A DNA stretch of 64,000 nucleotides. Origin: Candidatus Nomurabacteria bacterium (GTDB lineage: Bacteria; Patescibacteriota; Minisyncoccia; Phycocordibacterales; SBAW01). A model generated the notes under the pieces. The model saw only the letters and a program-made list of their open reading frames with translations, did no database searches and was not told where the DNA came from. This document shows positions 1 to 64,000 of the stretch, one piece after another. Position 1 is the first letter of the stretch, and each line of letters starts with the position of its first letter. The translations under genes and the position numbers were made by a program. The stretch is taken from NCBI GenBank assembly GCA_943356415.1, contig CALREW010000001.1, positions 149,252 through 213,251 of the forward strand, written 5' to 3'.

Positions 1-1352
1 CAACGACACTCACCCTCATCAACGGCAAACTAAACAAGTTTGTCGAAACAAAAACTGGAGATGAATTACGCATCGGACGTGGGGCGGTCGGTGTTTTGCC
101 GCGTCGCAAGGTGGTGCTTCTTGCGCGAAAGGCAATCAGTCTCGCAAAACAGAATCGTATCAGTGAAATATCTATTGATTGGAAAGAGTGGCGCGCCGCT
201 TCGGCAAAGATGATTGATGATCGTGAGTTAGGCGAAGTTATTGCCACCGCCTTTTCGATGGCTGACTTTGACTTTACTGAGTTTAAAAGCAAACCGAAGG
301 ATGGATTTGCGCAAGTAAAAAGCGTTTCAGTCGTGGGGGCAACGATCACGGCACGCAAAGGTGTCGAACGCGGACTGGCTATCGCCGAATCGGTGAATGC
401 GTGCCGCGCTCTTTCAAATACCCCAGGCAGCGACATGACCCCAGAACTTCTCGCACGGGCAGCACAAAAGGCAGTAGGAGGTACGTCGGCTACCTGCACG
501 GTTCTCAATGTTGCACAGATGGAAAAGCTTGGTATGGGGGCGGTTCTTGGTGTCGGAGCGGGTTCAACATCCGAACCAAAATTTATCGTTCTTGAGTACT
601 GGGGGGCAGGGAAATCTTCTAAAAAGAAGCCGCTGGTTCTTTGCGGTAAAGGTGTCACCTTCGATTCCGGCGGTCTCAACATCAAAACCGGCGACCACAT
701 GTACGAAATGCACCTCGACATGTCCGGAGGTGCCGCCGTCATCCACGCAGTAGCCCTTGCTGCCAAACTAAACCTCAAACGTAATGTTGTAGGCCTCGTG
801 CCCGCAGTAGAAAACATGCCAGGCAATAACGCGTTTCGTCCTGGCGACATTTTGAAGTCGATGTCGGGAAAAACGATTGAGGTTCTAAACACCGACGCGG
901 AAGGTCGTGTCATCCTGGCCGATGCGCTCACCTACGCAAAACGCTACGACCCAGAGGTGGTCCTTGAAGCGTCAACGCTTACCGGCGCTTCTCTTATCGC
1001 ACTCGGGCAGCAGTGTTCAGCGGTACTTGCAACCGACGACAAACTCGCCCGCGATCTAGTAGCGCTCGGTGAGCGTTCCGGAGACTATCTCTGGCAGCTG
1101 CCGTTGTGGGAAGAATACGACTATATGGTTGAAGGTATCTTTGGCGATGTTCCAAATATTCCCGCACAAGGAAATTCTCGATACGCAGGCGTTATCGGCG
1201 GCGGTAAATTCCTGGAAAAATTTGTTGACGGGTTCCGCTTTGCTCACCTCGATATCGCTCCACGCATGACTGCTGCGCCAGGCGAACACCTAGCTAAAGG
1301 TGCCGTCGGCGCTCCTGTGCGACTATTCCTCAGTGCAATTGAGAATCTATAG
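1..1352 (+). CDS. pepA: Leucyl aminopeptidase (M17 family), 5' end likely outside the window: the frame is open back to base 3 and the TTG at 96 is only the first in-window start
   Basis: NTDAEGRVILADALTYA signature of M17 LAP; C-terminal catalytic domain conserved; no stop upstream in frame. Confidence 0.8.
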   Translation, partial: TTLTLINGKLNKFVETKTGDELRIGRGAVGVLPRRKVVLLARKAISLAKQNRISEISIDWKEWRAASAKMIDDRELGEVIATAFSMADFDFTEFKSKPKDGFAQVKSVSVVGATITARKGVERGLAIAESVNACRALSNTPGSDMTPELLARAAQKAVGGTSATCTVLNVAQMEKLGMGAVLGVGAGSTSEPKFIVLEYWGAGKSSKKKPLVLCGKGVTFDSGGLNIKTGDHMYEMHLDMSGGAAVIHAVALAAKLNLKRNVVGLVPAVENMPGNNAFRPGDILKSMSGKTIEVLNTDAEGRVILADALTYAKRYDPEVVLEASTLTGASLIALGQQCSAVLATDDKLARDLVALGERSGDYLWQLPLWEEYDYMVEGIFGDVPNIPAQGNSRYAGVIGGGKFLEKFVDGFRFAHLDIAPRMTAAPGEHLAKGAVGAPVRLFLSAIENL

Positions 1353-1354
1353 CG

Positions 1355-2080
1355 ATGGCGTACGTTGTACGGACAGACGTTTTTGAAGGACCACTTCACT
1401 TGCTGCTTGATCTTATCGAGCGGCGTAAGCTCCTTATCAACGATATATCGCTCTCTCAAGTTGCGGACGACTTTTTAGGACACATCAAAGAACTCCCTGA
1501 ACTTCCGTTAACCGAGACTGCAGAATTCGTTGCACTCGCGGCAACACTACTTCTGATAAAATCGCGCTCACTGCTACCACTGCTTACCCTTACCGAAGAG
1601 GAAAAGGCAGATGTTGCTTCGCTTGAACGACGTTTAGCACAGTTAAAACTTTTTCGAGCAGCAGCAGCTAGTCTTGGGAAGGTATGGAAAGAAACTCCGA
1701 CCGCAGCTCACGTCGGACAAAACCCCGCGCCAGTCTTTGCACCTGACCGCATGACCACACTTGCATACATACAAGAGGCGATTGAGCGCGTGGTGTTTTC
1801 TTTTCCAAAGCCTGTCACCTTGCCGACAGCGATAGTCAAAACAGTAATAAGTCTTGAGGAAATGATCATGCGTCTTACTGAACGCATCAGTGCGCAACTG
1901 AAGATGAGTTTCAAAGAATTTTCCGGCCACGGAAAAGCGGCAAAAGACGATATTATCGTGAGTTTCTTGGCGCTTCTTGAACTGGTCAAGCAGGGTATAA
2001 TCAAGGCCGAACAAGAAGGCGCGTTTGGAGATATTGCGCTTGAAACCGACGCCGTTTCAACTCCCACCTATGGTGGCTGA
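1355..2080 (+). CDS. scpA: Segregation and condensation protein A
   Basis: N-terminal VFEGPLHLLLDLIERRKL motif typical of ScpA; followed by scpB. Confidence 0.8.
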   Translation: MAYVVRTDVFEGPLHLLLDLIERRKLLINDISLSQVADDFLGHIKELPELPLTETAEFVALAATLLLIKSRSLLPLLTLTEEEKADVASLERRLAQLKLFRAAAASLGKVWKETPTAAHVGQNPAPVFAPDRMTTLAYIQEAIERVVFSFPKPVTLPTAIVKTVISLEEMIMRLTERISAQLKMSFKEFSGHGKAAKDDIIVSFLALLELVKQGIIKAEQEGAFGDIALETDAVSTPTYGG

Positions 2081-2085
2081 CACTC

Positions 2086-2649
2086 ATGACACCCACACAA
2101 AATCTTATAACCTACCTGTTTGTTAAAGGCGAACCAACGACCCGGAAAGAACTGTTGCAGTACTTCAAATGGGATGAATCGACGCTTGCGAGTGCACTCA
2201 CTGAAGCGGGAGGCATGTTAAGCGAGTTGTCACTTTCTCTTGTTGATGATGGAAAAGAAATAGAGCTCCGAACCGCCTCCGCAGCGCAACCGCTTGTCGA
2301 TGCTATCCGGAAAGATGAACTTGGTCGTGATATTGGCAAAGCAGGACTTGAGACACTCGCCATTGTTCTTTATAAAGGTGGAGTGAGCCGAGCGGAGATT
2401 GATTACATACGTGGTGTTAACTCCTCACACATCCTTCGAGCGCTCAGTATGCGCGGTCTCGTGCGACGCATCCCAAAGCCAGGCGACGAGCGGAGTTTCC
2501 TATACGAGCCGACCACGGAACTTTTGGGTCACTTAGGCGTATCAAAAATAGATCAGTTGCCAGAGTTTGCTGCGGTACGTGCTAATCTGGCAGAACTTGA
2601 GGCAAGTGCAACGGTCGAAGTCGAAGCAGGAACGAACCATGACGCGTGA
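2086..2649 (+). CDS. scpB: Segregation and condensation protein B
   Basis: ScpB-like winged-helix sequence directly after scpA (4-nt gap). Confidence 0.75.
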   Translation: MTPTQNLITYLFVKGEPTTRKELLQYFKWDESTLASALTEAGGMLSELSLSLVDDGKEIELRTASAAQPLVDAIRKDELGRDIGKAGLETLAIVLYKGGVSRAEIDYIRGVNSSHILRALSMRGLVRRIPKPGDERSFLYEPTTELLGHLGVSKIDQLPEFAAVRANLAELEASATVEVEAGTNHDA

Positions 2650-3523
2650 CGCAATCCTTTTAAGCATAGCTACTGTAGCTGCGGTCGCAGGGCTTCTTCT
2701 CCTTGGCTATCAAACGTACGCACCGCGACCAACGGTGCCGGAAGCGCTGCGCCCTGCACCGACGCCCGCACATTTTAGCGCCGTAACATTGCCGAAAGAC
2801 GCACTCACCGCACAGGCGGCAATACTTTACAATCCCGCAACCAAAGAAGTCTTGTATGCAAAAAACGTCGAACAGCAGCTACCGCTTGCATCTCTCACAA
2901 AACTTGCGACAGCGCTTGCCGCGCTTTCACAAGGCGAAGATCGTTTAGTAACGATCCAATCACAAGATCTCAAAGAAGAAGGGGACTCGGGGCTCAAAGC
3001 AGGAGAGACGTGGCGTCTCGGCGACCTTATCGCCTTCGCACTCACCACCTCAAGCAACGACGGCATAGCGGCAGCGGCAGCGGGCGCTCTCACTCGTACT
3101 GCAGCGATTGAAAAAATGAACGAGGACGCAAAGGCGCAAGGTCTTTCACAGAGTTATTTCCTTAATCCGACCGGGCTCGACATTTCATCCTCGACCGCAG
3201 GTGCATACGGTTCAGCGCGCGACGTCGCGCAACTCGTCGAGACTATGCTACGAACGTATCCGGTCATTTTTGAAGCCACTGCTTATGAGCCCAGCGCACG
3301 CGCACCGAAAGAAGTGAGCACCCTTGCTCCTATACACAATCTCCCGGGTTTTGTTGCCGGAAAAACAGGCGACACAGACCTTGCAGGCGGAAATCTTGCT
3401 GCAGTTGTCGATGGTGGTCTAAACGAGCCACTTATTGCGGTAGTGCTCGGTTCAACACGCGATGGGCGCTTTGACGATGTGCGTACGTTAGTCGCTGCTG
3501 CACAGTCACAACGAGCACAATGA
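2639..3523 (+). CDS. D-alanyl-D-alanine carboxypeptidase (serine-type PBP5/6-like); start placed at ATG 2639 (MTRDAILL) rather than track start 2567
   Basis: SxxK (SLTK), SxN (SSN), KTG (GKTG) motifs; N-terminal TM segment. Confidence 0.7.
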   Translation: MTRDAILLSIATVAAVAGLLLLGYQTYAPRPTVPEALRPAPTPAHFSAVTLPKDALTAQAAILYNPATKEVLYAKNVEQQLPLASLTKLATALAALSQGEDRLVTIQSQDLKEEGDSGLKAGETWRLGDLIAFALTTSSNDGIAAAAAGALTRTAAIEKMNEDAKAQGLSQSYFLNPTGLDISSSTAGAYGSARDVAQLVETMLRTYPVIFEATAYEPSARAPKEVSTLAPIHNLPGFVAGKTGDTDLAGGNLAAVVDGGLNEPLIAVVLGSTRDGRFDDVRTLVAAAQSQRAQ

Positions 3524-4578
3524 GCATCGCCATACTCATCGTCATATTTGGGCCCGCTGTCGCTGCGTTTGCGCTTGGCATCGCCATGACTCCAGCACTG
3601 ACGCATTTTTTGTATTCGCGAAAAATGTGGAAGAAAAAAGGCGGCAAGATAGCGCTCGACGGGAGCACTGCCGAAGTCTTCAACACCCTCCATACTGAAA
3701 AAGAAGTTGGTACTCCACGTTTTGGAGGCATTATCGTATGGGCCAGCGTCTTGGCTTCTGCTGCTTTTTTCTTTGCACTCGCTGCCGCAACGGGTTACAC
3801 GGCACTCTGGGATCTCTCCTTTATTTCACGTGGCGAAACCTGGCTACCACTTGCAACACTCGCGTTAGGAGCGGCGGTTGGACTTATCGATGACCTATAC
3901 GAGGTGCGCGGGGTAGGGGGGTTGCGACTACGCATGCGCCTTATCATCGTGGGGGTCACCGCACTTTTTTGTGCTTGGTGGTTCTACTCCAAGCTTGGAG
4001 TCACGGGCGTTTCCATACCGTTTGATGGCGTCTTAGAGCTTGGTGTGCTTTTTATCCCTCTCTTTATGCTGGTGGCACTTTCTGTCTACGCCGGAGGAGT
4101 TATTGATGGAATCGACGGGCTTGCAGGAGGCGTATTTGCTGCCATGTTTGCCGCGTACGGCGGCATTGCCATTACCAACGGACAGATAGACCTCGCCGCT
4201 TTCTGCGCAACCGTTGTTGGTGGGCTACTCGCGTTTTTATGGTTCAATATCCCACCTGCCAGGTTTTATCTTTCTGAAACAGGGACGATGGGTCTTACTT
4301 TGACGCTTACCGTTGTTGCATTTCTCTCCGATACCCTGAGCGATGGAGTAGGGGTCCTCGTGCTCCCTATTATTGCGCTGCCCCTTGTAGCAACCGTCGG
4401 ATCCGTTTTGCTACAAATCGTTTGGAAAAAGGTGTTTGGAAAAAAACTTCTGCGCATCTCTCCACTACATCACCATTTCGAAGCTATCGGCTGGCCAGCC
4501 TATAAGGTGACGATGCGCTATTGGATTGTCTCTGTTATGTGCGCGATCATGGGGGTGAGCATCTCTTTGTTGGGATAA
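3520..4578 (+). CDS. mraY: Phospho-N-acetylmuramoyl-pentapeptide transferase (MraY-like polyprenyl-phosphate glycosyl-1-P transferase)
   Basis: GTPRFGG and PLHHHFE motifs, multi-TM; dcw context upstream of ftsW. Confidence 0.65.
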   Translation: MSIAILIVIFGPAVAAFALGIAMTPALTHFLYSRKMWKKKGGKIALDGSTAEVFNTLHTEKEVGTPRFGGIIVWASVLASAAFFFALAAATGYTALWDLSFISRGETWLPLATLALGAAVGLIDDLYEVRGVGGLRLRMRLIIVGVTALFCAWWFYSKLGVTGVSIPFDGVLELGVLFIPLFMLVALSVYAGGVIDGIDGLAGGVFAAMFAAYGGIAITNGQIDLAAFCATVVGGLLAFLWFNIPPARFYLSETGTMGLTLTLTVVAFLSDTLSDGVGVLVLPIIALPLVATVGSVLLQIVWKKVFGKKLLRISPLHHHFEAIGWPAYKVTMRYWIVSVMCAIMGVSISLLG

Positions 4579-4599
4579 CCCGCGGTACAATGTCCGGTA

Positions 4600-5700
4600 A
4601 TGAAGTCTGGACATCTTGATTACCCGTTCCTTTTTGTAACGTTACTGCTGTCTGCAACTGGCTTTCTTATTTTCTCGTCTGCAGCACTGGGTCTCCTTGC
4701 TCGCGAAGGCGCTTCGTTTGCAACGGTAGCTGGTACGCAAGTCCTCTTTGGTATTGTCTGCGGACTTATCGCCCTGTATGTCACCTCTCGTATAGACACC
4801 CGGTTATTGCGTCGCTTTTCTATCTATGTCTTTGGTATTTCGTGGATTGCGGCGTGGCTTCCATTTGTACCAGTTATTGGGCTCACGCTTAAAGGGGCGC
4901 ACCGTTGGATCGAGATAGGCGGCCTTTCATTCCAGCCTGCGGAACTCCTTAAAGTAGGGACTATCATTCTGCTCTCCTCGTACTTTGCTGCGTTTGCAAA
5001 CAAAGCCCACACCATCCGACACGGACTTATCCCATTTCTCGGCATTATTGCGATTGCCGCACTTCCGCTTGCCTTGCAACCCGACCACGACGGCATTCTT
5101 ATCCTCGGCATTGCCGGAGCTGCGGTGTACTTTGCGGCAGGGGGTCGCTTCCTTCATCTGCTTGGACTTGGCGTACTAGCGGCTGTAGTAGCAGCGCTGT
5201 TTATTTTCTCCAGACCTTACGTGATGGATCGCATAAAAACGTTTATCGACCCTTCACGCGACCCGCTTGGTGCCGGCTATCAAGTGACCCAATCGATTAT
5301 CGCCGTGGGTTCTGGTCAAGCGGTCGGTCGCGGCTTTGGACAAAGTATTCAAAAGTTCTCGCACCTACCCGAACCAATAGGGGACTCGGTATTTGCGGTT
5401 GCTGCTGAAGAGTTTGGTTTTGCCGGTTCAGTATTTTTAATAACGCTCTTCGTTGCATTTGCTGCGGCAGGTTTACGCATCGCTGCACTTTCAGCAGATA
5501 GATTTGGTGGCCTATTGGCGGTCGGACTTGTTGTGCACATAGTTAGCCAATCATTTATCAATATTGCATCTATGTTGGCGCTCTTTCCGTTATCGGGAAC
5601 CCCGCTTATTTTTGTAAGCCATGGCGGCACAGCCCTTCTTATTGCGCTCGCCGAGACTGGTATCATCCTTTCTGTATCGAGGCGTTTACGTAGTTCCTAA
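4600..5700 (+). CDS. ftsW: SEDS family peptidoglycan glycosyltransferase (FtsW/RodA)
   Basis: 10-TM SEDS-like sequence; between mraY and murG. Confidence 0.75.
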   Translation: MKSGHLDYPFLFVTLLLSATGFLIFSSAALGLLAREGASFATVAGTQVLFGIVCGLIALYVTSRIDTRLLRRFSIYVFGISWIAAWLPFVPVIGLTLKGAHRWIEIGGLSFQPAELLKVGTIILLSSYFAAFANKAHTIRHGLIPFLGIIAIAALPLALQPDHDGILILGIAGAAVYFAAGGRFLHLLGLGVLAAVVAALFIFSRPYVMDRIKTFIDPSRDPLGAGYQVTQSIIAVGSGQAVGRGFGQSIQKFSHLPEPIGDSVFAVAAEEFGFAGSVFLITLFVAFAAAGLRIAALSADRFGGLLAVGLVVHIVSQSFINIASMLALFPLSGTPLIFVSHGGTALLIALAETGIILSVSRRLRSS

Positions 5701-5705
5701 ATTGC

Positions 5706-5730
5706 GAACGCCCCCAAGTGAGGGGGCGTT
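5706..5730 (+). terminator. GC-rich hairpin AACGCCCCC-aagtga-GGGGGCGTT after ftsW, at the boundary of a GC-rich island
   Basis: 9-bp perfect stem; second hairpin AGACGG-agg-CCGTCT follows. Confidence 0.4.
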
Positions 5731-5769
5731 GCCCGAAGACGGAGGCCGTCTGCGGTAGTTGTTGTTGGT

Positions 5770-6618
5770 TCACCAGCGCCAGTTGATGGTGATGGCCCTG
5801 GTCTCGTGGACCTTGGCCAGCATGTAGCCAGCGAAACCGGCGACCAGGCTACCGGTCAGGAAGATGACCGTCGCCGTGGTATTGAAGCCAGGCGTGAAGC
5901 CCGTCACCTTGCCGATGGCGAGGCCGGTCAGCATGCCGAGCGCGGCTCCAGTCACCGCCGCGATGTGGGCATCCGAGACGGTGAACCAGTAGAAAGCCGT
6001 CGCAAACCGCGCAGCGAAGCGCACGATGGCCACGACAGCCGACAGCAGGTACGTCGAGTAGTGGACGACGCCCATCGGCATCCAGATCAGCAGCGCGGGG
6101 ATGCTGAAGTAGAGGAACGCCGAACCAGGAGCGACCCCGATGACATCAAACACGAAGCCGGTGCTGTAGCTCATCTTCTTCTCGAGGCGTTGGGCGCCAT
6201 ACATGGCACCGAGCGCGATGATGCCCGGCAGTCCAGCGAAGACGAAGGCACTCGTGGCCACTTCGCTGAATCCCGCTCCCACCGCGAGCGCTGCATCCAC
6301 TGGCGGAAGAGCCATGGCGGCCCAAAAGAAGAAGCCGTAGATAGCGGTGCCGCTAGCAACGAGATAGACCACAGCCACGATGACAGTGGTCCTCCTCCAG
6401 ACCGCACGGAGGTGCGCCGGATCGGTCGTCGTCGCCCACGCGTGCCGAAGACCGGCAAGGAAGGCTGCGGGGTCGCTCATGAACCACGAAACAGCGAGGC
6501 CGAGGAGCGAGCAGCAGACCAGCGACAAGCCGGTCGTGCCGAGGTACGCGTAGAAGGCGAGAAAGGTCGCCGCTCCGCCAATCGCAGAGAGAGCAACCTG
6601 ACGCTGCAGATGTGTCAC
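5770..6618 (-). CDS. Hypothetical multi-TM membrane protein in a GC-rich (about 62%) island between ftsW and murG
   Basis: Long ORF with multiple hydrophobic helices; opposite-strand ORF 5806..6744 is Arg/Asp-rich low-complexity, typical antisense artefact. Confidence 0.45.
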   Translation of the reverse strand: MTHLQRQVALSAIGGAATFLAFYAYLGTTGLSLVCCSLLGLAVSWFMSDPAAFLAGLRHAWATTTDPAHLRAVWRRTTVIVAVVYLVASGTAIYGFFFWAAMALPPVDAALAVGAGFSEVATSAFVFAGLPGIIALGAMYGAQRLEKKMSYSTGFVFDVIGVAPGSAFLYFSIPALLIWMPMGVVHYSTYLLSAVVAIVRFAARFATAFYWFTVSDAHIAAVTGAALGMLTGLAIGKVTGFTPGFNTTATVIFLTGSLVAGFAGYMLAKVHETRAITINWRW

Positions 6619-6772
6619 GCTTTGTGCACTCCGTCTTTACGGACATCCGGAAGTGGAGCCGTTCCGAAATGCACTGTACTACTGAAAATAGACTTCGTCT
6701 ATAGTACGCCGCTTACTGGGAAATACTCTTTAATTTCATGCTAATCTGTAGGAACTACTAATAGTCAGAGGG

Positions 6773-7900
6773 ATGAAAATACTGCTTACAGGAGGAGGTT
6801 CAGGAGGCCATTTTTACCCCATAATCGCGGTGGCAGAAGCTATCCGTGACTTGGCAAAAGAGCGCAAGCTGCTCGATCCTTTTCTCTATTACGCGGCGCC
6901 AGAGCCGTATAATGCGCAGTCTCTTGTTGAGAACGATATTACATTCGTCCAGACTTCAGCCGGAAAGATGCGACGCTATTTTTCATTGCTTAACTTTTTT
7001 GATTTCTTCAAAACGGCATGGGGGGTTACGGTGTCAGTCTTTCGCATTTTTTTCCTGTACCCAGACGTTATTTTTGGCAAAGGAGGGTACGCGTCGTTCC
7101 CGACACTCCTTGCGGCGCGACTTTTTCGCATTCCAGTTGTCATTCACGAGTCCGACACCGTGCCTGGACGCGTAAACAAATGGGCGGGTAAATTTGCCAC
7201 ACGTATCGCCGTCTCGTACCCACGCGCCGCAGCATTTTTCCCAAAGGACAAAGTGGCAGTGACCGGTAACCCCATACGCAAAGCGATACTCACACCCGCA
7301 ACCGAAGGAGCGCACGAGTTTCTCAAACTTGAGCGGGAAGTGCCTGTCATTCTCGTTGTTGGTGGTTCACAAGGCTCTGCAGTTTTAAACGACGCCATAC
7401 TGCGTGCATTGCCTGACCTTCTTGCAGATTTTCAAATCATCCATCAGACCGGCGCGGCAAACCTCGCAGAAGTTGAACAGCTGGCGTCAGTTATTCTTGC
7501 AGACTCGCCCTACAAAGGACGCTACCGCCCGTTTGCATATCTCGACGATCTTGCGACACGTATGTCTGCCGGGGCCGCGTCGCTTGTTATTTCTCGTGCC
7601 GGTTCTGCCATCTTTGAAATTGCCGCGTGGGGCAAGCCAGCCATTCTCATTCCTATTCCAGATAGCATTGTGAAAGATCAAACAACAAACGCCTTTACGT
7701 ACGCACGCGGAGGTGGAGCCGTGGTGATAGAACAAAACAATCTCTCCGCGACACTTCTTGCATCAGAAATTCGCCGCATCCTCAACAATCAAGATCTCTA
7801 TGACCGCATGCGTCTTGCTGCGACTGCTTCATCGACGGCAGATGCGGCGCGCATTATTGCAGACGAATTGTTACGCATCGCACTCTCGCACGAAAAGTAA
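6773..7900 (+). CDS. murG: Undecaprenyldiphospho-muramoylpentapeptide beta-N-acetylglucosaminyltransferase
   Basis: MKILLTGGGSGGHFYP N-terminus, GT28 family. Confidence 0.85.
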   Translation: MKILLTGGGSGGHFYPIIAVAEAIRDLAKERKLLDPFLYYAAPEPYNAQSLVENDITFVQTSAGKMRRYFSLLNFFDFFKTAWGVTVSVFRIFFLYPDVIFGKGGYASFPTLLAARLFRIPVVIHESDTVPGRVNKWAGKFATRIAVSYPRAAAFFPKDKVAVTGNPIRKAILTPATEGAHEFLKLEREVPVILVVGGSQGSAVLNDAILRALPDLLADFQIIHQTGAANLAEVEQLASVILADSPYKGRYRPFAYLDDLATRMSAGAASLVISRAGSAIFEIAAWGKPAILIPIPDSIVKDQTTNAFTYARGGGAVVIEQNNLSATLLASEIRRILNNQDLYDRMRLAATASSTADAARIIADELLRIALSHEK

Positions 7901-9231
7901 TGTTTGATTTTCTTAAAACAAAACCGCGTGTACGCATGGCACCGTCTCCAACGGGTAACCTGCATATCGGGACTGCACGCACCACACTTATTAACTACCT
8001 ATTTGCAAAAAGTACCGGCGGAACGTTTGTTGTGCGCGTTGAAGATACCGACAAAGAACGCAGCAAGCTAGAATTTGAAAAAAATATCCTCGATGGTTTT
8101 ACGTGGCTCGGTCTTACCTGGGACGAGTTTTATCGCCAATCAGAGCGCACCGACATATATAAAAAGGCACTCGCTCGTCTTATCAAAGAAGACAAGGCAT
8201 ACGTATCTAAAGAACCCGGCAAGAAAGACCCAAACGAAACTGTTGAAGTTGTGCGCTTACGGAACCCTGGAGGCACCGTAACCTTTGATGATGTTGTTCG
8301 TGGCCCGATCACTACTGACGTATCTGACTTAGGAGATTTTGTTATTGCTCGTGCCATTGATGACCCGCTGTATCACTTTGCGGTGGTAGTAGATGACGGC
8401 GAGACAGGCATTACGCACGTGATTCGCGGCGACGACCATATCAGCAACACGCCGCGCCAAATCCTTATTCTTGAGGCGCTCGGTTACACACGCCCTATTT
8501 ACGCGCACTTGCCGCTCGTGTTAGCACCCGACCGCTCGAAACTTTCTAAACGACATGGGGCAACCGCGCTCGACGATTACCGTGCGATGGGCTTTATACC
8601 CGAAGGCCTTACCAACTACCTTGCCTTCCTTGGCTGGAATCCCGGCACCGAGCAAGAAATCTTTACCCTCGAAGAATTGAGTCGTGCCTTCAAACTCGAG
8701 CAGCTCCAGAAGAGCGGCGCAATTTTTGATATGACTCGTCTTTCCTTTGTAAATCGTGAACACCTAAAGAGGCTCCCTGAGAACGAGTTTGCAAAACGCT
8801 TAGCGGATTTTGGTGTAACGGCAGACTCACGCCTGCTCCCACTTCTTCATGAACGTGTATCAACGCTTAAGGAAGCCGCTGACCTCCTTCTTAGCGACGA
8901 GTTCGCATTCCTCGGGACGGCCCCAGTCCAGGATGCCACCCTGCTCGTGCCTCGAGTCAAAGACAGGGAAGTAAGCCGGGGTGAGACCGCAGAGCATCTG
9001 GGCACTGTTTTAAGCCTTTTGGAGGCTATTTCCCCATCACAGTTCACTGCTGAAGCAGTTAAAGAGGTGGTGTGGCCCTACGCAGAAAAAGAAGGGAAGG
9101 GGGTTGTGCTGTGGCCCATGCGTGTAGGGTTAACCGGTAAGGAGCGCTCGCCAGATCCTTTCACAGTCGCAGCTCTGCTTGGAAAAGAAGAAACTGTTGC
9201 GCGTCTTACTGCCGCACGCACCGCGCTCTAA
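7900..9231 (+). CDS. gltX: Glutamyl-tRNA synthetase
   Basis: PSPTGNLHIG (HIGH) and KLSKRHG (KMSKS) motifs; TAATG overlap with murG stop. Confidence 0.9.
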   Translation: MFDFLKTKPRVRMAPSPTGNLHIGTARTTLINYLFAKSTGGTFVVRVEDTDKERSKLEFEKNILDGFTWLGLTWDEFYRQSERTDIYKKALARLIKEDKAYVSKEPGKKDPNETVEVVRLRNPGGTVTFDDVVRGPITTDVSDLGDFVIARAIDDPLYHFAVVVDDGETGITHVIRGDDHISNTPRQILILEALGYTRPIYAHLPLVLAPDRSKLSKRHGATALDDYRAMGFIPEGLTNYLAFLGWNPGTEQEIFTLEELSRAFKLEQLQKSGAIFDMTRLSFVNREHLKRLPENEFAKRLADFGVTADSRLLPLLHERVSTLKEAADLLLSDEFAFLGTAPVQDATLLVPRVKDREVSRGETAEHLGTVLSLLEAISPSQFTAEAVKEVVWPYAEKEGKGVVLWPMRVGLTGKERSPDPFTVAALLGKEETVARLTAARTAL

Positions 9232-9258
9232 AGCTCGTAGCGTATAATCAAACAATAA

Positions 9259-10563
9259 ATGCGTTTCCGTACTGTCTTGGTATTTATTTTTGTGCTTAGC
9301 TTGTGCGCCTCGGCGCAACGGGTAGCCCTTTTTATACCCACATCTATCGTCTACGCCGCAACTGAAGAAGAACTTAAGGCGCAAATAGACGAACACTCGA
9401 AACGTATCAATGACCTTGAAGCCGAAATATCAAAAATAGAAGTCGATCTTGCGACAACGACAAAACAGAAACAAACCCTGCAATCGACCATAAAAACGAT
9501 TGACCTCTCGCGTCAAAAAGTGAGCAGCAACATCAACCTCACTCAAAATAAAATACAAAAAACTGATCTTCAGATAACCGGACTCGCCGAAAATATTACC
9601 GAGACGGATAAAAAAATACACCGTCAACGCGAGGCAGTCCTTCTCGCACTCGCGTCCGTTTCTGATCTTGAAGATAGCGGCCTCGCCGTCTCACTTTTCT
9701 CTGGTGAAGATTTCTCGTCGTTTTTTGCTTCTGCCGCATCATTGTCGAGTTTGCGCGAAGCGCTACGTGCTCAAGTAGAAAAACTTTCGGGACTCAAGAC
9801 CAATCTTCAGGTCAGCAAAAGTTCTGCTGAAACTAAGCGCGCTGAACTTGCCGCACTCAAACGCGACCTCGCAGACCAAAAATCGCTTCTCGATCAAAAT
9901 CGAAAAGAGAAAGATTCGCTTTTAACTACAACAAAAAACAAAGAAGCGAACTATCAAAAACTCCTTGAAGAAAAGCGTGCGCTTAAAGCGCAGTTTGAAT
10001 CAGACCTTCGTGACTTTGAAAACCAGCTTAACCTCACGGTTGATGCGGCGAGTATCCCGAAATATGGCTCCGGCGTTTTGAAATGGCCAGTTGATAAGGT
10101 GGTTATCACTCAAAACTTTGGCAACACGGCATTCTCGACACAAAACCCACAGATTTATAGCGGCAAAGGGCACAACGGCATCGACCTTGGTATTCCTTCC
10201 GGTAGCAAAATTAAAGCTGCACGCGGAGGCACCGTAAAAGGTACCGGCGACACTGACCTTACCTGTCCGAATGCCTCCTACGGCAAATGGGTTCTTGTTC
10301 AACACGACAACGGACTTTCAACCCTCTACGCCCACCTCTCCTATATCCGCGTGACCACGGGCACGAGTGTTGCGACAGGGGATTTGCTCGGCTACAGCGG
10401 CAACACTGGCTACTCAACTGGTCCACATCTTCACTTCACTGTCTATGCAACACAAGGTGTCGAAATACGTTCCTTCTCTAGTCAGTCGTGTAAAGGAAAG
10501 AAGTACACCATGCCCGTTGCTGATACCAAAGCGTATCTAAATCCGCTTTCATACCTACCGTAA
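9259..10563 (+). CDS. M23 family metallopeptidase with N-terminal coiled coil (EnvC/NlpD-like murein hydrolase activator)
   Basis: Signal peptide, long coiled coil, C-terminal GHNGIDL...YAHL...HLHF M23 motifs. Confidence 0.8.
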   Translation: MRFRTVLVFIFVLSLCASAQRVALFIPTSIVYAATEEELKAQIDEHSKRINDLEAEISKIEVDLATTTKQKQTLQSTIKTIDLSRQKVSSNINLTQNKIQKTDLQITGLAENITETDKKIHRQREAVLLALASVSDLEDSGLAVSLFSGEDFSSFFASAASLSSLREALRAQVEKLSGLKTNLQVSKSSAETKRAELAALKRDLADQKSLLDQNRKEKDSLLTTTKNKEANYQKLLEEKRALKAQFESDLRDFENQLNLTVDAASIPKYGSGVLKWPVDKVVITQNFGNTAFSTQNPQIYSGKGHNGIDLGIPSGSKIKAARGGTVKGTGDTDLTCPNASYGKWVLVQHDNGLSTLYAHLSYIRVTTGTSVATGDLLGYSGNTGYSTGPHLHFTVYATQGVEIRSFSSQSCKGKKYTMPVADTKAYLNPLSYLP

Positions 10564-10618
10564 TGCAAAAGGCGCTGCGGGATTTCTCCCGAGCGCCTTC
10601 GCCCGTTTCTTGATGCGC

Positions 10619-11119
10619 TTACGCGCTAGAAGCTGCCACCGAAGCCAGACGAGGCCGCTGGCGGATGAGAAGTTTACCCTCCACCACCTCGCCAAAGCCT
10701 GACTCGCGGTACATCTCACCCGCCGCGCCTTCCATGACATGCGCGACGATGGCGAGATGCCGCTTCGCCATGCTGTCAGCCTCGTTGACGAGGCATTCGA
10801 TCAGCGCCGCCCGGAGACGCAGCAACTCTTCGCCGTCCTTGATGGGGGCGAAGAAGAAGTTGGTGATGATCCCGGCGTTGCCGCTCAACAGGTCGAGGTG
10901 AGCGAGCGAGGCCGTCGCCACGATCCGGCCGGTCTTGCCGATCAGGCTACGACGGACCACCGCGATGCGGCAGGATGTCATGACGCGCTGGAGGCCTTCG
11001 AGGGTGACGGACACGCCACCTTTCGAGATGTGGTGGAAATCGTCGACATCAGCTTGCGTCACGCACGAAGGGTGCAGCGTATGGGCTTGGCCATAGACGA
11101 AGCCAGTGTTCTCAATCAT
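10619..11119 (-). CDS. Hypothetical protein (GC-rich island); start placed at MIENTGF, track ORF extends to 11215
   Basis: ORF in about 62% GC DNA downstream of the GNAT gene on the same strand; no recognisable motif. Confidence 0.35.
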   Translation of the reverse strand: MIENTGFVYGQAHTLHPSCVTQADVDDFHHISKGGVSVTLEGLQRVMTSCRIAVVRRSLIGKTGRIVATASLAHLDLLSGNAGIITNFFFAPIKDGEELLRLRAALIECLVNEADSMAKRHLAIVAHVMEGAAGEMYRESGFGEVVEGKLLIRQRPRLASVAASSA

Positions 11120-11283
11120 GGCTCTAACCTCACAAGTTGCCAGTTGGGGAAACAAAGCAGATATTCGAACAGGTACAATCGATAAAACCATACAATAAAC
11201 CTTATATTCCGTCAATATAACGAAAACCGCCAGGGGAGACCCCGGGCGGTTTCGCTACTCACTCGTAGCTGGTGGATGGATAT

Positions 11284-11775
11284 TCACGTGCCGCCCGGGG
11301 TCCAACGATAGGTCCGTGTGTGGCGGCGCTGCACACCCCAGCCCTGCATCGTCGAGCCTTCGTAGAAGGCCTGTGCACCCGTCTTGCTCGAAGTCCAGTC
11401 GACGTGATCGAACTTCTTCTCACGCGCGACTTGGAACAGCTTGCGCATGACACGTTTGCCAAGGCCTCGGCCTTCATGTGCGCGGAGCGTCGAGACGTCA
11501 TTGACCGTCGCGAAGCGCTTGCCGACGTACTCCGCGAGCAAATGCGGCGTCATGATGGCCATCGAGACGATGGTGCCGCCACTGTCGCGCACAACCACCC
11601 AATACGCGCCTTGCGCAAGGACCATCTCATAGTGCCAACGCAGCTGCTCGAGCGACTTCGCAGGCAAGCTTTTGTTGCCAGCCAAATGCTGCATCAAAGC
11701 GGCGATGGCCTGCACATCCTTATCCGTAAGACGCTGTCCTCCGATCAACTCAGCCTCGCTGTAGGCTTCAGCCAT
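11284..11775 (-). CDS. GNAT family N-acetyltransferase (GC-rich island)
   Basis: Acetyl-CoA binding motif RAHEGRGLGKRVMRKL and C-terminal GAQAFYEGSTMQG. Confidence 0.7.
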   Translation of the reverse strand: MAEAYSEAELIGGQRLTDKDVQAIAALMQHLAGNKSLPAKSLEQLRWHYEMVLAQGAYWVVVRDSGGTIVSMAIMTPHLLAEYVGKRFATVNDVSTLRAHEGRGLGKRVMRKLFQVAREKKFDHVDWTSSKTGAQAFYEGSTMQGWGVQRRHTRTYRWTPGGT

Positions 11776-11863
11776 TGTCTTGGCCTCCCAGCCACTGTTT
11801 CAACCTCAGGGACTATAACCAACTCTCGTAGAAAAAAGTAGCGGACAGGGAAGTCGCTCCTCA

Positions 11864-11909
11864 AAAACAACAACGCCCGCGAGGAGTTACCCTCGGGGCG
11901 CGTGTTGAA
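11864..11909. repeat. Left copy of a 46-bp perfect inverted repeat (AAAACAACAACGCCCGCGAGGAGTTACCCTCGGGGCGCGTGTTGAA)
   Basis: Exact reverse complement found at 14154..14199; also hairpin-capable. Confidence 0.9.
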
Positions 11910-11935
11910 GTGATCCTTCGAAGTGATCCTTCAAG
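11910..11935. repeat. Tandem 13-bp direct repeat GTGATCCTTCGAA / GTGATCCTTCAAG abutting the left IR
   Basis: Read directly. Confidence 0.8.
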
Positions 11936-11946
11936 GTGCTGCGGCA

Positions 11947-12246
11947 TCACCTCTTCAGGCTGGCGATGACGTAGTTCGCCAGCGACCAGAGCGTGCCGAA
12001 ACCTGCGGCGACGGCGATGAAGGCCGACACGCCCCTGATAGGGCCAGCCGAAATACTTGCCGCGACAGCGACGCAGATGGCGCAAATCAGGCCATAGAAC
12101 GCTGCGCAGATCAGTTCCTGCGCGATATCGTTCAGTTCGTCCCACACGGGGAATCGCGGCTTACGGCGAGATGTAATGGACATTGTTCGAAGCCCTTCGC
12201 GCGAATGCCTCTGCACGAGCTTGATTGCTCTTAAGGTGCAGTGCAT
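11947..12246 (-). CDS. Hypothetical small membrane protein (99 aa, GC-rich) inside the IR-bounded cassette
   Basis: Two predicted TM helices; GC-rich codon usage. Confidence 0.35.
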   Translation of the reverse strand: MHCTLRAIKLVQRHSREGLRTMSITSRRKPRFPVWDELNDIAQELICAAFYGLICAICVAVAASISAGPIRGVSAFIAVAAGFGTLWSLANYVIASLKR

Positions 12247-12748
12247 TTAACCAAACATACGGTACCACACTTATTTAATTTAGCTAGCCTAGCCGAGATT
12301 TTGAACTAAATAGGGGAGACAGGCTTCCCTAAACCTCCATGATTTTTTGACTAAACCTTCAGCCGCGTTAACAACCAGGGAATTACATACCCACAAACCA
12401 ATCAGATTTATATACACGCGGTGTGTGTGGGGTAGAAGGTCTGTTGCCTTAGACTCAAAGCCCAGTACTTGGCTATCCTAGTTCGTCTATAGCCATACGT
12501 CGCAAAAGGTATATTGTGCGACGTATGTAATCTCTTCTCCCCTAGGGACTAGGATGGCCGAGACGGTTGGTTGGGGCTTAGTGCCCTACGACGTTGTGCA
12601 GCGCGTGGCGCGACAGAATGGCACCGGAATACTTTTATGGGAAAGAAGCGAGTGAAGGCTGAATCTAATAGGTCTACCCCCCCCCCGACCGATTTGCTCA
12701 GGAAACCGGGGGAGACCGGCTTCCCTATTTCAGCGTAGAATTGTACCT

Positions 12749-13192
12749 GTGAGACATCAGGAGCTCGTAAAACGGATTCGCGAAAATGCTGAGCAAGGCC
12801 GGAGATTGGAAGCCTTTTTGCTACTCATGGCGTACATAGAGACTATTTTCAACATGCACCTGCAGTTTGTAATTATGATGGCTGCGAATAAGCAAATTGG
12901 TGATAGTAAGCCAATGGATACTGTCTATAAGAAAATTGAGCGGATGCGTATCTCAGAAGTTTTGCAAATGCTTTTTGACATGCAGCAGATCGAAAAAGAG
13001 TTTAAGAACAACCTGGGAAAACTTTTTGATAAGAGGAATCAATTAATACACGACGTCGTAAGTCACGTCATGTTCAACGTTAAATTAGACGACTCACTTA
13101 CTGAACCTTACGAGCAGGCTTTTACTGTGTTGGAAACGGAAATTTTTAAAAGCTGGACTGCCACACTTGATCAGCAATTTACAGGCAATTAG
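12749..13192 (+). CDS. Hypothetical all-alpha protein with a HEPN-like Rx4H motif (KRNQLIHD); candidate RNase toxin or abortive-infection effector
   Basis: RNQLIH matches the R-[NHQ]-x3-H HEPN catalytic motif; AT-rich; GTG start; convergent with a membrane protein gene. Confidence 0.45.
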   Translation: MRHQELVKRIRENAEQGRRLEAFLLLMAYIETIFNMHLQFVIMMAANKQIGDSKPMDTVYKKIERMRISEVLQMLFDMQQIEKEFKNNLGKLFDKRNQLIHDVVSHVMFNVKLDDSLTEPYEQAFTVLETEIFKSWTATLDQQFTGN

Positions 13193-13232
13193 GCAGAGAA
13201 GTCTTGTCTGAAAGAAAAAGTATTTACATCCC

Positions 13233-13958
13233 CTACCTGTCTCTACTTTTGCGCCACGCGATAAACTCTAGGAACGGCAAGCAGACAAAATGACAGGCTT
13301 CTCTAAACAGGAGAAGTGTGCCGATCCAGACACTTAGAACAACGTAGTAAATCAAAATCGCATAATCCCATTTGAATATAGTGTGTATACATGCGTCTGA
13401 TCCCGGGCCAATATCGATTGCCATATGCTGCCCAGAGCTGAAGGTTGTTGTAGAAATTGGCGTCGCCGCAAAGAGAGTAGTTGTTGAAGCCATCCGTTTT
13501 CCAAGTTCACTTATGGGCAAGTTAGACCAAATGGTTTTTTCGTCGTGAACACTCAAACTAACGGAGGCGTCAGTTGGTGTCATTACCACATAAGAAACTT
13601 CGCTTGCTTGTGAATATTCTCCAGTTTCTACATTTCTAAATCCGACTGACTTTAGGTTGTTTGACGCCACAACATCAGCAATAAACCAACTGTCGGTAAA
13701 TTTGATTATAGGTTCCAGTGATTTCAATTCTTCATACGTAAAAGTAGTACTCTGGTTATTTCTTTCAGGGATTAGGCAAAAATCTCTTGAATAATGCTTA
13801 TCAACCCACACTAAAAATATAAAAGGGACGACAAGAATAAAAAGTGTTTTCCTAAATTGAGCACTGGCAAATAATCTAACAAGGAAATCTTTGACTTGCG
13901 GACCTTTCGAAGCAAGCCATTTTAACCTGACCCACCATTTAATAAGCACTTCTTTCAC
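13233..13958 (-). CDS. Hypothetical membrane protein (TM helices at both ends, central extracytoplasmic domain), AT-rich
   Basis: Hydrophobic segments LFILVVPFIFLVWV and YAILIYYVVLSVWIGTLLLF; convergent partner of the HEPN-like ORF. Confidence 0.45.
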   Translation of the reverse strand: MKEVLIKWWVRLKWLASKGPQVKDFLVRLFASAQFRKTLFILVVPFIFLVWVDKHYSRDFCLIPERNNQSTTFTYEELKSLEPIIKFTDSWFIADVVASNNLKSVGFRNVETGEYSQASEVSYVVMTPTDASVSLSVHDEKTIWSNLPISELGKRMASTTTLFAATPISTTTFSSGQHMAIDIGPGSDACIHTIFKWDYAILIYYVVLSVWIGTLLLFREACHFVCLPFLEFIAWRKSRDR

Positions 13959-14153
13959 GTTCTAACCCTACCACCAATAATTTACGCTAGAAGGGGTCTT
14001 CCCTTCTCCTGTAGAATGTAGCTGTGGGCTATATAATTAAGAAGAATATTCTACTTACTGGCGCTGGCTTCAGTGCAAATTTTGGTGGTCTCCTTGCTGC
14101 GGATAGTCCGAAACGACGAGGGAAAACCGCCAGAGTAATCGGTTCGGTTCGAG

Positions 14154-14199
14154 TTCAACACGCGCCCCGAGGGTAACTCCTCGCGGGCGTTGTTGTTTT
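14154..14199. repeat. Right copy of the 46-bp perfect inverted repeat; on the + strand it reads as hairpin plus T-run (terminator-like)
   Basis: Exact reverse complement of 11864..11909. Confidence 0.9.
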
Positions 14200-14244
14200 A
14201 AAACGGTATAATTAATCCCATACAAGCTTTAGATAATTTTCTTC

Positions 14245-14640
14245 ATGCAGATTCCTTCTTGGGCTGAGTTATATGCACCGGTCATCGCGCGCGTACTTAT
14301 GGGCGGTATGTTCCTTATGGCAGGTATCCAAAAGTTTATGACATTGGATACAACGGCTGGCTATATTGCCACGAGCTTCCTCCCTGCCCCGATGGCCATG
14401 GCAGTCATCGCAGCCATCGTTGAAACCGTACTCGGCGCGTCACTCCTTATCGGCTACCGCACCAAGCTTGCTGCGGCAGGCCTCGCAGTCTTTACCGTCA
14501 TTGCCACCATCGCCTTCCACACTGGATGGAGCGCCAACCAGATGCAGCAAGTCCTTTTTACCAAGAACCTTGCTATCGTTGCCGGTCTTCTCTATATGAT
14601 GGCGTTTGGTTCTGGTCGCTACGCAGTAAACAACAAATAG
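14245..14640 (+). CDS. DoxX family membrane protein
   Basis: 4-TM DoxX-like sequence (MGGMFLMAGIQKF...). Confidence 0.65.
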   Translation: MQIPSWAELYAPVIARVLMGGMFLMAGIQKFMTLDTTAGYIATSFLPAPMAMAVIAAIVETVLGASLLIGYRTKLAAAGLAVFTVIATIAFHTGWSANQMQQVLFTKNLAIVAGLLYMMAFGSGRYAVNNK

Positions 14641-14663
14641 GTTTTAGCTTCCCTGAACAAAAC

Positions 14664-14700
14664 AAAACCCCGGCTCACATGGAGCCGGGGTTTTGTTTTT
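14664..14700 (+). terminator. Intrinsic terminator, likely bidirectional: CCCCGGCTC-acatg-GAGCCGGGG plus T-run
   Basis: Perfect 9-bp GC stem flanked by A-run and T-run. Confidence 0.75.
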
Positions 14701-14717
14701 AAAATCGTATTTCTATC

Positions 14718-15167
14718 TTACTTTTTGGCTACAGCAACTTTGGCACTTTGTGCAGCTGCCGTTTTGCCCCAGCAATTCTGGGACGGCTTCCACGGAGCGG
14801 TGCCTTCCTTGCCGTAGAGGTACTGAGCGTAACCGAGATTACCGTCTATGGTCTTAAGGTCGTAACCGAGGTCCTTTGCCGCTTTGGCATGGAAGTACTC
14901 ATTGATCTGCATTACGCCGATGTCTTGCGAGACGGCTTCACCGCGAAGCAGCTGACCTTTCTCATCAAACTGGCGAAAACGAGACTCGCAACGTGCGATT
15001 TCAGCGAGAACGGGCGTATCGGTATAGAACGTACGGACGTACTGTTCAACTGAAGGCGCCGACGTTGCAACGGTAGGTTCAACCGGTGCTTTGTCCGTCA
15101 TGGTGGCGTTCCAGAGCATCATTGCACCTATTACAAGTGGAATCATAATTAATAGGACTTCCCACAC
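14718..15167 (-). CDS. Membrane-anchored lytic transglycosylase-like (SLT/lysozyme-like) domain protein
   Basis: N-terminal TM; CESRF...GVMQIN resembles SLT catalytic ES...GLMQ motif. Confidence 0.5.
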   Translation of the reverse strand: MWEVLLIMIPLVIGAMMLWNATMTDKAPVEPTVATSAPSVEQYVRTFYTDTPVLAEIARCESRFRQFDEKGQLLRGEAVSQDIGVMQINEYFHAKAAKDLGYDLKTIDGNLGYAQYLYGKEGTAPWKPSQNCWGKTAAAQSAKVAVAKK

Positions 15168-15295
15168 ACAGTCCCTTTTCTCGTTCGGCCCGGGAAATCC
15201 TTAGGGAGGCCGAGGGGACAAATAAAAGCGCTCGGCCGCAATGACCGAGCCCAATAAGGGTATGTTTTTTGGCTAGTACCGGCAATAGCACCTCC

Positions 15296-15322
15296 TTGAC
15301 AGGACCCGAAGGTGGATATTAA
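15296..15322 (+). promoter_or_regulatory. Weak candidate promoter TTGACA-N15-TATTAA
   Basis: Consensus -35 with suboptimal spacer; a hairpin terminator lies about 130 nt downstream. Confidence 0.25.
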
Positions 15323-15426
15323 CGTTGCAAAATAAGGCTATTTTAGGAGATTTGCCAAAGAGCAATATTTATTGAGTTTTAGAACCCTTTCTCCCCTGCC
15401 GCCGGTTAGGTGAGCCCACAAAACAT

Positions 15427-15457
15427 GCAAAAAGGAGGCTTTTGGCCTCCTTTTTGC
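15427..15457 (+). terminator. Hairpin GGAGGC-ttttg-GCCTCC flanked by A-run and T-run (bidirectional terminator-like)
   Basis: Read directly. Confidence 0.55.
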
Positions 15458-15667
15458 ATCTCTTGCGTCTCTTTTGCTCTAGTCGGGCTGCCGGTCGGCC
15501 AGGCGTTCAAGCTTCGCCGTCGCTCACCTTGCCGCACGGCCCTGGCTCGTCATCTTGGGCCGGTGCCCAAGATATGCCTCCGCCTTTCGATTCCCGGCCG
15601 CAGAGTATGCAGATACTCTATTCAGCCCACCCATACGTAAAAGAGACGCTCTCGCGTCTTTTTACTT

Positions 15668-15741
15668 TGGTCGGGCTGCCGGGAATCGAACCCGGTCCAC
15701 ATCCACCCCATGGATGCATACTACCGGTATACTACAGCCCG
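15668..15741 (-). tRNA. tRNA-Pro (anticodon GGG), CCA encoded
   Basis: Manual fold: 7-bp acceptor stem (C1-G70 to G7-C64, 5' CGGGCUG) with discriminator A71 and encoded CCA, U8, D-loop with GG, anticodon loop AUGGGGU (G37), T-arm CCGGG-UUCGAUU-CCCGG. Confidence 0.7.
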
Positions 15742-15770
15742 AAATAACGAACCGCCGTATCTTACCGTAG

Positions 15771-16364
15771 TTACCAAGGCATCGGGAACTGATCGAACTC
15801 AGGAAGCAACTTCTTTCCGTATAAAAGCCTCGATATAACCTCTGCATGGCTCATGGCTCCGGTGAGGGCGTTGTGTGGGTCCGGCTCGTCCGGGATGCCG
15901 CAGTAGTTTAAGACTGCATCGAGGTTGAGGGCGGAGCGGTGGTGGACCGGGTCAACTGGCGGGGTAAGACCTGCTTTCACCATATGCATATAGCAGAGGG
16001 TGTGTGTGTCGATAGTGCGGTGGGCAAAAGGCCAGTTGGTATGCCCTGCTCGCTCAGCCGCTGCACGCAAAAAATCGCGGTCAAAGGAGACGTTCTGGCC
16101 AGCCAAAGTACGCTCCGGAACCTTGAGTGCCCACTCGATAAAAGCATGAGCTAAGTCTGCTTCAGTCATCTTGCTCGGGTCACGGAGCTCCACTTCGGTA
16201 AAGCCGTTGACCGCAAGTGCACCTTCGTCGATATGTGCTCCGTCCCAAACCTTACACTCCATGTACAGGCGATTTGTTGGGTTATCAATATCGAGAGCCC
16301 CCACACTCACAATCGAGTGCTTTTCGTAATTAACCCCGGACGTCTCCACATCAACAACAATCAT
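15771..16364 (-). CDS. DEDD-family 3'-5' exonuclease (DnaQ/RNase T-like)
   Basis: VVDVETSG Exo I motif and downstream H...D motifs. Confidence 0.65.
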   Translation of the reverse strand: MIVVDVETSGVNYEKHSIVSVGALDIDNPTNRLYMECKVWDGAHIDEGALAVNGFTEVELRDPSKMTEADLAHAFIEWALKVPERTLAGQNVSFDRDFLRAAAERAGHTNWPFAHRTIDTHTLCYMHMVKAGLTPPVDPVHHRSALNLDAVLNYCGIPDEPDPHNALTGAMSHAEVISRLLYGKKLLPEFDQFPMPW

Positions 16365-16418
16365 AGGAACCAGTGTATAGCCACAAGTGGCTTGCGACTA
16401 GTAGACCACCAATTTTGC

Positions 16419-16667
16419 CTAAACTTCTCCTACAACCTTAAGTACCCACCGTTCAACTTTAAGCACAATTCTTTCAGCTTGAGGATGCTGTCTTCCAATC
16501 TTATGTAAAAGTTTTTTTGCCCATTCGGAATATACGGAAAGTAAGACCAATCCTGCAACAAGAAACACCGTGCCGTTTAAGATAGGCAAAATAATGCCCG
16601 CGATGCCGAGCAAAAGGCATGCGTAGCCGACGGTTTGTATGCTGATTCGTTTAATATGTTTTGCCAT
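16419..16667 (-). CDS. Small inner membrane protein (DUF454/YbaN-like)
   Basis: Two TM helices with GxxxLPxLxGTxFLxxG pattern. Confidence 0.45.
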   Translation of the reverse strand: MAKHIKRISIQTVGYACLLLGIAGIILPILNGTVFLVAGLVLLSVYSEWAKKLLHKIGRQHPQAERIVLKVERWVLKVVGEV

Positions 16668-16763
16668 TTGAAATCACAGTATGACGGAAAAACCTGTATG
16701 CCGTATGAAGTGTTGAGGTGAGTATATACGTCATACGTGATACCTCATACTTTTATACCGTTT

Positions 16764-17177
16764 CTACTCCAATCCTTTGCAGTTACTTGCTGGTTGATAT
16801 CCAGCAGCCTTCGCTTCCGCAGTAGAGGTGAACCAAATCTTGTTTGCGTCTTTGATAGCTTTTGCTCCCGCACACCACGGAAAGTGATATTTAGTACCGC
16901 TTTTTGAAGCGACTACTCCTCCCGCAACAGCACCTGCCACTCCGGCTACAGAAGTGCCGGGGGTCTCGACAGACCCCCCTCCTTCCGTCGTACTGGTAGC
17001 GCCAGCAACATCTTCCCCAACGAGGCGCAGACCCGCCTGTGACGAAGCAGGCTTAGTTTGTGAGGCCGATACTCGCCCCAAGGCAAAGGACGAAAGTCCA
17101 ACCAGGATAATAACCAGGCATATAAGGACAGTTTGGCCTGGTTCCTTGCGGAAGGAGAGGAATTCTGGTAGATTCAT
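16764..17177 (-). CDS. Secreted or membrane-anchored protein with C-terminal Cys-containing domain (KYHFPWC...GYQPASNCKG)
   Basis: N-terminal TM or signal, low-complexity linker, conserved-looking C-terminal module. Confidence 0.45.
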   Translation of the reverse strand: MNLPEFLSFRKEPGQTVLICLVIILVGLSSFALGRVSASQTKPASSQAGLRLVGEDVAGATSTTEGGGSVETPGTSVAGVAGAVAGGVVASKSGTKYHFPWCAGAKAIKDANKIWFTSTAEAKAAGYQPASNCKGLE

Positions 17178-17218
17178 GCGGTAAATTATAGGGCACGGGC
17201 GTCAACTGAAACACTGAT

Positions 17219-17491
17219 ATGGCAACAAAAAAATCAGGCGGAACAGCGAAAAACCTTCGCGATTCTAATGCACAATACCTTGGCGTTAAGCTCTTTGGCG
17301 GCGAAGTTGCCAAACCGGGCGCTATTATCGTGCGCCAGCGCGGTACCCGCATCCTCCCAGGCAAGAACACCATGCTCGGCAAGGATCACACTATTTTTGC
17401 AGTAGCAGACGGCAAAGTAACCTTCCGCGACGTCCGCAAGAGTCACTTTGATGGAACGACTTCAACCAAAAAGAAAGTAGACGTCCTCTAG
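17219..17491 (+). CDS. rpmA: 50S ribosomal protein L27
   Basis: [29 protein letters not shown] matches L27 N-terminus. Confidence 0.9.
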
Positions 17492-17516
17492 ATCTCCCTG
17501 TCATATCTGAACTCAC

Positions 17517-17544
17517 ACAAAAGCCCCGTAAGGGGCTTTTGTGT
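17517..17544 (+). terminator. Intrinsic terminator after rpmA: AAAAGCCCC-gtaa-GGGGCTTTT
   Basis: Perfect stem plus T-run. Confidence 0.75.
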
Positions 17545-17547
17545 TAA

Positions 17548-17576
17548 TTGACCATTCTATTTTTCTTTTGTATAAA
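17548..17576 (+). promoter_or_regulatory. Near-consensus sigma70 promoter TTGACC-N17-TATAAA driving the GC-rich ORF at 17610
   Basis: Read directly; RBS GGGAG 7 nt before ATG. Confidence 0.55.
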
Positions 17577-17609
17577 AAGTTTGGACCGAAACACACCAGG
17601 GAGCCAACA

Positions 17610-18407
17610 ATGGCCTCGCATACTCCGTCGTTCTCCTTCGAGGGCTTGTCGGCTTCACAGCTCGCTCAGCTCGCCACGCTCATCTGCAATCGTAAAGACG
17701 CGGCGAACTTCGACGCCATCCTCAGCGAGGTTGGACGTCAGGTTGACCGCTTGGGCGGCCTTCACGACGCACTTCGTCACCTACGGCGCATGGGGAAACC
17801 TATTCCTTCCGCAACGCGCCTGCCGGTGTGGAAAAGGCTGCGACTTGGCACCCGCAGCACCTTCCTGAAATACCGCGCGGATCTCGACGTTCGAGAGTAC
17901 GGCTTCTTCGGCGGCGGGTTAGAGACGTACTACCTGTTTGAGGAACTGCGACGCTTCCGCCCTGCGCAGACGACGCATGAAGTAGACCTTGTTCGACTGT
18001 CCGCAAAGGACCTCGGCTTCATCGGACCGGTGAGCCACACCGACGTCTACGCCATCGCCAGCAAAATGGGACTGGAGCTCTGCACGCCAGAGGTCGGGCC
18101 CGCATTGCGTCGCGTCTACCGGAACCAACCGGTCGGCGAAACGCTCTACGTCGGCATGGAAGCGATCGAAAGACACCGCGCAAGCACGGCGCGTCAGGCT
18201 GATCTCCCACGGAAGTTCGGCTTCGCACTTCACCGCGAGTCGAACTTCAAGGATTACCGCCGGACGCACATGCGGCGGATGAAAAAAGCGCTCCTACTCA
18301 AACCGATCGAGTACGAGCGCTACCCTGAAGAGCCTGGGAATCTACGCTCCCACCCTCTGGTGCAGGGCAACTGGTTCTACGTGTTCGTCCGGCCTCGGCC
18401 GAAATAA
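17610..18407 (+). CDS. Hypothetical protein (GC-rich island, about 60% GC)
   Basis: ATG with GGGAG RBS; GC-rich hairpin (GAGGCCTGCA-tttcgg-TGCAGGCCTC) after stop. Confidence 0.45.
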   Translation: MASHTPSFSFEGLSASQLAQLATLICNRKDAANFDAILSEVGRQVDRLGGLHDALRHLRRMGKPIPSATRLPVWKRLRLGTRSTFLKYRADLDVREYGFFGGGLETYYLFEELRRFRPAQTTHEVDLVRLSAKDLGFIGPVSHTDVYAIASKMGLELCTPEVGPALRRVYRNQPVGETLYVGMEAIERHRASTARQADLPRKFGFALHRESNFKDYRRTHMRRMKKALLLKPIEYERYPEEPGNLRSHPLVQGNWFYVFVRPRPK

Positions 18408-18474
18408 CACGACCACCATCTGTGCGATTCGAGGCCTGCATTTCGGTGCAGGCCTCATCGTATTCAGGTAAGCG

Positions 18475-18918
18475 TTACTCCGCTACAATCTCAACCGTGA
18501 TTTCTGCTTTTTTGTGCTTCGATTTGAGGCCAACTTCATGCTTTCCTACTGAACGCAGTGGTTCGTCGAGAATAATCGCGCTTGTCGGCATTTCGAGAGA
18601 TTTTTCCGCACGAATAGCTTTCACGACATCGTTGTCAATCACTTTCTTAAAGAGACCTCCACTTGGAGCTGCTTTAACTTTGATCACAAACGTTGCACCC
18701 CGCAGCGTGTCTACTTTTTTATCGAGCGCCAATTCTTCTGCTTCTTTTTCTGCAGTTTTCTTTGCTATCTCTGCAGCAACTGCAGCAAGTTTCTCTTCGG
18801 TTGCCGGTTCAGCTGCTTTCTGTGGAAACAGGAAGTTAACGGCGTAGCCGTCAGATACTTCTTTGACAGCACCTTTCTGTCCCAGCCCGCGCAAGTCCCT
18901 CAGTAGAATTACCTTCAT
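18475..18918 (-). CDS. rplI: 50S ribosomal protein L9
   Basis: MKVILLRDLRGLGQKGAVKEVSDGYAVNFLFPQ matches L9. Confidence 0.85.
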   Translation of the reverse strand: MKVILLRDLRGLGQKGAVKEVSDGYAVNFLFPQKAAEPATEEKLAAVAAEIAKKTAEKEAEELALDKKVDTLRGATFVIKVKAAPSGGLFKKVIDNDVVKAIRAEKSLEMPTSAIILDEPLRSVGKHEVGLKSKHKKAEITVEIVAE

Positions 18919-19088
18919 CAGATGAGTCTACTTCAGTAGCCTGCGCTTTCCCAGCCTCTCGCTTTCTGAGGCCTCTGGTTTTGGATGTAATACAAGGCGC
19001 GCCTGAGGAGCAAACTGAGGTGTATCAGGAATACACCGAAGGAGCACCGGAAGGAGCAACGCAGTAGTACGCCAAAACCAGAGGTCGT

Positions 19089-20336
19089 CTACTTGCCCGT
19101 GAGGAGGAACTCTACTGCTCGGTCTAATTGAGGATCCTTATTCGCCTTCATATCGTCTATCGTTCTATCAACTTCAATATCCGGAGTGAGTCCCTGCTGC
19201 GAGATTGAATGGCCGCTCGGAGTGAGCCACTTTGCGATAGTGATCTTAAGCGACGCACCGCCACCAAGATCTACCAGTTCTTGCACAGAGCCTTTGCCGA
19301 AACTCTTCATACCGATAAGGGTTGCTACACCATGGTCCTTAAGTGCTCCTGCAAGAATTTCCGAAGCCGATGCCGAACCCTGGTTTATAAGCACCACCAT
19401 CTTGAGGTCAATACCTCGAGTGCGTATAACGTTGTATCCGCGACTCTTGTGCTCTTCGTTTTTCTGCGTGCCATTGTAGTCCTCGGTCACAATCACATCT
19501 CCCAGCGGCAAGAAGTAGCTGGCCATATCTACTGACGATTCAAGGAACCCTCCTGGGTTGCCACGAAGGTCGAGCACGAGACGTGTGCTGCCAGACTCAA
19601 TAAACTGACGCATCGCTTCTTTAAACTTGGGAGAGGCAAGCGAGGAGAAGTTATAGAGCGATATCACGAAGACACCGTCTGGACGATGAACAACTTTAAT
19701 AGTCGGTGCTTCAATCGTTGCGCGTGTTATCTTGAGCTCCTTTGCTTCCTGTTTGTCGTGGGCAACCAAAAGACGAACGACGCTATCTACCGGTCCGCGA
19801 ATGCGTTTAACGGCTTCGTCTACTGACATACCGTCCGTTGGTACGCCGTCGACAGCGATTATCTTGTCTCCCGTGAGAATACCCGCGCGTTCAGCCGGAG
19901 AATTCGGAATCGGCGCTACTACCGTGATTGCGCGATCTTGAATACCTATTTCCATACCAACACCAGAGAAACTTCCTTGCACTTGCTCAGTAAAGGCTTT
20001 GTTTTCCTCGGGCGGCAAAAAGACGGTGTACGGGTCTCCGTAGGAACGGGTCAGTCCTTCAATAGCACCCCAGATTTTTTCCTGGTCTGTTGCACGAGTT
20101 GAAGACGCCGTTGTTGAAACAAAACGGTCATTGAGAAGCTGCCACGCGACCCAAAGCTGGGTGAGATCAACTCCTTCTGGCGCTTTGCCAGTTCCAACAA
20201 AAAAAGTAGAGAAGTTGGCGGCTTGCGACGAACTGCGCGCCACGCCAACCGCTATACCTGCACCGAATGACGAAAATACAAGAACGGCAGCTATAACCGC
20301 CGAAGATACGCGGAAGCGCCTGTTTGGAGTCTGCAT
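19089..20336 (-). CDS. ctpA: Carboxyl-terminal processing protease (S41, PDZ domain)
   Basis: PDZ region and S41 catalytic Ser in GSASASEIL (the LDLRGNPGG stretch is the conserved S41 region, not the nucleophile). Confidence 0.85.
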   Translation of the reverse strand: MQTPNRRFRVSSAVIAAVLVFSSFGAGIAVGVARSSSQAANFSTFFVGTGKAPEGVDLTQLWVAWQLLNDRFVSTTASSTRATDQEKIWGAIEGLTRSYGDPYTVFLPPEENKAFTEQVQGSFSGVGMEIGIQDRAITVVAPIPNSPAERAGILTGDKIIAVDGVPTDGMSVDEAVKRIRGPVDSVVRLLVAHDKQEAKELKITRATIEAPTIKVVHRPDGVFVISLYNFSSLASPKFKEAMRQFIESGSTRLVLDLRGNPGGFLESSVDMASYFLPLGDVIVTEDYNGTQKNEEHKSRGYNVIRTRGIDLKMVVLINQGSASASEILAGALKDHGVATLIGMKSFGKGSVQELVDLGGGASLKITIAKWLTPSGHSISQQGLTPDIEVDRTIDDMKANKDPQLDRAVEFLLTGK

Positions 20337-20360
20337 TTGCCTATTTTCTCACAGTCTCGA

Positions 20361-20382
20361 CGCGAGAACAAATTTTCTCGCG
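20361..20382. promoter_or_regulatory. Perfect palindrome CGCGAGAA-caaatt-TTCTCGCG in the ctpA/corA divergent intergenic region (candidate operator)
   Basis: 8-bp arms, read directly. Confidence 0.3.
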
Positions 20383-20399
20383 CTATACTGTGTTGACGT

Positions 20400-21311
20400 A
20401 TGCTCGCGCGCCACACCTTAAAGGGAATGACGTGGATCGACCTTGAGTCGCCAACCCCGACTGAAGTGCGCACCCTCATGCACGAGCACGATATCCATCC
20501 GTCCGTTGCCGAAGAGCTTCTTAAGCCGTCGCTTAAATCAAAAGCAGAACGGTATGAAAACTGCCTCTATGTGATACTCCACTTCCCCACCGCGCTTGGC
20601 CGCAGCGCTGCGCACGCGCAAGAAGTAGACTTCGTTCTCGGAAAGGACTACCTCATAACAACGCGTTACGAAGAAGTAGATCCACTCTTTAAATTCTCGC
20701 GCATCTTCGAAGCCAGCGCACTTATCGAACATGGTGACGCAAGCAACCGTGCCGGTTACACGTTTTGCATGATGCTGCGCAATATCTATCAAGCGCTCGA
20801 ATCTGAGCTTGAGACCGTTTCATCGATGCTTTCCCGGGCTGAAAACCGTATTTTTGAAGGACAGGAGCGTGCGATGGTAACTGAGCTCTCTCGCGCAGCG
20901 CGCATACTCCTCACCTTCAAGCAAACGTTGATGCCACACAAAGATATGCTCGACTCCATCGAAGCGCCCGGCGTGCGTCTCTACGGGCAAGCGTTCGCCT
21001 ACCACCTGCGCGGCATTATGGGTGATTACTTCCGCCTTGCGACCAATTTGCAGAGCGAGCGCGACATACTTGGAGAATTGCGCGCCACCAATGACTCGCT
21101 TCTTACCACCAAACAAAACGAGACGATCAAAAACCTCACCGTGATGGCGTTTATTGCGCTCCCTCTTTCTGTAATTGCCTCACTTTTCGGAATGAACGTA
21201 GAACACACTCCTATCGTAGGGAATCCGAACGACTTCTGGGTGGTCATTATGTTGATGGCTGCGTTCTCAATTGGGCTTCTGTGGTTCTTTAAATATAAAA
21301 AGTGGCTCTAA
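20400..21311 (+). CDS. corA: CorA family magnesium/cobalt transporter
   Basis: C-terminal two TM helices with GMN motif (LFGMNVEH). Confidence 0.8.
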   Translation: MLARHTLKGMTWIDLESPTPTEVRTLMHEHDIHPSVAEELLKPSLKSKAERYENCLYVILHFPTALGRSAAHAQEVDFVLGKDYLITTRYEEVDPLFKFSRIFEASALIEHGDASNRAGYTFCMMLRNIYQALESELETVSSMLSRAENRIFEGQERAMVTELSRAARILLTFKQTLMPHKDMLDSIEAPGVRLYGQAFAYHLRGIMGDYFRLATNLQSERDILGELRATNDSLLTTKQNETIKNLTVMAFIALPLSVIASLFGMNVEHTPIVGNPNDFWVVIMLMAAFSIGLLWFFKYKKWL

Positions 21312-21358
21312 GCACGAGGCGGTAGCACGCTACCTGCTTAGTTGGTATTCTCTCGTCT

Positions 21359-22825
21359 ATGGGTTTCCTCGGACTATTTAGTAAAAAAGAACCGGCCATT
21401 CAGGCTAAGCTTCGTTTTCACAACACCCTTTCAGACGAACTCGAGGTATTCGAACCGATCGCGGGACCGTCAGTGCGCATGTACAACTGCGGTCCTACTG
21501 TCTATCTCGAGCAGCACATCGGCAATCTCAAGCCATACATATTTGCGGATATTCTTAAACGTACGCTCGTCCTTTGGGGGTATCGAGTAAACCAGGTCAT
21601 CAATATCACCGATGTTGGACATCTCGTTTCAAACGCCGATGAGGGTGAAGACAAAATCGAAAAAGGGGTCCGCGCACGCGGTGGGACGGTAGAAGACTTG
21701 GTTCAAGAAGTAAGTGCCGCATTTTTTTCAGACCTTGATCTGCTTGGCATTAACCGAGCGTCTATTGTTTTCCCGCGCGCAACAGAATACATCGGCGAGC
21801 AAATTGCGTTGGTACATGCGCTCGAAGAAAAGGGTTACACCTACACTATCGAAGAAGACGGTATCTATTTCGACACCAAACGTTTTAAGGACTACGGCAA
21901 GCTCGGTTCTATAAATCTCTCCGGACTTGAAGAAGGAGCGCGCATCGGCGTCGTTCTAGGAAAGCGTAACCCTGCAGACTTCGCACTTTGGAAATTCTCG
22001 CCAAAAGGAGAGAAGCGCTTGCAAGAATGGGACAGCCCCTGGGGCACCGGCTTCCCTGGCTGGCATTTAGAGTGCACCGCCATGATCTTCAAACTTCTTG
22101 GCCGACAGATCGATATCCATACCGGTGGCGTCGACCATATTCCCGTTCACCACAACAACGAGCTCGCACAGGCTGAAGCAGCAACGCAAAAGCAATACGT
22201 TCGCTATTGGATGCACGAAAATTTCATAAACATCGAAGGAAAGAAAATCAGCAAGTCGCTCGGCAATACGATTTACTTGCGTAATATTGTTGAACGCGGT
22301 TTTAATCCGCTCTCCTATCGATACCTCCTCCTTACTGCCCACTACCGCACGCTGATGAATTTCACATGGACAGGACTCGAGGCGGCACAAGCAGCACTCA
22401 CTCGTCTCTACCGCATCTTTTTTGAAGAGCTCCCAACATCCGGCGAAGCGTCACCCGAGTTTATTGCGACGTTTACTGAAGCACTCTCAAACGACCTCGA
22501 TACCCCGAAAGCAATCGCAGCAATGTGGGAGATGCTCAAAGATACAAAAGTCACTCCCGCACAAAAACACGGCAATCTTTTATATGCAGATCGCGTGCTG
22601 GGCTTAGGACTGCGCGATGGAAAAAAACGTCTTTCAGAAATGAAATCGCTTAGTGTATTGCCTGCCTCGGATGTCCCTGCAGAGATACAAAACCGCATCG
22701 ACGCTCGCGAAACGGCACGAAAGGAACGCAATTTCACTGAAGCAGATCGGCTTCGTCAAGAACTCCTTGATTTAGGCTATGAACTGTCGGATAGCCCTAC
22801 CGGGCCCTCAATACGCAAAATATAG
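21359..22825 (+). CDS. cysS: Cysteinyl-tRNA synthetase
   Basis: CGPTVYLEQHIGN (HIGH) and KISKSLGN (KMSKS) motifs. Confidence 0.9.
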   Translation: MGFLGLFSKKEPAIQAKLRFHNTLSDELEVFEPIAGPSVRMYNCGPTVYLEQHIGNLKPYIFADILKRTLVLWGYRVNQVINITDVGHLVSNADEGEDKIEKGVRARGGTVEDLVQEVSAAFFSDLDLLGINRASIVFPRATEYIGEQIALVHALEEKGYTYTIEEDGIYFDTKRFKDYGKLGSINLSGLEEGARIGVVLGKRNPADFALWKFSPKGEKRLQEWDSPWGTGFPGWHLECTAMIFKLLGRQIDIHTGGVDHIPVHHNNELAQAEAATQKQYVRYWMHENFINIEGKKISKSLGNTIYLRNIVERGFNPLSYRYLLLTAHYRTLMNFTWTGLEAAQAALTRLYRIFFEELPTSGEASPEFIATFTEALSNDLDTPKAIAAMWEMLKDTKVTPAQKHGNLLYADRVLGLGLRDGKKRLSEMKSLSVLPASDVPAEIQNRIDARETARKERNFTEADRLRQELLDLGYELSDSPTGPSIRKI

Positions 22826-22923
22826 CCTTATATAGAGGCCTGTATTGCTATCCCCTGCTTATCCAGAGGTTATAAAGCGTTGGCAATATTTGTCCCCGAC
22901 ACTGCACAAGGTAGACTGCCGAT

Positions 22924-24300
22924 ATGAAGGACAAGCTCCGTATACCGCCCCAGCAACTTGAATCGGAGAAGGCACTCCTCGGTGCCATCATGATTAAGCC
23001 TGACACGCTCCACGACACCATCGACATGGTGTCGCCGGATGCCTTTTACAGCGAAAAGCATCGCATCATCTACCGCGCGATGGTCGGGCTTTGGGGCAAG
23101 AACGAGCCGATCGATTTACTTTCGGTTACTTCAAAGCTGAAAGACAGCGGCCAGATGGAGCAAGTCGGTGGTGTCACCTATCTCTCTGAACTTGTTGCCG
23201 GCGTGCCTGCGGCAAGCAACGCCAAACATTACGCGGGCATCGTGCAGAAGAAGTTTATGCTCCGCAATCTTATTGATGCGGGTGAATATATCGCTGAACT
23301 TGGGTATGACGAATCTTCTGATGTTGAAGAGACACTCGATAAAGCGGAGAAAAAAGTCTATGAGGTAACCAACGCCCCAACGCTCCACAAATTTGTTTCG
23401 ATGCGCGAAAGTTTGACCGAAGCATGGGCTCGCCTCGAACACCTTTCAAATTCTAAAGACGAGATGCGCGGCGTGAAAACCGGTTTCAAAGACCTCGACA
23501 ACTTGCTCGCAGGCTTGCAGAAGTCCGACCTCGTCATCCTTGCGGCGCGTCCTTCCATGGGTAAGACGGCACTCGCGCTCGACATTGCACGCCAAGCAGC
23601 AATCAACCAAAGCACGGTTGTCGGCCTGTTCTCACTTGAAATGAGTTCGCAGCAGTTGGTAGACCGTATGGTTTCTGCGGAAGCAAAAGTTAACTCGTGG
23701 AACCTTCGTATCGGTCGCGGACTTGATGCTGACGACTTCGAAAAAATACGCGATGCGTATGACCGTCTTTCAAAAGCACCCATCTTTATCGACGACAAAG
23801 CAGCTAACAACGTGCTCAACATGCGCGCTGTTGCTCGACGATTGAAACGCGAACAGGGATTGGGTCTTATCGTTGTCGACTACCTCCAGCTGATGGCCCC
23901 AACTAACGCACGCGGTACGGACTCGATGGTGCAGCAAGTAACCGAAATATCACGCTCGCTCAAACAACTGGCACGCGAGCTTGAAGTCCCCGTGCTCGCA
24001 CTCTCACAGCTCTCTCGTGCCGTTGAACAGCGACGCGGCCGCCCTCGCCTCTCTGACCTTCGCGACTCAGGTTCGATCGAACAAGACGCTGACGTCGTTA
24101 TGTTTATTCACCGTGAAGATAAAATGTCCGACAACCAAGATAGACCAAACATCGCTGAAATATTAGTAGAAAAACACCGCAACGGTCCGGTGGGCAAAGT
24201 AGAGCTCTACTTCGATGAAAAGCGAACCACCTTCCTCTCGGTAGATAAGAGCGACTTTGGAGCGTTTGAAACTGCAGCTTCCTCTAGCAGCGAGTTCTAG
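22924..24300 (+). CDS. dnaB: Replicative DNA helicase
   Basis: Full-length DnaB-like with Walker A GKTALAL and C-terminal RecA-like domain. Confidence 0.9.
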   Translation: MKDKLRIPPQQLESEKALLGAIMIKPDTLHDTIDMVSPDAFYSEKHRIIYRAMVGLWGKNEPIDLLSVTSKLKDSGQMEQVGGVTYLSELVAGVPAASNAKHYAGIVQKKFMLRNLIDAGEYIAELGYDESSDVEETLDKAEKKVYEVTNAPTLHKFVSMRESLTEAWARLEHLSNSKDEMRGVKTGFKDLDNLLAGLQKSDLVILAARPSMGKTALALDIARQAAINQSTVVGLFSLEMSSQQLVDRMVSAEAKVNSWNLRIGRGLDADDFEKIRDAYDRLSKAPIFIDDKAANNVLNMRAVARRLKREQGLGLIVVDYLQLMAPTNARGTDSMVQQVTEISRSLKQLARELEVPVLALSQLSRAVEQRRGRPRLSDLRDSGSIEQDADVVMFIHREDKMSDNQDRPNIAEILVEKHRNGPVGKVELYFDEKRTTFLSVDKSDFGAFETAASSSSEF

Positions 24301-24337
24301 ATTTACCATTTGATACTTCATACGCCATACTTTCTTT

Positions 24338-24943
24338 ATGTCCCCGCTCGATAGACTCACTGAACTCTTCCGTGACTTCCCCGGCATTGGTCCGCGCCAA
24401 GCACGACGTTTCGTATATTTTCTCCTTGCGGCAAATCCTAACTACCGCCGCGAACTAGCAAAACTTATTGAAACGAGCGCTGCGGATATCGCGCAATGTG
24501 AGTCATGTTTTCGCTATTTCCCAAAAGATCGACAGCCCTCACCTTTTTGTCGCATCTGCAAAGATCCTGGCCGTGACCAGACGTCTCTTATGGCAGTCGA
24601 GCGCGATGTAGACATTGAAAGCATCGAGCGTTCCGGTGCGTTTAAAGGGCGTTATTTTGTGCTCGGTGGAACCATACCCCTTGCTTCAGAAGAGCCAGAA
24701 AAGTTTGTTCGTCTCCGCGAACTACGCGCCGCAGCAGAACGCCCAGAGCTTAAGGAAATAGTGCTTGGTTTCTCAGCAACGACTGAAGGAGACCACACGC
24801 GTTTGCTTGCAGAAGAATGGTTAAAAGGGGTGCAAGAAAAAGGATTGCGTGTCACGGTCCTCGGCCGCGGTCTTTCAACTGGCTCTGAACTTGAGTACGC
24901 AGACCCCGAAACGATTAAAGCCGCAATACTCGGTAAAAAGTAG
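24338..24943 (+). CDS. recR: Recombination protein RecR
   Basis: FPGIGPRQARR helix-hairpin-helix, C4 zinc finger, Toprim. Confidence 0.9.
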   Translation: MSPLDRLTELFRDFPGIGPRQARRFVYFLLAANPNYRRELAKLIETSAADIAQCESCFRYFPKDRQPSPFCRICKDPGRDQTSLMAVERDVDIESIERSGAFKGRYFVLGGTIPLASEEPEKFVRLRELRAAAERPELKEIVLGFSATTEGDHTRLLAEEWLKGVQEKGLRVTVLGRGLSTGSELEYADPETIKAAILGKK

Positions 24944-24949
24944 AAGCGA

Positions 24950-24982
24950 CAAGCCCCGCCCCCAAGTAGTTCGGGGCGGGGC
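24950..24982 (+). terminator. Bidirectional GC hairpin GCCCCGCCCC-caagtagtt-CGGGGCGGGGC
   Basis: Read directly. Confidence 0.55.
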
Positions 24983-24992
24983 ATAAACAGGG

Positions 24993-25616
24993 TCACGTGA
25001 TACGTACGCGGCCCTCGAGCTTCGTAACCAAGGCCCTCACGTTGCGCGCGAGGATGCCCGAGTACGTGTGCTTCCACTCGTCTGAAGCATCTCGCTTCGC
25101 CAGCAATAGGTCGAACGCGCTGGCATACGTGGTGAAATGCCACATGGCCATCTTCGTCAGCATGTCGCCACGTGCTGCATCCATCATTGTGAAGCCTGCG
25201 CTAGCTGCAGGAGATGGTGTGAACTCGAAGAAGAGTCCATCATCGTCATCGGGGGCAACGGACCACAGAAGACCCGAAGGCCATGTGTTGCAATCCCGGA
25301 TGGAAATGTTGAGTGCGCTGCCGACGAGTGGATTGAGGTCCCGCAGCAGCAGATACGTCGTGGCCTGCAATATGGACATCATCTGTTCGGGCTTCTCCGA
25401 GTTTGGGTTCTCGGCAAAATCCCGGAAGGCGGCATCGAGCGGCCGAACCAACGATGTGAAAATCTGCTCCATCCACATCCCGAGCGACTCCGCTTCGCGC
25501 TTCTTTCCATAGCAGGTAATCGACGCAGAATGCGAGAGCCTGAGATGCAGTTTCCACTGTTGCGGCGGCACGCCCTTCGCATCGAAGACGGCCCGCAAGT
25601 CACTTGTAAAGCGCAC
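24993..25616 (-). CDS. Hypothetical protein (GC-rich island), GTG start with GGAGG RBS
   Basis: ORF in about 60% GC segment between recR and rplU. Confidence 0.4.
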   Translation of the reverse strand: MRFTSDLRAVFDAKGVPPQQWKLHLRLSHSASITCYGKKREAESLGMWMEQIFTSLVRPLDAAFRDFAENPNSEKPEQMMSILQATTYLLLRDLNPLVGSALNISIRDCNTWPSGLLWSVAPDDDDGLFFEFTPSPAASAGFTMMDAARGDMLTKMAMWHFTTYASAFDLLLAKRDASDEWKHTYSGILARNVRALVTKLEGRVRIT

Positions 25617-25697
25617 GGCGCGCCTCCATTGCGTGAGGGGTAAAAAGGATTATTGGGCTAGAAAGAATAGCCGCAGTCAGGATGCAACAAATACCTC

Positions 25698-25736
25698 AAA
25701 ACAACAAGACCCACCGAGTGGTGGGTCTTGTTGTTT
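25698..25736 (-). terminator. Intrinsic terminator downstream of rplU: AACAAGACCCACC-gagt-GGTGGGTCTTGTT
   Basis: 13-bp perfect stem flanked by A/T runs. Confidence 0.7.
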
Positions 25737-25740
25737 GAAA

Positions 25741-26115
25741 TTAGGCTACTTTGCCTATCTTCACTTCAAAATACGGTTGGCGATGACCGCGCTTCTTAAA
25801 ATAGCGACTCTTGGCTTTGTATTTGATGACCGTAACTTTGTCTGCTTTAGCGATAGCAGTGATTTCGGCCGAAACTTTTGCGCCAGCAACGTTCGGGGCA
25901 CCAATCTCAACGCTTTCACCTTTGCCAGTGAGAAGCACGTCTTCAAAGGTGACTGCGTCACCTACTTTGTATCCGCCGAGCATTTTCTCGACACGAAGTT
26001 TCATTCCCTCGGAGACGAGGTACTGCTTACCGCCAGTGGCGATAATCGCGTAAGTATCAGCCTTAGCCTTCGGGGCTTTCTTAGCCTTAACTGGGGCCTT
26101 TTTTGTAGTTGCCAT
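25741..26115 (-). CDS. rplU: 50S ribosomal protein L21 with short Lys/Ala-rich N-terminal extension; start placed at ATG (MATTKK), track ORF begins at TTG 26136
   Basis: YAIIATGGKQY...GHRQPY core of L21. Confidence 0.8.
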   Translation of the reverse strand: MATTKKAPVKAKKAPKAKADTYAIIATGGKQYLVSEGMKLRVEKMLGGYKVGDAVTFEDVLLTGKGESVEIGAPNVAGAKVSAEITAIAKADKVTVIKYKAKSRYFKKRGHRQPYFEVKIGKVA

Positions 26116-26125
26116 AACGCGGCCT

Positions 26126-26154
26126 ACTATACGCAAAATGGCCTAAAAAGGCAA
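26126..26154 (-). promoter_or_regulatory. Promoter TTGCCT-N17-TATAGT for rplU (minus strand), back-to-back with the rnpB promoter
   Basis: Read directly; places TSS a few nt before ATG 26115. Confidence 0.45.
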
Positions 26155-26172
26155 CCTTCTTTACTTACCCTA

Positions 26173-26200
26173 TTGACAAAAATATAAAGAAGTGTACTCT
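26173..26200 (+). promoter_or_regulatory. Promoter TTGACA-N16-TACTCT upstream of candidate rnpB
   Basis: Consensus -35; weak -10 preceded by TG. Confidence 0.4.
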
Positions 26201-26204
26201 GCTT

Positions 26205-26652
26205 GTGCGTCCGTAGATGACGCTCGGGCTACCGGTTCTCCGTCTTTACGGATTCTGGGCTTCTCCTCCTCCGGCGAGGGTCGCACAAATAGCCTGATCT
26301 TGCAGAAGTCCGGATGCTCTTTTTTTCGCTTCACCAGTCCGACGAAGGACACCGGTGGGCGGATGCCCGGGCTATAGGCAGACTTTGGTCAGTTCGTCGA
26401 CCAAGGGAGCACTATAGGCACCAGTCCCTGAAATGGGAATTCTCTGGGGCGTCTTCGCGGACGATCTCCCTTTAGGGCGGACTTGGAACGAGCGTTCGGT
26501 GCTGCAGCACCTACGCATGGGATATACGGGGAGCGCTTCAGCGACGAACTCCCTATGGCCCCTCCAAACTCCGGCACCATGCGCCAGTCGCGCCAGTCTC
26601 CTTGCGGGATTGGCGCTTCTCTTTTTATTCCTCCCCTACGGCAGGACGTTCT
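26205..26652 (+). ncRNA. rnpB: Candidate RNase P RNA (about 445 nt)
   Basis: GCAGAAGUCCGGAUGCUC resembles CR-I GGAAAGUCCGGGCUCC; CAAACUCCGGCAC resembles CR-V ACAGAACCCGGCUUA; 5' GUGCGUCCGUAG can pair with 3' CUACGGCAGGACG (P1); no credible ORF. Confidence 0.5.
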
Positions 26653-27707
26653 AACGCAGCAACTTCAAGACCGGGTGCTGCGCCCGCAATTTTTAATACA
26701 TCTTTGTCTATCTTCTTCAATTCTTTACCAGCAGCGTTGTAGTGGTTAACCGTTGTTGAAAGTGCGTTGCCAAGTTTTCCGTAATATTCTTCGTACGCTT
26801 TCAAGTGCTTGCCGAGATCGCCCACCTTTCCAATAATCTGTGTGGCAGTTTCTTCTATCTGCATGGCGCGTAACCCCTGAAGTACCGTCTGGAGATATGC
26901 GAGGAATGATGTCGGAGAAACAATAATGACTTTGTATTTGCTCGCAGCGCGCTGGATAAGGTTCTCAGTATCTTCAGTCTTAAGCGCACCGACTTTGTTC
27001 GTTAGCAAGTCGTAGTAGATGGCTTCGTGTGGAATAAACATAAACGCAAAGTCCAGCGTGCCCTTACTCGGTTGAATATATTTTGCCGTTTCAACAATAC
27101 GATTCTTTAAATCATTCACGAATACTTTTTCGAGGCGATCCCGCTCTGCAGGCTCGCTGGCTTCAACCATCTTGTTATAGTTCTCGAGCGAAAACTTCGA
27201 GTCCACCGGAATAATTTTTTCCTTCACAAACACCACCGCGTCAGGGATGAGGTCTCCCCCATCTTCATCTTTACCCAATTTGTACTGCATTTCATATGAG
27301 CCGGGCGGTAGCACGTTCTTCAAAAGCGTCTCGAGGTAATACTCACCGAGGATTCCTCGTTGTTTTGGATTTTTCAAAATATCTTGAAGACTCTGCAGTT
27401 GCTCTGCAAATCCCTCAACACGCCGCCCAGTCTCTTTAACAAACGTAAGTTCCGCGGTGATTTCCTTGATAAGTCGGGATGATTCTCCGTGTTGGCTCGT
27501 GACCGCTTCGTGCATTTGCTTTGAAGACTCCGTCACACGACTATCGAGCGTACGCGCAAGCTCTTGTATCTGGTTTTGCAGGAGAACTAATCCACGGTCA
27601 GCGTTTGGGTCAACAGGAGCAGCCTGTTTGCTTCGCTGCCACAGTAGATAGACGAGCGAAACATTCCCCAAAACAACCACGATAAGTATGCCGATAAGGA
27701 CTTCCAT
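26625..27707 (-). CDS. rmuC: DNA recombination protein RmuC
   Basis: N-terminal TM, long coiled coil, C-terminal RmuC nuclease-like region. Confidence 0.75.
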   Translation of the reverse strand: MEVLIGILIVVVLGNVSLVYLLWQRSKQAAPVDPNADRGLVLLQNQIQELARTLDSRVTESSKQMHEAVTSQHGESSRLIKEITAELTFVKETGRRVEGFAEQLQSLQDILKNPKQRGILGEYYLETLLKNVLPPGSYEMQYKLGKDEDGGDLIPDAVVFVKEKIIPVDSKFSLENYNKMVEASEPAERDRLEKVFVNDLKNRIVETAKYIQPSKGTLDFAFMFIPHEAIYYDLLTNKVGALKTEDTENLIQRAASKYKVIIVSPTSFLAYLQTVLQGLRAMQIEETATQIIGKVGDLGKHLKAYEEYYGKLGNALSTTVNHYNAAGKELKKIDKDVLKIAGAAPGLEVAALERPAVGEE

Positions 27708-27808
27708 GCCGATATCATACCGCGACCCGTAGATGCACCCGACTTGCCATCTTGGATAAATGTTGTGTAGGCTCGAAGTGGATCCCGAAACAACCTGACG
27801 GTGATGTG

Positions 27809-28264
27809 ATGAATCGAGAGATGCTCTACGCGTTTGCGGCCATGCTCCTGAGCGCGCCGCTTCTCATGGCCGTTCCGTTCTTCGAGTACAAGTACGGGAC
27901 GCCCAAAGCCGTGACGACGCTCTCCTGGTTCGCCGGAGAGATTGGCGTCATCGCCATCGTCGCGGTCGCGACGGGCCAGTTGAAGCCCCTGGCGGGCTAC
28001 ACCGGCAACCCTGGCATGTGGCTCGCACTTGTCGGCGGAGCTGTCATCGGAACCGGAGCGCTCTTCTGCATGATGAAGGCATTCGGCGGGGACGAACCGG
28101 CTGCTATCGTCATGACCATCGCAAACGCCAACCCGGCTGTCGCGGTGTTGGGGCTCATGTTCCTCGGCCTCGTCGTCAAGGACTTCCCCACCGGAATCAG
28201 CGACAAGCAGACCTTCGGGGTCTTCCTGTCGATACCGGTCTTCTACCTCCTCGCCTCGAAGTAG
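27809..28264 (+). CDS. Hypothetical 4-TM membrane protein (GC-rich island); start placed at MNREMLY
   Basis: GC about 63%; GGTGA RBS; followed by terminator. Confidence 0.4.
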   Translation: MNREMLYAFAAMLLSAPLLMAVPFFEYKYGTPKAVTTLSWFAGEIGVIAIVAVATGQLKPLAGYTGNPGMWLALVGGAVIGTGALFCMMKAFGGDEPAAIVMTIANANPAVAVLGLMFLGLVVKDFPTGISDKQTFGVFLSIPVFYLLASK

Positions 28265-28287
28265 TTCGCAGGCGACACCAGAAATCC

Positions 28288-28322
28288 ACCCTCTCGCCGC
28301 GCGGCGAGAGGTTTGTGTTTTT
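28288..28322 (+). terminator. Intrinsic terminator CCTCTCGCCGCG-CGGCGAGAGG plus T-run
   Basis: Read directly. Confidence 0.7.
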
Positions 28323-28337
28323 TGCTATACTAATTTT

Positions 28338-28790
28338 ATGACCCACCAAGAACTTCGCGACTCCGTTAAAGCTGCCATGCTCGCAAAAGACTCTGTTCGT
28401 TTGCTCGTTGTGCGCGGCCTTGTTACCGCTGCAACGAACGACCTTGTTGCAAAGGGACGCAAGCCAACCGAAGAACTTACTCCTGAGGAGCTGGAGGCTA
28501 TTGTGAGCCGCGCTGTAAAACAACGTAAGGACTCGATCGAACAATTTGAAAAAGGCGGTCGTGCAGACTTGGCAGAAACTGAAAAAGCCGAACTTTCAAT
28601 ACTTGAGGCGATGCTTCCCCCGCAGATGTCCGACGCTGAAATAGAAGTGGTGGTGCGCGCAAAGATGGCAGAAATGGGACCAATTGATAAACAGAAATCT
28701 GGCCAGTTTGTAGGCGCAGTTATGAAGGACCTCAAAGGCAAAGCCGAGGGCTCCGCAGTAAAAGCGGTCGTGGAGCGGGTGCTTGGATAA
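28338..28790 (+). CDS. GatB/YqeY domain protein
   Basis: Typical YqeY-like sequence. Confidence 0.75.
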   Translation: MTHQELRDSVKAAMLAKDSVRLLVVRGLVTAATNDLVAKGRKPTEELTPEELEAIVSRAVKQRKDSIEQFEKGGRADLAETEKAELSILEAMLPPQMSDAEIEVVVRAKMAEMGPIDKQKSGQFVGAVMKDLKGKAEGSAVKAVVERVLG

Positions 28791-28901
28791 ACTTGACGGA
28801 CCTCACTTTCTAACGAATAATCTTTGCAGATGGAATCTCGCCCAAAAAACAACAAACGGGCACCGAGAGAATCCACCCCGCAACCAAGAGACGAGGCATC
28901 G

Positions 28902-29546
28902 ATGGCAACGCCATTTAGTGAGAAGCCCGTCCAGGTTCGGCGGGCAATTGTCGAAGACGACGTCGTGGCACTCTCCGCGATGGGGCACCACGGCGCAATC
29001 CGCTCCAACATCGTGCAGGAGCGAAAGCGCCGCGAAGAGGATGCCGAGCACGAACGTCACCTGATGAACGCGGAACAAAAGTTGCACGAGGCCCACGAGG
29101 ACCTTGTTCCGGTCGGTGACAGCGAGTTCGAGCGCAACAACGTTCCCGAAGATGAGCGCCCTGCGATAATCGAGGATATACCGGCAATCCCCGCCGGCCT
29201 CTCCAAACGCGCACTTGCGTTCCTCACGCTCGCCGCGCGTAAGGCATCTGAGCGTTCTGGTCACCGCGTTTCGACCGACACGCTCGCTGACCTGTGGAAG
29301 TCGCAGCAGCATCACGATCGAAACATGCGCGGCTTTGGAAAGTCACTTACGGCTGCGATGAAAGATGTCGGTATCGCACCGAGTGAACGAGCGGACTACG
29401 GCGCAGCGCTCTTCGAGCTCAACCGACTCGGGATTAAACCCCCGCACGCAAGACGAGCAACCTCCAGACGAGGTACCAACCCTTCGCGGCAGGTACCACC
29501 TGGACAAGCGAAAGATGCGCCGAGAAAGCCCCGCAGGCTTCTCTAG
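28902..29546 (+). CDS. Hypothetical highly charged protein (GC-rich island); alternative starts at 28824 (TTG) or 28830
   Basis: TTGACG-N18-ATAATC promoter-like at 28791-28820; GAGG RBS before ATG 28902; opposite-strand ORFs are Arg-rich artefacts. Confidence 0.35.
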   Translation: MATPFSEKPVQVRRAIVEDDVVALSAMGHHGAIRSNIVQERKRREEDAEHERHLMNAEQKLHEAHEDLVPVGDSEFERNNVPEDERPAIIEDIPAIPAGLSKRALAFLTLAARKASERSGHRVSTDTLADLWKSQQHHDRNMRGFGKSLTAAMKDVGIAPSERADYGAALFELNRLGIKPPHARRATSRRGTNPSRQVPPGQAKDAPRKPRRLL

Positions 29547-29564
29547 GACCGGACTCCCGACAAG

Positions 29565-29598
29565 TGACGCCCCTCCCCTGGGGCGTCGCGTTGCGTTT
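29565..29598 (+). terminator. GC hairpin GACGCCCC-tcccct-GGGGCGTC followed by GCGTTGCGTTT
   Basis: Read directly. Confidence 0.45.
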
Positions 29599-29686
29599 AA
29601 GACCCTTGCAAATACAAGGATTAGTGGGATAGTAGGGGCGCTACCAGCCAACATCGGTAGCGTGTGTCTAGGGGAGCTCTTTTAGA

Positions 29687-30094
29687 ATGAAACCGAAAAA
29701 AGGCAAGCCCGAGCTTAGGCTCGCGGCGTGCGACGGCAAGTCGCTCGAACGCGGAACCATCCTGGTTCCGAAGAACCTCACGTCCTTTCTTCAACAAGGC
29801 GTGGACCCCATGGTCTTCACGACCATCAACGACTTCGACGACCAGTCGAACGGGGTGTTCTTCGCTACGTTGGGACGGAAGTTCCCGACGTTGCGCTTCA
29901 TGCTGCCGAACATCGAGTGCCCGAACCTCATCATGGCGTTCAGGTACTGCTGTCATCCCAACAACGCGCTGCGTCTCTCTCGTACGCTGCGTGAGCTGGG
30001 CTACCCGGTGATGCTCGTCCACATGACGCCGAGCAGTGTTCCGGAACAGACAGCGCGCATGTTCGCGCCCAATCGGATGAGGATCCGAGCCTGA
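29687..30094 (+). CDS. Hypothetical protein (GC-rich island)
   Basis: GGGGAG RBS, ATG; about 62% GC; terminator hairpin CGCGGCGGCC-tcct-GGCCGCCGCG after stop. Confidence 0.4.
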   Translation: MKPKKGKPELRLAACDGKSLERGTILVPKNLTSFLQQGVDPMVFTTINDFDDQSNGVFFATLGRKFPTLRFMLPNIECPNLIMAFRYCCHPNNALRLSRTLRELGYPVMLVHMTPSSVPEQTARMFAPNRMRIRA

Positions 30095-30149
30095 TCTCCT
30101 ACCCCCCAATCGATCGACGCGGCGGCCTCCTGGCCGCCGCGATTCGTTA

Positions 30150-30794
30150 TTATTTTAAATTTTCTAGCGTAACCGCATCCTCAATTTTAAAATCTCCAAT
30201 TCGTGTGCGGCGTAAACTTGCGAGCGTTGCAGGTACCTCAAGTCTTCGTCCGAGTTCTTCTGCAAGCGAGCGTATGTACGTGCCGCTTCCTACGTCAAAA
30301 CGAGCACGTATATCACAACCTCCCTTTTCACACGCTAACCCCAAAAACTCTGCCTTTCGTATTTCCATGTCTCTCATAGGTAGAGTCACCTCTTCACCTC
30401 GACGGGCCTTTTTATACAACGGTTCCCCTTCTCTCTTTATTGCTGAGTACGCAGACACAGGAAGCCGCAACATTCCTTGCAAACCTTCTATTGTCTCCTT
30501 TGCTCTCTGAGGCGCTACCGGCAAAATTGTTCTTTCTTCTAGTACCGCTCCTTCAATATCACTCGTGTCAGTGCGTATGCCGAGACGAATCGTCGCCTCA
30601 TATGTTTTCGGCAATTTTAAATATTCAGTAAGTTTCTTAGTCCCGGCACCAACTCCCAAGACAAGTAGCCCTGTAGCCATAGGGTCGAGCGTTCCCGCGT
30701 GACCGACTTTTTGCCTAACAATACGGCGCACTTGAGCCACAACACCAAACGAAGTGATGCCTGCAGGTTTATCAATAAGGAGTATCTGCTCCAT
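30150..30794 (-). CDS. truB: tRNA pseudouridine(55) synthase
   Basis: KPAGITSF and GHAGTLDPMATGLL motifs. Confidence 0.9.
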   Translation of the reverse strand: MEQILLIDKPAGITSFGVVAQVRRIVRQKVGHAGTLDPMATGLLVLGVGAGTKKLTEYLKLPKTYEATIRLGIRTDTSDIEGAVLEERTILPVAPQRAKETIEGLQGMLRLPVSAYSAIKREGEPLYKKARRGEEVTLPMRDMEIRKAEFLGLACEKGGCDIRARFDVGSGTYIRSLAEELGRRLEVPATLASLRRTRIGDFKIEDAVTLENLK

Positions 30795-30803
30795 ACGGAT
30801 ACG

Positions 30804-32207
30804 CTATGCGCGCAATTGACTCTTCAGCGCCTCGACGTCAGCGTCCATAGTAATAAAACTACCTTGCTTCATCTCCTCCTCTAACCCCACAAAACGTGCA
30901 GGGCGCTCCGGTACAAATCCAAGTGCTTCGCGAATCGTCTCTTCAAATTTGACCGGCAACGCAGTGGCTAAACAAATAACCGGCACTTCTTGTATGTCGC
31001 GCTTCTTTGCAACACAAACACCATCAGCAGTGTGCGGGTCGATAACAATGCCAGTGTCTTTGTAGATATCTTGAATGGTACGAATGCGTTCCTCATGTGT
31101 CGATGAACCGCTTTCAAACCCAAGCGCTAAAAATGCTTCAACGGAGAGGCCGTGATCTAAAAACGAAACAAGTCCCGTCGTATTGAATTCATGCATATAG
31201 GCTGAGAGCTTCGTGGCGTCGCGGCCAAAGAGGTCGAACGCGAGGCGCTCGTAGTTGGAGGCCTTTGAAATATCCATTGAGGGGCTCGAGGTAATGACTG
31301 CCTCCTTCTGGGCATAAACGCCCGTCTGCATTAGACGAGACAGTACGTTGTTCTCATTAGTAGCCACCACAAGGCGTCTGATGGGTAGTCCCATGCGCTT
31401 TGCGACATAGCCAGAAAACACGTTCCCAAAATTCCCGCTTGGCACCACAAAATCAACTTCCTCACCTACCTCTTTTACCGCCTGCAAATATCCGGAGAAG
31501 TAATACGGTACCTGTGAGCTAATGCGTCCCCAGTTTATTGAATTAACGGCACCAAGTGCGGCAAACTCTGAATCTTGTTTAACCGCTTTTACCAAATCCT
31601 GACAATCGTCAAAACGCCCTCGGATGCTGATGTTGCGGATGTTTCCACCTGAGAGCGCGCCCATCTGCGCGCGTTGAAATGCACTCATCCCAACTTCGGG
31701 ACTAAGCATAAAAAGTTCTACACTACCGAGCCCTTTGAACGCTGCCTCCGCAGCAGAGCCAGTGTCGCCTGAAGTAGCACCCAAAATCGTGAGGCTGTCT
31801 TTCCGACGAGCGAGTTCGTAATCCATTTCTCGACCAAGCAGCTGCATAGCCATATCTTTAAACGACGCCGTTGGTCCGAGTGAGAGATTCTGCAACTTGA
31901 GATTTCTTCCAACGTCAGTGACCGGTGTCACTTGTCCTTTTTCATTCGCAAAGGCCGGTTCAATATAGGTTGAGTCAACGAGCGAACGTAGTTCGACTGA
32001 GGGTATAGCGTCGCCAACAAGTTTTTGCTTTATAACAAATGCAACAGTTTCATACGAAGCACCTTTAAGCGCTCGAAGTTCATCGAGTGTTACCTTTGGA
32101 TACTCCTCCGGTGTATACAGCCCGCCGTCTGGAGCAAGACCAGAGAGGAGAACGTCCGTATATGAATGCTGCGCAGCAGAAGCGTCCCGAGTACTTACCA
32201 ATCTCAT
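30804..32207 (-). CDS. thrC: Threonine synthase (ThrC family PLP enzyme)
   Basis: PLP-lysine motif GPTASFKD; full-length ThrC-like. Confidence 0.75.
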   Translation of the reverse strand: MRLVSTRDASAAQHSYTDVLLSGLAPDGGLYTPEEYPKVTLDELRALKGASYETVAFVIKQKLVGDAIPSVELRSLVDSTYIEPAFANEKGQVTPVTDVGRNLKLQNLSLGPTASFKDMAMQLLGREMDYELARRKDSLTILGATSGDTGSAAEAAFKGLGSVELFMLSPEVGMSAFQRAQMGALSGGNIRNISIRGRFDDCQDLVKAVKQDSEFAALGAVNSINWGRISSQVPYYFSGYLQAVKEVGEEVDFVVPSGNFGNVFSGYVAKRMGLPIRRLVVATNENNVLSRLMQTGVYAQKEAVITSSPSMDISKASNYERLAFDLFGRDATKLSAYMHEFNTTGLVSFLDHGLSVEAFLALGFESGSSTHEERIRTIQDIYKDTGIVIDPHTADGVCVAKKRDIQEVPVICLATALPVKFEETIREALGFVPERPARFVGLEEEMKQGSFITMDADVEALKSQLRA

Positions 32208-32869
32208 CGATGGAGTTTTGACTTAATGAGATCAAGTGTCTCTTGTGCAGAGGTGTCACGTACCAATTGTGCAGGAATACTCATGTGAGCGAGTTTCCGA
32301 TAGGTCGCAAGGCGATCAGTAAGAAGCTTCGGGTAGCAGCGGCGGATGGACTCTTCATCGCTCTCTCCCACTTCGCGCGTGAGATACCCAGACCACGCGA
32401 CCGGTTTTGGCTTGCGGAAAAAGCGATCCATCACTTCGTGCAACGACTCTTCCCCTACATCAAGGTGGACAACGAGGCAGTTGTCTTTAAGGAGTACTAA
32501 CGTCGAGGGTTCGAGGTGCGCGACACTCCCAGTAGTATCGAAGACCAAGTTCTTGCCATGCATTTCCATCGATGCTTTTCGCGTGGCAGCATTTTCAAGC
32601 TCAAGATACTTCGCTTCCCGCTCCTCATACCCTTCACTTGTCGGATACCCAAGCCATGTGGAGATGGCATCCATATCGGCAAATCCAAGCGCTTTTTGTA
32701 TTTGCTCGTCTACTTGAAACCAAAAGAACTTCAGTTCATTCTGAAGCGCCTTAGAACGGTAGCTTTTACCGGCATTCGACATGCCGACAAACGCCAAGCG
32801 AAACGTGCCATTGGCGATATGCGCCTCAAACTCCTCTGCCGTGAGCTGCTCACTGTCCATGTAATGCAA
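32204..32869 (-). CDS. P-loop kinase (shikimate-kinase/NMP-kinase-like fold), translationally coupled to thrC-like
   Basis: Walker A GMSNAGKS, DTTG Walker-B-like; 4-nt ATGA overlap with thrC start. Confidence 0.5.
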   Translation of the reverse strand: MHYMDSEQLTAEEFEAHIANGTFRLAFVGMSNAGKSYRSKALQNELKFFWFQVDEQIQKALGFADMDAISTWLGYPTSEGYEEREAKYLELENAATRKASMEMHGKNLVFDTTGSVAHLEPSTLVLLKDNCLVVHLDVGEESLHEVMDRFFRKPKPVAWSGYLTREVGESDEESIRRCYPKLLTDRLATYRKLAHMSIPAQLVRDTSAQETLDLIKSKLHR

Positions 32870-32935
32870 TACTACATGAATTTTTCATGGAGTGGCAGCG
32901 CTTAAACGCCCAAAAGATGATGTACACTTCTGCGT

Positions 32936-33301
32936 ATGAGTCGACTCGAAAAGTACGTCAAAAGCTGGCATTTGGAGTCAGAGGAGCGGTTTTTGAAAAC
33001 TCCCGTTGGCATTTTTCTCCTCGGTGCCTTTTTGGGCGAACTTTCACCAGACCCCACAGACGCAATCCATTTTTGGCTTCAAGAAAACGTCTTTCTGCAC
33101 CCTACCCTCCCAGCACCGGTGCTGATATTCCTACAGATTTTTGATTGGTACCTTATGAGCGCCTTCTACTTTCTCTTACTCTTGATACTGGCTTATTTCC
33201 TCCATATTAAGAAAGTGAATACCGTAAAGCGCATTACGGTTATCGGAGGATTGCTCGGCGTTGGTGTCGTAATTGGGGTTCTTGTTCGATTTTTTGTGTA
33301 G
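32936..33301 (+). CDS. Hypothetical small membrane protein
   Basis: Three predicted TM helices. Confidence 0.35.
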   Translation: MSRLEKYVKSWHLESEERFLKTPVGIFLLGAFLGELSPDPTDAIHFWLQENVFLHPTLPAPVLIFLQIFDWYLMSAFYFLLLLILAYFLHIKKVNTVKRITVIGGLLGVGVVIGVLVRFFV

Positions 33302-33326
33302 AAAATAAAACACGGTTTTAGAATAT

Positions 33327-33351
33327 ATTGATTACTTGACAAGTAATCAAT
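33327..33351. promoter_or_regulatory. 25-bp perfect palindrome ATTGATTACTTG-A-CAAGTAATCAAT centred on the -35 hexamer (operator-like)
   Basis: 12-bp arms, read directly. Confidence 0.6.
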
Positions 33352-33364
33352 ATATATGTATAAT
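33336..33364 (+). promoter_or_regulatory. Consensus sigma70 promoter TTGACA-N17-TATAAT
   Basis: Exact consensus hexamers, 17-nt spacer; RBS AAGGGGGA before ATG 33400. Confidence 0.7.
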
Positions 33365-33399
33365 GGTTTTATTGCATCAAACGTCCAAGGGGGACATCA

Positions 33400-33759
33400 A
33401 TGCACACGTTCACTCAGCTCTTTTCGTGGCTCTCGACTCTTCCCGGCATGATCGCCGCGATGATCGTCGGGTTCGCAATTCAAATGGCCCCGTTCAGCGC
33501 AGGCCTCGTCGTCTACAAGTGGTCGGTGTTCGGATTCCTGATCCTGCCGCTCATCACCGGCCTGATCTATCCGGCCAGCATCGCCCTCGGCGTTGCGGTC
33601 AGATGGAACCGGCTCGGCGCGAGCGGCCGCTCGCTCCAATGGGAGAAGATCTCTCCGTGGATTAGCGGTTATGGCGCGCCGATGTCAGTGACCCTGACGG
33701 CGCTCTGCATCCTGTGCACGATCTTCATCGGCGCCGGCGCTAACGTCAAGATGATGTAG
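33400..33759 (+). CDS. Hypothetical small membrane protein (GC-rich island, about 62% GC)
   Basis: 3-4 TM helices; driven by consensus promoter; followed by terminator. Confidence 0.45.
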   Translation: MHTFTQLFSWLSTLPGMIAAMIVGFAIQMAPFSAGLVVYKWSVFGFLILPLITGLIYPASIALGVAVRWNRLGASGRSLQWEKISPWISGYGAPMSVTLTALCILCTIFIGAGANVKMM

Positions 33760-33765
33760 GCCTCG

Positions 33766-33812
33766 GGCCTCGACGAAAGAGCTTCGGCTCCCCGTCGAGG
33801 CCCTTTTGTTTT
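33766..33812 (+). terminator. Intrinsic terminator GGCCTCGACG...CGTCGAGGCC plus CTTTTGTTTT
   Basis: 10-bp stem, read directly. Confidence 0.65.
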
Positions 33813-33994
33813 GGAAGTTGAATTTATATGGTCGCAAGTATTTTTCTCATAACGTGACCCGCAGGGGTCTGGGAAACCCACGGTTTTCCCAACCTTCCTC
33901 CACGGAAAACCAAACAGGTTTTCCGACCCTTTCCTACCCCGTGGGTTCATGCAGCCGAAAAAGGCGCCGAGAGGCGCTCAATTTCGTTACTGCA

Positions 33995-34066
33995 TGACCC
34001 CACGGGGAGTCGAACCCCGATTAACGGCTTGAGAAGCCGGCGTCCTAACCATTAGACGATGGGGCC
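33995..34066 (-). tRNA. tRNA-Glu (anticodon CUC), CCA not encoded
   Basis: Manual fold: acceptor GGCCCCA/UGGGGUC, D-stem GUCU/GGAC, anticodon loop UUCUCAA, T-arm CGGGG-UUCGACU-CCCCG. Confidence 0.65.
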
Positions 34067-34134
34067 GTCTAAATGAACACGCGAAACTATACCAGTTTTT
34101 TTACTACCTGACAAAACAGCGTATACTTTCCCCA

Positions 34135-35355
34135 ATGTCGCTTAAAAAAACCGACCTAGCGGTGACCATTCTTTTCATTGGAATTGTAGGATTGTTGATC
34201 CTTAGTCCGTACATACACCTGCCAAGATTTCTCATATCCAAAGAAGCGCACTACGTACAAACGCTTGAAGAACATTGCGGAAATCGACCGACGCAGTACA
34301 ACTGCTTAGAGCCGTTTGTAACCGAAACCATACGTACAGAAGGCCTTGATGCGGGACTTGAAATGATAAAGGCGTGGTATCTGCACACGCCTGAATTTCG
34401 ACAATTTTGTGACGCATTTACACGATACGTAGGAGTCGCCGCAGAAAAGAAAATTAAAGACTACGAAGCGCTTACCTACACAGAAAAAAGTGTTTGGTGT
34501 AACTACGGTTTTTATCACGGGTATATGCAGGCCTATATGGCTGAAGTTCAGGATGTAGAAAAAGGAACGGCATTCTGCACTCATATAGGCGAAAAATTGC
34601 ACGATTCTGCCCCAGGTGCTCAGTCAGAGTGTTTTCGCGCCCTTGGATACGCCATTGTGTTGCTTACCGGAGCAAAAGAGAAAGATATATCGAAGATTGC
34701 AGAGACGTCAGTAAAGCAGTGCAGAACACACGCAAAAGAACCTTTGGATGTGCGCCTTTGCGAAGAAGGAGTCTTTAGTGAATTGGGACAAGTCATTGCA
34801 ACTGGCGAATACGGTGCAATATCAAAGGACAATCCGCTTTGGCTATGTGATCAACAACAAAACGACATGCAAACAATTTGTTATGCAACGATGAAGTGGC
34901 TACCACTCATTTCGTTTGACATCAGAGGAGAAGATATTATTCCTGGCTTTAAGAAAATCGAGGAGCGCTATAGCGAACAAGAAATACAAGAATTGAGCAA
35001 AACTATAGAACAGCTGGTTTTTACACTCGCTTACAATCAAGCACGCCGTGGAACTTCTCTTCCTGCTGCAGAAAATTATAAAAAAGGTACAGACGCGTGC
35101 GCGGCACTACCTTCTATGTTCCTAAACCAATGCATAAGTGGCTTTGGCTTCGGACTCGCAAAGGGAGGTAAGCCTGGCGAGCAATATCATGAAGTGCTCG
35201 CCTTCTGCGAAGAGACCTCAAAGATTCCTGGATATCCGGTCAAAGAATGCGCACCATCGTCACTTGAATACCTCGGTCGATACTATTCACACGAGCTTTT
35301 TAAAAAAGTATGTACTGAATTTGAGACGTCTGTTGGAACTTCATGTGCTAATTAA
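34135..35355 (+). CDS. Hypothetical membrane-anchored Cys-rich protein (406 aa)
   Basis: N-terminal TM, about 20 Cys spread through extracytoplasmic domain; slightly AT-rich. Confidence 0.5.
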   Translation: MSLKKTDLAVTILFIGIVGLLILSPYIHLPRFLISKEAHYVQTLEEHCGNRPTQYNCLEPFVTETIRTEGLDAGLEMIKAWYLHTPEFRQFCDAFTRYVGVAAEKKIKDYEALTYTEKSVWCNYGFYHGYMQAYMAEVQDVEKGTAFCTHIGEKLHDSAPGAQSECFRALGYAIVLLTGAKEKDISKIAETSVKQCRTHAKEPLDVRLCEEGVFSELGQVIATGEYGAISKDNPLWLCDQQQNDMQTICYATMKWLPLISFDIRGEDIIPGFKKIEERYSEQEIQELSKTIEQLVFTLAYNQARRGTSLPAAENYKKGTDACAALPSMFLNQCISGFGFGLAKGGKPGEQYHEVLAFCEETSKIPGYPVKECAPSSLEYLGRYYSHELFKKVCTEFETSVGTSCAN

Positions 35356-35468
35356 TTACAAACGACATTTACCTTTCATTGAAAAACAAACCAGTCGACT
35401 CTCTTTTTAAATAGGTGTACCCTCTCCCATGGAGCCGGTTCGGCTCGAACAACGCAGGAGACACCTTC

Positions 35469-35939
35469 ATGCGGCTGCGCATCGCATATATGGGTACCAT
35501 CGGCGAAGTGCCGAGGGGTGAACCCGACCCGTTCCAGCTTCTCGCTCGGGGCGGCAAGCACTTCGGCCTTATCGCCCCCGACGACGAGCTCCTCGAAGGC
35601 AAGCCTCCGGAGGCGCGCCTCTTCATCTGGAAGTCGGCCTCGATCCTGAGCCGCGTCATGGAAGCGAAGTACGACCTCAACAAGATCGCTGAGGCACTTG
35701 CGGCAGAAGGACACGCAAGCGCCGTGGTCCTGAAGCGGCTTGCTGCCGAAACGACCGCGGCCGCACCTGCTGGCAACATCCACCTCGTGTGGGCTTTGCC
35801 GCCCGGCATGCCGGAGCGCACTGCAGAGGGCCAGAGCGGCCTCATGGACACGATCTACTGCCCCATGTTCAGCGGTCGCTTCACCTTCAGCGACACCCTG
35901 GAGACCACGATCGAACTTCTCGGGGCTCCACGCGCCTGA
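35469..35939 (+). CDS. Hypothetical protein (GC-rich island); start placed at MRLRIAY with AGGAGA RBS
   Basis: About 64% GC; terminator follows. Confidence 0.4.
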   Translation: MRLRIAYMGTIGEVPRGEPDPFQLLARGGKHFGLIAPDDELLEGKPPEARLFIWKSASILSRVMEAKYDLNKIAEALAAEGHASAVVLKRLAAETTAAAPAGNIHLVWALPPGMPERTAEGQSGLMDTIYCPMFSGRFTFSDTLETTIELLGAPRA

Positions 35940-35955
35940 TTGCGGCGACATACGG

Positions 35956-35991
35956 CGAACGTCCGGGCTTAGGCCCGGACGTTTTGCGTTT
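35956..35991 (+). terminator. Hairpin AACGTCCGGGC-ttag-GCCCGGACGTT plus TTGCGTTT
   Basis: Read directly; shares CGTTTTGCGTTT tail with other GC-island terminators. Confidence 0.6.
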
Positions 35992-35997
35992 CATACT

Positions 35998-37302
35998 CTA
36001 TCTCCTTCTCCACTCTGGCTCCTGGCGTACTAAAAGCTCTTTTGCACGCGCTGGCTCTGCCATCACTTCCTCAACCGCGCGTTCCATGCGTATCGACTGC
36101 GAACCCTTTATCAGAACAACATCACCAGGCTCGAGCATCCGTTCAAGTTCTTTGCCCGCTTGATGCGAATCTTCAAACTGCAAAATGTTGTCATCCTTCA
36201 TTCCATTGTCGAGCGCTCCCTCAGCCATATCGCGTGCACGAAAACCAACAGTGAGCAGTATGTCTGCAGCATCTGCAATATCCTTTCCTATCTCTTTGTG
36301 TTGTGCGGTTGAATAACGTCCAAGCTCAAGCATGTCGCCTAAGACGGCAATGCGACGCCCTTTACCTCCTGCCAGCTTAAGCGCTTGGAGTGCTGCAACC
36401 GTGGCTGCCGGCGAGGCGTTGTACGTATCGTCGATAATGAGCGTGTCTTTGATGCCTGGGAGCAGCCGCATACGACCCGGAGGAGCGCTGTGTCCTGCAA
36501 GTGCTTCAATCATCGAAGGGAGTGAAAACCCGAGCACTTTGCCTACTGCAATGGCAGTAAGTACCGGCATAAATCCGTGAGCGCCGATGGTACCCATAAT
36601 GCGAACCTCTGCTGACTCTCCGGTATCTTCGTAATGGACCCGCGCTGCAAGTCCAATAGGTAGACTCTTTGGGCCTTTCTCGGAGAGTAGCTGCAGATTG
36701 TCTCCCATCACATCGGAGCCAAGGGTAAAACCAACCGTCATCGATTGCCCAGGAACGTCGTCGCGCAGTTTCAACACTTTGGGATCATCAGCATTTGCAA
36801 CAAAAATTCCGTCCGACTTAAGAGCAGCGAGAAGCGAGGCTTTTTCTCGCACAACATCTTCCGGAGAATCAAAAAACTCAACGTGAGCTGGCATGTCCGG
36901 CAAACGAGTGATAACCACAACATCTGCACGCAGCCACTTTGAAACCGACGAAATATCCCCTGGCCTGTCTGCACCAACTTCAAGGACGAGCCACTCTGGA
37001 TACTTACTTCTCCAAAGAATCAATACGAGGCCATCAATAAGATTTTCAATCCATCGAAGCGGATTACTCCACGCATTCGGACGACCTAAAATGGTAAGAG
37101 GAATACCTACTTCGCTATTGAAACTCTTGTCGCTTTTACGCACGTATGCGTGGGGAGCTAAAACAGAATAAATGGCGTCTTTGGTGGAGGTTTTGCCAAC
37201 GCTTCCCGTCACCGCGACAATACGCGGCTTATAGATGCGCAAAACGGCCTTAGCCTCGAGCGTGAGCAGTGCAACAATAATCCGCTTAAATAGACCGCGC
37301 AT
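35998..37302 (-). CDS. murF: Mur ligase family protein (MurF-like UDP-MurNAc-tripeptide--D-Ala-D-Ala ligase)
   Basis: GSVGKTSTKD ATP-binding motif; downstream of ftsI in dcw order. Confidence 0.65.
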   Translation of the reverse strand: MRGLFKRIIVALLTLEAKAVLRIYKPRIVAVTGSVGKTSTKDAIYSVLAPHAYVRKSDKSFNSEVGIPLTILGRPNAWSNPLRWIENLIDGLVLILWRSKYPEWLVLEVGADRPGDISSVSKWLRADVVVITRLPDMPAHVEFFDSPEDVVREKASLLAALKSDGIFVANADDPKVLKLRDDVPGQSMTVGFTLGSDVMGDNLQLLSEKGPKSLPIGLAARVHYEDTGESAEVRIMGTIGAHGFMPVLTAIAVGKVLGFSLPSMIEALAGHSAPPGRMRLLPGIKDTLIIDDTYNASPAATVAALQALKLAGGKGRRIAVLGDMLELGRYSTAQHKEIGKDIADAADILLTVGFRARDMAEGALDNGMKDDNILQFEDSHQAGKELERMLEPGDVVLIKGSQSIRMERAVEEVMAEPARAKELLVRQEPEWRRR

Positions 37303-37357
37303 GGCTGTAGTGGCTATAGTTTAGCTCCTTTAGTATCCACAAGAAAGTCTCTCACTT

Positions 37358-39061
37358 CTAGCGATCTGGAGGAATTTCGTAGTAATTAATCAAGAACTGG
37401 CTCAGTTTATGAAAGGGGTCAGTGAGGGTCTGGGACGCAAAATTGGCTCCTTTCGGCTCCATAGCGAATAGGAAAATAATGAACTTGGGTTGATATGACG
37501 GGAAGTAGCCGAAGAACGTGTGTAAGTAGCGGTCATCGTAATACCCGCCTCCATTTGGGTTAGCGATCTGTGCGGTGCCCGTCTTTGCCGCAACAGACGT
37601 GTGCTCAAGCTTTATAGCGCCATTGGCGAGTGCTTTATCGACAACGACCGTAAGCATGCGGCTTATCTCGTGCGATGTTTCTTTTGAAATGACTCGCTTC
37701 CCTTCTGGATAATCAACGGTGCGCACTGCGCCAGTCTCATGACGTATCGCCTTTACAAGATGTGGAGTTACCAATGTGCCGCCATTTGCCAACACCGCAA
37801 GCGCGCGGATGGTAGAAATAGGTGTAATAGCGACGCCCTGTCCGAATGATGCGGTGTAGTGTTCAACTTTTCTTGGACTATCAAGGTTTGCAACAAGCCC
37901 AGGCAATTCTCCCGGCAAATCAATACCCGTTTCCTCCCCCATACCGTAGTTATGCATGTAATCGCTAAACTTTTGTATACCCATTTTGTCTACGACAAAG
38001 GAAACACCTGTGTTCAATGATTGATTCAATACTTCTTGCATTGGAACCACCCCACGGCCTTTGCCGTCGTAGTTACGTATCGTCTTGCTGTCGATATCGA
38101 TGAAGCCACGGTCGTTATAGGTCGTTGACGCCGTCACTGCTCCCGCGTCGATACCCGCAGCCATCGTGAGCGGCTTAATGATGGAACCCATTTCATAGAC
38201 GTTTTCAATCATCGGGTTTGCGTACCAGGCTGGATTGGCCTTTCCAAACTCATTGAGATCGAACGATGGGTGTACCGCCATCGCAACCACTTCGCCAGTC
38301 ATAGGGTCCATGATGATGCCTCCAAGTTCGCGTGGGCTCCACGTTTCATTCACGCGCGAAAGCTCTCGTTCAAGCGTCGCTTGCACGGTTGGCTCAATGG
38401 TCGTGATGAGGTCTCCTTTTGCATTTTGTTTTGATCCAAGCACCTCACGTGCCGCAGAAAATATTTCTGCAAAGAGATTTACATACAGACCATTTTCGTC
38501 ACGAGAGAGCGCGTCGTTGTAATAACGCTCAAGTCCGTACCGCCCGCGCAGCACATCACCGTCATAGGCAACAAACCCAATTGCTTGTGCAGCGATCGTC
38601 TGCGCAGGGTACGCACGCCATTGTTCATCTTCCAAAATAACGCCAGAAAGTTTCAAGGCCCTCACACTATCGGCCTGCTTTTTGGTGAGTCGATGAACTA
38701 TCTCCTCATACGGATCCCCTGATTTGCTCGCCTTTGCAATAAAGGATTCTTTATCGATCGTTACCACTGCAGAGAGTGCTGCATAGAGCGCTGCAGGGTT
38801 TTCTACTTCAGTTGGCTTGATGGCCAATATATAGCCCGTCGCAAGCGTCGCCGCAGCGATAGGGTCGCCACTGCGGGTTGTGAAGTAAATGCTGCCACGA
38901 TCAAAAATACCTGCTTGGGGCCGTACTGCTTGTCGGTTTGCCCGGGCAGCGTACTCAGACCCATGCACCAATTGTAAAAAATAAAGTTTACCGACGAGCG
39001 CAGCAGCAATAAGTAAGAACGGTACAAGCAACAATCGGATGCGTAGGCGATGCCCCTTCAT
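37358..39061 (-). CDS. ftsI: Penicillin-binding protein (FtsI-like class B transpeptidase)
   Basis: SIIKP (SxxK), SxN, KTGT motifs; dcw context. Confidence 0.85.
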   Translation of the reverse strand: MKGHRLRIRLLLVPFLLIAAALVGKLYFLQLVHGSEYAARANRQAVRPQAGIFDRGSIYFTTRSGDPIAAATLATGYILAIKPTEVENPAALYAALSAVVTIDKESFIAKASKSGDPYEEIVHRLTKKQADSVRALKLSGVILEDEQWRAYPAQTIAAQAIGFVAYDGDVLRGRYGLERYYNDALSRDENGLYVNLFAEIFSAAREVLGSKQNAKGDLITTIEPTVQATLERELSRVNETWSPRELGGIIMDPMTGEVVAMAVHPSFDLNEFGKANPAWYANPMIENVYEMGSIIKPLTMAAGIDAGAVTASTTYNDRGFIDIDSKTIRNYDGKGRGVVPMQEVLNQSLNTGVSFVVDKMGIQKFSDYMHNYGMGEETGIDLPGELPGLVANLDSPRKVEHYTASFGQGVAITPISTIRALAVLANGGTLVTPHLVKAIRHETGAVRTVDYPEGKRVISKETSHEISRMLTVVVDKALANGAIKLEHTSVAAKTGTAQIANPNGGGYYDDRYLHTFFGYFPSYQPKFIIFLFAMEPKGANFASQTLTDPFHKLSQFLINYYEIPPDR

Positions 39062-39088
39062 TACTTCAAAAGAGTAGCACGCGCGCTC

Positions 39089-39409
39089 TTACTGAGTCGC
39101 AGCGGTATTAAGTGAGAACGTACCCACGTTCTGTGGAGTGATAAAACTTACATGCGCTGGCGCATGCAAACCTCTACGTCCCGCTTCTTCAGGAGTTATG
39201 GTGTGTTCTATGACGAAATAACTACGCTCAAGGTCCCCGATAGAGGCGGTGAGCGCCTTGCTCTCACGAGCAGCAGCAGTGCGTTCTGCAGTAGCAAAAA
39301 TGGTTGCGGCAGTAAAACCGATATAGGCAATGATTGAGAGTGCCGCAAGTACGGTAAGCCCTGAAATACAGGTCTTGTAGAGTGAAAGTGAGTGTGCGGT
39401 GTTGCTCAT
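39089..39409 (-). CDS. ftsL: Putative cell division protein FtsL (small single-TM protein)
   Basis: Position between rsmH and ftsI; single TM; no sequence motif. Confidence 0.35.
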   Translation of the reverse strand: MSNTAHSLSLYKTCISGLTVLAALSIIAYIGFTAATIFATAERTAAARESKALTASIGDLERSYFVIEHTITPEEAGRRGLHAPAHVSFITPQNVGTFSLNTAATQ

Positions 39410-40299
39410 GTTGTTTTTTGTAAAGTGCGAAGTTTTGCGCTGCGTGAACGTGGGTTTTTTTGTATCTCCTCGGCGCTCGGTGTTACTGGTTTTTTTGTGA
39501 GTGTCTCGCCTTCACCGAGTTGAACTTTGTCTCGCATGAAGTGCTTTACGACTCGGTCTTCAAGACTATGAAACGAGATGACTGCAATTCGCCCGTTTGG
39601 TGAAAGATGCTCCCATACCGCATTCAGTCCATCTTTAAGAGCGTCGAGTTCATCGTTAACTGCCATGCGCAAGGCCTGAAATACTTTTGTTGCCGGATGA
39701 ATGCGTCCTTTTGCGTAGAGTGCTGGTACGGACACTTTGATAAGTTCTCGCAATTGCGTTGTGGTCGTTATCGCCTCGTGCTCACGGTGTGCAACGATCG
39801 CTCGTGCGATGCGCATGGCATACCGCTCTTCCCCGTACGCACGGAAGATGTCCGTTAACTGCTGTGCATCGAGGTGTGCGAGGAGGTCTGTCGCGGTGAG
39901 TTCTTGCCGTGAGTCAAAGGCCATCGAAAGCGGTTCGTCCTTTTGTAAGGAAAATCCACGACCTGATAACTCCAATTCGTCGGACGAGAGGCCAAGGTCA
40001 AAGAGTGCCTTGTCGATATGCGTGACTTCGAGCTTCGAGAGAACGCTACCAACGGCTCTGAAGTTCGATTGTGCAAGCACTGCCCGCTTTCCATACGAAG
40101 CCAAGCGCTCCGTGACCCGCTCCACCGCTTGAGCGTCAGCATCAAGACCAAGGAGGTGAATATCGGCTTCAGCAAGCATCGCTTCAGCGTGACCGCCACC
40201 ACCAAGTGTTGCGTCGAGCACGACATCTCCATCGTGGAGATCAAGTGCATCTATGGTTTCTTTCAAAAGAACTGGGACATGGACCGTTGGTTTAGGCAT
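39406..40299 (-). CDS. rsmH: 16S rRNA (cytosine1402-N4)-methyltransferase
   Basis: VHVPVLLKE N-terminus and SAM-MTase motifs; after mraZ. Confidence 0.9.
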   Translation of the reverse strand: MPKPTVHVPVLLKETIDALDLHDGDVVLDATLGGGGHAEAMLAEADIHLLGLDADAQAVERVTERLASYGKRAVLAQSNFRAVGSVLSKLEVTHIDKALFDLGLSSDELELSGRGFSLQKDEPLSMAFDSRQELTATDLLAHLDAQQLTDIFRAYGEERYAMRIARAIVAHREHEAITTTTQLRELIKVSVPALYAKGRIHPATKVFQALRMAVNDELDALKDGLNAVWEHLSPNGRIAVISFHSLEDRVVKHFMRDKVQLGEGETLTKKPVTPSAEEIQKNPRSRSAKLRTLQKTT

Positions 40300-40301
40300 C
40301 G

Positions 40302-40808
40302 CTATATCGCGCCTAGATCACCCAACTTTTGCGCAACCTGATCTGCCTGCTTTTCGATGCGGCGTGTTTGTTCTTCCCACGCCTTTTCGCTCCAGACTTC
40401 AACGCGCTCACCGACACCTGCGAGTACGACCTTCCCTTTGAGACCCGCAAAATCTTTTAAGAAATCGGGAACAAGGATGCGTCCTGCGGCATCGACATCG
40501 CTTTCAACCGCGCCGGAGAGGATAAATCGCGACAACGCTCGGCTGTCACTTTGTCCCATCGGAAGCTCCGCGAGCTTCTGGGCAATCTTCCCCCACGCTT
40601 TTTCTGGATACATGAACAGACAGGCATCGAGCCCGCGCGTTACAACCACCTTCTTCCCCATCTCCTTGCGAAATTTCGCCGGAAGCGAAAGACGCTTCTT
40701 GGAGTCGAGCGTGTGGATGTATTCGCCAATAAGCATCGACTTTGTGTGTGATGCAGTGGTTTCCCACTTCATCCCACTAGTAGGTAAGTATATGCCACTC
40801 TGCCCCAC
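40302..40808 (-). CDS. mraZ: Transcriptional regulator MraZ
   Basis: Duplicated DxxxR-like MraZ halves (GEYIHTLDSKKRLSLP). Confidence 0.85.
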   Translation of the reverse strand: MGQSGIYLPTSGMKWETTASHTKSMLIGEYIHTLDSKKRLSLPAKFRKEMGKKVVVTRGLDACLFMYPEKAWGKIAQKLAELPMGQSDSRALSRFILSGAVESDVDAAGRILVPDFLKDFAGLKGKVVLAGVGERVEVWSEKAWEEQTRRIEKQADQVAQKLGDLGAI

Positions 40809-40907
40809 TCTACGGGTTGGTTATCCACAAAATAAGGACACAGAAGTAGCCAAAAGAAAGACCGGGCTTTGTGGCCCGGCTTCTCTCAGGATTCCTCTGT
40901 TAGTGGC

Positions 40908-41456
40908 TTATACCTTTACGCTTGGGTGCGATTCGGCCGAAAGGGCGTGCCGTTGGCACTCCAAAATGCGGTCTTTCGCGTGCTGCGGGTAGGCCGCGTA
41001 GCGTATGACGATATCAGGGTCTTCTGCCCCTGCCGTATGGAGAATAAGGGTGCCGAATCCAAAGAGCGTCTGGAAGAGACCGTCGACGTCAACGGTCATA
41101 TCTTGGATTTTCTCGAGCATAAGAGTCGTCACTTTGCGCTGAAAGAGTGCGCGCTGGTCAATGTCAATAATACGTCGGTTCGTAACAATCCAAGTGTCCA
41201 AGTAATAGGTGGTCCAAGAAATAAACGCGAGATTCCACGTCATAAGAACCCAGAGCATGTACAGAAAGACCAAAAAAGTTGAAGAAGCTCCGATCTGCGA
41301 AAGTGACTCAAACGCGGTTGCCGGTATAAAGAGTGCTGCAAGGAGCGGAAAAAGAGCGACAACAGAAAGAATGAACACTTGGATAGCGAACATGAACCAG
41401 TGCTTCCGTATCACGGTCACTACTTCTTCGTTTGGATCGAGTCGGTCTGAAATCAT
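40908..41456 (-). CDS. Membrane protein with bacterial PH (YdbS/bPH_2-like) domain
   Basis: Two TM helices flanking a PH-like region. Confidence 0.4.
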   Translation of the reverse strand: MISDRLDPNEEVVTVIRKHWFMFAIQVFILSVVALFPLLAALFIPATAFESLSQIGASSTFLVFLYMLWVLMTWNLAFISWTTYYLDTWIVTNRRIIDIDQRALFQRKVTTLMLEKIQDMTVDVDGLFQTLFGFGTLILHTAGAEDPDIVIRYAAYPQHAKDRILECQRHALSAESHPSVKV

Positions 41457-41459
41457 AGG

Positions 41460-41666
41460 TTACAACTGCGCAAAGACGCCAAGGGCTGATATCAGAAGCA
41501 CCGCCGTTCCAATCGCATAGGAAACCATAACGATGAACGTACCGATGATGCCGACACCATAACGTACCCAGTGATAATAGAGCGCAAGCGCGAGCAAAAG
41601 CGTTCCGCCAGCAGCAAATGCAAGGAGCACAAACGCAACTGTTCCAGACGATACAACCATTACCAA
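41460..41666 (-). CDS. Hypothetical small membrane protein (68 aa)
   Basis: Two TM helices; tight spacing with neighbouring gene. Confidence 0.3.
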   Translation of the reverse strand: MVMVVSSGTVAFVLLAFAAGGTLLLALALYYHWVRYGVGIIGTFIVMVSYAIGTAVLLISALGVFAQL

Positions 41667-41681
41667 ATAGTATAGCGCGCC

Positions 41682-43277
41682 TTAGAGCGTTGCTGCTGCG
41701 CGCAAACGAACCAAAGTGGATTCACGTGGAAGGGTGTACAGAAGCCACCCAGCCTTTGGACCTTGAGATTTGCCAAAGAAAATAAGATAGATAGCAGCAA
41801 AGAGTTCTGCTGGTGCAATCGTAAGTTCATCTTTGAGGCTGTGTATCTGCGTATGAAGCTCTTCTGGCGACGTCGCCTTCTCAAGTAATTCTGCGACACG
41901 CCCAAGTGCCGCCTTTTGCACGGCGGTAAGCGTCGAAGCAGATTCTGGCATTGTGTCGTGAAGCGCAAAGCGATATTTCTCTGGCGCTTGGCCTTTGAGC
42001 CAGCCCTTAGCGTACGCGGCGCGCTCATCAAGCTCGGCACGATCGAGATCAGTCAGTGCACTTCCCTTTAGTTCAGCGGCTGCGCTATAGAGATCGACGT
42101 GTGGCATCTGCACGGTAAAGGCAAGCTGTGAGAACCGCATCAAGAACGGCACTTCAATTTTCTGTTTTGAATCCCCGCGGTCATCAGTCTCAATGAGAGT
42201 GAAGAGGCGTGAGTAGTCATCATCATTTCCTGCCTTGTATCCTTCAGCCAACTTGTCATAGAGATCGTAGAGCACAGGGATGGTCTCGCCCGCCGGATCG
42301 AAGTTAAACGCCTGATTGATTTCTTTGCCAAGGAGTGCCAGACGAAATATTTTGGGCGGCACCAAGCTTGCAACGTCGCGCGCCGAAGAGCCGCGACCTT
42401 TCGATGACGCCATTTTCTGTCCACCGACAAGGAAGAATTCGTACGGCACATCGAACGGCGGTTCTATATTGAATACGTCTCGCGCAATGGCGTTGGCCAC
42501 GTCGCGGGCGCCACCTTTCGTGGAGTGGTCTTTACCCGCACCTTCAACATCAACGCCAAGTACGTACCATTTTGCGGCCCATTCAGGTTTCCATGGCAGC
42601 TTTGCGCGACCGCCGAACGGTGATACGCGACCAGAGTGACCACACCCCACCCCGCCCCAAGGCAGCTCGTGCGGTACGCACCTATACGCGACCGTCTCGC
42701 CATCAAAGTCGGAAGATTGCGTCATGGATACCTTGGCGCAGTTCTCACATATAACCGATATAGGGAGCCATTCTGACACCCGCTGAGACCCCGAAACTTC
42801 TTTGTATATCTCTCGGATACGATCTGCATTTGTTATGACCAGACGCATTGCTTCATCCATTTTGCCCGAGAGGTAAAGGTCTTTCGAATAGTAGAACGTC
42901 GGATGATATCCACTATCGCTGATGACCTTCATGAACTCGCCGCCATAGAAATCGGCATAATTTGGAGCCGAAGAGTCTGGTGATGGGATCTTGTAAAGTT
43001 GTCCACCAAGGAGCGGTTTATATTGATCCGCTGGCAAGTAATTTGGCAGACCGTCAAATGGATCAAAATCGTTTATCTCGTACTTAAATTCGTTCAGAAC
43101 GCCGCGTTCACGAAGCACGCGAGCTAAAAGGCCGTGGATAGCGACGCCACGCATCGAACCGACATGCACCCGGCCTGAGGCCGTCTTTTCATCGCGTATT
43201 AAAAGGGGCTCGCCTTTCTTGATGCGGTCCTTGAAACGCTCTTCTATTTCAGCTGCAATGCGGTCTGCCCAAAACAT
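41682..43277 (-). CDS. lysS: Lysyl-tRNA synthetase, class I (archaeal type)
   Basis: HVGS (HIGH-like) and KMASSKG (KMSKS-like) motifs, about 530 aa. Confidence 0.8.
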   Translation of the reverse strand: MFWADRIAAEIEERFKDRIKKGEPLLIRDEKTASGRVHVGSMRGVAIHGLLARVLRERGVLNEFKYEINDFDPFDGLPNYLPADQYKPLLGGQLYKIPSPDSSAPNYADFYGGEFMKVISDSGYHPTFYYSKDLYLSGKMDEAMRLVITNADRIREIYKEVSGSQRVSEWLPISVICENCAKVSMTQSSDFDGETVAYRCVPHELPWGGVGCGHSGRVSPFGGRAKLPWKPEWAAKWYVLGVDVEGAGKDHSTKGGARDVANAIARDVFNIEPPFDVPYEFFLVGGQKMASSKGRGSSARDVASLVPPKIFRLALLGKEINQAFNFDPAGETIPVLYDLYDKLAEGYKAGNDDDYSRLFTLIETDDRGDSKQKIEVPFLMRFSQLAFTVQMPHVDLYSAAAELKGSALTDLDRAELDERAAYAKGWLKGQAPEKYRFALHDTMPESASTLTAVQKAALGRVAELLEKATSPEELHTQIHSLKDELTIAPAELFAAIYLIFFGKSQGPKAGWLLYTLPRESTLVRLRAAATL

Positions 43278-43322
43278 CGCTCCAGTCTACAAGTAAAAGC
43301 GTTTACGCCAAATAGTGACTGC

Positions 43323-44438
43323 CTACCGTACCGAGGTATACCCGCCAGGAACTCCTCGTTTTGAGAGTACGATCTGCCAGAGTTGCAGGTTGCGCGAACG
43401 GAAAAAACCTGCAAAGAGAAGAAGGTAATAGACCCACATGCGTTTGAAGCGGTCGTCGTACTTTCCCTTAAGTTTGTCCCAATTGTTGATGAAGTTCGAA
43501 TGCCATGCCATCAGTGTCTTGTCGTAGTCAGCACCGAAGTTGTGCCAGTCTTCCATAACAAAACGCCTCTCAAGGTGCCGACCTATCTGTGTGATGGAAG
43601 GCAACATGCTATTGGGGAAAATATATTTATTCACCCAGGAGTCTCCCGTCTGTTCTGACTCATTACCCCCTATGGTGTGCAAGAGAAAGAAACCGCCGTC
43701 TTTAAGAAGCGAGTGGGCCTTTTTGATATAGGTGCCATAGTTCTTATGACCAACGTGCTCCATCATGCCTAACGAGACGATGTGATCGAACTCACCCACC
43801 GTATCGCGATAGTCCTCAAGTCGAATTTCAACAGGAAGTCCTGCACAATTCTCGCGTGCAAGTGCCGCTTGTTCTTTGGAGACGGTGACACCCACAACAT
43901 GTGCGCCATATTTCTCTGCAGCAAATTTTGCAAAGCTTCCCCACCCACAACCAATATCAAGGACGGTATCGCCAGGTTTAAGGCCCAATTTTCGGCACAC
44001 TAAGTCGAGTTTTGCTTCCTGTGCTTCATCAAGATTTTTTGCGTCCTTCCAGTAGGCGCAGGTATAAACCATGCGCTTGTCTAGCATCGCGACGTATAGA
44101 TCGTTGCCAAGATCGTAGTGCTCCTCCCCGATAATGAACGCGCGACGCTTACTTTGAGGATTCACAATCCCTTCCAACACTCGTCGCACAACTCTGCCAG
44201 CGCCAGGCGCCGTTTTCGCCAACCCACCTTTCGCAACATGGTAAAAAAATTGATCAAGGGCTGGGCAATCCCACCAACCGTCCATATAGGACTCACCAAG
44301 GGCAAGCGAGCCACCAAAAGCAATGCGTCGATAAATCCGTTCATCGTGGATGGTCATATCCCACGGCCTACCACCATCCACTTTGATATCTGCGCTTTTG
44401 AGGAACCGCTGCGCTCCTTCCTTCGTAAAAAATGCCAT
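43323..44438 (-). CDS. cfa: Cyclopropane-fatty-acyl-phospholipid synthase family SAM methyltransferase
   Basis: VLDIGCGWG SAM motif and CFA-synthase-like length. Confidence 0.8.
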   Translation of the reverse strand: MAFFTKEGAQRFLKSADIKVDGGRPWDMTIHDERIYRRIAFGGSLALGESYMDGWWDCPALDQFFYHVAKGGLAKTAPGAGRVVRRVLEGIVNPQSKRRAFIIGEEHYDLGNDLYVAMLDKRMVYTCAYWKDAKNLDEAQEAKLDLVCRKLGLKPGDTVLDIGCGWGSFAKFAAEKYGAHVVGVTVSKEQAALARENCAGLPVEIRLEDYRDTVGEFDHIVSLGMMEHVGHKNYGTYIKKAHSLLKDGGFFLLHTIGGNESEQTGDSWVNKYIFPNSMLPSITQIGRHLERRFVMEDWHNFGADYDKTLMAWHSNFINNWDKLKGKYDDRFKRMWVYYLLLFAGFFRSRNLQLWQIVLSKRGVPGGYTSVR

Positions 44439-44627
44439 ATCGAAACGTTACGAAATAAGTATTAAATAGTCAAAACGAAAAAACCACCTGAGACGACCTC
44501 ACGTAAGACCTCAGAAACTGGATGCAGAGCAAGAAGACAAGGAGCGATGCCCGCGAGCAATAGTAAACCTATTGTGAGCGGGCTCGCGACGCAGGCGCCA
44601 AAGCTATGCGCCAATTTCTGAGGTCGA

Positions 44628-45092
44628 CTATTCGACCTTGAGTATCTTATATTTCTGCGTCCCTTTAGGAGTGGAGAATGCAAACTGCTCACCTTTCTTT
44701 TTGCCCATCAATGCACCGCCAAGTGGCGAGTGGTAGGAAATCTTTCCTTCGAGCATGTTTGCCTCCTCCGCACCAACAACCGTATAGGTGTGTTTATGGC
44801 CTTCGCCACTTTGATTTTCGACAGTAACAACCGAACCCATGCCAATACCTTCGCTCTTAGCGATTTTTGCTATCTTCGCGGTCTTAAGTACTCCTTCGAG
44901 TTTGCTTATGCGCTCTTCAACGGCAGCTTGCATTTCACGAGCTTCTTGATACTCAGCATTTTCAGAGAGGTCTCCGAGTGAGCGTGCGTACTCAAGCTGT
45001 TCTGCGATCTCTTTGCGACGACGAGTTTTAAGGTCGTCAAGCTCTTTTGTCAGCTCTTCAAATTTTTCTTGTGAGAGTAGTTCGTTTGGCAT
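44628..45092 (-). CDS. greA: Transcription elongation factor GreA
   Basis: N-terminal coiled coil and C-terminal FKBP-like domain. Confidence 0.9.
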   Translation of the reverse strand: MPNELLSQEKFEELTKELDDLKTRRRKEIAEQLEYARSLGDLSENAEYQEAREMQAAVEERISKLEGVLKTAKIAKIAKSEGIGMGSVVTVENQSGEGHKHTYTVVGAEEANMLEGKISYHSPLGGALMGKKKGEQFAFSTPKGTQKYKILKVE

Positions 45093-45173
45093 AAAGAGTG
45101 TAATAGAGCCTTGAAAAATGGAGTTTTTATGTCAGAGGTAGTGTACCTGAAATAACCCTCTCGTCAAGATGGC

Positions 45174-46877
45174 TCAGTCATCCTTTCCTTCCAACATCTC
45201 TTGGCGGTTACCATGCATCCATTCAAATGCACTAAGCATAACGCCCGGCGCACCGTAGAGATTTTTGTACGGTCCATGCTCAAGTAAAAGAACAAACGCA
45301 TACCGCGGATGTTCATAGGGGAAAAATCCGGTAACCCACGAATTAACATACGATTTACTCGAATCAAGTTCTGCGGTACCTGTCTTCGCAGCAATATGCA
45401 CGTAACCGAGGTTTAATGCCTTCGCGGTGCCTATCTGCGCACCCATGCGCATACCTTCAAAAAGTATTTGGTACTCCTCATACGTCATTGGCAGTGTCCC
45501 TTCTTTGCGTTCGCCGCGTGCACCCTGGATGATGGTTGGTGTTATAAGCGTGCCACGCGTGGCGATGGCCGAAACGGCGCGCAACGCCTGCAGTGGCGTG
45601 ACTTGAAAACCGTATTGACCAATAGATGTGTTGTACGTGTCGCCAAGACGCCACGGGTCGTCAGGAAACAGTTTTGCTTTCCACGCCTTACTTGGCACCG
45701 TGCCGTCTTCTTCTGGAAAATAGTCGATGCCGGTCTTTGAACCAAACCCAAAAGACCTGGCGTACTTTTCAAGCTTCTCTATTCCCAAACCCGCTTGATC
45801 ACCGAACCCGCCGCCTATGGTAAAGAAGTACACATTCGAAGAGACGGCGATGGCTTGGCGCATATCAACCCAGCCATGCGCTTTCCAATCTTTAAAGACG
45901 CTTGGCTTATCCGGGTTATATGGGTTTGGAACCGTGAGTGCACCCGTTGAAAGTATCGACTTCGTTGGACTAATAAGATTTTCGTTTAAGGCACCGAGTG
46001 CAAAGTAAGGCTTCATGATCGAACCTGGCGTAAAAGCGCCGAGTATCGCGCGGTTAAGAAACGGCTGACGCGTATCTTTTAAATACCCACGTATTGCTGC
46101 TTGATCACTTCTATCCGTCATAATCTGAGGGCTATACGACGGATAGCTCGTAAGTGCGAGTAATTCCCCCGTCGTAAGATCCATCACCGCGGCCGCGCCT
46201 CCACGAAAACCCGATTCTTCGATACGCGCTGCAAGGGCGTTATAGATAACCTGATTCAACTCTGCGTCAACGGAAAGCGCGATGGTCTCGCCATGTTTTG
46301 GCGCTGCAATAGTACTTTCTGAAGTTACCCTGCCTTTGGCATCAGTTTCCTGAATTTTCAAACCGTTTACCCCGCGCAGACGTTCATCAAGTGCTTTTTC
46401 TAATCCTTCGGCGCCAACGTACGTATCTTGGTAGTAAATGCCGGAAGAATCTTTTGCTGGTGCTTTTGCGTACCCAATGACGTGCGAGAGTCCCGTATAC
46501 GACGAATACACGCGCGAGGGGTAGTCACTGCCCTCTTTGTGTGAGTCGTGCACGAGGTCAACGCCACGCCGGTCAACAATGGTGCCGCGGTCAGCAAACA
46601 CATATTCGTGTGAAAGACGGTTGTTTTCAGAAAGCGCCGCATACGCAGTGCCTTCAAATATCTGTAAGTACGACGCTCTTCCGGCAAACGTAAGGACGAC
46701 GAGTGCAAAAACACCAAGAAGCACGGACGCAGTTCGTCGGCGAATCGGTTGCTCGATGCGTCCTTCAAACTGGTCGGTATCAAACGAAGGCAAATTGCTC
46801 GAGTCGATAAATATTTCGTCGGGAGCTATCTCCTCACTCTTTCGCTTTAACCCACGCAACAACTTTCTAAGCGGCAT
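45174..46877 (-). CDS. mrdA: Penicillin-binding protein 2 (elongasome class B transpeptidase)
   Basis: SIMKP, SSN, KTGTAE motifs; downstream of mreBCD. Confidence 0.85.
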   Translation of the reverse strand: MPLRKLLRGLKRKSEEIAPDEIFIDSSNLPSFDTDQFEGRIEQPIRRRTASVLLGVFALVVLTFAGRASYLQIFEGTAYAALSENNRLSHEYVFADRGTIVDRRGVDLVHDSHKEGSDYPSRVYSSYTGLSHVIGYAKAPAKDSSGIYYQDTYVGAEGLEKALDERLRGVNGLKIQETDAKGRVTSESTIAAPKHGETIALSVDAELNQVIYNALAARIEESGFRGGAAAVMDLTTGELLALTSYPSYSPQIMTDRSDQAAIRGYLKDTRQPFLNRAILGAFTPGSIMKPYFALGALNENLISPTKSILSTGALTVPNPYNPDKPSVFKDWKAHGWVDMRQAIAVSSNVYFFTIGGGFGDQAGLGIEKLEKYARSFGFGSKTGIDYFPEEDGTVPSKAWKAKLFPDDPWRLGDTYNTSIGQYGFQVTPLQALRAVSAIATRGTLITPTIIQGARGERKEGTLPMTYEEYQILFEGMRMGAQIGTAKALNLGYVHIAAKTGTAELDSSKSYVNSWVTGFFPYEHPRYAFVLLLEHGPYKNLYGAPGVMLSAFEWMHGNRQEMLEGKDD

Positions 46878-47013
46878 TAGGCGCAGTATACCCCATGAGA
46901 TATTCCACCCAGTATCTTGCCGAAATACTATGCCTGCATGTCAAGATGAAGCCTATAGATTGATGCGTTTCCCTTATCTCACGAAGTATAGCGAAGCACG
47001 AAAATCAAACCCA

Positions 47014-47268
47014 CTAGCGCAAATATTTCTCAAGTGCGATTGCACTGAGACCTAGTACTAGGGCTGCAACCGTAAACGGATACGCAACGTATGACGGCAG
47101 CCACGTAGGGGCGCCAAAAATAATATCGAGACAAAATCCAAGCGCTAGCCCGAGTGTTGGCACCACTGCAGAGAGTCCAATAAGTGCAATGAGTCCAGCA
47201 ATCCAGCTTGGGATGATGAGTCCTAAAATACCGAGAACGCCGAAAGCAACAAGTAATTTATTCTGCAT
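47014..47268 (-). CDS. mreD: Putative rod shape-determining protein MreD (short)
   Basis: Small multi-TM protein between mreC and mrdA. Confidence 0.35.
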   Translation of the reverse strand: MQNKLLVAFGVLGILGLIIPSWIAGLIALIGLSAVVPTLGLALGFCLDIIFGAPTWLPSYVAYPFTVAALVLGLSAIALEKYLR

Positions 47269-48058
47269 ACGCGCTTCTCCACACTTCAGCAAAGCGAAGT
47301 GAAAAAGGATTGGCCGCAAGGTGCATATATATTTCTGCCGCAGAATCTCCCCTCCCGGCTTCGATACTCTCTACGACAAACGACAAATTGGGTTCAATGC
47401 CCGGCAGCGTCACCAAGTCGCCCGCTGCCGCTTCCGCATCATGCGGGACTGATGCTTTGAGAGAACCTCCGCCGATACCTTCGGCGCGAATAGGAATACT
47501 GCCGCGCAAAAATGCATCGTATGAAGTATTGGGAGCAGAGTAGAGTTTTATGCGCGCAGTGGTGGCGTAGACCGCCTCGACGGTGCCAATAAGGAATGCC
47601 CCGCTTGCCGCAACGCGGTCCCCAACCTTCACTTGTTTATCTTCCCCGGCGTCAATGATGAGCGTGTCATAAGGACTCTCAGGTGGGCGCACCAGGACTG
47701 CCGCAAGGAGTGCATTTGGCTGTGCGGAACGACCCATCGATTCTTTGAGCGTGAGATTCTCTTCGTACAAGAGATTGCGATCAAGTACCGCGAGCTTTGA
47801 GGCAGCGAGTTGCTCTTTAAGCGAATCTCGTTCACGCAAAAGTGCATTCATCCCTCGAAAATACTCGGGCACTCGACCAAGTCCAGTACTGCTTATGTCG
47901 CTCGCACGCCACAGAGCCGAGAGACCTCCTCCTACCACTCGTTCAAGTGCTGGACGAAAGAAGAAACCAGCAATAAGGAGGGCAATAAAAAAACCGACCG
48001 CAACGAGTGCTCGGCGCAGCCCAGGACCTCGCTTTCTATTACGATAGATCGTCGTCAT
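47258..48058 (-). CDS. mreC: Rod shape-determining protein MreC
   Basis: N-terminal TM, coiled coil, beta-rich C-terminus; follows mreB. Confidence 0.75.
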   Translation of the reverse strand: MTTIYRNRKRGPGLRRALVAVGFFIALLIAGFFFRPALERVVGGGLSALWRASDISSTGLGRVPEYFRGMNALLRERDSLKEQLAASKLAVLDRNLLYEENLTLKESMGRSAQPNALLAAVLVRPPESPYDTLIIDAGEDKQVKVGDRVAASGAFLIGTVEAVYATTARIKLYSAPNTSYDAFLRGSIPIRAEGIGGGSLKASVPHDAEAAAGDLVTLPGIEPNLSFVVESIEAGRGDSAAEIYMHLAANPFSLRFAEVWRSAYAE

Positions 48059-49103
48059 GTTCGATAAGAATGTCGCGGTAGCTTTCTATATCTTCAAGTA
48101 CCACACCCGCGCCGCGTGCAACCGCGGTGAGCGGATCGTCCGCAACATGCACCGGTATTTTAACCCACTCGGAAATTAAGCGATCTAAGTCTTTTATAAG
48201 TGCACCGCCTCCCACTAGGTAAATACCGCTCTTCATAATATCGGCAAGTATTTCAGGCGGCGTTGTTTCGATAACTTCACGCACCGACTCAACAAGCGTA
48301 TCGATAGACTGCGACACCGCTTCGCGCACATCAGAGTCCGTCACAATCACTTCGCGCGGCAACCCGGTAATAAGATCGCGTCCGCGTACCACCGCTTCAA
48401 GTGGTCGGTCGCCTTCAATCACCGCTCCGATAGCCATCTTTACATTTTCTGCCGTTTTCTCTCCTATCAATATTTTGAACTCCGATCGTATATGAGAAAT
48501 GATGTCCTGATTGAGTTTGTCTCCCGCGATTCTGAGATTTTTTGAACGAACGATGCCACCAAGCGAAATGACGGCGATATCAGTGGTGCCACCACCAATA
48601 TCGACAATCATTGAGCCGACCGCTTCTTTTACCGGAAGACGGATGCCGAGCGCTGCAGCCATCGGTTCTTCGATAATGTGCACTTCGCGCGCGCCAGCAT
48701 TCTGAGCCGCATCGCGCACCGCGCGTATCTCGACGTTCGTAATGCCGGAAGGCACACCCACGACAACGCGTGCGCCGAGCAGTTTTCTTCCTTCACCCTG
48801 CGCACGGTTCATCAAATATGCCAGCATTTCTTCGGTCACTTCGAAATCTGAAATAACACCGTCAACGAGCGGACGCACCGCAACAAGATGTCCGGGAGTG
48901 CGCCCCAACATTTCCTTTGCAGAGGCACCCACCGCAACAACACGGCCGGTCTTTTGGTTGACCGCCACGACTGATGGCTCATTGACTACAATGCCGCGCC
49001 CGCGCACATAGACAAGCGTATTGGCCGTTCCGAGGTCGATGCCGAGGTCGTTGCTCGCGAGGCTCGCTATTTTTTCACGCAGTCGTTTAAACATAGAGAG
49101 CAT
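48039..49103 (-). CDS. mreB: Rod shape-determining protein MreB
   Basis: Actin-like ATPase with canonical MreB motifs (DLGTANTLVYV, VDIGGGTTD). Confidence 0.9.
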   Translation of the reverse strand: MLSMFKRLREKIASLASNDLGIDLGTANTLVYVRGRGIVVNEPSVVAVNQKTGRVVAVGASAKEMLGRTPGHLVAVRPLVDGVISDFEVTEEMLAYLMNRAQGEGRKLLGARVVVGVPSGITNVEIRAVRDAAQNAGAREVHIIEEPMAAALGIRLPVKEAVGSMIVDIGGGTTDIAVISLGGIVRSKNLRIAGDKLNQDIISHIRSEFKILIGEKTAENVKMAIGAVIEGDRPLEAVVRGRDLITGLPREVIVTDSDVREAVSQSIDTLVESVREVIETTPPEILADIMKSGIYLVGGGALIKDLDRLISEWVKIPVHVADDPLTAVARGAGVVLEDIESYRDILIEHDDDLS

Positions 49104-50361
49104 CCTTCGTTATGGCAGCCGCATCGGGAAGAAGGAAACTCTCGCCCGTCTGTCGACGGACACATTCGAACTGTCCTGTTTCAATGGTTTTCTTTCCTAC
49201 CACAACGCGAAGCGGTATCCCGATAAGGTCTGAATCTGCAAATTTTTCTCCCGCGCGCATATCGCGCTCATCGTAAAGCACCTCGACTCCCGCTTTCATA
49301 AGATCAGCATAGAGTTCGTCTGCCTTTGCTTTAACTGCCGCGTCACCACCTGAGAGCTCGATAAGGTGTACCTGTGCTGGCGCAATAGATTTTGGCCACA
49401 CCATTCCCTTCTCATCTGCGAATGTTTCTACCGCTACTCCCATCAAGCGTGTCGTGCCGATGCCATAACAACCCATGATCGGGTAATAGTCGCTGCCATC
49501 CTCTGCTTTATATGTATAGTTGAGCGCTTTTGGATATCGCTGCCCGAGGTCAAAAACATTTCCAACTTCAGAGGCAACGGCTTTGGTGAGTTTTGAACCG
49601 CCGCACTTCGGGCAGTTCTCACCTTCCTTCAAATCACCGGCTACTTCGACGTTAGTGCAGTAATCGCACGCAGAACAGTAGAGGATGGTGTCTTCTCCCG
49701 CATCGGTTAGCACCATAAATTCATAGGAAATCTTTTCACTGAAGCTACCTCCAGAAGCTTCAGTGACTTTCGCGACAAGACCGGTGCGTGTATAGACACG
49801 CAAGTAGGCTTCCTTCGCGATTGCATAAAAACGATCGAAGTCTTCCTGCGACGTATGAAAGCTGTACATGTCTTTCATGCCGAACTCGCGTCCGCGCATA
49901 ATGCCGCTTTTTGCACGCAACTCGTCGCGATACTTCTGTCCAATCTGATAGACCATGAGCGGAAGCTCTTTGTATGAGCGCGCGTACTCACCAACAATAG
50001 GCGTGACGATTTCTTCTTCACTCTGCCCTATCGCATATTCCTTTTCGGTGCGGCTCTGTAATTTGAAAAGCACATCAACCCCGTCCCAACCGCCTGTCAT
50101 CTTCCACGGCTCGCTCGGATGGAGTGTTGCCATCCGCGTCTCTTGCGCGCCAATACCATCCATCTCTTCACGAACGATCGCTTCAATTTTGCGCAATGTT
50201 CGAAGCCCAAGCGGCAGCATCGAATAAACACCTGCCATTTCCTTATGAACAAAGCCTGCTCGTATCAAAAGCTGGGCGTTCTTCGCGACTTCATCGGAAG
50301 GAACTTCCCTGCGCGTCTTGGTAAATAGGTGAGATTGCTTCATACCCCTTTGTGAAGCCAT
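49087..50361 (-). CDS. proS: Prolyl-tRNA synthetase (short bacterial type without editing domain)
   Basis: Class II aaRS motifs and ProRS-like anticodon-binding region. Confidence 0.85.
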   Translation of the reverse strand: MASQRGMKQSHLFTKTRREVPSDEVAKNAQLLIRAGFVHKEMAGVYSMLPLGLRTLRKIEAIVREEMDGIGAQETRMATLHPSEPWKMTGGWDGVDVLFKLQSRTEKEYAIGQSEEEIVTPIVGEYARSYKELPLMVYQIGQKYRDELRAKSGIMRGREFGMKDMYSFHTSQEDFDRFYAIAKEAYLRVYTRTGLVAKVTEASGGSFSEKISYEFMVLTDAGEDTILYCSACDYCTNVEVAGDLKEGENCPKCGGSKLTKAVASEVGNVFDLGQRYPKALNYTYKAEDGSDYYPIMGCYGIGTTRLMGVAVETFADEKGMVWPKSIAPAQVHLIELSGGDAAVKAKADELYADLMKAGVEVLYDERDMRAGEKFADSDLIGIPLRVVVGKKTIETGQFECVRRQTGESFLLPDAAAITKDALYV

Positions 50362-50536
50362 TGTACGTTATGAGGCTCAGGGGTCAAAAGTCCTCCCATG
50401 GTGTAATTGGATCTTTCCTTAAGCCGCTCAATGACCCCAGATACAAGGCGTGATCGAGGAGCGAACTGAGACGTATCACGTATACGGCGAAAGAGCACCG
50501 CAGATCACAACGAAGTAGCTGGGGTTAGTCAGCGGC

Positions 50537-51634
50537 TTAGAAGAGCTTCAAAATATCGTTATAGGTAACTACCAACATCAACACGATTAGAAGTACGAAG
50601 CCAGCTCCATTAACCCAAAGCGAAACAACGGACGGTATGGGGCGTCGCATCACTGCTTCAACAACCACCATGACAAGCCTGCCTCCGTCGAGTGCTGGAA
50701 ATGGGATGAGGTTAATGATGGCGAGGTTGATGGATATGATGGCCGCAAGCATCAACACCGACACAAAGCCAAACTCAGACGCTTCACCCACAACTCCAAC
50801 AATCCCCACCGGACCTGCAACCGTTGAGAAGTCTGCAGAGCCAGTAACAACACCCGAGAAAAATCCCCACAGCCCAACCGCTGTGTCACGAAGAAGTCTG
50901 CCAGTGAGTATCCCTCCTTCTATAAGAGCAAGGTGAACTGGCAAACGACGTACTCCAACATCCTCAAGCATTACACCAAGCGCAGCTTTCCCTTCTACGA
51001 GCCCTTCAACAGGATGCATCGTTACCTTGCGCTCGGTCTCTCCACGCGCAAGTGTGAGCGTGAGATCTTCACTGCCATGCTGCGCGATAAAGTGACGTAC
51101 GTCATCTGCAAGCGCATCTTTTTCAAGAAACGCACCTTGTGTGGCTTCAATGCGCACCACCCGCTCTCCTGAAATAAGGCCAGACGTTTCTGCGGGAGAA
51201 CCCGGAGCAATGCCAAGTACCGTGACGTGCGCGTCGGTGACCACCCCTAGACCAGTGTCACTTGCTGCTGCAGGAAGGCCGACCATATATCCGACTGAAA
51301 GAATGAGCCACGCAGCAACGACGTTCATAAAAACGCCCGCAACGATCACTAGCGCTTGGATCCACCAGCTTTTTTTAGCAAAAGAACGCGCTGTGCTCTC
51401 TCCGGATGCATCAGCCTCCGCACCATCTTCACCAAATATCTTTACGAACCCTCCAAACGGCAACGCATTTATGGTGTAGTCCGTCTCGCCGTATCGGCGC
51501 CCCCACAGTCGGGGAGGAAATCCAATACCAAACTCATCGACACGTATTTTGAAAAGTTTTGCAACAGAAAAATGCCCAAACTCATGGACGAGGATGAGTC
51601 CGAGCAGTATTACGATAAAGAGAAGTATCGCCAT
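50537..51634 (-). CDS. rseP: RIP metalloprotease RseP (site-2 protease, M50)
   Basis: HEFGH zinc motif, PDZ domain, multi-TM. Confidence 0.85.
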   Translation of the reverse strand: MAILLFIVILLGLILVHEFGHFSVAKLFKIRVDEFGIGFPPRLWGRRYGETDYTINALPFGGFVKIFGEDGAEADASGESTARSFAKKSWWIQALVIVAGVFMNVVAAWLILSVGYMVGLPAAASDTGLGVVTDAHVTVLGIAPGSPAETSGLISGERVVRIEATQGAFLEKDALADDVRHFIAQHGSEDLTLTLARGETERKVTMHPVEGLVEGKAALGVMLEDVGVRRLPVHLALIEGGILTGRLLRDTAVGLWGFFSGVVTGSADFSTVAGPVGIVGVVGEASEFGFVSVLMLAAIISINLAIINLIPFPALDGGRLVMVVVEAVMRRPIPSVVSLWVNGAGFVLLIVLMLVVTYNDILKLF

Positions 51635-51637
51635 GCG

Positions 51638-52189
51638 TTAGGCTGATATCTCTGACTCCTTTTTCCTCAAAAGTTCTTCAAACATCTTTCCTGCGGCGTC
51701 TACATGCTTTTGCATTTCGTCGCGGTAGCGAAACTTCTCGTCTTCGCCGTATTCTTTTGCCTTCTCACGCTTATCGATGTCGCTCTGCACTTGATCACGT
51801 TCATGACGTAGTTGTTTGCGTGTCTCCTCAAGACGTTCCTTTGCAAGCTTCATCAACATATCCCGACGTTCGGAAGTTAGTTCTGGAAAGAAGACCCGGA
51901 CTCCCTTCTCATCAGCACCGACTGATACACCTAAATTTGCAGATACAATCGCGCGCTCTACTTCTTTACCATCCGCGGTATTCCACGGTGCGATACGCAA
52001 GGTTCGAGAGTCTTCTACCGTCACACTCGCCAACTGGTTTATTGGCATGCGCGTTCCATAAAGTTCAACCTGCACTCCATCGAGAATTGCCGGCGTTGCG
52101 CGTCCCGTGCGAATTCCTGAAAGTTCACGACCAAAATGTTCGGTTATTTCCGCGATGCGTGCCTGAAACGGTTTAAAGTCGTATGCCAT
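51638..52189 (-). CDS. frr: Ribosome recycling factor
   Basis: Full-length Frr. Confidence 0.9.
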   Translation of the reverse strand: MAYDFKPFQARIAEITEHFGRELSGIRTGRATPAILDGVQVELYGTRMPINQLASVTVEDSRTLRIAPWNTADGKEVERAIVSANLGVSVGADEKGVRVFFPELTSERRDMLMKLAKERLEETRKQLRHERDQVQSDIDKREKAKEYGEDEKFRYRDEMQKHVDAAGKMFEELLRKKESEISA

Positions 52190-52228
52190 AGATACAGATT
52201 ATAGATGATAGAAGATAGAAAGGAAGAA

Positions 52229-52576
52229 TTAACCCTTAACACGTATCAACCCCGCTAACATTTTTTGAACTTCAGAGAGTTTAGTAAGCACGTCCCCTAG
52301 AGTAACGTTTGGATACAACCGGGAGACCAAAATGAGCTGAGTCTCCGCCTCAGCTGCCGAGCCACTTGCGATATGTAAAAAATGTACGAATTCTTTCTTG
52401 GTTCCACGTTTAGCCCCCTCAGCAATATTAGATGGAATTGATACCGCCGCTCTACAAAGCTGCGATGCAAGACCAAAACGTTCGCTCTCAGGCAAATTGC
52501 GAGCTGTAAGATAAATATCTTTCACAACATCCATGGCTTTTCGCCAAACAATCAAATCTTTTACAGAATTCTGCAT
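52229..52576 (-). CDS. Four-helix-bundle protein (23S rRNA intervening-sequence protein family)
   Basis: Characteristic WxxA...SIPSNIAEG motif. Confidence 0.7.
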   Translation of the reverse strand: MQNSVKDLIVWRKAMDVVKDIYLTARNLPESERFGLASQLCRAAVSIPSNIAEGAKRGTKKEFVHFLHIASGSAAEAETQLILVSRLYPNVTLGDVLTKLSEVQKMLAGLIRVKG

Positions 52577-52616
52577 TGCGCGTGTTTCTATTTTCTATTT
52601 TCTGCCTTCTTCTTAT

Positions 52617-53315
52617 CTAGAGTTTATAGACCACATCCTTACGTTCAACGACGACCGGCCAGCCCATGCGCTGTGCGTAGCGATATAACTTTTTATTTGG
52701 ATTAAAAACCAGTGGCTTTTCTACCATTTCAAGGAAACTAATGTCGCTCTCGGTGTCACCCACCCCGACAGACCCCTTCAGCGTAAGACCTTCTTTCTCT
52801 ATCGCTCGCTTCACAATATTTGCTTTGTTGCCAATGAGGTGCAAGTCGAGCACCGCACCCGTAAAGCAATCGTTGGGTCCAACGTCGTACATCATGCCGT
52901 ACACCTTATGGAAGCCGAGTCGGCGTGCAAATTGGTCCACCACAAGTTTCGGTGAATGCGATATTGCGAGCATATAGTATCCACGCTCGCGGAGATTTCG
53001 TACAAGCGCTGCAGTGTGCAAATACGTGCGGAAGCCAAGACGTTCAACGAGACGTTTTCCCGCCCACTCAAGCTGACGATACTCAACTCCTTTTAAGTTG
53101 CGGACAAACGCTTGGACCGTTGCGCCAACATAGGCTTCATAATCGCCTCGCCGATCGAGCCAGGCTTCTTTTTCTTTTTGATACGTTCCACGCACCGATG
53201 CGTCAAAGACTCCTGCTGCAATAAGTTCTTCTACCAGCTCAATAAGAAGTGAGGAGCGAAAGATGGTCCCATCGATATCGAATATCGCAACTTTCCTCAC
53301 TGGCTTCGTAGTCAT
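52617..53315 (-). CDS. HAD-superfamily subfamily IB hydrolase; start placed at MTTKPVRK
   Basis: FDIDGT (motif I), GVGDTESD (motif IV). Confidence 0.65.
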   Translation of the reverse strand: MTTKPVRKVAIFDIDGTIFRSSLLIELVEELIAAGVFDASVRGTYQKEKEAWLDRRGDYEAYVGATVQAFVRNLKGVEYRQLEWAGKRLVERLGFRTYLHTAALVRNLRERGYYMLAISHSPKLVVDQFARRLGFHKVYGMMYDVGPNDCFTGAVLDLHLIGNKANIVKRAIEKEGLTLKGSVGVGDTESDISFLEMVEKPLVFNPNKKLYRYAQRMGWPVVVERKDVVYKL

Positions 53316-53329
53316 CAAGGTAAGTATAG

Positions 53330-54019
53330 CTAATGCGCCTTTGTGCGAAATACCTTCCCCGCTTTTGGATATATGGTAACAAGTGGGTCCTTTGAGGTGT
53401 CGTAGGCTCGTGCCGGAGCAATGCGACGCCCGTAGTAGATGACGCGGTGGGTAAAATGTGGCCATTCTTTCTTTGGGAGCATCTGCATCAAGTCTCGCTC
53501 GATGCGAACTGCATCTTTGTAGTCAGAGAGATCGAAGCGGTGCACAAAACGTATGACATGCGTGTCTACCGTGATACCACCGCTTTCACCATACAGGTCG
53601 CCGAGGATAACGTTGGCCGTCTTACGACCCACGCCAGGTATTTTTATCATCTCCGGAAGCGTGGTCGGCAGCTTCCCCTTCAAATTATTCTTTACGTATT
53701 TTGCTGCAGCAAGAATGTTGCGCGTCTTTGCATTTGCAAAAGTGACTGAGCGTATAAGTTTTGAAAATTCTGCCGGATCAGCCACGCAATAGTCGTTGAG
53801 TGTTTTATAGCGTTTAAAAAGCGCCGGAGTCACCCGGTTTACCATTTTATCCGTGCACTGAGCAGACAACTGTACTGCAACCATAAACTGCCATGGCGTT
53901 TTATAGACCAATTCGGTTATGGCTTCAGGGAACAGTTTCTTTAGAGCCTTATCAAGCTTCAAAATACGAGCCTTTCGCTCGGCTAACTTTTTGCCCGTCA
54001 TGGCTAGCTTGCTGGGCAT
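53330..54019 (-). CDS. nth: Endonuclease III; start placed at MPSKLAMTGKK, as the track ORF extension to 54826 is antisense of the GC-rich gene
   Basis: HhH-GPD motif and C-terminal 4Fe-4S Cys cluster region. Confidence 0.8.
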   Translation of the reverse strand: MPSKLAMTGKKLAERKARILKLDKALKKLFPEAITELVYKTPWQFMVAVQLSAQCTDKMVNRVTPALFKRYKTLNDYCVADPAEFSKLIRSVTFANAKTRNILAAAKYVKNNLKGKLPTTLPEMIKIPGVGRKTANVILGDLYGESGGITVDTHVIRFVHRFDLSDYKDAVRIERDLMQMLPKKEWPHFTHRVIYYGRRIAPARAYDTSKDPLVTIYPKAGKVFRTKAH

Positions 54020-54050
54020 AATGACTAGATAGTACTCCACCTCGGATCTA

Positions 54051-54079
54051 TTGACACAGTGGCAGAGTCGGTCTATAGT
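54051..54079 (+). promoter_or_regulatory. Near-consensus promoter TTGACA-N17-TATAGT driving GC-rich ORF 54158
   Basis: Read directly. Confidence 0.6.
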
Positions 54080-54157
54080 CTTTTTTGGTTCGCTTCTCAG
54101 ACCTGGCAACCGCCAATTTCCCCGAAATAAAGGTCTACCATCGCGAAAGGACGTCCT

Positions 54158-54817
54158 TTGACCAAGACCGCCCCGTTCACTGCCCGTCTCCACGCTGCCA
54201 TGGCTGCTGACGGTTCCACTATCCGCCCGCCCGAGCTGGGCGCCGGCATCAAGACCAAAGGCTACCGCGCCTACGGCATCGTCCCGCACAACCTGCGCGG
54301 CCTGACGGCTTTCCACCATGAGACCCGCACGGCCGTCAACGGCATGCTGGACGAGGCCATGCGCATCAGCGCGGACTGCCTGAAGGGCAACTGCGCCTGC
54401 AAGGCCGGCACCTTCGATGTGGTGAAGTTCGCCGACGAGCTCGCGCTCCTGACCGGCGACCTGACCAAGATCGATGGCATCCTGCTCCCCGAGCTGGCGC
54501 CTGCGCTCAACGGCCTCGATCTGAACTTCACCCAGTACGTCATCGGCGACGACTGGTCCATCAAGGCCCCGGCCGACGCCATGCGCAAGCAGAACCCGCT
54601 CGCGATGTTCAGCGAGATGCTGTTCGGCGATGCTGCTGGTCGATCGCCCTTCGGTCGCGGTCGTCGCGAGCGCAACGACGACATGATGGTCGAGGTCATC
54701 GAAATCGGCGGCATGCGCGGTGGTGGCTCGCCCTTCGGTGGCGCCACCACGCTCCGCGATCTGCTCGGCCGTCTCCGCGGCAGCCGGCGTCACGATCAGT
54801 ACGCCGGCTCGGCGTAG
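54158..54817 (+). CDS. Hypothetical protein (GC-rich island, about 66% GC), TTG start with AAAGGA RBS
   Basis: ORF with Gly/Arg-rich C-terminus; followed by terminator. Confidence 0.4.
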   Translation: MTKTAPFTARLHAAMAADGSTIRPPELGAGIKTKGYRAYGIVPHNLRGLTAFHHETRTAVNGMLDEAMRISADCLKGNCACKAGTFDVVKFADELALLTGDLTKIDGILLPELAPALNGLDLNFTQYVIGDDWSIKAPADAMRKQNPLAMFSEMLFGDAAGRSPFGRGRRERNDDMMVEVIEIGGMRGGGSPFGGATTLRDLLGRLRGSRRHDQYAGSA

Positions 54818-54855
54818 CCTCCTCAACCTCTACTCGGCGCGCCTCGCGCGCCGGT

Positions 54856-54886
54856 GGAAGCGCCCCCTTTTCGGAGGGGGCGTTTT
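54856..54886 (+). terminator. Hairpin AAGCGCCCCC-ttttcg-GAGGGGGCGTT plus TTC
   Basis: Read directly; resembles hairpin at 5706. Confidence 0.55.
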
Positions 54887-54920
54887 CAATTGCAGGAGAC
54901 TTTTAAGTTTGCAAGGAAGA

Positions 54921-56003
54921 TTATTTCTCTAACTTTCCAATGCGTACTCCGATAAGGCGCACTTTTTTCTTACGAGGATTCTCGCGTCGATCAAAAAACG
55001 GCAATACTAACTTGATGGCACGCATCTCAAGATCTTTGACTGAAGAGAGCGGCTCGTCAGCTGTGACCGCTCGCGTATAGGTGGCGAAGTCTTCAAAACG
55101 GACTACGATGCTTACGTTGCGAAACGCGGTGAATCCATCTTTGTGCATACGTGAAATAACTTCTTTCGCCTCCCGCTCGATAACCACAAACGCATCGCGC
55201 ACGTCAGAGATATCGACGTCGAGCGTTTCATCAACACCGATAGTTTTTGCATCAACTTCTACCTCCGCAACCTCACGATCATCCCTCCCCCACAGTCGCT
55301 CATAGAAGGTAAAGCCGAAACGCCCAAGCAGACGCTCACATTCTTGCCAGGAAAGTTTGCGTGCATCCTCAACCGTTTTAATCCCTCGACGATTAAGGAG
55401 TTCTTCTGTCTTTCTGCCAATACCTGGAATAACTGAGACAGGGAGCGGCGCAAGCAACCCTTCGACTTCTCGCAAGCGCACAACAAAAAGCCCATCTGGT
55501 TTGGCACGCTCACTTCCAAACTTCGCGAGCATTTTGTTTGGAGCAACACCGATTGAAGCGGGTAGTTTCGTTTTTGTGCGTATCTCACGACGAAGCTTCT
55601 TCATTGCCGCTTCTGCCTTTGCAAAACTGCGAAGGCTCGAGAGGTCTATATATCCTTCGTCCACACTCGTTTGTTCAAGCGAAGGGTAGGTACGTCGAAC
55701 AATGTCGAACACTTCACGCGACGCTGCACCATAGCGTCCAGACTTCGGCACAATAAATGCGACGCCAGGTTTACCCTTCGCTCGCGCTTCTTCAGAAAAT
55801 CTCCATGCGCGGCTAATCGGAATAGCAGAGCGGATACCATATTCGCGTGCCAAATAATTTGCCGTCGAAACTACACCACGGCCAGTGCCACCAGCCGGGT
55901 CTGCCCCTACGGCGATAGGTCTTCCGCGCAAATGCGGCTTGTCACGCTCTTCTACCGAAGCAAAGAAAGCGTCCATATCCAGATGTGCGACGATGCGCGC
56001 CAT
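54921..56003 (-). CDS. dinB: DNA polymerase IV
   Basis: HLDMDAFFASVE Y-family N-terminus. Confidence 0.85.
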   Translation of the reverse strand: MARIVAHLDMDAFFASVEERDKPHLRGRPIAVGADPAGGTGRGVVSTANYLAREYGIRSAIPISRAWRFSEEARAKGKPGVAFIVPKSGRYGAASREVFDIVRRTYPSLEQTSVDEGYIDLSSLRSFAKAEAAMKKLRREIRTKTKLPASIGVAPNKMLAKFGSERAKPDGLFVVRLREVEGLLAPLPVSVIPGIGRKTEELLNRRGIKTVEDARKLSWQECERLLGRFGFTFYERLWGRDDREVAEVEVDAKTIGVDETLDVDISDVRDAFVVIEREAKEVISRMHKDGFTAFRNVSIVVRFEDFATYTRAVTADEPLSSVKDLEMRAIKLVLPFFDRRENPRKKKVRLIGVRIGKLEK

Positions 56004-56022
56004 CTACGCAGTGTACGGGTTT

Positions 56023-56664
56023 TTACTTTTGGACGGGCACCACCAGCGCCAGGTGCTCGAGAATCATCTTGACCGAAGGAGAAGGACCCATCAGGTAGGA
56101 GCGCATTTGAGATAACTCAGTTAGAGCGTGGCGTATTGGTGCTTTTTTTATATCTTTGCGTAGCAGCGATTCGAGTCCATCAATAAGTTCGCGAGCTGCA
56201 TGCTTTTCTTTATCCTCAACTACTTTTGAAATAAGTTTGCTGCGAGCCGCAGGTGCTGCAGCAATAAACTCCTCTGCCAATCCCTTTTCAGACTTCTTTG
56301 TCGGAAGTGCAATGGCAACAAGTCGCGAACGCACCGTGGCAATAAGAGTTCCGTGTGGCACAAGAAGCGCAAAATGCGTATCAGCCGTTGGTTCTTCGAG
56401 CGTCTTTAACAGCGCGTTCTGTGCTTCGCGCGTGAGCGATTGCGCAGCAATCACAAATAATTTCTTTCCTCCTGCGCTTGAAAGTGAAGCAAGTGCAGTG
56501 AGCTCTCGTGCGTCATCAACTCCAAGATTCTCGAACTGACGCACGTGTATATCAGGATTGTGCGCGGCAGAGAGTCCAAGCTCACGTACAAGCAGAGCTG
56601 CGAGTTCTTTGCTACGCATTGGTGACCCATATGCGACATAGGCATGATGCTGAGAAAGCGACAT
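56023..56664 (-). CDS. holB: DNA polymerase III delta-prime-like AAA+ subunit (short); start placed at MSLSQHH
   Basis: LLKTLEEP sensor motif. Confidence 0.5.
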   Translation of the reverse strand: MSLSQHHAYVAYGSPMRSKELAALLVRELGLSAAHNPDIHVRQFENLGVDDARELTALASLSSAGGKKLFVIAAQSLTREAQNALLKTLEEPTADTHFALLVPHGTLIATVRSRLVAIALPTKKSEKGLAEEFIAAAPAARSKLISKVVEDKEKHAARELIDGLESLLRKDIKKAPIRHALTELSQMRSYLMGPSPSVKMILEHLALVVPVQK

Positions 56665-56758
56665 ACAAAGCATTCTACCAAAATGAAACGCCGGCCTGGG
56701 AAGGCCGGCGGCGCCGAATGGCGCGAACTTCGGGGGAATCAACCGTTTCTTCTTGGAG

Positions 56759-57145
56759 TTAGCGGCCCTTTCGGAGATCCGCCAAACTCTCCTCTACCTG
56801 CTCCTTGTGGTAGAGGATGAAGTCCTTGAAGGCGGTTTGGCCGCCCCGCTTGAATTGTTCTTCTCCGTGTAAGACGAAGTTGAGGGCCAAGACGATCACG
56901 TCGAGATCGCGTTGTTCACCCTTCCAGCCGCACAGGTGCTGGTTGTCCTCGTTTTCCGCCATGCACAGCAGCTGACGTTTGAGCGTGAGTAGTTTCGCTC
57001 GCGTCATGTCGACAGTGAACAGGTCAAGCGCCTTGCGTTGCTTGACCCACCCCTGCTCTTCCGCGGTAGTCGTCTGCGCCTGGCCGGAAGCGACCAGAAA
57101 CAGTAGTGCAGCCACAACCAAAGTCGCGGCACGCATTGGGTTCAT
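56759..57145 (-). CDS. Hypothetical secreted protein (GC-rich island)
   Basis: Signal peptide MNPMRAATLVVAALLFLVASGQA; GGGAGG RBS. Confidence 0.4.
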   Translation of the reverse strand: MNPMRAATLVVAALLFLVASGQAQTTTAEEQGWVKQRKALDLFTVDMTRAKLLTLKRQLLCMAENEDNQHLCGWKGEQRDLDVIVLALNFVLHGEEQFKRGGQTAFKDFILYHKEQVEESLADLRKGR

Positions 57146-57267
57146 TTCTGCCTCCCGACCGCTTCTACTGGCACAAGGCGATTGCCTGTCCTAGAACGGT
57201 CTGCCAGGTATAAGACTACAGCTACACTAGGTCGTCAATACACCCTTGTTGATAGTCAATGTTGCCT

Positions 57268-58281
57268 CTACCTCTTAGCAATAATGGAGCGCTTATACGT
57301 ATCGAGGTGCTCGAGAGCGATGCCAGTCCCCTTCGCTACACAATAGAGCGGATCTTGAGCAAGTTCAGCGCGTACGCCGGTGCGGCGCAAAACAAGTTCA
57401 GGAAAATTGCGCAACTGACTCGTGCCACCCGTCATGATGATGCCATAGTCGATGATATCGGCCGCAAGCTCTGGCGGCGTCTCTTGCAGAACATCGCGAA
57501 TCGCTTTGATTATCTCGCGCAATTCACGACCAATTGCTTTTACTATTTCGTTGGTGCGGATTTCAGTCTGACGTGGAAGCCCGGTGATAAAGTCGCGTCC
57601 TTTAATGATCATCGCGAGCTCTTCTTCAACCGGCACCGCGGAACCAACCTGTATTTTTATTTGCTCTGCCGTCTTGTCTCCAATCGCAAGGTTAAAGGTC
57701 TTCTTTATATAGTCAGCGATAGCGTGATCAAGCCTATCGCCCGCACACTTCACCGACGTTGAGGCGACGATGCCGCCGAGAGAAATCACTGCGACGTCAG
57801 TGGTTCCTCCACCTATGTCGACAATCATATGTCCGCGTGGTTCTTGGATGGGAATACCTGCGCCGATAGCGGCAAGCACCGGTTCTTTAACCACATACGC
57901 GTTTCGCGCACCCCCCTTTATCGCCGCCTCAACAACTGCGCGGCGCTCAGTTGATGTAACACCTGCCGGCACCGATACCATTACTTCAGGTTTAAAGAAT
58001 GAGAAGCGTCCCATCGCTTTGCCGATAAAGTAACGCAGCATCGCCTGCGTCACGCGATAGTCCGCGATAACCCCGTCGCGCATCGGCCGATACGCGATAA
58101 TCTCGTCCGGCGTGCGGCCGATCATTTCCTTTGCTTCAAAGCCAACCGCAAGAATGCGCTTATCTATTTCTGAAATAGCGACAACTGAAGGTTCGTTGAG
58201 GATGACACCTTTACCGGGTACGAATACGAGTGTATTTGCAGTGCCTAAGTCGATTCCGAGTTTTGGAGAGAAAAACGACAT
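57268..58281 (-). CDS. mbl: Second MreB paralog (Mbl/MreBH-like)
   Basis: Full-length MreB-like with all actin-fold motifs. Confidence 0.85.
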   Translation of the reverse strand: MSFFSPKLGIDLGTANTLVFVPGKGVILNEPSVVAISEIDKRILAVGFEAKEMIGRTPDEIIAYRPMRDGVIADYRVTQAMLRYFIGKAMGRFSFFKPEVMVSVPAGVTSTERRAVVEAAIKGGARNAYVVKEPVLAAIGAGIPIQEPRGHMIVDIGGGTTDVAVISLGGIVASTSVKCAGDRLDHAIADYIKKTFNLAIGDKTAEQIKIQVGSAVPVEEELAMIIKGRDFITGLPRQTEIRTNEIVKAIGRELREIIKAIRDVLQETPPELAADIIDYGIIMTGGTSQLRNFPELVLRRTGVRAELAQDPLYCVAKGTGIALEHLDTYKRSIIAKR

Positions 58282-58320
58282 ATCGGAGACATCATACAGG
58301 ATTTACTACGAAGCTGAGAA

Positions 58321-60030
58321 TTAGACCTCTTCGGGCCTGTATTTTACCGCGCGCACTTCTTCTTCCTTTGGACTTTGGTACGCGACCGTAAAATCAAGTT
58401 TCCCATCTCTTTCGACTACAGAAACACTCGCTGTTCCAGCAACATCGTTTGGGGCTATGACCATTATGCCCAAGCTATCACGCATACGTTCTGCAATACC
58501 TCCTGCTTGGCCCGTTGAACATGAATCAAGAATCAATGTCGCGTCTTTTGAAAAAAAGTCTTTGGCGCGCCTATGTCCAGGCCCTGCTAAATGTTCACTG
58601 GTAAGTGAACCAAATTGCGAAAACTCAATGTTGTCTGGCGCTCCGTGCCCACCGAGGATTGCAAAATCTATTTTGTGCTCATACGCCTTACCGAGATGCA
58701 GTAAGTGGCGCGCAACATCGCGCGACGAAGCAACTTCAAATATTTTGACGCCGTGATGGGCTTTCACGCTCTCAAACAATGCTTTAAATTCGGTTCTTTC
58801 ATTGTCAAAAGCAGCAATTTCTTCAGCGTTGTCAGCATATGGAAACATGATGACCCCGTAAGGGCGATCTACCTTTTCTTCTTGCAGCTGTGAAAGCAGC
58901 ATTTCTTCCGGATATCGGTAGAACTCACGTATTCCGTAATCCTTAAAGAGGCGTTTGACCGAACCTGGCGTAGATTTTTCAAGGGAACTACACGCCTCAA
59001 AAAATTTATACAGTGCGATTTCTTTATATCCTTTAGGATTTCTGTTTAGGTCAAACATTTCGCGCAACGATACGCCGTACGTTTGTGCAAAGGTTTCGCC
59101 GTACTTCTCGAATCCATATTCGGCTGCCTTCGGTCCCGACAGAAGCAAGTGTTGAAATAGAAGTGAGTCAGAAATGCCGCCAAGCGATTCAACAAATTGT
59201 GTCCTGGTTTTGTCTTTTTCTGGCAGTGCAAACAAGAAGCGCGTCACGCCATGACCCTCCTCTACTATTCTCTGAGCTGCATCATGATCCATCGAGGGAA
59301 CGATTTGCTGAAGTGCAGAGAGAATCTTTGTTTCTCGACCCTTAGGCAAGGGCATGTGCTCAAACGCAGGTTCCGCAAGCAGTCGATCGATAAGTTTGAC
59401 GTACGTCCATCGCACTTTCTCTGCATCATCTTCAGACTTCCCAAGAGTCGACAGTGACTCCATATTTTCAAAGACGGCACCGGCAAGCGCTGCGCGTAAC
59501 TGAGGTAATCGTTTGGTCGCCAACAGTGACCTGTAGAGGTTCGAGAGTTTTGGAATCAAAACGTTATGATCCTCTGCGCGCTTCAATGCATACGAAAGAT
59601 TGCCGAGATGTATGGCTTTTGCCAACTCCTCGTCTTTTGGAGACTCCGCAAATGTCATCTGCGCCGCACCTTCAACGTGAAGTACTTCTACTCCCTGTCT
59701 AAAGAGACGGTCCATTGGTCCATACACGGTTTCTTGAAGAAGTGTTTCTTCATCTCGAGGTGCCACAATTTCTTTTTGTGCAAGCAACTCAGTCGCTCCT
59801 TCGCGCAACGTATCCTTCGCAGCTGCAATGTCCTGCTCACGTCTCTCGGCACGCGCCGGTACAAAAAAGCGTTTCGCCGCATGCAACACTCCCTTCTCTT
59901 CGCGCGTCAGTGCGTCGCGTTCTCGACGTCCAGCACGCAACTGTGCTGCCCACTGATCGCGGTGCTCCTGTACTCGTGGATCAACGAGGCCGGGTTTCTT
60001 TGGCCCGCGGTTTGGACCTTCCATATTCAT
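58321..60030 (-). CDS. Uncharacterized 569-aa protein with C-terminal caspase-like (clan CD; CHAT/C11-like) His-Cys dyad domain
   Basis: Hydrophobic strand plus GGHG, then about 40 aa later TLILDSCSTG (His and Cys after beta-strands). Confidence 0.5.
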   Translation of the reverse strand: MNMEGPNRGPKKPGLVDPRVQEHRDQWAAQLRAGRRERDALTREEKGVLHAAKRFFVPARAERREQDIAAAKDTLREGATELLAQKEIVAPRDEETLLQETVYGPMDRLFRQGVEVLHVEGAAQMTFAESPKDEELAKAIHLGNLSYALKRAEDHNVLIPKLSNLYRSLLATKRLPQLRAALAGAVFENMESLSTLGKSEDDAEKVRWTYVKLIDRLLAEPAFEHMPLPKGRETKILSALQQIVPSMDHDAAQRIVEEGHGVTRFLFALPEKDKTRTQFVESLGGISDSLLFQHLLLSGPKAAEYGFEKYGETFAQTYGVSLREMFDLNRNPKGYKEIALYKFFEACSSLEKSTPGSVKRLFKDYGIREFYRYPEEMLLSQLQEEKVDRPYGVIMFPYADNAEEIAAFDNERTEFKALFESVKAHHGVKIFEVASSRDVARHLLHLGKAYEHKIDFAILGGHGAPDNIEFSQFGSLTSEHLAGPGHRRAKDFFSKDATLILDSCSTGQAGGIAERMRDSLGIMVIAPNDVAGTASVSVVERDGKLDFTVAYQSPKEEEVRAVKYRPEEV

Positions 60031-60188
60031 ATAAGGATTCTACCTTGCCGTACCGAGGAGTCACTTGTACCCACAGTAACCCTTTTAGGACTGAAAATGA
60101 AAAATAGATTCTCTGTAGGTTTTCCAAAAGAAAAGCCCCCGCCTTGCAGCGGGGACTTCACCACCAGGCCGGAGCCTGGATTTAGATA

Positions 60189-61034
60189 TCAGTTGCGGAG
60201 CGTGGTCCGCAGGTCCTCCATGTGGGCCAGATAGCCCCTCAGCAGAGCGTCGCCCTGCTGGCCGCGACCGGCGTCCTCGTGACGACGGTCGGCAAACTGG
60301 AGGGTCTCCGGCCGCGTGCCGAGCTTCTTGGCCGCATCCTGCAGGACGACCTTGGCGGCGCCCATGGCGTCCCACTTGGCGCCTTCCGTGCCGTCCTTCG
60401 CGAGGTAGGCCGCATGCCAGAGAGCCTGGCTCGAGCGCAGCCCGAGAACGGCGGTGCGGATGCCGTCCTTGTCGTCGAGGTAGGCCTGGGTCGCGGTGAT
60501 GCGCCGGTCGAGATGCGCCATGAAGCGCGCACGCTCGTCGGAGTTCATCTCGCGCACCGTCTTGATGACGGTGAGCTTGTGCTTGTCGTAGAAGGCCTTG
60601 AGGCCCTCGGGCGTCGACAGCACGGATTTGCCCAACGCCAGGGTGACCTTGCGCCAGTTGTAGATGGCCTCGGAGTCCTCCTTCGTGATCCGCGCCTCCT
60701 CGAGGTCGTAGGAGCGCGAGAAGGTGAAGGACGCGTAGAGGACATTGTAGAACTGTCGGTCCTCGTTGACGGCCAGCAGCGGCTGCAGTTGGTCGCGGTA
60801 GAACGCCTGCCGCTCCATGCCACCGCGATCCTCGTAGACCCGCTGGTCCACCGAGGCCATCACCATGCTCGCCACCGTCTTGTTGGTGACGAAGCTGAGG
60901 GCGACACTCGTGGCGACCTGGTCGGTGACGGCCTTGATCTTGGCGCTGATCGTCGGCGACTGCGCGACCACCACGCTGGTGGCCGCCAGAGTCATCAGCG
61001 CTGCGCCAACGATGGCGCGACCGATATTGTTCAT
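60189..61034 (-). CDS. Hypothetical secreted protein (GC-rich island); start placed at MNNIGRA
   Basis: Signal peptide; GGGAG RBS; alternative long ORFs on both strands are Arg/Gly-rich artefacts. Confidence 0.4.
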   Translation of the reverse strand: MNNIGRAIVGAALMTLAATSVVVAQSPTISAKIKAVTDQVATSVALSFVTNKTVASMVMASVDQRVYEDRGGMERQAFYRDQLQPLLAVNEDRQFYNVLYASFTFSRSYDLEEARITKEDSEAIYNWRKVTLALGKSVLSTPEGLKAFYDKHKLTVIKTVREMNSDERARFMAHLDRRITATQAYLDDKDGIRTAVLGLRSSQALWHAAYLAKDGTEGAKWDAMGAAKVVLQDAAKKLGTRPETLQFADRRHEDAGRGQQGDALLRGYLAHMEDLRTTLRN

Positions 61035-61109
61035 AGACTTTTGCTCCCGCCGGCAGTGCCGGTCTTCTAGACATGGAAGTGCCAAACAACAACTCATAGC
61101 ACCTGTAAC

Positions 61110-61139
61110 ATTATACTATACTTATAGTAATATTGTCAA
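61110..61139 (-). promoter_or_regulatory. Consensus sigma70 promoter TTGACA-N18-TATAAT (minus strand) driving the GC-rich ORF 60189..61034
   Basis: Exact consensus hexamers. Confidence 0.65.
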
Positions 61140-61188
61140 TAGCCTCCAAACCTTCTGGTTAAGGCCTGTATGGGCTACGCTGGTGGGT

Positions 61189-62499
61189 ATGCAGCCAACC
61201 CTCAATTTCCGCGTTAAAGGCGGGCGCAAACTTACCGGTGAAATAACCGTTAATTCTTCAAAGAATGGCGCAGTGGGCCTTTTGTGCGCAAGCCTTCTAA
61301 ACCGCGGTACGACCGTACTCAAAAACATGCCTCGCATAGAGGAAGTACACCGCATCATCGAGGTTTTGCGTTCCATCGGTGTTGAGGCAACGTGGAATGA
61401 CCATACACTCACATTGGTACCCCCAAAAACGTTTTCGATGCAAAAAATGGATATTGAGGCTGCCGAAAAAACACGGAGCATCTTGATGTTTGTCGGCTCG
61501 CTTATCCATTCCCTGCCTTCAATGCGCATACCGCAAGCAGGTGGATGCAAGCTTGGCAGCCGCACTGTGCGTCCACATAAGTACGCACTTAAACAATTCG
61601 GTGTTGTTATCGCCTCCGGTGGAGATGCGTGGAAAGTCTCGCACACGAAACTGCATGCTGCAGATATTCTTATGTATGAGTCCGGCGACACCGCGACCAT
61701 CAACGCCATACTTGCAGCTGCAGGCATCGCAGGTCAAAGCACTATCAAATACGCATCAGCAAACTACCAGGTGCAAGATGTTTGCCAGTACCTCGTGAGC
61801 CTCGGCGTAAAGATAGATGGCATTGGTACGACGACGCTTACGATTCGTGGCAAGGCGGGTATAAAGAAAAACGTATCGTTCGAATTGTCAGAGGACCCGA
61901 CCGACGCTATGTTTTTCCTTGCCGCTGCGATAGTCACCCGCTCATCGATTGTCATCAAACGCATTCCCATAGATTTCCTTGAACTCGAGCTCTACAAGCT
62001 CGAGTTGATGGGTTTTACCTACGACGTGCTACGCAAGTACAAAGGTCGCAATGGGTACGTGAATCTTGTCGATATTCGCACACATGCATCATCCCTTGTT
62101 GGGTCGCCTGAAAAAATCTACGGACGCCCCTATCCGGGACTTAATATCGACAACCTTCCGTTCTTTGCAGTTATCGCAACACAGGCAAAAGGCACAACGC
62201 TTATCCATGACTGGGCCTATGAAGGCCGCGCGCTCTATTTCACCGAGATGAACAAACTTGGCGCCAAAGCCATGCTTGCTGATCCTCACCGCGTGTTTGT
62301 TGAAGGAAAAACTCCACTTAAAGCCGCGGATCTCACGTGCCCGCCAGCACTTCGTCCCGCCGCCATACTTCTTATTGCCATGCTTGCTGCAAAAGGCATT
62401 TCGACGCTCCGCAATATTTACAGCATCAATCGTGGGTATGAAGGTCTCGCGGAGAAACTCCAATCGCTGGGCGCTTCAGTAGAGGTATTTGAGGGGTGA
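61189..62499 (+). CDS. murA: UDP-N-acetylglucosamine 1-carboxyvinyltransferase; start placed at MQPTLNF
   Basis: Full-length MurA-like incl. KLTGEI, catalytic Cys region. Confidence 0.9.
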   Translation: MQPTLNFRVKGGRKLTGEITVNSSKNGAVGLLCASLLNRGTTVLKNMPRIEEVHRIIEVLRSIGVEATWNDHTLTLVPPKTFSMQKMDIEAAEKTRSILMFVGSLIHSLPSMRIPQAGGCKLGSRTVRPHKYALKQFGVVIASGGDAWKVSHTKLHAADILMYESGDTATINAILAAAGIAGQSTIKYASANYQVQDVCQYLVSLGVKIDGIGTTTLTIRGKAGIKKNVSFELSEDPTDAMFFLAAAIVTRSSIVIKRIPIDFLELELYKLELMGFTYDVLRKYKGRNGYVNLVDIRTHASSLVGSPEKIYGRPYPGLNIDNLPFFAVIATQAKGTTLIHDWAYEGRALYFTEMNKLGAKAMLADPHRVFVEGKTPLKAADLTCPPALRPAAILLIAMLAAKGISTLRNIYSINRGYEGLAEKLQSLGASVEVFEG

Positions 62500-62547
62500 C
62501 GCAGACGAAGATGAAGATACAGAGGACTTCCTGTACTGCCGATATAT

Positions 62548-62576
62548 TTGACATTATATTTTATTTATAGTATAGT
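62548..62576 (+). promoter_or_regulatory. Near-consensus promoter TTGACA-N17-TATAGT
   Basis: Read directly; RBS AAGGGGG before ATG 62624. Confidence 0.6.
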
Positions 62577-62623
62577 TAGTTCGACACCGTCCTTTTTTAA
62601 TTCGCGCAACAAGGGGGCATCCT

Positions 62624-63097
62624 ATGCGCACGCGAAACGTAAATATCCTGGCCTGGGGGCTTGGTCTGATCGTGGGTGGCATCGTCCTCTACGCCGGACT
62701 CGCGGGCTTCGGCTTCTTCGATGGGAGCTGGGCGCCAAGCCGAGCGTCGGCTAACAAGAACCCCATCGACGAGGTTTACCACCTCGTCGTCGCACAGCAA
62801 TTGCCGCCGGGCCCTGGGCCAAACACGACCCGCATCGTCAGCGCCAGCGGGACGTACGTACTTGGTGCTACGGCACCCAATACGTTCAGCGTCTCGCGTG
62901 AGGGGTCACCGAGGCTCGGTGTCGTGATGCAGAAGCTGGGCGACGTCTGGAATTCGACCAGCGTTACCGGTTTTGAAACCACGCTGAACCGGGATTCCGG
63001 GCGAGCGCGTATCCTCGACCCGCAGAAGCTGCAGGATTTCATCAACACGGCAATCAACGCCGCGTTGGCCTGCAGTCACAGGAAGAACATGTGCTGA
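62624..63097 (+). CDS. Hypothetical secreted protein (GC-rich), paralog of 63267..63791
   Basis: N-terminal TM/signal; C-terminus FINTAINAALACSHRKNMC similar to FLMKAFDAARSCGYNKTQC. Confidence 0.4.
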   Translation: MRTRNVNILAWGLGLIVGGIVLYAGLAGFGFFDGSWAPSRASANKNPIDEVYHLVVAQQLPPGPGPNTTRIVSASGTYVLGATAPNTFSVSREGSPRLGVVMQKLGDVWNSTSVTGFETTLNRDSGRARILDPQKLQDFINTAINAALACSHRKNMC

Positions 63098-63146
63098 CCT
63101 CGGTCACCACGCAGCGAGCGCCCCTCACCGGGCGCTCGTTTTGCGT
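63095..63146 (+). terminator. Terminator hairpin GAGCGCCC-ctcacc-GGGCGCTC plus GTTTTGCGT; copy 1 of a near-identical repeat
   Basis: Almost identical to 63789..63842. Confidence 0.6.
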
Positions 63147-63182
63147 CTGGCTACGGCAATTTTGAAAGTAGAAAGAGCGTAA

Positions 63183-63212
63183 TTGACAGATAGTACTTTT
63201 TCGTATCATAAT
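63183..63212 (+). promoter_or_regulatory. Near-consensus promoter TTGACA-N17-TCATAAT
   Basis: Read directly. Confidence 0.55.
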
Positions 63213-63266
63213 ACTTACGTACGCTCGTTGAGTTCCCTTTCCTCAGTTCAATCCTGGAGACACGCC

Positions 63267-63791
63267 ATGTCGTGGTTTATCCGCCTCTTCGTCCCAGTCC
63301 TTCTCCTTCTCGCGCTCGGCGCGTGCGACAACGGCAACAAGAAGGCCAAATCCCCGCCTCCCCCGGCACCGACGGAGCTCGACCTGGCAGCCAACCAGGT
63401 CCTGGACCTCTTCCTCTCGGGCAAGCTGCCCATGGGGAATGATGCCTTCGGCGCCCCTGCGGCCGTCTTCGGCAAGCACACGGTGCCGGCGGTGCCCTCG
63501 ATTAACGCGCCGGCGTACACCATGGAGTACACCATCACGATGGACTCCATCGATAAGTGGACGAGCCTGAAGATCGCTGTCCGCTACAGCAATGGCGCGG
63601 GCAGCTACGTCGGCATCTCTCGGCTTAACACCGAGACGAAGTGGGCCATCAATGGTGTCGGCAACATGCCGTGGACATCCGGGGCCAACTGGAACGAGCC
63701 GGGCAGCGTGGACTATCCACGCTACAAAGAATTCCTGATGAAGGCCTTCGACGCCGCCCGCTCCTGCGGCTACAACAAGACCCAGTGCTGA
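63267..63791 (+). CDS. Hypothetical lipoprotein (GC-rich), lipobox LLALGAC
   Basis: Signal peptide with LALGAC, Pro-rich linker; paralogous C-terminus. Confidence 0.45.
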   Translation: MSWFIRLFVPVLLLLALGACDNGNKKAKSPPPPAPTELDLAANQVLDLFLSGKLPMGNDAFGAPAAVFGKHTVPAVPSINAPAYTMEYTITMDSIDKWTSLKIAVRYSNGAGSYVGISRLNTETKWAINGVGNMPWTSGANWNEPGSVDYPRYKEFLMKAFDAARSCGYNKTQC

Positions 63792-63842
63792 CCTCGGTCA
63801 CCACGCAGCGGGCGCCCCTCACCGGGCGCTCGTTTTGCGTTT
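63789..63842 (+). terminator. Copy 2 of the conserved 3' end plus terminator repeat
   Basis: One mismatch versus 63095..63146. Confidence 0.6.
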
Positions 63843-63892
63843 AGATATGCACCGTTCGACAAACATGGCTGTATTCGTATAATGTGGCGGCT

Positions 63893-64000
63893 ATGGGTAT
63901 CTTTTCCCGCAAAAACATCCTCCTTATCGGGGCTCTCGTGGTTTTCACCGTCGGCGCTTTTACGCTGGTAAAACTCTACGAGCTTGGGTACCGCTTTACG
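63893..64000 (+). CDS. 5' fragment of a CDS continuing beyond the window (MGIFSRKNILLIGALVVF...)
   Basis: Open frame from ATG to window edge with N-terminal TM. Confidence 0.25.
   Translation, partial: MGIFSRKNILLIGALVVFTVGAFTLVKLYELGYRFT

Follow-up and report, generated by a model that had tools for sequence, protein, structure and literature searches.

The clan CD peptidases are defined by the caspase/haemoglobinase fold, in which strands b3 and b4 carry the His and the Cys, respectively, at their C-terminal ends (PMC4357240). Among them, the MARTX CPD cleaves itself after a P1 Leu that lies 30 residues N-terminal to b1 (PMC4357240). PA0256 (Tce1) is a DUF4347 protein (PMC8262886). Tce1 and Tce2 were reported as putative cysteine proteases whose His and Cys superpose on the dyad of the TcdB CPD, and the C115S variant of Tce2 loses its toxicity in yeast (PMC13323088). 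No description of the CPR family considered below was found in the literature searched. Here, a minus-strand gene of the window (the whole 64-kb stretch of DNA that was analysed) is predicted to encode a protease of clan CD. Its fold and chemistry would be those already known; what appears to be new is a large CPR-centred family with its own architecture, absent from the curated libraries searched.

The protease domain is present in one copy within the window. The ORF at 58321-60030, described by the initial annotation, is complete on the minus strand; according to the ORF list it starts with an ATG at 60030, ends with a TAA at 58321-58323, and encodes 569 aa plus the stop. Public assemblies carry an identical protein (P0001), for which the public gene call uses an ATG two codons downstream and gives 567 aa. 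The N-terminal region (residues 1-349; 58984-60030, minus strand) is predicted to contain three long helices (18-117), followed by a HEAT/ARM-like helical-repeat region, and is poorly conserved across the family. The conserved C-terminal domain (residues 350-566; 58333-58983, minus strand) is predicted to consist of two conserved lead-in helices, which carry the motif LE..PG...L..FGI..F.RYP..L..Q, and an alpha/beta clan CD core. The GGHG and DSC motifs pointed out by the initial annotation are both present (GGHG at residues 460-463, and TLILDSCSTG at residues 498-507); the residues in question are His462 and Cys504, three positions off the approximate H465 and C507 given there. The His precedes the Cys by 42 residues. 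The predicted catalytic His462 (codon CAC, 58645-58647, minus strand) lies in FAILGGHG at the C-terminal end of b3, and the predicted nucleophile Cys504 (codon TGT, 58519-58521, minus strand) lies in LILDSCSTG at the C-terminal end of b4. The window protease gave no significant match in Pfam, NCBIfam, PADLOC, or the PDB sequences. The N-terminal region, in which no recognisable motif had been seen before, likewise has no match in Pfam, NCBIfam, or the PDB sequences. A search of the PDB with the full-length profile placed designed helical-repeat and armadillo proteins on this region; these hits are probably compositional and were not taken as evidence of homology.

A word-indexed search identified only three relatives, counting the protease itself; the other two share 46% and 33% identity with it, and the latter comes from a Candidatus Adlerbacteria MAG. 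All three retain His462 and Cys504. When the alignment of these three proteins was used for an exhaustive HMM search, 1583 cluster representatives (50% identity) were obtained at E<=1e-3; of these, 1113 reach E<=1e-10 and 549 reach E<=1e-30. Nearly all of the matches cover just query positions ~340-552, and among the best 150 there are 11 that start before position 100. The family proteins range from 220 to 815 aa in length. The conserved domain is C-terminal in 150/150 members, and the Cys is located about 60-70 residues from the C-terminus in most of them (n=150). None of these 150 proteins contains a TM-like hydrophobic segment.

A MAFFT full-length alignment of the 150 members contains exactly four invariant columns, L361, E432, H462, and C504; the invariance of Cys504 (150/150) comes from an alignment that was not anchored on the motif. 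Residues conserved in at least 90% of the members are R372, Y373, Q381, P390, Y391, G392, D400, K453, G463, S503, T506, G507, and P527, and the conserved basic residues of the family are R372, R/K429, K453, R/K488, and K/R544. Since His462 and Cys504 are two of just four invariant columns among 150 diverse homologues, the GGHG/DSC motif is not a chance match. Asp400 (codon 58831-58833, minus strand), in the loop after b1, is a candidate third active-site or S1-pocket residue; it is conserved in 147 of 148 sequences, at the 90% level or above in alignment A2 and without exception in A3/A4. Glu432 (codon 58735-58737, minus strand), at the end of b2, is possibly an acidic residue of the S1 pocket or the active site. 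Leu361 (codon 58948-58950, minus strand) lies exactly 30 residues N-terminal to b1, yet inside a confident helix (357-365), and the residue after it is bulky and variable. It might be a structural core residue or, speculatively, a P1 autoprocessing residue like that of the C80 enzymes.

In clan CD enzymes, the loop after b1 usually shapes or lines the S1 pocket. The window protease and its 46%-identical homologue lack the near-invariant D-H-N-G-A-F found there in the family (residues 400-405; 58816-58833, minus strand). The window loop reads D-N-A-E-E-I-A-A-F with a 3-residue insertion, and its pLDDT of 70 is the lowest in the domain. Because this loop deviates from the family consensus, the specificity or activity of the window protease and its closest homologue may differ from that of the rest of the family.

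The named CPR hosts of the family include Adler-, Magasanik-, Sacchari-, Nomura-, Peri-, and Staskawiczbacteria. The non-CPR occurrences are a single Nanoarchaeota protein and a member from a bin that bears the label Gammaproteobacteria. The latter (locus L011, contig CAYVHQ010000046.1) may reflect mis-binning of the contig or horizontal transfer; all the other named hosts are CPR or DPANN. A search with a 12-sequence alignment gave 10 GTDB loci through narrow search patterns, so the phyletic breadth is under-sampled, and the word-indexed searches with the domain alignment and with the DUF4347-like protein P0155 returned few proteins. Phage genomes and a viral fold library gave no significant match to the protease family, which argues against a phage origin. 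Judging from these sequences, the protease domain family is a large and unannotated one, found mainly in CPR/Patescibacteria.

The AlphaFold model from three sequences (AF2) had pLDDT values below 50 for the C-terminal domain and for the linker 329-338. The model from the 150-sequence alignment had a mean pLDDT of 89.7 and a pTM of 0.82, with values above 92 throughout the C-terminal domain, one loop excepted, and 85 for the block 331-340. In this model, residues 18-353 are all-helical. The modelled core consists of b1 (391-397), a helix (409-422), b2 (427-433), a helix (436-449), b3 (454-460, continuing to 464), b4 (493-502), a helix (512-520), b5 (523-527), and a beta-hairpin (532-541/544-552). 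His462 is positioned at the end of b3 and Cys504 just after b4. The Foldseek search against the PDB identified the DUF4347 protein Tce1 (9qpe_G) as the top match, followed by caspases-8, -6, -7, and -3, CED-3, the GPI transamidase subunit PIGK, legumain-type endopeptidases, and TPR-CHAT; peptide ligases were also among the fold matches of the C-terminal domain.

These features agree with those that define the clan. [quoted passage not shown] The assignment of the C-terminal domain to the clan CD (caspase/haemoglobinase) fold, with His462 and Cys504 as the predicted dyad, is made with good confidence. The initial annotation had proposed a clan CD peptidase domain with a His-Cys dyad from the motifs, and had named a non-peptidase fold or a His and Cys that are not conserved as grounds for rejection. 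Both were looked for and neither was found, so the proposed fold and dyad are supported.

Within clan CD, the nearest families by sequence are DUF4347 and C80. A profile of 24 diverse C-terminal domains gave a single match among the PDB sequences, Tce1/DUF4347 (E 0.034). This alignment pairs ilggHG with LIATHG, and iiLvSCstG with IALYGCDFAG, so that His462 aligns with the HG of Tce1 (profile-to-sequence) and Cys504 with its catalytic-site Cys region. The Pfam DUF4347 model weakly matched 8 of the 24 domain sequences (best 2.9e-5) and 6 of 51 full-length sequences (best 1.7e-7), and the scores of the members examined individually (15-24.2 bits) are below the gathering threshold of 24.6 bits. 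The window protease itself has no match to DUF4347 (PF14252) even at E<=10. Peptidase_C80 (PF11713) gave marginal matches in 2 of the 24 domains (best E 0.005) and none to the window protease. The CHAT, C11, C13, C14, and C25 Pfam models matched none of the 24 domain sequences, and CHAT (PF12770) was also without a match in the 51 full-length sequences.

A comparison by hhalign linked the family to a small group of borderline-DUF4347 proteins (98.2% probability, E 5e-14), with the D-x-N-x-AF, GGHG, SC, and VIAP motifs lined up. The C-terminal domain has both structural and profile-level homology to DUF4347 proteins. In contrast to the CPR family, this borderline subfamily (P0155-P0157, from outside the window) has signal- or lipoprotein-like peptides at the N-terminus; in P0157, GPG replaces GHG and the catalytic His is lost.

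The family differs from each of its described relatives. Tce1/PA0256 of P. aeruginosa (9qpe_G) is a 310-aa, Hcp-loaded, T6SS secreted effector of proteobacterial origin, whereas the CPR proteins have a helical N-terminus of about 350 aa and no secretion signal; DUF4347 proteins such as Tce1 are themselves just putative proteases. The C80 enzymes (MARTX RtxA, TcdA, TcdB) share with the family a clan CD core, a His and a Cys about 42-49 residues apart, a hairpin after b5, the position of the protease behind the "cargo" in the chain, and, 30 residues before b1, a conserved Leu. In C80 the hairpin is a beta-flap that takes the place of helices a4/a5; the modelled hairpin 532-541/544-552 of the window protease directly follows b5 and may be its equivalent. 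The CHAT proteases (SAVED-CHAT, TPR-CHAT/Craspase) differ from the CPR family, which has no Pfam CHAT match, no SAVED or CRISPR partner, no PADLOC match, and no conserved neighbours. Separase (C50) is a much larger, eukaryotic enzyme under the control of securin, and no sequence similarity to it was detected, so only the architecture is analogous. On the available profile evidence, the proteins are best regarded as an unannotated clan CD family of their own, which falls on the DUF4347/C80 side of the clan.

The genomic context was compared across 12 distinct loci. In the window, the protease gene is followed by an MreB paralog (57268-58281, minus strand; Pfam MreB_Mbl 1.1e-134, NCBIfam MreB 1.8e-138). 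The initial annotation had placed the protease gene 39 bp upstream of this second MreB paralog on the same strand, and the gap is exactly 39 nt. The other MreB gene (48039-49103, minus strand) is 44% identical and lies near a PBP2-type transpeptidase gene (45174-46877). The two paralogs are about 9 kb apart, and the 48039-49103 copy looks like part of a canonical cell-shape cluster; an 83%-identical ortholog of the second MreB is found beside murA and holB in the Adlerbacteria MAG. Upstream of the protease gene, a strong terminator-like hairpin (60132-60159, minus strand; 12-bp stem with 7 GC pairs, and a T-run) ends the upstream minus-strand ORF. Since this hairpin separates the two, the protease gene would be the first gene of its transcription unit. 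A promoter-like element (GTGACT-16-TAGAAT; 60037-60064, minus strand; 9/12 match) is located directly upstream of the start codon; it is weak evidence, and promoter-like sites in the region are no more frequent than in shuffles. No terminator was found in the 39-nt gap, and this, together with the terminator and the promoter-like site upstream, makes co-transcription with mreB possible in the window genome. A promoter-like site within the gap was no better than chance (3 found vs 2.6 expected), and neither supports nor excludes an operon.

The comparison of loci gave a different picture. The mreB gene adjoins the protease gene in just 1 of the 12 loci, that of the window's own genome. In the syntenic Adlerbacteria relative, mreB is 3.2 kb away, with four genes between, two of which are on the other strand; the gene order after the 33%-identical homologue is fmt and def (both on the opposite strand), a small ORF, murA, and mreB. 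Downstream of the gene for the 46%-identical homologue come a 183-aa gene in convergent orientation and then murA, and mreB is not adjacent. No mreB was found near the ten other distinct loci, for nine of which, the distant ones, the sequence up to 6 kb on each side was covered. The one neighbour with an actin fold, an apparently "MreB-like" protein in locus L012, proved to be DnaK. An all-against-all comparison of the neighbouring ORFs of the 12 loci identified no shared neighbour beyond the local synteny of the close relatives, and the annotated neighbours at the other loci are mutually unrelated (EamA transporter, RhuM/Fic, Bro-N, MnmA, oligopeptidase F, HD hydrolase, and RuvX). The gene directly downstream encodes a RhuM/Fic-domain protein in L006 (6763-7737) and a Bro-N-domain protein in L007 (2346-3188); such neighbours are typical of mobile or conflict regions, in contrast to the housekeeping context of the window. 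There, the surrounding genes are murA, mreB, holB, dinB, nth, a HAD hydrolase gene, frr, and rseP. The protease gene keeps its chromosomal region in three related genomes, which suggests vertical inheritance. Because the adjacency is not conserved, the pairing of the protease with an actin-like gene, put forward by the initial annotation, was rejected; by comparative context, the adjacency appears to be a local accident of gene order, not a conserved pairing.

The protein is considered, with moderate confidence, to be a soluble, regulated, site-specific intracellular endopeptidase of clan CD, acting on one or a few substrates. It is probably soluble and cytoplasmic; the single basis for this location is the lack of hydrophobic segments. 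In this mechanism, Cys504 would be the nucleophile that attacks the scissile bond, and His462 would be the general base. Asp400 and Glu432 might orient the His or line an acidic S1 pocket, and the latter arrangement would predict a basic P1 residue. The loop that carries Asp400 corresponds to the position of legumain Asn42 and TcdB Asp587. The helical N-terminal region would be a substrate-selecting and/or auto-inhibitory scaffold that gates or targets the protease. It is packed in a fixed orientation relative to the protease in the model (pTM 0.82), and its role may be analogous to that of the helical parts of separase and TPR-CHAT. Transamidases and ligases also belong to clan CD, so chemistries other than hydrolysis are conceivable. 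The protein might then have the clan CD fold but act as a transamidase or ligase, as PIGK and the asparaginyl ligases do, or be a catalytically silent scaffold. PIGK and the peptide ligases are among the fold matches, and the borderline-DUF4347 relative P0157 has no catalytic His; however, the strict invariance of His and Cys in 150 sequences argues for catalysis, and a reading without hydrolysis is judged distinctly improbable. Transamidation uses the same acyl-enzyme chemistry, so it would be a variation on the endopeptidase reading and not a true alternative. Another reading makes the protease a functional partner of MreB2: the two would be expressed together, and the protease would process or regulate MreB2 or the cell-shape machinery. 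The common strand, the 39-nt gap with no terminator between the genes, and the strong terminator and own promoter-like site upstream are compatible with one transcription unit in the window genome. This adjacency is not conserved in the 46%- and 33%-identical homologues or in the nine distant members; the comparative context largely refutes the MreB2 reading, which has very little probability left.

The variable N-terminus and the invariant C-terminal protease of all 150 members would also fit a domain that cleaves its own polypeptide, like the CPDs of MARTX, TcdA, and TcdB, and frees a variable helical cargo or effector. The release might follow transfer to the host cell of episymbiotic bacteria, with a small molecule as the trigger. 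DUF4347 and C80 are the nearest families, the invariant Leu361 occupies the position of the MARTX-CPD P1 Leu exactly 30 residues before b1 (PMC4357240), the beta-hairpin after b5 is found where C80 has its beta-flap, and the linker 329-338 had a pLDDT below 50 in the 3-sequence model, although the block 331-340 reached 85 in the 150-sequence model. The hosts are CPR bacteria, with one Nanoarchaeota match. Both groups include lineages of episymbionts. Nevertheless, no signal peptide, TM segment, or known export route was found, and Leu361 is part of a confidently modelled helix, with Y/F/N as the next residue, whereas C80 sites have a small P1'. InsP6, a cofactor of eukaryotes, has no relevance where the hosts are bacteria, matches to the C80 Pfam model are marginal (best 0.005), and the pTM of 0.82 suggests a stable two-domain unit instead of a releasable cargo. 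Self-cleavage of this kind is regarded as unlikely, although it is the main rival to the endopeptidase reading. The wider proposal, that a CPR-wide and partly DPANN family combines a cargo with a C80/DUF4347-like autoprocessing protease, in which cleavage after Leu361 or in the linker frees a diversifying helical effector, possibly upon a host-metabolite trigger, is a little more doubtful still. If true, the family would be the counterpart, for bacterial hosts, of the toxin CPDs that InsP6 activates, and would serve in episymbiosis. The initial annotation had set the protein in the frame of defence and programmed cell death, and had suggested that the N-terminal region could be a sensor. In a reading along these lines, a CHAT/caspase-like protease would be switched on by that sensor upon phage attack and degrade cell proteins as an abortive-infection effector. 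Such a frame is not supported: no PADLOC model matched the window protease or its two closest homologues (three proteins scanned), the CHAT Pfam model matched 0/51 full-length and 0/24 domain sequences, and there is no conserved sensor gene, no cyclase, CRISPR, or SAVED partner, and no conserved neighbour in the 12 distinct loci. The housekeeping neighbourhood, and the chromosomal region kept across three related genomes that suggests vertical inheritance, also speak against the defence reading, which is held to be improbable.

CPR/Patescibacteria represent a large share of bacterial diversity, yet for most of their conserved proteins a function has still to be assigned. The present family, with at least 1583 clusters (50% identity), has no above-threshold match in Pfam or NCBIfam and none in PADLOC among the three proteins scanned. 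On the basis of the model, it can now be placed with good confidence among the caspase-fold (clan CD) cysteine proteases, and its predicted dyad is defined. As the protease domains closest to it are those of toxins and effectors (DUF4347/Tce1 and C80), the family is a candidate for regulated intracellular proteolysis or for episymbiont-host interaction. The pairing with MreB was an attractive but wrong lead, which is corrected here.

The region upstream of the protease gene contains two overlapping frames. The 302-aa ORF on the minus strand (60189-61097) has a signal-peptide-like start (MNNIGRAIVGAALMTLAATSVVVAQSP from Met22) and no Pfam match, and the strong terminator-like hairpin (60159-60132) is located directly 3' of it. 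The public gene call (L004) uses a 282-aa frame on the plus strand (60222-61070) with a high content of R, G, L, V, and D. This plus-strand frame looks like an antisense artefact, and the minus-strand 302-aa ORF is probably the real gene.

Follow-up and report, generated by a model that had tools for sequence, protein, structure and literature searches.

Close to the end of the window, the 64-kb (64,000-nt) stretch of DNA analyzed here, two small genes, termed A and B, follow one another on the forward strand between murA and the native gene C (Table 1). Both open reading frames are present as claimed by the initial annotation. The neighborhood includes mreB, murA, DinB, the Pol III delta' subunit, an HhH-GPD glycosylase, def and fmt. 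An assembly artefact was rejected, since several samples (L001-L004 and L219), assembled independently and with different assemblers, show the same order murA-A-B-C.

Table 1. Coordinates of the features at the murA-A-B-C locus, in window positions
Feature	Position	Strand	Description
Cassette A	62504..63164	+	661 bp; putative promoter, RBS, ORF A and 3' module copy 1; missing in L005/L006 and L087
A promoter-like site	62548..62576	+	TTGACA-17-TATAGT, 11/12 to consensus
A ribosome-binding site GGGGG	62613..62617	+	6 nt upstream of ATG; sequence reading
Gene A	62624..63097	+	157 aa; gly-rich hydrophobic anchor (residues 8-32, predicted), orphan body, C-terminal helix
Gene A C-terminal end	C150-x6-C157-stop	+	End of the C-terminal helix
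Hairpin 1 copy 1 (gene A)	63091..63110	+	GTGCTGACC-TC-GGTCACCAC; holds Cys codon 63092-63094 and TGA 63095-63097
Hairpin 2 copy 1 (gene A)	63113..63146	+	GC-rich 11-bp stem, 6-nt loop, then TTTTGCGT; terminator-like
B promoter-like site	63183..63212	+	TTGACA-18-CATAAT, 11/12; promoter and 5'UTR kept in L005 and L087
Gene B	63267..63791	+	174 aa, predicted lipoprotein precursor; lipobox LALGA|C20; end C167-x6-C174-stop
Hairpin 1 copy 2 (gene B)	63785..63804	+	B Cys and stop codons inside
Hairpin 2 copy 2 and T-tract (gene B)	63807..63840	+	Intrinsic-terminator-like; stem 63807-63834, 11 pairs
Gene C promoter-like site	63856..63883	+	TCGACA-16-TATAAT
Gene C, native, downstream of B	Start 63895, continues past window end	+	Incomplete in the window

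Each gene has its own near-consensus promoter-like site, as had been stated, both matching the sigma-70 consensus at 11 of 12 positions. Moreover, both genes are compositionally foreign, with a GC3 of 0.77 in A and 0.86 in B compared to 0.42 in murA.

The two genes end in nearly the same sequence. The near-identical 3' ends reported before were found again with a corrected extent of 56 nt (63091-63146 vs 63785-63840), 55 of which are identical. Starting from the third base of the codon before the terminal Cys, this tract spans the Cys codon and the TGA stop and contains two hairpins; it occurs only twice in the 64-kb window and not at all in shuffled sequence. The sole mismatch, A at 63117 against G at 63811, keeps the RNA pairing by turning an A-U into a G.U pair. 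The two copies fold with z-scores of -3.6 and -4.0, and the DNA downstream of A and B parts ways after 49 nt. Hairpin 2 of the B copy, in which 8 of the 11 pairs are G-C around a 6-nt loop, is followed by the tail TTGCGTTTAG and is called by the terminator scan. The A copy has the same stem with a weaker T-tract (TTTTGCGTCT, 4-5 U) and is missed by a simple scan. In both copies a GC-rich stem-loop is directly followed by a U-rich tract, the arrangement from which an intrinsic terminator is predicted; termination at hairpin 2 and its U-tract would make each cassette an independent transcription unit.

The two-hairpin architecture is kept in every member of the family to which B belongs, with hairpins in 5/5 sequences. 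Hairpin 1 of gene A is also present in L005, L087 and L088, with a basal G-C pair swapped to C-G in L088, whereas hairpin 2 varies in sequence among the members though its architecture stays. The hairpin 1 loop is TC in the window and TCTC in L005, which places a 2-nt indel directly after TGA. Because this indel shifts the frame and the downstream sequence is not conserved, selenocysteine insertion (SECIS) or UGA read-through was rejected; no open conserved frame continues past the UGA. No copy of the 56-nt module turned up at the other searched loci or in the searched collections, and the exact terminator sequence gave 0 matches in JGI metagenome contigs and viral contigs. A degenerate hairpin-1 pattern, TGCTGACC-N2-6-GGTCASCASGC, was also searched; the matches listed, at least 120 in metagenomes and 10 in viral contigs, are all chance occurrences inside GC-rich coding DNA, and none of them ends a family-like ORF.

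The similarity is not confined to the terminator. As proposed in the initial annotation, the C-termini are alike, significantly so over the last 25-28 residues. In the ungapped register set by the repeat, the 25 residues upstream of the identical tract score 39 with BLOSUM62, a value reached by 0/7448 other offsets and 0/20000 composition draws, and 35/63 DNA positions are identical there, where the null gives 18.5 ± 3.5. Comparison of A with the B family by hhalign aligned the last 28 columns only, with a probability of 11% and an E-value of 0.0028, and the family HMM matched the last 60 residues of A weakly (8.6 bits) and without gaps. Members of the B family end in F-x-A-A-x-x-C-x5/6-C-stop, with the Cys-stop codons in one hairpin and a terminator hairpin behind it. 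Gene A ends in ...INAALACSHRKNMC-stop, which carries A-A-x-x-C-x6-C, with Ile at the Phe position, and has the two hairpins, so that the B-family signature A-A-x-x-C-x5/6-C-stop is found in both proteins.

Tandem paralogues would be homologous along most of both proteins, which A and B are not: their likeness covers the last 25-28, perhaps 60, residues, and none is detectable over the remaining ~100 (BLASTP E = 0.16). The lipobox and core of the B family (GKLPMG, W126, K154, M158, F161) are absent from A, which has a TM anchor in the place of the lipobox, lacks GKL, K154, M158 and F161, and shares at most a Trp that may align. The AlphaFold models of A and B, both of low confidence (pLDDT 53 and 46.5 for the two), have in common a layout of an N-terminal hydrophobic segment, a helix, about four strands and a C-terminal helix.

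The lack of similarity over those ~100 residues would suit two genes unrelated by descent that picked up the same portable 56-nt hairpin module, either REP/MITE-like or copied upon insertion, with a convergent or chance likeness of the C-termini. The step in DNA identity from 98% to ~56% exactly at the foot of hairpin 1 points the same way, as does the CGTTTTGCGTTT tail, which recurs on the terminator of another GC-rich cassette. We nevertheless regard this explanation as unlikely. In the fixed register, the likeness ahead of the identical tract is significant and hits residues that are invariant in the B family (A163, A164, C167 and C174); the module itself spans the conserved Cys codon together with the stop codon, and its architecture is kept where the hairpin 2 sequence differs. 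Moreover, a portable module would have to be reconciled with only 2 copies in 64 kb and 0 in the other collections searched. That near-identity is limited to the 56-nt 3' module supports a recent event in which this module was copied, or converted between A and B.

Protein B begins with MSWFIR-LFVPVLLLLALGA-C20, including R6, as read from the sequence. This agrees with the PROSITE PS51257-type lipobox rule (K/R in the first seven residues, a hydrophobic stretch, [LIVMFWSTAG]2-[LIVMFYSTAGCQ]-[AGS]-C, Cys at 15-35), and the lipobox and its Cys are invariant in the homologues P0001, P0005 and P0006. Weak NCBIfam matches are confined to lipoprotein signal peptides. B thus fits a predicted lipoprotein precursor. 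The window has no Lgt or LspA candidate, its multi-TM ORFs at 5770-6618 and 27752-28264 having no such Pfam matches.

The B family is very rare, with three clusters among 5.8 billion proteins; the members compared are the B of the window, P0001, P0005 and P0006. Related Paceibacteria carry it downstream of murA, and its C-terminal signature is invariant. The identity to B is 91% for P0001, 44% for P0005 and ~32-34% for P0006. The last, the B homologue of L087, shares ~32% with the B of the window compared to 65-82% for the neighboring genes, and the family thus diverges far faster than its neighbors. Over the short term, B is under purifying selection, with a dN/dS of 0.22 (20 synonymous and 16 non-synonymous changes). 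The initial suggestion of a diversifying surface family is therefore plausible for the long-term divergence, against which stands the purifying selection of the short term.

In gene A, the hydrophobic gly-rich stretch is 25 residues long and follows an n-region with R2 and R4. A Sec signal peptide has a positive n-region, an h-region of 7-15 residues and an AxA-type site 5-7 residues behind it, whereas the sole A-x-A site of A (A41-S-A43) lies 11 residues past the hydrophobic stretch. The N-terminus of A looks more like an uncleaved membrane (signal) anchor than a classical signal peptide. The signal peptide previously assigned to each protein is accordingly retained for B, through its lipobox, and questioned for A.

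Sequence searches of Pfam, NCBIfam, PHROGs, PADLOC and the PDB gave no family for A or B. No relatives of gene A were found, plasmids, phages and viral contigs included, in searches of which the full-sensitivity one covered B only. A frameshifted B-family gene was rejected for A, as the family HMM gives no match outside the frame of A itself. A could be a young or a decaying gene, and its orphan status, low-confidence structure model and presence in a single lineage would agree with a spurious or decaying ORF in imported GC-rich DNA. That A is non-functional is nonetheless highly improbable: its GC periodicity is that of the correct frame (GC3 0.77 vs GC1 0.57 and GC2 0.51), it has a promoter-like site matching at 11/12 positions, a properly spaced GGGGG and a clean N-terminal membrane segment, the family C-terminal motif lies in frame and ends at the shared stop, and its sequence is identical across several samples.

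Comparison with related strains indicates how the locus may have arisen. The sister strain L005/L006 is conspecific, with flanking genes 96.7-98.6% identical at the nucleotide level, and has the order murA-B-C without A; in its murA-B spacer (L005), positions 1230-1252 correspond to window 62481-62503 and 1255-1365 to window 63165-63272. In the outgroup L087, murA is directly followed by a B-like gene with a homologous promoter/5'UTR, again without A, and in more distant Paceibacteria (L029, L036, L056, L069 and others) murA and C are adjacent. The 276-aa downstream gene has no relative in GTDB representative genomes, and MurA served as the query in its place. Since murA directly precedes B in both the sister strain and the outgroup, A is an inserted cassette, and its 661 bp are probably a recent gain in the lineage of this strain. 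The borders of cassette A show neither repeats nor a recombinase. Recombination between the two 56-nt repeats was rejected as the cause of the presence or absence of A, because the indel of 661 bp differs from the repeat period of 694 bp; such recombination would delete B, not A.

The same mismatch between the missing unit (62504-63164) and the repeat period argues against a recent tandem duplication of the whole gene followed by divergence, the other part of the initial claim besides gene conversion. Two adjacent genes on the same strand, of similar size, similar layout in the low-confidence models and near-identical 3' ends are what a duplication would leave. However, uniform divergence cannot yield unalignable bodies beside 56 nt with 98% identity, the promoters and 5'UTRs of A and B are unrelated, and neither the sister strain nor the outgroup has A. 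Duplication of the whole gene is thus already contradicted and very improbable, whereas conversion or copying of the 56-nt 3' module is supported.

Among known systems, the closest match is the phage moron in the concept of Hendrix and Juhala, a single ORF that brings along a promoter and a factor-independent terminator and lies between genes that are adjacent in relatives (PMC2920897). Likewise, A and B are single-ORF cassettes with their own putative promoters and terminators and a GC3 unlike that of their neighbors, inserted where relatives have two genes side by side (murA-C, and murA-B in L005, L006 and L087), at a spot that hosts different cassettes as moron insertion hot spots do. The products of phage morons are often membrane proteins or lipoproteins. 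Unlike morons, A and B reside in a CPR bacterium rather than a phage or prophage, their neighbors (mreB, murA, def, fmt) belong to the housekeeping genes of the chromosome, phage proteins were not detected, PHROGs gave no match, and a family-specific 3' module is common to both cassettes.

Altogether, we consider it fairly probable that A and B are autonomous, moron-like surface-protein cassettes whose 3' module was recently copied or gene-converted. They would represent two separate self-contained units, in each of which a small GC3-rich ORF is preceded by a strong sigma-70-type promoter and an RBS and closed by a two-hairpin 3' end; both would have been inserted, successively, into the murA-downstream spacer of a Paceibacteria (Adlerbacteria-like, CPR) chromosome. 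B belongs to a rare, fast-diverging lipoprotein family that has probably occupied the murA site since before the split of the L087 lineage, and A would encode a membrane-anchored extracytoplasmic protein gained recently in this strain's lineage alone. A and the B family would have in common only the C-terminal module, a putative amphipathic helix followed by C-x6-C-COOH. The 56-nt tract may represent the 3' module of the B family, in which hairpin 1 would sequester the Cys and stop codons, and hairpin 2 with its U-tract would end transcription. The near-identity of the two module copies would follow from the recent copying or conversion. We infer that both proteins may be surface-tethered, fast-evolving factors for interaction with a host, a partner or phages.

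Several other systems resemble parts of this arrangement. In Neisseria pilE/pilS, a variable body is joined to a conserved 3' segment with the Cys codons of the C-terminal disulfide loop and the Sma/Cla repeat, and gene conversion occurs between copies. A and B similarly have a variable surface-protein body beside a conserved coding and non-coding 3' segment; by contrast, they are only two copies, both with promoter-like sites, there are no promoterless silent copies, and no G4 or recombination machinery was identified. Type IV pilins were rejected for A and B, which have no class III signal (G|F/M-T-L-x-E). The vsp, vlp and vsa families of Mycoplasma and the surface lipoprotein families of Borrelia conserve the 5' end with the promoter and signal peptide, and vary through internal repeats or site-specific inversion. 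A and B share with them tandem membrane-tethered proteins, a reduced-genome host-associated bacterium, a fast body with a conserved part and strain-variable content, yet they are conserved at the 3' end and have no internal repeats or invertase. REP/BIME and Correia-type elements also place near-identical hairpin-forming sequences at the 3' ends of different genes, whereas the A/B repeat has only two copies in 64 kb, includes Cys and stop bases, and belongs to one protein family.

In integron attC cassettes, as here, an imperfect inverted repeat starts at or inside the end of a short ORF and lies behind it, and a single site receives one cassette after another. A and B differ in carrying their own putative promoters and in having the cassette border outside the hairpin. 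An integron cassette, defined by attC sites (R''/L''-L'/R'), a GTTRRRY core and a nearby intI, was rejected: no intI or integrase was found among the tested neighbors, and reading of the 3' module and of the borders 62503/62504 and 63164/63165 revealed no GTTRRRY core.

The absence of this core, together with that of any recombinase or integrase gene among the tested neighbors and of silent donor copies in the window, also speaks against the possibility that the 3' module, perhaps with the promoter/5'UTR, is a handle for swapping or capturing surface cassettes and that the murA-downstream locus is under active diversification. Several observations favor it: the promoter/5'UTR and 3' hairpins are more conserved than the coding body among the window, L005 and L087, cassettes appear to have been gained one after another at a single spot, the GC3 of the B family stays at 0.79-0.89 whatever the genome background, which fits frequent recombination or repeated import, and one B homologue lies near a Y1 (IS200-like) transposase gene. 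However, the borders of the A indel are off the repeat, just five sequences are known, and coding constraint on the 5' arm plus pairing explains the conservation of hairpin 1, which makes such a handle quite improbable.

The moron-like reading matters in view of the presumed lifestyle of CPR/Patescibacteria, attachment to other cells. Their small surface proteins without annotation are the leading candidates for recognizing a partner, while almost nothing is known about the origin and turnover of CPR surface protein genes. The locus offers a clean, datable case of a strain-specific gain of a putatively self-expressing surface-protein cassette at a hot spot, in addition to a rare lipoprotein family diverging several-fold faster than its neighbors and a conserved stop-codon hairpin. 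A broader proposal, which we rate as improbable, is that the promoter, GC-rich ORF, stop-codon hairpin and terminator form a general portable cassette in these Paceibacteria ("chromosomal morons"), swapped among strains that differ strongly in base composition, for example by natural transformation, with the stop-codon hairpin and terminator as a homology or recombination handle that adds or swaps surface-protein bodies at hot spots such as the murA flanks. If true, this would be a so far undescribed mechanism of surface diversification in CPR bacteria. A genome-wide pattern would show reduced genomes acquiring and at once expressing new surface functions; otherwise, the locus would simply be a common case of accessory-gene insertion plus terminator copying. 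At the scale of the window, near-perfect promoters are strikingly linked to compositionally foreign orphan genes: six sigma-70 sites with at least 11/12 matches were found against 0.48 expected (maximum of 3 in simulations, n = 100), and five of the six lie upstream of GC3-rich orphan ORFs.

The genes A and B downstream of murA are, with moderate confidence, interpreted as autonomous cassettes, each with its own promoter, ORF and two-hairpin 3' end, which would have been inserted serially into a hot spot. Both ORFs of the initial annotation were confirmed, as were their own near-consensus promoters, with an 11/12 sigma-70 match upstream of each gene. The signal peptide assigned to both proteins holds for B, which has a canonical lipobox (LALGA/C20, with R6), but is doubtful for A, in which residues 8-32 form a glycine-rich, 25-residue hydrophobic segment that resembles a membrane anchor more than a cleaved signal peptide. 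The C-termini are C150-x6-C157 in A and C167-x6-C174 in B. Searches against Pfam, NCBIfam, PHROGs, PADLOC and PDB sequences gave zero matches for either protein.

Coordinates of the A/B locus, gene X and related features in the window
Feature	Position	Strand	Description
Gene A	62624-63097	+	157 aa
Gene B	63267-63791	+	174 aa
A cassette	62504-63164 (661 bp)	+	L005 alignment gap; promoter A, ORF A and 3' module copy 1
Promoter-like site of A	62548	+	TTGACA-17-TATAGT, 11/12 to sigma-70 consensus
Promoter-like site of B	63183	+	TTGACA-18-CATAAT, 11/12 to sigma-70 consensus
X	60189-61034	-	Secreted 281-aa orphan, GC3 0.91
X promoter	61139-61110	-	12/12 to sigma-70 consensus
X terminator	60159-60132	-	Terminator of X
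Small GC3-rich ORFs, minus	5770-6618, 10619-11215, 11284-11775, 11947-12246, 56759-57145, 60189-61034	-	GC3 0.70-0.91
Small GC3-rich ORFs, plus	17541-18407, 27752-28264, 29687-30094, 33400-33759, 35415-35939, 54158-54817	+	GC3 0.70-0.91
Sigma-70 sites, at least 11/12	33336(+), 54051(+), 61139(-), 62548(+), 63183(+), 63856(+)	as given	Window scan

The near-identical 3' ends with terminators noted initially are borne out by a 56-nt tract (63091-63146 and 63785-63840) with 55 of 56 positions identical, the sole mismatch (63117 A, 63811 G) turning an A-U pair into G.U. The tract occurs twice in the window and in none of the shuffles. It begins one base ahead of the final Cys codon and holds TGC-TGA, then two hairpins: hairpin 1, GTGCTGACC-TC-GGTCACCAC, has the Cys and stop codons inside, and in hairpin 2 a GC-rich stem of 11 bp carries a 6-nt loop, with TTTTGCGT next. 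The five 3' ends known so far (A, B, and those of the sister strain L005, the outgroup relative L087 and L088, the locus of the B relative P0005) all read TGC-TGA-CC, a 2-4 nt loop and GGTCA(C/G)CA(C/G)GC, with a second GC-rich hairpin and a U-tract after it, and the two-hairpin module is a trait of the B family. In L088, a G-C pair at the base of hairpin 1 is swapped to C-G and a C.C mismatch is repaired; the distant members have unlike hairpin-2 sequences in which pairing is kept. Coding constraint fixes the 5' arm of hairpin 1, so its conserved 3' arm would be explained most simply by selection for the hairpin itself. Moreover, A and B have the same hairpin-2 sequence, which differs in L087 and L088, pointing to a recent common origin of the two modules, via copying with the A cassette or gene conversion. 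The hairpin-1 loop is TC in both window copies and TCTC in L005, a 2-nt indel indicating that the sequence past TGA is non-coding; it is compatible with exchange between both copies since the strains diverged, though the direction of the indel is uncertain.

The module was absent from the other loci and collections searched (including JGI metagenome and viral contigs). A scan with a degenerate hairpin-1 pattern returned chance matches alone among those listed. One of these, a 100-aa ORF near 3058 of L110 (metagenome contig Ga0196981_1000059), has a signal-peptide-like N-terminus and ends in C-x9-C-stop within the hairpin, then CGCAGCG as in the window, without an obvious terminator; this resemblance is probably coincidental. 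In the window, the terminator of ORF 35415-35939 (~35950-35995) matches that of A/B in layout and tail (ACG...stem...CGTTTTGCGTTT) but differs in stem sequence.

Word-indexed searches of 5.8 billion proteins retrieved A itself only with A as query, and a single relative (91%) with B. With B as query, a full HMMER scan against 1.84 billion representatives added two further real relatives, P0005 (44%) and P0006 (34%); the fourth match, P0007, is a 13-fold repeat protein and was rejected as spurious. Every real member is a lipoprotein of 161-175 aa with an invariant A-A-x-x-C-x5/6-C at the extreme C-terminus, and the group makes up a protein family that is new and very rare. The C-terminal likeness of A and B exceeds chance, as 35 of 63 nt upstream of the identical tract agree (in-frame null 18.5 +/- 3.5), and the last 25 residues without the final Cys reach an ungapped BLOSUM62 score of 39, matched by 0 of 7448 other offsets and 0 of 20000 composition draws. 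Because similarity continues upstream of the identical tract, the two genes share more than a terminator; that the module alone is shared, which the initial annotation had named as its refutation, is unlikely. The B-family profile matches A only over 28 columns at the C-terminal end (hhalign E = 0.0028, probability 11%), the B-family HMM aligns ungapped over the last 60 residues (8.6 bits, A's own frame only), and BLASTP of the full-length proteins gave E = 0.16. These limits assign only the C-terminal module of A to the B family, homology beyond it being unproven.

MurA places the source in Patescibacteria/Paceibacteria, with a top match of 74% identity in a Candidatus Adlerbacteria genome. 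The order murA-A-B-C, where C is the native gene downstream of B, recurs in the assemblies of several samples (L001-L004, L219), which excludes an assembly artefact. In L005/L006, a strain of the same species from another study, with flanking genes of 96.7-98.6% nucleotide identity to the window, B directly follows murA. In L087 (identities of 82% for MurA, 67% for C, 65% for D, 76% for Def and 79% for Fmt), a B-family gene encoding P0006 also lies immediately after murA, and its promoter and 5'UTR are alignable with those of B. With L087 as outgroup, the most parsimonious reading is that the window lineage gained A. In Paceibacteria that are more distant yet, a C homologue directly follows murA, which argues that B itself is an older insertion between murA and C. 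The initial interpretation is thus right in part: the feature is real and its module seems to have been copied or converted, but a whole-gene tandem duplication is very improbable given the BLASTP E-value and the absence of A from L005/L006 and L087.

Comparison of B with its L005 counterpart gave 20 synonymous and 16 non-synonymous changes (dN/dS 0.22), indicating a real gene under purifying selection, which is weaker than on murA (0.05), C (0.10) and D (0.07). Against L087, the B homologue is ~32% identical, compared to 65-82% for its neighbours.

In relatives, mreB and murA are neighbours in divergent orientation; in the window, a 569-aa orphan gene (58321-60030) and the GC-rich gene X lie between them (57268-61188). 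A homologue of the 569-aa gene in L087 (1352-3061; 46% identical, GC3 0.53 in a genome of GC3 0.7-0.8) sits between the B-like gene and C. Since this gene occupies different murA flanks, both flanks have the look of hot spots for rearrangement or insertion. The P0005 gene is found at another locus (L088, 21-695 and 1414-1899), where its convergent neighbour is an HhH-GPD glycosylase gene (74% identical to window 53345-54001), and is ~0.7 kb from a low-GC Y1 (IS200-like, PF01797) transposase gene.

The products of A and B would be extracytoplasmic and membrane-tethered, via a lipid anchor in B and a TM helix in A, with a C-terminal helix and disulfide-loop module in common. Hairpin 2 may insulate each cassette transcriptionally, and hairpin 1, some 20 nt long and covering the stop codon, probably keeps the terminator at a distance from the ribosome as it terminates, stabilises the 3' end, or both; the near-identity of the modules would result from recent copying or gene conversion. 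The role is most likely partner/host-cell or phage interaction, as suggested by location on the surface, variation between strains and rapid divergence. A non-functional A, the gene being the sole hit of its own search yet recurring across samples with its promoter and 3' module, is to our mind highly improbable. A conserved gene end beside a fast-changing body is also seen in pilin loci, with their conserved 3' repeats, and in the variable lipoprotein families of Mycoplasma. The A/B locus resembles them in this respect, but is without their defining machinery. Improbable, too, is the idea that the module is the recombination handle of a diversification system; a portable cassette format with such a handle, general in CPR bacteria, has circumstantial support and is speculative. 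Assignments to an integron cassette, type IV pilins or SECIS were tested and rejected. Phage morons are defined by a promoter and a terminator of their own, a GC content that deviates, insertion between two genes that are neighbours in related genomes, and hot spots (PMC2920897). The anatomy of A/B matches every item but differs in setting, a bacterial chromosome among housekeeping genes, and the arrangement is best described as moron-like accessory cassettes with apparent concerted evolution of the 3' module.

GC3 is 0.77 in A, 0.86 in B and 0.91 in X, compared to 0.42 in murA, and stays at 0.79-0.89 across the B family while other genes of the host genomes span 0.36-0.79. The murA gene has a GC3 of 0.79 in L087 (1-624) vs 0.42 in the window (61876-62496) at 82% amino-acid identity, and this base-composition shift between close relatives is very large. 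About a dozen further small ORFs with GC3 0.70-0.91 are dispersed over the window, where housekeeping genes have ~0.42. Many are membrane or secreted proteins (several multi-TM or with a signal peptide), nearly all are without a Pfam match, the one exception being a GNAT acetyltransferase, and most have a strong hairpin-plus-T terminator downstream. Sigma-70 sites of at least 11/12 number 6 in 64 kb, vs 0.48 expected; five immediately precede orphan ORFs of high GC3 (33400-33759, 54158-54817, X, A and B), and none was found at the window's housekeeping genes. At the X region in L219 (3034-3882), the public gene call is an ORF of 282 aa that overlaps X from the other strand, probably the wrong one. 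The sixth site, in the region 63856-63897 right past the B cassette, is the promoter of C; its -10 element ends 11 nt ahead of the ATG at 63895, so that the C mRNA is predicted to be leaderless or nearly so.
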